DNA of 13,969 bases from Candidatus Heimdallarchaeota archaeon (GCA_021399395.1 JAAFKJ010000201.1:1-13969), one strand, 5' to 3'. Positions 1 to 13,969 are shown, numbered from the stretch's first letter. Program-made: numbers and translations. Notes: generated from the sequence alone by a model not told the origin.

Positions 1-146
1 TTCCTAACATAGTTTTACCTTTACTGTTCATTCCAAAAATTTTCTTGTTTTTGGGTAAGATTGAGCAATATTTCACTCAGCAGCTATAGACAGTTGAGAT
101 ATCTTTATTAGCAAATAGACATATAATGGATACTAGTTGAGGTCTA

Positions 147-1115
147 ATGCCTTTTCCTAGGACTAACATCAATCCTTTGGTAGCTGTCATAATCTATGAT
201 TTAAAGGGAAATAACATCTTTGAGCTTGAAAATGCTAAAAATGAGGTTGAAAAGACTGAGATTCACAGTTATTTCATCCATCCTATAGAATTTTATCAAT
301 GGGTTAGACGCTACAATGAGATAACTATTTTCAGAGGTAAATTCAGAGCAACCTATATTACTTTCATTGATTTAACACTTCTTTTTGTATCGAGAGTAGA
401 AAACATTGCAGCAGAAATTCGACCTATTATACTAAATTACATTACAGGATTAGGTCAGAACGTTGTAAGAAATCTAACTACTCATGAGAAGGAAGATCTG
501 CTCATTAAGACTTGTGGATATTCTTATGATCAAGATATAAATCAATTTCGTAATCAAATAGACAAAATCTATTCTAGATTAGGAATTGAGAGAATGGAAC
601 CAGAACCCCTTACACTTGATATTCCAAAAGAAGAAGAACCAGTCATTTCAAGAACTGAAACACAAGCAGAGGTATTTGAACAAAGTCGTCCATTTGAATC
701 TGTTCCGAAAATCCGAGTAAGTGAAATGACTCAGGAAATTCTAGATGAAGCTAATAAACGAGCTATTACTTCTTTATTATTTTCATCGATTAGAGGTTGT
801 GTTTCTCCATCTGCATCAGCGTATATTTACACCAAAAATGATGGGGCAATTGGAGAATTATATGCGGGGAATTTAGAGGAAAGGAAAATAGTCTATGTAC
901 TTGAGACCATCACTCAGTTTCCAAGAGTTATCTTCGAAATGATTAATTCAGACGATGAAATCAAAGCTTTGAATGCAGAAGTTGTTCAAATTATTGTGGA
1001 AGAAAGTTCAGATGGAAAGATTCTTGTTGGAATGACCACAAATGTAAATGATGTAATCAATGTAGGTTATAAATTCAAAATCATCAAACACATACTGAAT
1101 ACAATGGGTTTCTAG
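147..1115 (+). CDS. Hypothetical protein; possible N-terminal longin-like and C-terminal roadblock/profilin-like domains joined by a Pro/Glu-rich linker
   Basis: 322-aa ORF. N-terminus LVAVIIYDLKGNNIFE resembles a longin beta1-beta2 start. C-terminus (SASAYIYTKNDG, helix, IIVEESSDGKILVGMT, helix) follows a roadblock/profilin-like strand/helix order. Domain calls are pattern-based only. Confidence 0.6.
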   Translation: MPFPRTNINPLVAVIIYDLKGNNIFELENAKNEVEKTEIHSYFIHPIEFYQWVRRYNEITIFRGKFRATYITFIDLTLLFVSRVENIAAEIRPIILNYITGLGQNVVRNLTTHEKEDLLIKTCGYSYDQDINQFRNQIDKIYSRLGIERMEPEPLTLDIPKEEEPVISRTETQAEVFEQSRPFESVPKIRVSEMTQEILDEANKRAITSLLFSSIRGCVSPSASAYIYTKNDGAIGELYAGNLEERKIVYVLETITQFPRVIFEMINSDDEIKALNAEVVQIIVEESSDGKILVGMTTNVNDVINVGYKFKIIKHILNTMGF

Positions 1116-1178
1116 ATAAAAAAGTTAATCACTCCATTGGAAAAAACTTTTAGAAATCAGAATTTATAATTAGTATTA

Positions 1179-2225
1179 ATGGATGAAGGTAAACTAGATA
1201 TTGCTCTTCTTAAAGAGATTTTAAGTAAGAAGGGATACAGGAATGAAGGAATCATAAGTTCTGGTGAAGTAGGAACTGATGCAGCCTCATTAGACATCTC
1301 TTTAGCTCAAAAGAAAGCACAAGAGTTTTACGATAATTTTTCAGATACATATCTTATTGTGAAATCAGATCCAGTTACCTTCCCAACCTCAGAACCAGGC
1401 AAATATGCTGTAATTGTTAATGCAAATGATATTTCATGCACAGGAGCAATACCTTACGGTTTCTTAACCACAATCATTGCACCGCCAAACACAAGTTTTG
1501 AAGAATTAGAGCTAGTACAAAAGCAAATTCATCAACAATGTTTCGACTTGGGTATAAGTATATTGGGAGGGCACACAGAGATTTCAGATTCAGTCAAAAG
1601 GATAATTGTTTCTGGACATATGATTGGTTTTGTACCAAAAGAATACTACGTTTCAAATAAGCTATCTGTAGAAGACTCAATTATAATTGCAGGAGAGATA
1701 GGTGCAGAAGGAATAGGAATCATAATTTCTGAAGCTGCAAATCTTATTACCAATATCCTTGATGACAAGGAACTAGAGGAAGGAGGAAGGATTGGTGAAA
1801 GATTAAGCTTAACAGACATTGCCAACATTGTAAACAAAAAATTTCATCCAACTTTGATTCATGATGCGACAGAAGGAGGTTTATACGGTGCTTTAAGTGA
1901 ATTATTACTAAATAGAGACGTAGGAATTCAGCTTAATAGAGAACCAAAAATAAACCCAATCTTAAGTAAGCTCTCAAAATGGTTAGAATTCGACCCATTT
2001 CGAGTCATTTCATCTGGCTTAATGATTTTTGCAGTAAGTAAGAATATTACTCAAAGTGTTCTTGAGTTTCTAAAGGAATATCAAATCCCACGGTCCTTAA
2101 TTGGTACGGTTACATTAGAGAAGGGAATCTTAAGACTTGAAGATAAAATTCTTGAAAAACCAAAGGGTGATGAAATCATTGTAGCTCTGAAAAATCTAGA
2201 AGGGATAAAAAATGAAAGAAAGTAA
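1179..2225 (+). CDS. AIR synthase-related protein (PurM/HypE/ThiL/SelD superfamily, PurM-like1 type), function unknown
   Basis: Motifs GKL, GTDAA, KSDPVT, VNANDISCTGAIP, GGHTE, HDATEGG and ISSG are typical of this family. Confidence 0.88.
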   Translation: MDEGKLDIALLKEILSKKGYRNEGIISSGEVGTDAASLDISLAQKKAQEFYDNFSDTYLIVKSDPVTFPTSEPGKYAVIVNANDISCTGAIPYGFLTTIIAPPNTSFEELELVQKQIHQQCFDLGISILGGHTEISDSVKRIIVSGHMIGFVPKEYYVSNKLSVEDSIIIAGEIGAEGIGIIISEAANLITNILDDKELEEGGRIGERLSLTDIANIVNKKFHPTLIHDATEGGLYGALSELLLNRDVGIQLNREPKINPILSKLSKWLEFDPFRVISSGLMIFAVSKNITQSVLEFLKEYQIPRSLIGTVTLEKGILRLEDKILEKPKGDEIIVALKNLEGIKNERK

Positions 2226-2904
2226 CTTAGATGCTCAGAATTCTATTCGCGACCACGACACATGGGGAGCTGAAGCTTTTCTCTTTAAAGAACAATGGTT
2301 TGGATTTGATGTAATCAAGAAAGTAAGATCCCCCAAAAAATACAGGATTAAAGAAATTGATATTGAACTTAGAACTAGTAGAACGATAATTGAATCAAAA
2401 TTATTGATAGCAGCAAAGAAAGCAGGAATTAAGACCCCAAATATCTTTGAAATTGATCTAGAAGACACAACTATAATTATGGAAAATATCGCTGGGATTC
2501 TTGTAAAAGAATGGTTAAAAAACTGTAGTGATGCCACCAAACAGAATGAGCTCATAAAACTAATTGGTAACTATGTTGGTATTCTTCACACCAATGATAT
2601 TATTCATGGAGATTTAACTACTAGTAATATAATAAAACAAAATGACGATTTATATTTCATAGATTTCGGGCTGGGCAAGTTTTCTCAAGCAATTGAGGAT
2701 AAGGCGGTTGATATATTATTAATCAAAAAGTGTTTTACAAGCACCCACACACAATCAGATAAAGAGTTCTTTTTTGCTTTTCAAGAAGGTTATATGAAAA
2801 CTATGAATCAAGCTACAAGTATTTTTCGAAGAGCAGCCAAAGCAGAAGCAAGAGCTAGACATTTGAAAGAAGATCAAGTTATAGCCCATTATCTGGTCTC
2901 ATAA
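2212..2904 (+). CDS. bud32: KEOPS complex kinase/ATPase Bud32
   Basis: GAEA glycine loop, KVRSPKKYR, RTIIE, HGDLTTSN catalytic loop, IDFGL, EDKAVD. Start overlaps the upstream gene by 14 nt. Confidence 0.95.
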   Translation: MKESNLDAQNSIRDHDTWGAEAFLFKEQWFGFDVIKKVRSPKKYRIKEIDIELRTSRTIIESKLLIAAKKAGIKTPNIFEIDLEDTTIIMENIAGILVKEWLKNCSDATKQNELIKLIGNYVGILHTNDIIHGDLTTSNIIKQNDDLYFIDFGLGKFSQAIEDKAVDILLIKKCFTSTHTQSDKEFFFAFQEGYMKTMNQATSIFRRAAKAEARARHLKEDQVIAHYLVS

Positions 2905-4189
2905 TCGAAGGAAGTTGCAACAATTTCTGACTTGTTTCCCAAGCAGTTTGAGCGTATTTTTCTTGATTAGTCCAATTGCCTTCTATTTTCCCTTTAGAAC
3001 TCAACTTCCCTAACATCTTTCTTATCTTAGGATATACTGGCTTGAAAGGTGTATCTTCAAGTTTTGTTCCAGGTAAAGGCATGAAAACATGAGCCCTAAT
3101 TAATGTTTGTCGTTTAGTTAATTCTTCTATAACATGAATGGTTTCAAGTTCATCTTCCTCTGAAGCACTTGGAAGACCAATGATGATATCAACTACAGGA
3201 GTAAAACCGATATCTAATAGGATATTGATAGCATCTATTCCTTCTTCAACAGTATGCCCCCTGTGAATCTCTCTTAGTACATCGTTACTTCCCGATTGTA
3301 AGCCTATAGAAATTCTTGAATTTGAGATATATGGTTTAATATCTTTCATGAGTTCCTTAGAAACCGTCTCAGGACGAACTTCTCCAGGAAAAGTTCCAAA
3401 ATATAGATCCCTAATTCCATCTACCTTACGTATTGAAGAAAGAAGTTCTACAATAGCTTCTTGATTTACTACTCTTGGTTTTGAAGACATATATCCAAGA
3501 GAATTTGGAGTGATAAAGCGGATATCGTTCAATTTCTTTTCAGACATCCATTTTACGGTATCAACAATGACTTCGACCGATCTATGTCTAGTTCGATGCT
3601 CAAACAAAGTTGGTACCTGGCAGAAAGTACAACCAAAAGCACAGCCTCTTGAAAGCTCAAGAGGAGGATATAGTTTTCTGGTTTGTGACATAAACGGATA
3701 ATCATCCAAAACAATTGGGACGGGTTTTTCAGTTAGTTTATATGAATCTGCATTTTCTAGATAAGCTATACCTGGTGTTCTAAAGATGTCTTCATTCAAA
3801 ATCATTTGTTTGAGGAAAAACGGTAATGAATATTCAGCCTCGCCGATAAAAGCAAAATCAAAACCAGTTTTCAAAGTTGTTAGAGGACTACCTGAAGCAT
3901 GACTTCCACCTGCTATGAATGTGATCCGTCTTAATTCTGATGGGTGAAGTGATTTGTAGATATTTTTCAGCCTTTCGTAAATTTCAGGAAGTTTGGCTGT
4001 ACGAAATGAAAAACCTACAACTAAATGATCGTATTTATTCAGAAGAGATTTTAGAATAGATGCATCTAGTTTCTCTTCTAGGATTACATCAATTTCTTGA
4101 AGAACTTTGTCCAAGTCTAGTGTAGCTATAAGCGAGGTAAGACTGTAAAAGTTCTTTTTTGAATAATCAAACACCATTGCAAGATTCAT
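2879..4189 (-). CDS. B12-binding domain / radical SAM protein, MJ1487 (TIGR04013)-like family
   Basis: CxxxCxxC (CAFGCTFC, 3620-3643), IAGGSHAS and IGEAE B12-binding-domain motifs, RHRS, DIRFITPN, FGTFPGEVRPE, QSGS, RGHT, HVFMPLPGT. Start moved from 4225 to ATG 4189 because GGTGA precedes it and it removes the overlap with kae1. Confidence 0.88.
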   Translation of the reverse strand: MNLAMVFDYSKKNFYSLTSLIATLDLDKVLQEIDVILEEKLDASILKSLLNKYDHLVVGFSFRTAKLPEIYERLKNIYKSLHPSELRRITFIAGGSHASGSPLTTLKTGFDFAFIGEAEYSLPFFLKQMILNEDIFRTPGIAYLENADSYKLTEKPVPIVLDDYPFMSQTRKLYPPLELSRGCAFGCTFCQVPTLFEHRTRHRSVEVIVDTVKWMSEKKLNDIRFITPNSLGYMSSKPRVVNQEAIVELLSSIRKVDGIRDLYFGTFPGEVRPETVSKELMKDIKPYISNSRISIGLQSGSNDVLREIHRGHTVEEGIDAINILLDIGFTPVVDIIIGLPSASEEDELETIHVIEELTKRQTLIRAHVFMPLPGTKLEDTPFKPVYPKIRKMLGKLSSKGKIEGNWTNQEKYAQTAWETSQKLLQLPSIMRPDNGL

Positions 4190-4194
4190 CTTAA

Positions 4195-4199
4195 TCACC
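4195..4199 (-). promoter_or_regulatory. Shine-Dalgarno-like GGTGA for the radical SAM gene
   Basis: Minus strand reads TAG-TCT-GGTGA-TTAAG-ATG, between the kae1 stop and ATG 4189. Confidence 0.7.
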
Positions 4200-4202
4200 A
4201 GA

Positions 4203-5198
4203 CTATTTCCAAGAAACGGGTACATCTTCAGGTCTAAAGTGTTGATCTATTATCGTGTCCTCTATTTCCGCTTTGACACCAGAATTATGCATTAGAATTC
4301 CTAACCATGCAATCATTACACCATTATCAAGTGCAAGATTGGCATCAAGACCTTTGAATGTCGCATCATGTGAGATTGCCATTTCATTTAACATTTCTTT
4401 TAATCTTCTATTTGCTGCTACTCCTCCACAAACTAGGATTTCCTTTTTTCTTGTATGAGCTAAAGCACGTTCAGTGACTTCTACTAGCATAGAAAACACA
4501 GTTTCTTGAAGACTAAATGCCAAATCTGGTAAAGCATACTTATTGGATTGATATAGTTTTGTTGTATGGGTTAAAATACCAGAAAAGGACACATCCATTC
4601 CTTTTATAACGTAAGGGATGTCAATATATTTTGAACCTTTAAGAGCTTCATTTTCAATTACCTTACCCATTGGATCTTTCTTATCACTTAGTCCAGCATT
4701 TCTACCAAATACATCAAGACAGTTTCCCACAGGTATATCAAGTGTTTCGCCAAAAACCCTATATCTACCTTCAGAAAATGCTATAACTTGAGTATTACCT
4801 CCCGAGACATACAGAACAACGGGGTCTTTTAGTTGCCCTTCTAAACATCCTATTTCCACATGGGCTATTGGATGATTTACTGGCATCAAAGGTTTGTTCA
4901 AAGCTAAAGCTAGAGTTCTAGCTGTTATAACGCCAATTCTTAAGCATGGGCCCAATCCCGGTCCTTTGGTAAATGAAATAAGATCAATTTCATCGGGAGT
5001 TATTCCTGCCTCTTGAAATGCATCATCTATTGCTTTAGGCATGTTTGTTGAATGAAACTCGGAAGCTTCTCTAGGATGGATACCACTACCAAAAGGTGGT
5101 TTGTAGGTCATTCTGATATTTGATAGTATTTTACCATCGCTATCTATTATTCCTACTCCTAATTTGTCTGCAGAACTTTCAATTCCTAGAGAAATCAT
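4203..5198 (-). CDS. kae1: tRNA N6-adenosine threonylcarbamoyltransferase Kae1 (KEOPS)
   Basis: LGIESSAD, GIHPREA, GPGLGPCL, metal-binding NHPIAH, YVSGGNTQ, GETLDIPVGNCLD, KGMDVSFSG, GGVAAN, DNGVMIA, QHFRPE. Start moved from 5303 to ATG 5198 (MISLGIES), which removes the overlap with the divergent gene. Confidence 0.97.
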   Translation of the reverse strand: MISLGIESSADKLGVGIIDSDGKILSNIRMTYKPPFGSGIHPREASEFHSTNMPKAIDDAFQEAGITPDEIDLISFTKGPGLGPCLRIGVITARTLALALNKPLMPVNHPIAHVEIGCLEGQLKDPVVLYVSGGNTQVIAFSEGRYRVFGETLDIPVGNCLDVFGRNAGLSDKKDPMGKVIENEALKGSKYIDIPYVIKGMDVSFSGILTHTTKLYQSNKYALPDLAFSLQETVFSMLVEVTERALAHTRKKEILVCGGVAANRRLKEMLNEMAISHDATFKGLDANLALDNGVMIAWLGILMHNSGVKAEIEDTIIDQHFRPEDVPVSWK

Positions 5199-5225
5199 AG
5201 TCAACTTAAGTTTAGATATGAGGGG

Positions 5226-5244
5226 TTTATAAAATCTTTTTTCG
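5226..5244 (-). promoter_or_regulatory. Putative BRE/TATA promoter of kae1 (probably leaderless transcript)
   Basis: Minus strand CGAAAAAAGAT-TTTATAAA. The TATA element (5233-5226) ends about 28 nt upstream of ATG 5198. Confidence 0.55.
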
Positions 5245-5289
5245 AAACTAAGAATAATATTTAATATTGCAAGATAGTAATTTATACCA

Positions 5290-6216
5290 ATGTCTAATCT
5301 CATTCAACCCATTTATCCATGGAATAGATCTAAAGTTGCCATGAAAAAAAGAAACCAGGGATTAGGAAACATTATTTCGTTGAATTTTATTTTTCTATAT
5401 TACTTATTGTTTGTTTTTGTCATATCAGGGAGAGTTTATCCTGTTTTGAGACAGGCAGATGTAAACCTTCTTGGTCATGTGAGTACTCTTGTTCTCTCTC
5501 TGAGATTTCTTGTCTTTAATTGGTGGATAAGTATTATTCTATTTTTTATAATATTGGTAGTCACATTTGTTATTACTGCATTAATCACTAAAACTAGGCC
5601 AAGTCTTTTCAAAACTTATTTTGAATATCTTAGAATTGATACTAAGAGTCAATCAAAAAAAGAAGTTACTAAGACTATATTAGTAGATATTTTGGAAATA
5701 GCTGGATTATCAATTATAAGCTTTATAATTCTAGAATTGCTAACTTTCGCTATCTCGTCACTTATTATAACCATGATTCTCCCTATAACTTACAATATTA
5801 CAGAGGTTTCATTAAGTTACTTCTTTCTAACCATATTAATAGCTCATATAGTCTTTTTTCCATTACTAATCTATTTCTATAATAGAATGGTGATGAAGAA
5901 GATGGTTATCACTGAAGGTGTGGACTTCCAGAGATTCTTAACAGAAGATGGCGAAGTTGATATGGAAAAATGGAAAGAAGAATCTTGGGGCAAAAAGCCA
6001 TATACATTTGATTGGGAAGAAGAAGATGTATTTCCAATTACTTGTTTTTCTTGTGGTTCTATAATATCCAGTGATTTAACCATCTGTCCCATCTGTGAAG
6101 TTGACTTAATCAATGAAATTGAAATTATAGAAACTGAAACATTGGATGATCCTGAAATTGAAAATTCTGAAGAAGCCATTCAAGAAGATGAAGAAAGTGA
6201 TGAAAACAGTCAATAG
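5290..6216 (+). CDS. Membrane protein (about 4 TM helices) with C-terminal zinc ribbon and acidic tail
   Basis: Four long hydrophobic stretches, CFSCGS...CPICE (two CxxC pairs), Asp/Glu-rich C-terminus. TTTAATA at 5260-5266 is a possible TATA box. Confidence 0.8.
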   Translation: MSNLIQPIYPWNRSKVAMKKRNQGLGNIISLNFIFLYYLLFVFVISGRVYPVLRQADVNLLGHVSTLVLSLRFLVFNWWISIILFFIILVVTFVITALITKTRPSLFKTYFEYLRIDTKSQSKKEVTKTILVDILEIAGLSIISFIILELLTFAISSLIITMILPITYNITEVSLSYFFLTILIAHIVFFPLLIYFYNRMVMKKMVITEGVDFQRFLTEDGEVDMEKWKEESWGKKPYTFDWEEEDVFPITCFSCGSIISSDLTICPICEVDLINEIEIIETETLDDPEIENSEEAIQEDEESDENSQ

Positions 6217-6233
6217 TGCCGTACGAGATCCAT

Positions 6234-6506
6234 TTAAACAGCTGTGACTATAAATAAAGCTATCATTCCTATAATAAGTATTAACATAAAACCTGCAATT
6301 AATCCACTGCGAATACGAGTGGTTTTCAAACAGTTATTACATAGAACCATTTCTTTTTCTTCACTCTTTTTAGGTTGAAACATAGATGTTATTGCATTAG
6401 TTTGCCAGTAAGAATTAGAGCAATCATCGCAAATTGGATAACCACACCGCTCACAATCATTAGTAGCTAAGTGTCCTTTATGGAAGTAACAGAACTTTTC
6501 TGACAT
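6234..6506 (-). CDS. B-box-type zinc-finger protein with C-terminal transmembrane anchor
   Basis: CYFH-x8-CERC-x4-CDDC...CNNC, then GLIAGFMLILIIGMIALFIVTAV at the C-terminus. ATG 6506 (preceded by GTGATTAAA) is preferred over TTG 6533, which lies inside the C/D sRNA. Confidence 0.78.
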   Translation of the reverse strand: MSEKFCYFHKGHLATNDCERCGYPICDDCSNSYWQTNAITSMFQPKKSEEKEMVLCNNCLKTTRIRSGLIAGFMLILIIGMIALFIVTAV

Positions 6507-6522
6507 TTTAATCACATTTATT

Positions 6523-6577
6523 GCCTCAGCCAAAAGTCGATCATCAAGAATCAGGTCGTTGCAACTACATCATCGGC
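6523..6577 (-). ncRNA. Box C/D 2'-O-methylation guide sRNA
   Basis: Minus strand GCC-G-ATGATGT(C)-AGTTGCAACGAC-CTGA(D')-TTC-TTGATGA(C')-TCGACTTTTGG-CTGA(D)-GGC. All four boxes in order, 12- and 11-nt guides, terminal GCC/GGC stem, 55 nt, intergenic. Confidence 0.88.
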
Positions 6578-6598
6578 GATTAAAAATTATTCATACAA

Positions 6599-6605
6599 TT
6601 TTAAA
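6599..6605 (-). promoter_or_regulatory. Putative TATA box for the C/D sRNA
   Basis: TTTAAAA on the minus strand, 22-28 nt upstream of the predicted sRNA 5' end. Confidence 0.45.
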
Positions 6606-6611
6606 GAATTC

Positions 6612-7505
6612 CTATTGGGAGGAAATCATGGAAACGATTTTGTCGACCACCAGTTTTCTAACTTTACTAGTAGTGCTTTCTCCTTTAATTGTTTCAACAA
6701 GAGGTAAGTTTCTTATTTGTGTCTCATTTACCAAGTGTTCATGTATTTTTCTTATATTATCAAAATTAGCTAATAGTTCCTCTTTCTCCTTTGTATATTG
6801 TGAGCTCAAGTTTTCTCTATGAAATGCTGGATCAGGAACAGAAATTGTAATATACAAAACATTAGGTTTTGATAGAATCATCTCATCGAAAAATGCTGGT
6901 AAAAGATGTTCGCCTTCTATAACAATAGAGACATTTTCCTTTTCTGCCCTAGATAAAACAGCGTCTACCCCAAGATTAACATATTTGGAATGATAATCAA
7001 AACCTAGAATAACTTCATCAAACCTACTGCTGTATATAGGTTTTAAACTTTGAAAGGCACAATAAGATGTTGAATGTAATTCTGGAACTACTTCTTCAGA
7101 AAGAATTTTTCTCAAAATATCTCTAACAACATCAGTTCCTATCACATGCTGAATTCCAAGCTCTCCAGCTATTCTTCTTGAAAGTGTGCTTTTACCAGTG
7201 CCTATGGCTCCAGCTATAAGTATCCAAATGGGTTTTCGTAAGCCCCTCCATTCTTCAATCTTTAAGTACTGTTCAGCTAAAGTTTTGTTATAAGATGAAG
7301 CTAGATGAGAAGAAATGATATCATTTATTTTTTCTTCTGGTATTATTTCTTGATTCAGATTAATGATATCATCATATACGTCAATAAGAAACTCATAGCC
7401 TTCTGTTTGAGAAAAACCAAGCAAAGTTAATTTTTTTGCAAGAATACCTCTAGACAATAGATGTTTCGTTCTTCCTTGGATAAAAACATTAGATTCTTTT
7501 TCCAT
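6612..7505 (-). CDS. 2-phosphoglycerate kinase family P-loop protein (divergent paralogue A)
   Basis: Degenerate ATP-cone start LSRGILAKKL, Walker A GAIGTGKS, IGTDVVRDILR, PELHSTSY, IEGEHLLP, FDNIRKIH. Confidence 0.82.
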   Translation of the reverse strand: MEKESNVFIQGRTKHLLSRGILAKKLTLLGFSQTEGYEFLIDVYDDIINLNQEIIPEEKINDIISSHLASSYNKTLAEQYLKIEEWRGLRKPIWILIAGAIGTGKSTLSRRIAGELGIQHVIGTDVVRDILRKILSEEVVPELHSTSYCAFQSLKPIYSSRFDEVILGFDYHSKYVNLGVDAVLSRAEKENVSIVIEGEHLLPAFFDEMILSKPNVLYITISVPDPAFHRENLSSQYTKEKEELLANFDNIRKIHEHLVNETQIRNLPLVETIKGESTTSKVRKLVVDKIVSMISSQ

Positions 7506-7596
7506 TTAGATATCACAAATCGAATTTTATGATATCAATTTGTATTATAGTGTAAAAAAAGTTATCTTTTTAGATAGGTAAATCATACTTACACTA

Positions 7597-8514
7597 ATGA
7601 GCAATAATAATTCTGAGAGATTTCTTCGTATAAAATCAAAGAGAGATAAGTATGAATATTTCTCCAAAGGTATTCTTGCTGAATCACTTTTTTCAATTGG
7701 AATGAATACAAACCAAGCTCAAACAATTGCAAATCAAGTAGAAGAAGAAGTTAGTACATTAAATGAAACACAAACAAAGAAAAAACTTGTTCGAATAATA
7801 ACATCAGCTATCGAGAAAGTTGATAAAAAACTTGCAGAAAGATATATTGTTTTCAAGGGTAAAAGAAAATATAAACCCAGCATTATACTTCTTGCAGGTG
7901 TCCCAGGTATAGGTAAAAGTTCCTTAGCAGTTAATCTTTCAGAACGACTAGAAATAACAAATATTATTGGAACAGATATGATTAGAGCGATACTCAGACA
8001 AACAATTTCGTCTAAACTTATTCCGGAGATTCATAGCAGTAGTTATGAAGCATACAAACATTTGAAACCAACTTTGAATCCCATTTTACGTCCGTCAATT
8101 GTTGGATATGAAGAACAGAGTAGACATATTATAGTTGGCGTTGAAGCTGCTATTCAATCAGCTCTTTACTCACGAGAGAATACTATAATTGAAGGTGTTC
8201 ATTTAGCACCTAACTTACTAAATCAGGAAATTCTGAATGATGTTCATGTTATTATGATACTGCTCTATTTAGAAGATGAAGAAGAACATATAAGAAGAAT
8301 AACTTCAAGAGGTTCAAAAATAGAACAAAGAGGTTCGGATAGATACATTGAAGCATTTCCAGAAATCAGAGATATTCAAACCTATTTAGTAGAGGAAGCT
8401 ACTAAAGCAAAAATACCAATTATTGAAACTTCAGAAAGCTCAAAAGCAATTGCCAAAATGATGGACACTATTTGGGACAGAATTTTAAAGATAGATGAAA
8501 AAGAAAAGGATTAG
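7597..8514 (+). CDS. 2-phosphoglycerate kinase family protein (paralogue B, conserved motifs intact)
   Basis: ATP-cone FSKGILAESL, Walker A GVPGIGKS, IGTDMIRAILR, PEIHSSSYEAY, IEGVHLAP, HIRR...R...DRY...FPEIRDIQTYL. Confidence 0.88.
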   Translation: MSNNNSERFLRIKSKRDKYEYFSKGILAESLFSIGMNTNQAQTIANQVEEEVSTLNETQTKKKLVRIITSAIEKVDKKLAERYIVFKGKRKYKPSIILLAGVPGIGKSSLAVNLSERLEITNIIGTDMIRAILRQTISSKLIPEIHSSSYEAYKHLKPTLNPILRPSIVGYEEQSRHIIVGVEAAIQSALYSRENTIIEGVHLAPNLLNQEILNDVHVIMILLYLEDEEEHIRRITSRGSKIEQRGSDRYIEAFPEIRDIQTYLVEEATKAKIPIIETSESSKAIAKMMDTIWDRILKIDEKEKD

Positions 8515-8518
8515 AGAG

Positions 8519-10213
8519 CTAATAAGTCTCTTTAACCTTACATTCTAGAGAGGGTATTAAAGGTAACTCAATCTCGAAACCAACAACTGGAATCCAGATT
8601 TGATTCTTTTCTAACACATTTGGAGCGATCTCACCTATTATTCCACACTCCTTTTGGTTGATGATTATTTTTCCACATCTTCCTTCTGTAAAGGAGGGAT
8701 GTTCCAGCTTTTCAATCTTATATGAAGTTCTCAGGAGTTTCAGTAGAAATTCTAACCATTTATGTGCATCCTCAAAACTTGCATCAGCATCAGCATGGAA
8801 GAATGCTGCATTTGTTTGAGTTATTACTGATTTCTTGGTTATTTTTACTACTTCTCCGACTTCGAAAATTGATTGTGGATACGTTTCATGTGTATTTTTT
8901 GAGAATACATTGATTAGTAGGGGAAAGATTTGATCCCTTAGAACACTATAGGTCTTACTAACTGGATTTTCAATTTTTACAAGTTTTCTATCTTCGAGAT
9001 TAACATTTTCCATTAGTATATCTGGATCTGTTAGAGTGAAGGTAAGAAGCTCAATTCCTCCTGTACCTAATAGAATGTCTCGCACTATATTCTCACTTTC
9101 AGTTTCAGGTAATATACTCCCAGCTGTAAGAACTTTCCATTTGGTCGCACCCATTTTATTAAGATCCATTGCAATTGCAATTTCTTCTGCAATGTCTACC
9201 CAATGAAGAATATCCTTTCTATAAGGAGGAATCGCAACTGTTAATATTGATTTACTCTGAGAAACTCCATTGAAACGTCTTTTCTCCACCAATTCAGTTG
9301 CATCCTTCATCGAAATATTTGTTCCAAGATATTTATTGAGAACATCTATATCAATAGCAATTTCTTCAATTTCTAAATTGGGGTTGATATCATTCTTATC
9401 TCGTATTTCCTTGGGATATTCTATTTCAACACTGTAGATTTTCGAACCGTGGTCTACCATTGTTTGACAGAGGATATTTAGAATTACATTCACAGTTTCA
9501 TAATTTGTTCCTGTAACTTCAATGAGACACTCTGTAGTTTCCTCTGTAATTCTCCCCACATCATTACTGTTGATAACAGGAGGTAAAGAGAGAGTTATTC
9601 CATCAGCTGACAGTAGAATAGGATAATGATCATATCCTTTTACAATATCACCAAATTCCTGTCCTTTTTCATGTTCTTCAAGTATTTGAGGTAATTTCAT
9701 TTTTTCTTCATGACCCAACGGAATGAACTCATGAGAAGCGTCAATCACTTTATACTCAATTGGACTCTTTATCATGGAGAGATTATACATTCCAATAGAA
9801 GATCTCTTTCTCTTTCTACCATAAGATTGATCAATTTTCTCTGCCAGTTGCATTAATTGCTTAATGTGATAATCTGTTAAACTGATGTTCTTAGCTATAG
9901 CACATGCGATATAGGGACGTGAAGAAGCCAATTTGGGATCAACTACAACTTTGAAATCACTTGGTTCAATTTCATAAATAGGGATTTTATTCTCTTTCCC
10001 AAGAATGCCATTAATTTCCCTGACCATACCTTCCGCACACCAAAGGTCAGGACGATTACTTGTTTTAATATCTATAACTAGCATATCTTCTTCTTCAACA
10101 TAATCATCAATTTCAGATTTGGCAAAAGCTAAAAGATTACCTAGTTCGTCTATGGAAACATCTTTTCCAAGCATTTCTTGCAGTTTTGTGTAACTAGTTT
10201 TTATACTTACCAT
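8519..10213 (-). CDS. pheT: Phenylalanine--tRNA ligase beta subunit (archaeal/eukaryotic type)
   Basis: NRPDLWCAEG, RPYIACA, YGRKRKRSSIG, SLPPVINS, IEVTGT, PPYRKDILHWVDIAEEIAIA, NPVS...LR, FEVGEV; directly downstream of pheS. Confidence 0.97.
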   Translation of the reverse strand: MVSIKTSYTKLQEMLGKDVSIDELGNLLAFAKSEIDDYVEEEDMLVIDIKTSNRPDLWCAEGMVREINGILGKENKIPIYEIEPSDFKVVVDPKLASSRPYIACAIAKNISLTDYHIKQLMQLAEKIDQSYGRKRKRSSIGMYNLSMIKSPIEYKVIDASHEFIPLGHEEKMKLPQILEEHEKGQEFGDIVKGYDHYPILLSADGITLSLPPVINSNDVGRITEETTECLIEVTGTNYETVNVILNILCQTMVDHGSKIYSVEIEYPKEIRDKNDINPNLEIEEIAIDIDVLNKYLGTNISMKDATELVEKRRFNGVSQSKSILTVAIPPYRKDILHWVDIAEEIAIAMDLNKMGATKWKVLTAGSILPETESENIVRDILLGTGGIELLTFTLTDPDILMENVNLEDRKLVKIENPVSKTYSVLRDQIFPLLINVFSKNTHETYPQSIFEVGEVVKITKKSVITQTNAAFFHADADASFEDAHKWLEFLLKLLRTSYKIEKLEHPSFTEGRCGKIIINQKECGIIGEIAPNVLEKNQIWIPVVGFEIELPLIPSLECKVKETY

Positions 10214-10221
10214 TTTTTATA

Positions 10222-10227
10222 CACCTC
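10222..10227 (-). promoter_or_regulatory. Shine-Dalgarno GAGGTG for pheT, overlapping the pheS stop codon
   Basis: Minus strand T-GAGGTG-TATAAAAA-ATG. Confidence 0.75.
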
Positions 10228-11716
10228 AAGACATCTCCGCTGTTCTTAGCCACTCTAATTTATGGCTGAATAGTTCTCTAATATCAGTAATACCATGTTT
10301 AATCATGAATAGTCTATCAATTCCTAAACCCCAAGCGATAACAGGGGTTTCTATTCCAAATGGTCGTGTCACTTCTGGACGGAAAATCCCCGCGCCACCA
10401 AATTCCACAGATCCCATTATAGGATCATTAACGCTCAGTTCTACTGAGGGTTCTGTAAAAGGATAATAATCAGGTTTGAAAACGAAATTCTCTGTTTCAG
10501 CAACATCAACTGCAAATGTTGTTAGTATCCCTAGTAAATCTCTGAAAGTTATGGAGGGATCAGTTACTATTCCTTCAACTTGGTTAAACTCTGCCAAATG
10601 AGTCGCATCAACAGCATCAGGACGATAGCATCGTGATATACTGAAATATTTAGAAGGAACTGGTAAATCAACTAAAGTTCTTGCACTAACAGATGTTCCA
10701 TGTGCTCGTAATACTAATCGAGCGCTTTTTTCTGGAGACCATTTGTATCTCCATCCTTTACTTCCAGTATCATATCCGTCTTCATGTACCTTCTGGACTA
10801 ATGAAACATAATCCTTTTTGGGTAACTTTCCTTGTTTTGGATTAGCCACCCTGTAAACATCCGACCACTCTCTAGCAGAATGATCTTGTGCTTGAAACAA
10901 TGCATCGAAATTCCAGAATTCGAGTTCAACTAATGGACCCCGCATCTCATGAAAACCTAGTCCTATTAGTTTTCTTTTCACCCAATCGAGAAAATGAGCA
11001 TATGGTTGTTTTCTTCCACCATAAAAAACGGGAGGTGAAACCCCTAGATTATACTCTTTTAATTTAACATCCTTCCAAGAACCATTTCTGATCATTTCGG
11101 GAGTTAGACGACTAATTTCTGATGTTTGTTTTATACGAGATTTAACCTCTTCATAGAAAGTTAGTATCTCAAGAATTGTATCTTTAACTTCTATTAATTC
11201 AATCAAGTTTCTTTCAAGTAAAATTGCTTCAAATTCTTTTGTATCAACTTCTTTGTTAGCCAAAAAATCTTCTAGAATACCTTGCAAATCAGCGTTTATA
11301 TCAGTGTCTTGTTCAGCCAGCGATATTGTTCCTTTCTCAATTTTGATCAAGTCTTTCTTCTTGAGAAGTCCTATCCCTGCATTCATTTCTTTCTTATCAC
11401 AACCCATTAATTCAGATAGATTTGCGAAAAGAACATCCTTGTTCTTCCTTAAGACTTCAACAATTCGTCTCTCTATAAGTTGTTTTTCAGCAGCTTCTCT
11501 ACCTTCTTTGGTTAGAGACATAAGATGACTAACGATTGGTAATCGAGAAACTAGATCATTAGATATTAGAAAATCTAGGAAATACTCTAGTTTACCTCTG
11601 TCTAACTTTGTTGCTTCTTCAATTTCTTTAATTGAAATTTTCTTCTTTTTATTAAGAATCTTATATATCTCAACAGCTTCTATTGGCAAAGATATATGCT
11701 TCTCTGGTTCACTCAT
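10226..11716 (-). CDS. pheS: Phenylalanine--tRNA ligase alpha subunit (long archaeal/eukaryotic type)
   Basis: FWNFDALFQAQDHSARE, LRAHGTSVSAR, motif 2 YRPDAVDATHLAEFNQVEG, YYPFTEPS, EFGGAGIFRPEV, motif 3 AWGLGIDRL; N-terminal winged-helix-like extension. Confidence 0.98.
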   Translation of the reverse strand: MSEPEKHISLPIEAVEIYKILNKKKKISIKEIEEATKLDRGKLEYFLDFLISNDLVSRLPIVSHLMSLTKEGREAAEKQLIERRIVEVLRKNKDVLFANLSELMGCDKKEMNAGIGLLKKKDLIKIEKGTISLAEQDTDINADLQGILEDFLANKEVDTKEFEAILLERNLIELIEVKDTILEILTFYEEVKSRIKQTSEISRLTPEMIRNGSWKDVKLKEYNLGVSPPVFYGGRKQPYAHFLDWVKRKLIGLGFHEMRGPLVELEFWNFDALFQAQDHSAREWSDVYRVANPKQGKLPKKDYVSLVQKVHEDGYDTGSKGWRYKWSPEKSARLVLRAHGTSVSARTLVDLPVPSKYFSISRCYRPDAVDATHLAEFNQVEGIVTDPSITFRDLLGILTTFAVDVAETENFVFKPDYYPFTEPSVELSVNDPIMGSVEFGGAGIFRPEVTRPFGIETPVIAWGLGIDRLFMIKHGITDIRELFSHKLEWLRTAEMS

Positions 11717-11723
11717 TGTTCAA

Positions 11724-11730
11724 CACTCCT
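11724..11730 (-). promoter_or_regulatory. Shine-Dalgarno AGGAGTG for pheS
   Basis: Minus strand AGGAGTG-TTGAACA-ATG. Confidence 0.7.
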
Positions 11731-11842
11731 AGCGTAATAGTTTAAAAAAATAGTTACTACTAACTTATTATTTTTCAGGTAATCAGATAGTATTATCGAA
11801 ATTCCAAGGTACGTTACGCCCCTTAAAGTTAAGTTATAGTGT

Positions 11843-11897
11843 AAATAGAAAATAATGAAAGAATTATTTAAGATTTTCGAGGTTAAACCTAAAATCT
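11843..11897 (-). terminator. Putative terminator after the GcvH-like gene (hairpin followed by U-rich tract)
   Basis: Imperfect inverted repeat AGATTTT-cg-AGGT-taa-ACCT-AAAATCT (11871-11897), followed on the minus strand by TTCTTTCATTATTTTCTATTT. Confidence 0.4.
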
Positions 11898-12390
11898 AGT
11901 ACTCTGAGATGTTATCACTATATTCATAACCTGATTCTTCATCTAATCCTTCTGACTCTTCTGAATCATCATCATCAAAATCTTCATCCTCAATTTCCTC
12001 ATGGAAAACATCCAGAATTTCATTTGAATCCATTAGTTGATCTAAATCATCATCAGATCCAATTTCCATTTCAACAACCCATCCTTCTTTATATGGACTT
12101 TCATTTAATAACTCTGGAGATTGTCTTAGGATATCGTTTATCTCAGTGATTTTACCGCTAATTGGTGCTTTTATTACAAGACCATCTTCGATAGAATCGA
12201 TTGAAATTATTTCCTCATCCTTATCAACAAAGATTCCTGTTTCAGGTAGCGTAATTGAGATAATATCATCTAAAACATATTGGCCAAAATCTGTAATCCC
12301 AATACGATAGACTCCTCTATCTATATCTTCCACCCAAACAGAAGTAGAGTAGTATAAACAATTTTCTGGAAATTTAAATTGACGTTTCAT
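11896..12390 (-). CDS. Glycine cleavage H-protein-like protein lacking the lipoyl lysine, with acidic C-terminal tail
   Basis: FPENCLY...WV, RIGITDFGQYVLDDI...LP, APISGKITEIN, PELLNESPYKEGWVVEM are GcvH motifs. ESVK is replaced by DSIE. Confidence 0.88.
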   Translation of the reverse strand: MKRQFKFPENCLYYSTSVWVEDIDRGVYRIGITDFGQYVLDDIISITLPETGIFVDKDEEIISIDSIEDGLVIKAPISGKITEINDILRQSPELLNESPYKEGWVVEMEIGSDDDLDQLMDSNEILDVFHEEIEDEDFDDDDSEESEGLDEESGYEYSDNISEY

Positions 12391-12467
12391 TTCAGTCTAC
12401 TCAACCGTTCTTAATGTGTTTTTGAAGTTTTCCTTATTTATCTTTTTATAGTAAACTGTAAAACCTA

Positions 12468-12494
12468 TAAAAAAATAATAAAAATAAAAAGAAA
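12468..12494 (-). terminator. Oligo-T-rich putative archaeal terminator after the longin membrane protein gene
   Basis: Minus strand TTTCTTTTTATTTTTATTATTTTTTT begins 13 nt after the TAG. Confidence 0.55.
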
Positions 12495-12507
12495 GGGGTG
12501 AAGAATT

Positions 12508-13969
12508 CTATCTTAGTCTCATTCTCATGAGGAATTGTTCATCTGTTAAATTAAACAGGGTTGATAGTGTTTCTTCAATAGGTGTTTTGTTGAAGTATTC
12601 AAGCGCTACACTAATTGTTACTTCTTTGTAATCTTTGATGAATTTGTAAATTCTTTGACTTAATGGATTTAATTTCACTACTTCTTTCTCTTTCATAGGA
12701 TTAACTGAGAGTGGGTGTAGTGTCCATACAAATAATTCTTCACTCAATGTGTCCATTATTTGATGTGAATTCTTTGTGAACTCATCAGTAACTCCATTCC
12801 AGTCATGGAGAATTGGTTGGAACCTTTTCTCAAACCATTCAACAAATTTTGCTAAACCAGTTTCTACATCTACAGAAACATCAGTTGTACTGAATAGATA
12901 AGCACAGATACAGTCTTTGGATGCACTTGAAACAACAAACTGTCCATAATCTAATTTTTTTACAGAACCTGCTGCTCCACCGCTTATCTCACTGCCCATA
13001 CCTGCTACAGCTTGTAGAAAACCAGTTACCAAGGTAGAATCAACTGAAATCTCTCCTCCAAGATCCCATTCATAAACCGGTAATCCTGTTTCTGAATGTA
13101 CAATTATTACTTTTCTCATTGCAAGAACACTTGTAAGTATCTTAGAGATTTTATCTAGATATCTTCTCTTGGAAGCTTTCTTCTTTTGTTTCTTTGGTCT
13201 AATTACTGCAAAGTAGATTGTGAGAACTATGAATATAACAGCTAAAGCTGCTAATCCACCAACCATATAATATGTATATTCTTTAAACAGGAACGTCAAT
13301 AATGCAAGGAAAGCAGGTGATGCAGTTGTATCTTCACTTTCTTCTGTTGACTTAGAGAGTAAGACATCTTGGTTTGTTGCACTTGGAACATAGGAAGCAT
13401 AATAACTTAAACCTGTTACTTGCCAAGGAATTTCTATTGAGTCACTCTCACCCAAATATATTCCTAATCCGCCAGTAAGAGTTATACTAACATTGAATGT
13501 TTCCTCTGTTCCATCCTTGTAGTAGAATGTATAAAACACCATAACTGGGTCTCCATCAGGATCTGGAGCCATGTGAATTGGATAGTCACCTTGAAGTGAC
13601 AATAATTCTTGAGAAGCATTTTCTATGGTAACTATGAAATAGAAATCAGCCAGTTGTCTCAATTCACCACCAGTTTCCACCATCATATCATAATCTACTG
13701 GAGGATAGAAATTCAAACGAATGATAATAGTTTTAGTAACATACCCATATTCTTCAAAAGTTAATTCAATAATACATAAAGTGCCAACAGTTAAAGCTGT
13801 GTTTGGATCAAAACTTATCTGAATATAGAGGCCATATATACTAACATCTATAGAATCGAAGTAAGTATTTATGTTAAGAGAATTGTTAGCTGTTGCAAAA
13901 TCAGCTGTAACGTTACCTGTAAGAATACTAAGATTTCCAGATATTCCATCCATATATTGAAAAGATAAA
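12508..13969 (-). CDS. C-terminal part of a large single-pass membrane protein: beta-rich ectodomain, TM helix, cytoplasmic longin domain and winged helix (5' end outside window)
   Basis: Frame stays open past ATG 13953 to the window edge (LSFQY-M). Thr/Ser/Asn/Tyr-rich beta-type region, TM YYMVGGLAALAVIFIVLTIYFAVI then RPKKQKKK, longin-like VIIVHSETGLPVY...DSTLVTGFLQAV...FEKRF...WNG, and terminal helix-turn-helix-like segment. Confidence 0.85.
   Translation of the reverse strand, partial: LSFQYMDGISGNLSILTGNVTADFATANNSLNINTYFDSIDVSIYGLYIQISFDPNTALTVGTLCIIELTFEEYGYVTKTIIIRLNFYPPVDYDMMVETGGELRQLADFYFIVTIENASQELLSLQGDYPIHMAPDPDGDPVMVFYTFYYKDGTEETFNVSITLTGGLGIYLGESDSIEIPWQVTGLSYYASYVPSATNQDVLLSKSTEESEDTTASPAFLALLTFLFKEYTYYMVGGLAALAVIFIVLTIYFAVIRPKKQKKKASKRRYLDKISKILTSVLAMRKVIIVHSETGLPVYEWDLGGEISVDSTLVTGFLQAVAGMGSEISGGAAGSVKKLDYGQFVVSSASKDCICAYLFSTTDVSVDVETGLAKFVEWFEKRFQPILHDWNGVTDEFTKNSHQIMDTLSEELFVWTLHPLSVNPMKEKEVVKLNPLSQRIYKFIKDYKEVTISVALEYFNKTPIEETLSTLFNLTDEQFLMRMRLR

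Follow-up and report, generated by a model that had tools for sequence, protein, structure and literature searches.

The stretch of DNA analysed here, 13,969 nucleotides from Candidatus Heimdallarchaeota archaeon and referred to as the window, contains the t6A core of an Asgard archaeon of the Heimdallarchaeaceae type, namely the single-copy housekeeping genes kae1 and bud32, of which kae1 is followed by a gene for a B12-binding-domain radical-SAM (rSAM) protein of family TIGR04013. Kae1 and Bud32 make t6A37, a universal tRNA base. We tentatively infer that TIGR04013 could be a cobalamin-dependent radical-SAM C-methylase of the t6A/hn6A pathway.

The ORF listing of the window placed the PurM-like gene at 1179-2225 and bud32 at 2212-2904 on the plus strand, and the TIGR04013 gene at 2879-4225 and kae1 at 4203-5303 on the minus strand. 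Protein starts were set at 4189 for the rSAM protein (2879-4189) and at 5198 for Kae1 (4203-5198), in agreement with profile matches beginning at residue 18 and residue 39 of the respective long ORFs. The two convergent two-gene units described in the earlier note, PurM-like>bud32 and kae1>TIGR04013, were confirmed in gene identity and geometry. The PurM-like stop codon (TAA, 2223-2225) overlaps the bud32 gene, whose ATG lies at 2212, by 14 nt; the bud32 stop codon runs up to 2904 and that of the rSAM gene starts at 2879, giving a 26-nt 3' overlap; and 13 nt between the kae1 stop (TAG, 4205-4203) and the rSAM ATG at 4189 hold a Shine-Dalgarno-like GGTGAT (4194-4199, minus strand), read from the sequence. 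As also stated there, pcc1, cgi121 and sua5 are absent from the window; a Sua5 homologue was found on another contig of the genome. The PurM-like gene is preceded by a conserved flank, orf322 (147-1115, plus strand), which encodes an Asgard-only hypothetical protein with no Pfam or NCBIfam match and with unnamed Asgard proteins as nearest Atlas clusters. On the other side lies a divergently transcribed conserved flank, orf308 (5290-6216, plus strand), for which the Pfam scan gave only a weak, sub-threshold zinc-ribbon match (DZR_2).

Kae1, the t6A37 threonylcarbamoyl transferase, matched arch_KAE1 (TIGR03722) with 445.4 bits (cut-off 375), and Bud32, the KEOPS kinase/ATPase, matched arch_bud32 (TIGR03724) with 201.9 bits (cut-off 125). 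A profile search of the window genome revealed kae1 as the single TsaD/Kae1-family match and bud32 as the sole match above its cut-off. H109, H113 and D291 of Kae1, which we take to be the metal-binding His/His/Asp, are invariant in 19 aligned sequences; H132-G133-D134 and N139 (presumably the catalytic loop) and D151-F152-G153 (presumably the DFG motif) of Bud32 are invariant in 15. Both proteins match NF007174, the 'bifunctional' protein of the canonical archaeal kae1-bud32 operon or fusion. In contrast to that arrangement, the pair in the window is convergent, with the rSAM gene downstream of kae1 and the PurM-like gene coupled upstream of bud32.

This tight packing is common to family f1, the family holding Ca. 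Heimdallarchaeum aukensis, and is not peculiar to the window genome. Among 30 loci of this family, the window included, the distance from kae1 to the rSAM gene was -4 to +13 nt and that from the PurM-like gene to bud32 -29 to +13 nt in every case, with rSAM identities down to 50%; the 3' ends of the rSAM gene and bud32 overlapped by 11-29 nt in 27 loci and lay 5-8 nt apart in the other 3. Both flanks are syntenic as well, orf322 (43-88% identity) in the loci that extend far enough and orf308 (27-82% identity) across the family. A synteny survey found the four-gene arrangement in every sampled genus of f1 and nowhere else. Within the same class, kae1>bud32 is adjacent and unaccompanied in families f5 and f7 (5 of 15 non-f1 loci), the two genes are split by unrelated genes (ABC transporter, cofilin, pterin enzyme, MFS) in the sister families f2 and f4, and in f3 and f6 the distance between them exceeds 5 kb. 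Since the genes found between kae1 and bud32 in f2 and f4 are unrelated, an insertion at this place does not have to reflect function. The two convergent operons, kae1>TIGR04013 and (orf322>)PurM-like>bud32, arose once, in the ancestor of family f1. The earlier note had named restriction of the linkage to this genome or genus as evidence against a common function; the kae1 linkage comes close to this, being confined to one family.

The PurM-like protein is a predicted ATP-utilising enzyme with AIRS (49.3 bits, cut-off 24) and AIRS_C (53.5 bits, cut-off 23.1) domains in the Pfam scan. Its best NCBIfam match was HypE (TIGR02124) with 92.3 bits against a cut-off of 251.6, and identity with HypE was rejected: the protein ends in ...EGIKNERK without a C-terminal cysteine, and the true HypE (312.1 bits) is encoded on another contig. 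In HypE the C-terminal cysteine carries the carbamoyl group. PurM (31.4 bits, cut-off 236), ThiL (53.9, cut-off 184) and SelD (29.7, cut-off 125) were rejected likewise, and canonical PurM (354.9 bits) and ThiL (219.9 bits) are present elsewhere in the genome. In fold, HypE, ThiL and PurM are equally near (TM 0.66-0.79). Judged by its sequence, the protein is a member of the PurM superfamily outside the assigned subfamilies. The combination of Kae1 with a PurM-like protein parallels HypF-HypE (PDB 3VTI), in which a Kae1-like transferase domain meets a PurM-superfamily ATP-dependent dehydratase; in the window genome, however, genuine HypF and HypE are encoded at other sites. None of 24 loci with full-length orthologues (36-42% identity; families f2, f5, f6, f7 and f22) has bud32, kae1 or TIGR04013 alongside, and none of 34 loci with more distant ones (30 from Thermoproteota, 4 others) is KEOPS-linked, which makes 0 of 58 outside f1 overall. 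The neighbours of the full-length orthologues change from family to family, with GHMP kinase, CarS and PCNA in one case and PurC and hemerythrin-PAS in a second, and the f7 orthologues are themselves fused to a NUDIX domain. In f3 the rSAM gene is present in 10 of 12 genomes and the PurM-like gene in 0 of 11, and in f2 the PurM-like gene is present and the rSAM gene absent. The coupling of the PurM-like gene to bud32 is family-specific, and its assignment to t6A chemistry is not supported.

The rSAM protein scored 402.8 bits with TIGR04013 (B12_SAM_MJ_1487; cut-off 251; 402.9 bits in the genome search) and 87.1 bits with Pfam Radical_SAM, and 24.0 bits with Pfam B12-binding, below the cut-off of 32.1. 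Its CxxxCxxC motif (Cys183, Cys187, Cys190) is invariant in 13 aligned sequences. In the AF2 model (pLDDT 87) residues 1-150 form a domain of alternating strands and helices, and the model superposes on MgmA, CysS, OxsB, TsrM and TokK. MgmA is the best match in the PDB (9ccb, TM 0.71/0.74) as well as by sequence profile (E 2.5e-33), followed among solved structures by MtaB and MiaB (fold ranks second to fourth) and then by CysS and TokK. We regard the protein as a candidate C-methyltransferase. TIGR04013 members are mostly basic (median pI 8.5-9.4 in most lineages).

In MgmA/QCMT, as in the model of the window's protein, where it is a putative cobalamin-binding domain, an N-terminal Rossmann-like domain precedes a radical-SAM core with CxxxCxxC, and MgmA methylates an unactivated sp3 carbon, which is the chemistry needed to convert t6A to hn6A. 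Membership in MgmA/QCMT itself (TIGR04014) was rejected at 112.4 bits against a cut-off of 360, and in contrast to MgmA, the methyl-coenzyme M reductase glutamine C-methyltransferase, TIGR04013 occurs in non-methanogens, being present in Asgard archaea, Thermoproteota and many bacteria. In the MgmA study M. acetivorans served as host, and introduced MgmA produced glutamine methylation; since M. acetivorans carries TIGR04013, the substrate of the latter must differ. The radical-SAM enzymes MtaB/e-MtaB and MiaB resemble the candidate role in modifying A37 further after t6A (t6A37/hn6A37 or i6A37). The TIGR04013 alignment, however, lacks the invariant N-terminal cysteines of the auxiliary cluster of MtaB and MiaB, and assignment as a MiaB/RimO/MtaB methylthiotransferase (TIGR00089) was rejected at 81.8 bits against 251, no cysteine before residue 183 being invariant. 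TokK, ThnK and CysS are iterative class-B enzymes in which methylation of a methyl carbon yields ethyl or larger groups. They appear among the fold matches and set a precedent for the step from CH3 to CH2CH3 and for 'methyl-hn6A', but are much larger, act on small-molecule or carrier-bound substrates and share 15-16% identity with the protein. The earlier note's point that no substrate is assigned to either flanking family holds: a literature search found no mention of TIGR04013, and for MJ1487 a single paper offers a homology guess only, MjCyc having proposed a BzaE-like role in the cobamide lower ligand.

Outside the Heimdallarchaeia, 6 of 20 Thermotogota loci showed the order holA>TIGR04013>clpX>tsaD, all co-directional, with a TsaD of 433 bits on TIGR03723 at locus L244. 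This co-localisation with tsaD is independent of the linkage in family f1. Within this operon of mixed housekeeping genes, clpX lies between TIGR04013 and tsaD. In the survey of gene order suggested by the earlier note, the rSAM gene is associated with kae1/tsaD in two independent lineages (f1 and one Thermotogota group) and the PurM-like gene with bud32 in f1 only. Elsewhere, none of the TIGR04013 loci surveyed had kae1/tsaD, bud32 or sua5 nearby; these were 69 other loci (searched within 6 kb), 20 more from Heimdallarchaeia (within 1.5 kb), 20 from Methanosarcinaceae and 18 from Thermodesulfobacteriota. Genes of RNA modification and translation recur as close, co-directional neighbours: Taw1/TYW1 directly downstream in Thorarchaeota (a synteny group of 13 loci, one representative scanned), a TtuA-like PP-loop protein gene 1 nt upstream in an Anaerolineae locus, a MetRS gene 11 nt upstream in an archaeal locus, and the order SpoU methylase>DUF1028>TIGR04013 in family f6 (2 loci scanned). 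Among 54 co-directional neighbours SpoU accounted for 2, and eRF1 and YchF were each seen once. Most neighbourhoods are unrelated, with mevalonate-type UbiD/AcnX in Methanosarcinaceae and, in other loci, HypD, class-III aminotransferase, LspA and proteasome beta.

TIGR04013 scored above cut-off in 3 of 14 named control genomes, namely T. maritima, M. jannaschii and M. acetivorans, a pattern confounded by lifestyle, the three being strict anaerobes and only B. thetaiotaomicron among the other 11 sharing this trait. To our knowledge, hn6A is absent from these 11. The consulted parts of three sources report hn6A in exactly the three positives (PMC6313347; PMC10702137; PMC7430679). Groups with known hn6A commonly carry the gene, in single copy (58 of 61 Methanosarcinaceae, 42 of 61 Thermotogota); it is patchy in Thermodesulfobacteriota (19 of 151), and relatives occur in Desulfurococcales, Pyrodictiaceae and Ignisphaera and in Thermodesulfatator and Caldimicrobium. 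This distribution matches PMC6313347, according to which T. maritima and T. commune 'exceptionally possess hn6A in eubacteria'. On the other side of the balance, relatives were also found in Myxococcota, Planctomycetota and Actinomycetota, and we know of no report of hn6A from these three phyla.

hn6A is t6A with one more carbon, and is one of the t6A derivatives listed in the earlier note. According to PMC7430679, where hydroxynorvaline comes from is unknown, and even the E. coli enzymes TsaBCDE form hn6A once hydroxynorvaline is supplied; a separate gene determining hn6A must therefore exist. The conclusion of that work counts against our reading, namely that t6A enzymes make hn6A directly from hydroxynorvaline (PMC7430679). 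In the proposed mechanism, a 5'-deoxyadenosyl radical would attack the threonyl side chain at its gamma-methyl group and remove a hydrogen, most likely in t6A37 on tRNA and less likely in threonine or TC-AMP. Methylcobalamin would then give the methyl group, turning threonyl into hydroxynorvalyl and thereby t6A into hn6A; a second round of methylation might yield the reported 'methyl-hn6A', and e-MtaB, encoded elsewhere in the genome (361 bits), as is Sua5, could then make ms2hn6A. CobS and CobQ were not found in the window genome, which is 82% complete.

The main rival reading, only somewhat less likely than ours, is that the gene order is incidental. An ancestral kae1>bud32 would have been broken up in this Heimdallarchaeia order, and in one family a housekeeping rSAM gene and a PurM-like gene, both unrelated to t6A, would by chance have come to lie next to the separated genes and been compacted with them into operons; TIGR04013 may then methylate a protein, as MgmA does, a cofactor or a lipid. 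The single origin of the linkage in f1 is consistent with this, as are the unaccompanied, interrupted or distant kae1 and bud32 of the other families and the mostly unrelated neighbourhoods of TIGR04013. All six genes of the block are syntenic, two unrelated hypothetical ones among them, which is what simple descent would give; in addition, MgmA, the closest characterised relative, acts on protein, and the MjCyc guess for MJ1487 points to cobamide synthesis. Against chance stand the second, independent co-localisation with tsaD in Thermotogota, the tRNA-modification neighbours recurring in four further lineages, the match between reported hn6A and the control genomes, and packing at -4 to +13 nt kept over divergence down to 50% identity, and the glutamine methylation by MgmA introduced into M. 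acetivorans argues that TIGR04013 is not doing MgmA's job there.

The full four-gene module of the earlier note, with t6A made by KEOPS and then altered by the two orphan enzymes, appears improbable. By analogy to HypF, which passes a carbamoyl group on to HypE, or to TcdA making ct6A, the PurM-like protein might use ATP to activate the threonylcarbamoyl group and to cyclise or dehydrate it; its constant proximity to bud32 in all 30 f1 loci, the presence of HypE, whose partner HypF carries a Kae1-like domain, among its best relatives in sequence and fold, and the NUDIX fusion in f7, which hints at a nucleotide-linked substrate, would agree with this. Its orthologues are nevertheless unlinked outside f1 with neighbours differing by family, its co-occurrence with TIGR04013 is inconsistent (f3, f2), and it is without the HypE C-terminal cysteine. 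Of the module, the link between the rSAM protein and t6A found independent support, and the PurM-like protein was left without a tie to KEOPS outside f1. Most improbable of all, in our judgement, is that the target of the rSAM enzyme is not tRNA but a protein, belonging to translation or to the t6A machinery and modified for example by C-methylation of Kae1, Bud32 or a ribosomal residue. MgmA/QCMT acts on a residue in a protein and takes many peptides as substrates, and the rSAM gene is operonic with kae1, but TIGR04013 is common in bacteria, which are without KEOPS, we know of no such modification, and the basic pI fits binding of nucleic acid slightly better, a weak argument.

For a role of TIGR04013 in hn6A formation we count the packing in f1, the Thermotogota link to tsaD, the neighbours from RNA modification and translation, the control-genome pattern and the likeness to MgmA; against it stand the family-confined linkage to kae1, the mostly unrelated neighbourhoods, the confounded controls, the relatives in three phyla with no hn6A known to us, the published conclusion on hydroxynorvaline, the sub-threshold B12-binding score and the failure to find CobS and CobQ, genes bearing on cobamide supply, in the 82%-complete genome. 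On this balance the role can be held tentatively. If true, TIGR04013 would carry out the long-missing conversion of t6A to hn6A, the rarer of the two bases.

The window (G+C 33%) opens with the hypothetical gene orf322 (147-1115, +), followed by a gene of the PurM superfamily (1179-2225, +), bud32 (2212-2904, +), a TIGR04013 gene encoding a B12-domain/radical-SAM (rSAM) protein (2879-4189, -), kae1 (4203-5198, -) and a second hypothetical gene, orf308 (5290-6216, +). ORFs, profile scores and junctions taken from the sequence confirmed the gene order described in the earlier note and also its junctions, which are a 14-nt overlap of PurM-like and bud32, a 26-nt convergent overlap of bud32 and the rSAM gene and a 13-nt spacer between kae1 and the rSAM gene. 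The motif GGTGAT lies within this spacer. Since no further copy of kae1 or bud32 turned up in the window's genome (82% complete), these are the housekeeping t6A genes and not paralogues; the genes for Sua5 and the e-MtaB methylthiotransferase are found on other contigs. DNA matches to positions 1179-5198 came from cold-seep and sediment metagenomes.

The rest of the window contains a 2-phosphoglycerate-kinase-like pair of P-loop genes (6612-7505, -, and 7597-8514, +), which are paralogous and divergent and both score below the NF003259 cut-off (227.6 and 256.3 bits, cut-off 343). They are followed by an archaeal pheT and pheS operon (8519-11716, -; 450.9 and 535.9 bits), a gene for a glycine-cleavage H-protein-like protein (11896-12390, -; GCV_H 98.8 bits) and a 481-residue ORF (12508-13953, -) that matched no Pfam family.

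The rSAM protein is a true TIGR04013 member (403 bits, cut-off 251), and its CxxxCxxC motif is invariant in the alignment. The nearest structure to its predicted model (pLDDT 87) is MgmA of M. marburgensis (TM 0.71/0.74), followed in the fold ranking by MtaB and MiaB, CysS, OxsB, TsrM and TokK. MgmA (9CCB) is the B12-dependent glutamine C-methylase of MCR (PMC11796369). An assignment of the rSAM protein as MgmA was rejected, as it reached 112/360 bits on the MgmA model and TIGR04013 is widespread beyond methanogens; a methylthiotransferase was rejected on score and missing features. Cobalamin binding is putative, because the Pfam B12-binding score is sub-threshold and neither CobS nor CobQ was found in the 82% complete genome. 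A function assignment for TIGR04013 is absent from the searchable literature; for the member MJ1487 a BzaE-like role was guessed from 29% identity in a re-annotation paper.

To describe the reach of the linkage, a first survey of 41 related genomes examined 30 TIGR04013 loci. All 21 loci with an rSAM at least 61% identical to that of the window carry kae1, rSAM, bud32 and PurM-like in one order. In each of the nine remaining loci (33-38% identical), eight of which belong to a sister family, all three partner genes of the rSAM gene are missing within 1.5 kb. A second survey with one genome per GTDB species yielded 80 TIGR04013 loci, 11 of which (53-77% identical) contain the block kae1>rSAM><bud32<PurM-like, among them the locus from the complete Ca. 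Heimdallarchaeum aukensis genome. The block is accompanied by orf308 and/or orf322 wherever the contig is long enough. Kae1, bud32 and PurM-like are all absent within 6 kb from the other 69 loci (at most 42% identical), which derive from Thor-, Loki- and other Heimdall-type archaea, Thermoproteota, Bathyarchaeia and many bacteria.

The five genera sampled within the family that comprises the window and Ca. H. aukensis (f1) all have the cluster, and its packing is kept in 30/30 loci. Elsewhere in the same class, 15 loci from other families showed kae1>bud32 adjacent and unaccompanied in five (f5, f7), kae1 and bud32 separated by unrelated genes over 3-4 kb in two (f2, f4) and more than 5 kb apart in eight (f3, f4, f6). 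From the limits of the linkage and these separated or merely adjacent pairs it follows that the four-gene arrangement is one evolutionary event in one family. In a FastTree tree of TIGR04013, which is effectively unrooted and has long branches, the f1 copies group together as a single clade (stem 0.69), and the other Heimdallarchaeia copies are not its sister group. Locus L038 (JBHLQZ010000143.1), recorded as 'Candidatus Thorarchaeota archaeon', has a Heimdallarchaeaceae-type cluster and falls inside this clade; either its taxonomic label or its binning seems to be wrong. A second TIGR04013 copy in one genome of the window's genus (L001, G004:C104), on a 3-kb contig lacking the cluster, is almost identical to L171 (G278) of family f6 (branches 0.03 and 0.02) and probably reflects contamination of the bin, not a paralogous gene. 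At a locus of family f4 (L197:6026-6469, +), a gene with a cofilin/ADF domain (97.9 bits), a eukaryote-signature protein, adjoins kae1.

The PurM-like protein has both AIRS domains and scores below every equivalog cut-off tested (HypE 92/252 bits, ThiL 54/184, PurM 31/236). Its predicted model, of high confidence (pLDDT 93.7), is equally near to HypE, ThiL and PurM, and it has no C-terminal cysteine of the HypE type. The window's genome encodes PurM, ThiL and HypE elsewhere, together with a 732-residue frame that adjoins purM and holds two AIRS domains, and an identity as true PurM, ThiL or HypE was rejected on the presence of all three. Full-length orthologues (36-42% identity) are encoded in five further families of the phylum and were not found in f3 (0/11) or f4 (0/3). 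Outside f1, none of 24 loci with such orthologues has bud32, kae1 or rSAM nearby; their neighbours differ from family to family, and 30 Thermoproteota and four other PurM-like loci are likewise devoid of KEOPS/rSAM linkage. Clustering the flanks of 20 PurM-like loci revealed no neighbour common across lineages. The only tie of this gene to KEOPS is thus the family-specific operon. Complex prediction of Kae1 and Bud32 with the PurM-like protein as partner gave ipSAE values of 0.00 and 0.01, which are neutral as to binding. One f7 orthologue carries an N-terminal NUDIX fusion (L141:5258-6832, -, 525 residues; domain scan of L141 only), and L142 of the same family has a similarly long open frame; the fusion hints at a nucleotide-linked substrate of the PurM-like protein.

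The earlier note proposed that the four genes form one module making and further modifying t6A. This is not supported: the linkage arose once, in one family only, and beyond that linkage nothing connects the PurM-like gene with t6A. The synteny survey suggested there found kae1/bud32 linked to PurM-like in one family only, with PurM-like unlinked elsewhere. For TIGR04013 its outcome was divided: archaeal kae1 linkage is confined to f1, but a separate co-localisation with tsaD was detected in Thermotogota. There the order holA>TIGR04013>clpX>tsaD, co-directional and with short or overlapping junctions, is present in 6 of the 20 loci examined, these six making up one synteny group, and constitutes a second, bacterial, co-localisation of TIGR04013 with the t6A transferase.

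Further neighbours of TIGR04013 are tRNA-related in several lineages. A Thorarchaeota-type group of 13 loci has a Taw1/TYW1-type wyosine radical-SAM gene directly 3' of TIGR04013, then a translin-family gene. In L083 (5378-8938) and the 12 syntenic loci, a proteasome beta gene precedes TIGR04013 in this co-directional run and a NOG1-type GTPase gene lies upstream on the opposite strand (neighbour identities from one scanned representative per cluster). A TtuA-like tRNA thiolase gene lies 1 nt upstream of TIGR04013 at an Anaerolineae locus, a MetRS gene 11 nt upstream at one archaeal locus, and family f6 shows the order SpoU methylase>DUF1028>TIGR04013. Of 54 co-directional immediate neighbours, two were SpoU, one was eRF1 and one YchF. 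Class-III aminotransferase genes were found tightly upstream in two Thermodesulfobacteriota loci (L048, L068; gaps -4 and 17 nt), and HypD genes in two Pyrodictiaceae/Desulfurococcales loci (L061, L088; gaps 3 and 0 nt).

Hn6A is t6A with one extra methylene on the side-chain methyl, and both hn6A and ms2hn6A were reportedly described in 1992. Class-B radical-SAM enzymes methylate unactivated methyl carbons, and iterative members are a possible route to methyl-hn6A. KEOPS/TsaD would first install t6A37, whose threonyl gamma-methyl the TIGR04013 enzyme would then C-methylate to hn6A; a second turnover could give methyl-hn6A. With methylation after transfer, cells would not require a free pool of the threonine analogue hydroxynorvaline. 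In Heimdallarchaeaceae the enzyme would be wired directly to kae1, and the co-packed PurM-like ATPase may modify the same side chain further at the cost of ATP. E. coli's t6A enzymes can make hn6A when supplied with hydroxynorvaline, therefore another gene must set hn6A organisms apart. In three papers, hydroxynorvaline origin or hn6A biosynthesis is still called unknown (PMC10702137, PMC7430679, and PMC6313347, which says so of hn6A biosynthesis), and direct incorporation of hydroxynorvaline by t6A enzymes is concluded in one of them (PMC7430679). This conclusion can be reconciled with a TIGR04013 role in hn6A formation only if the enzyme acts on threonine/TC-AMP, or else if the two routes coexist. 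The freely accessible literature searched yielded no description of an hn6A methylase, and a review of B12-dependent radical-SAM enzymes from 2026 never uses the word tRNA.

Fourteen named control genomes were scored in every TIGR04013 genome search. Only T. maritima, M. jannaschii and M. acetivorans exceeded the cut-off, and these are three of the four strict anaerobes among the 14, which confounds the comparison; hn6A is not known from the other 11 organisms. Published work reports hn6A in all three positives (PMC6313347, PMC10702137, PMC7430679), detectable t6A, hn6A and ms2hn6A in wild-type M. acetivorans (PMC10702137), T. maritima and T. commune as the exceptional hn6A-bearing bacteria (PMC6313347, a review) and methyl-hn6A in Stetteria (Desulfurococcales) and M. 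kandleri (PMC6313347). TIGR04013 is single-copy in M. acetivorans, near-universal in Methanosarcinaceae (58/61), common in Thermotogota (42/61) and patchy in Thermodesulfobacteriota (19/151, the smallest genomes giving the best scores), and relatives are present in Desulfurococcales.

The kae1 operon, the Thermotogota tsaD order and the tRNA-modification neighbours, combined with the phyletic distribution and the chemistry, make TIGR04013 a candidate for the hn6A step. A role in the t6A/hn6A pathway is credible, with close to an even chance of being right. That it is specifically the t6A-to-hn6A methylase, the long-sought hn6A determinant and the first cobalamin-dependent radical-SAM enzyme with a known action on tRNA, is a good deal more doubtful.

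The main rival explanation, incidental gene order, has a considerable chance of being correct, though short of even, and would make the locus a lineage-specific rearrangement of housekeeping genes. The majority of TIGR04013 neighbourhoods consist of unrelated genes, and clustered flanks of the 69 non-f1 loci gave no neighbour common across lineages. None of 20 Methanosarcinaceae and 18 Thermodesulfobacteriota loci has tsaD, kae1 or sua5 near TIGR04013, and no Sua5/TsaC gene adjoins it in four sets of 80, 16, 40 and 18 loci. In Methanosarcinaceae (L255-L274), TIGR04013 ends a run of genes for a UbiD-family decarboxylase, an AcnX-like large subunit and a DUF126 small subunit, joined by an M50 peptidase gene in 11/20 loci. 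These look like modified mevalonate-pathway genes, a context that is a poor fit to a tRNA role. Roughly 0.2% of arrangements would place one given gene no more than two genes away from another, and two kae1/tsaD cases among some 60 independent synteny groups would arise by chance less than once in 100 (post hoc and approximate).

Should TIGR04013 prove to make hn6A, a function would be found for an orphan family of many archaea and bacteria, the accepted direct incorporation of hydroxynorvaline would be revised and RNA would become a new substrate class for cobalamin radical-SAM chemistry.
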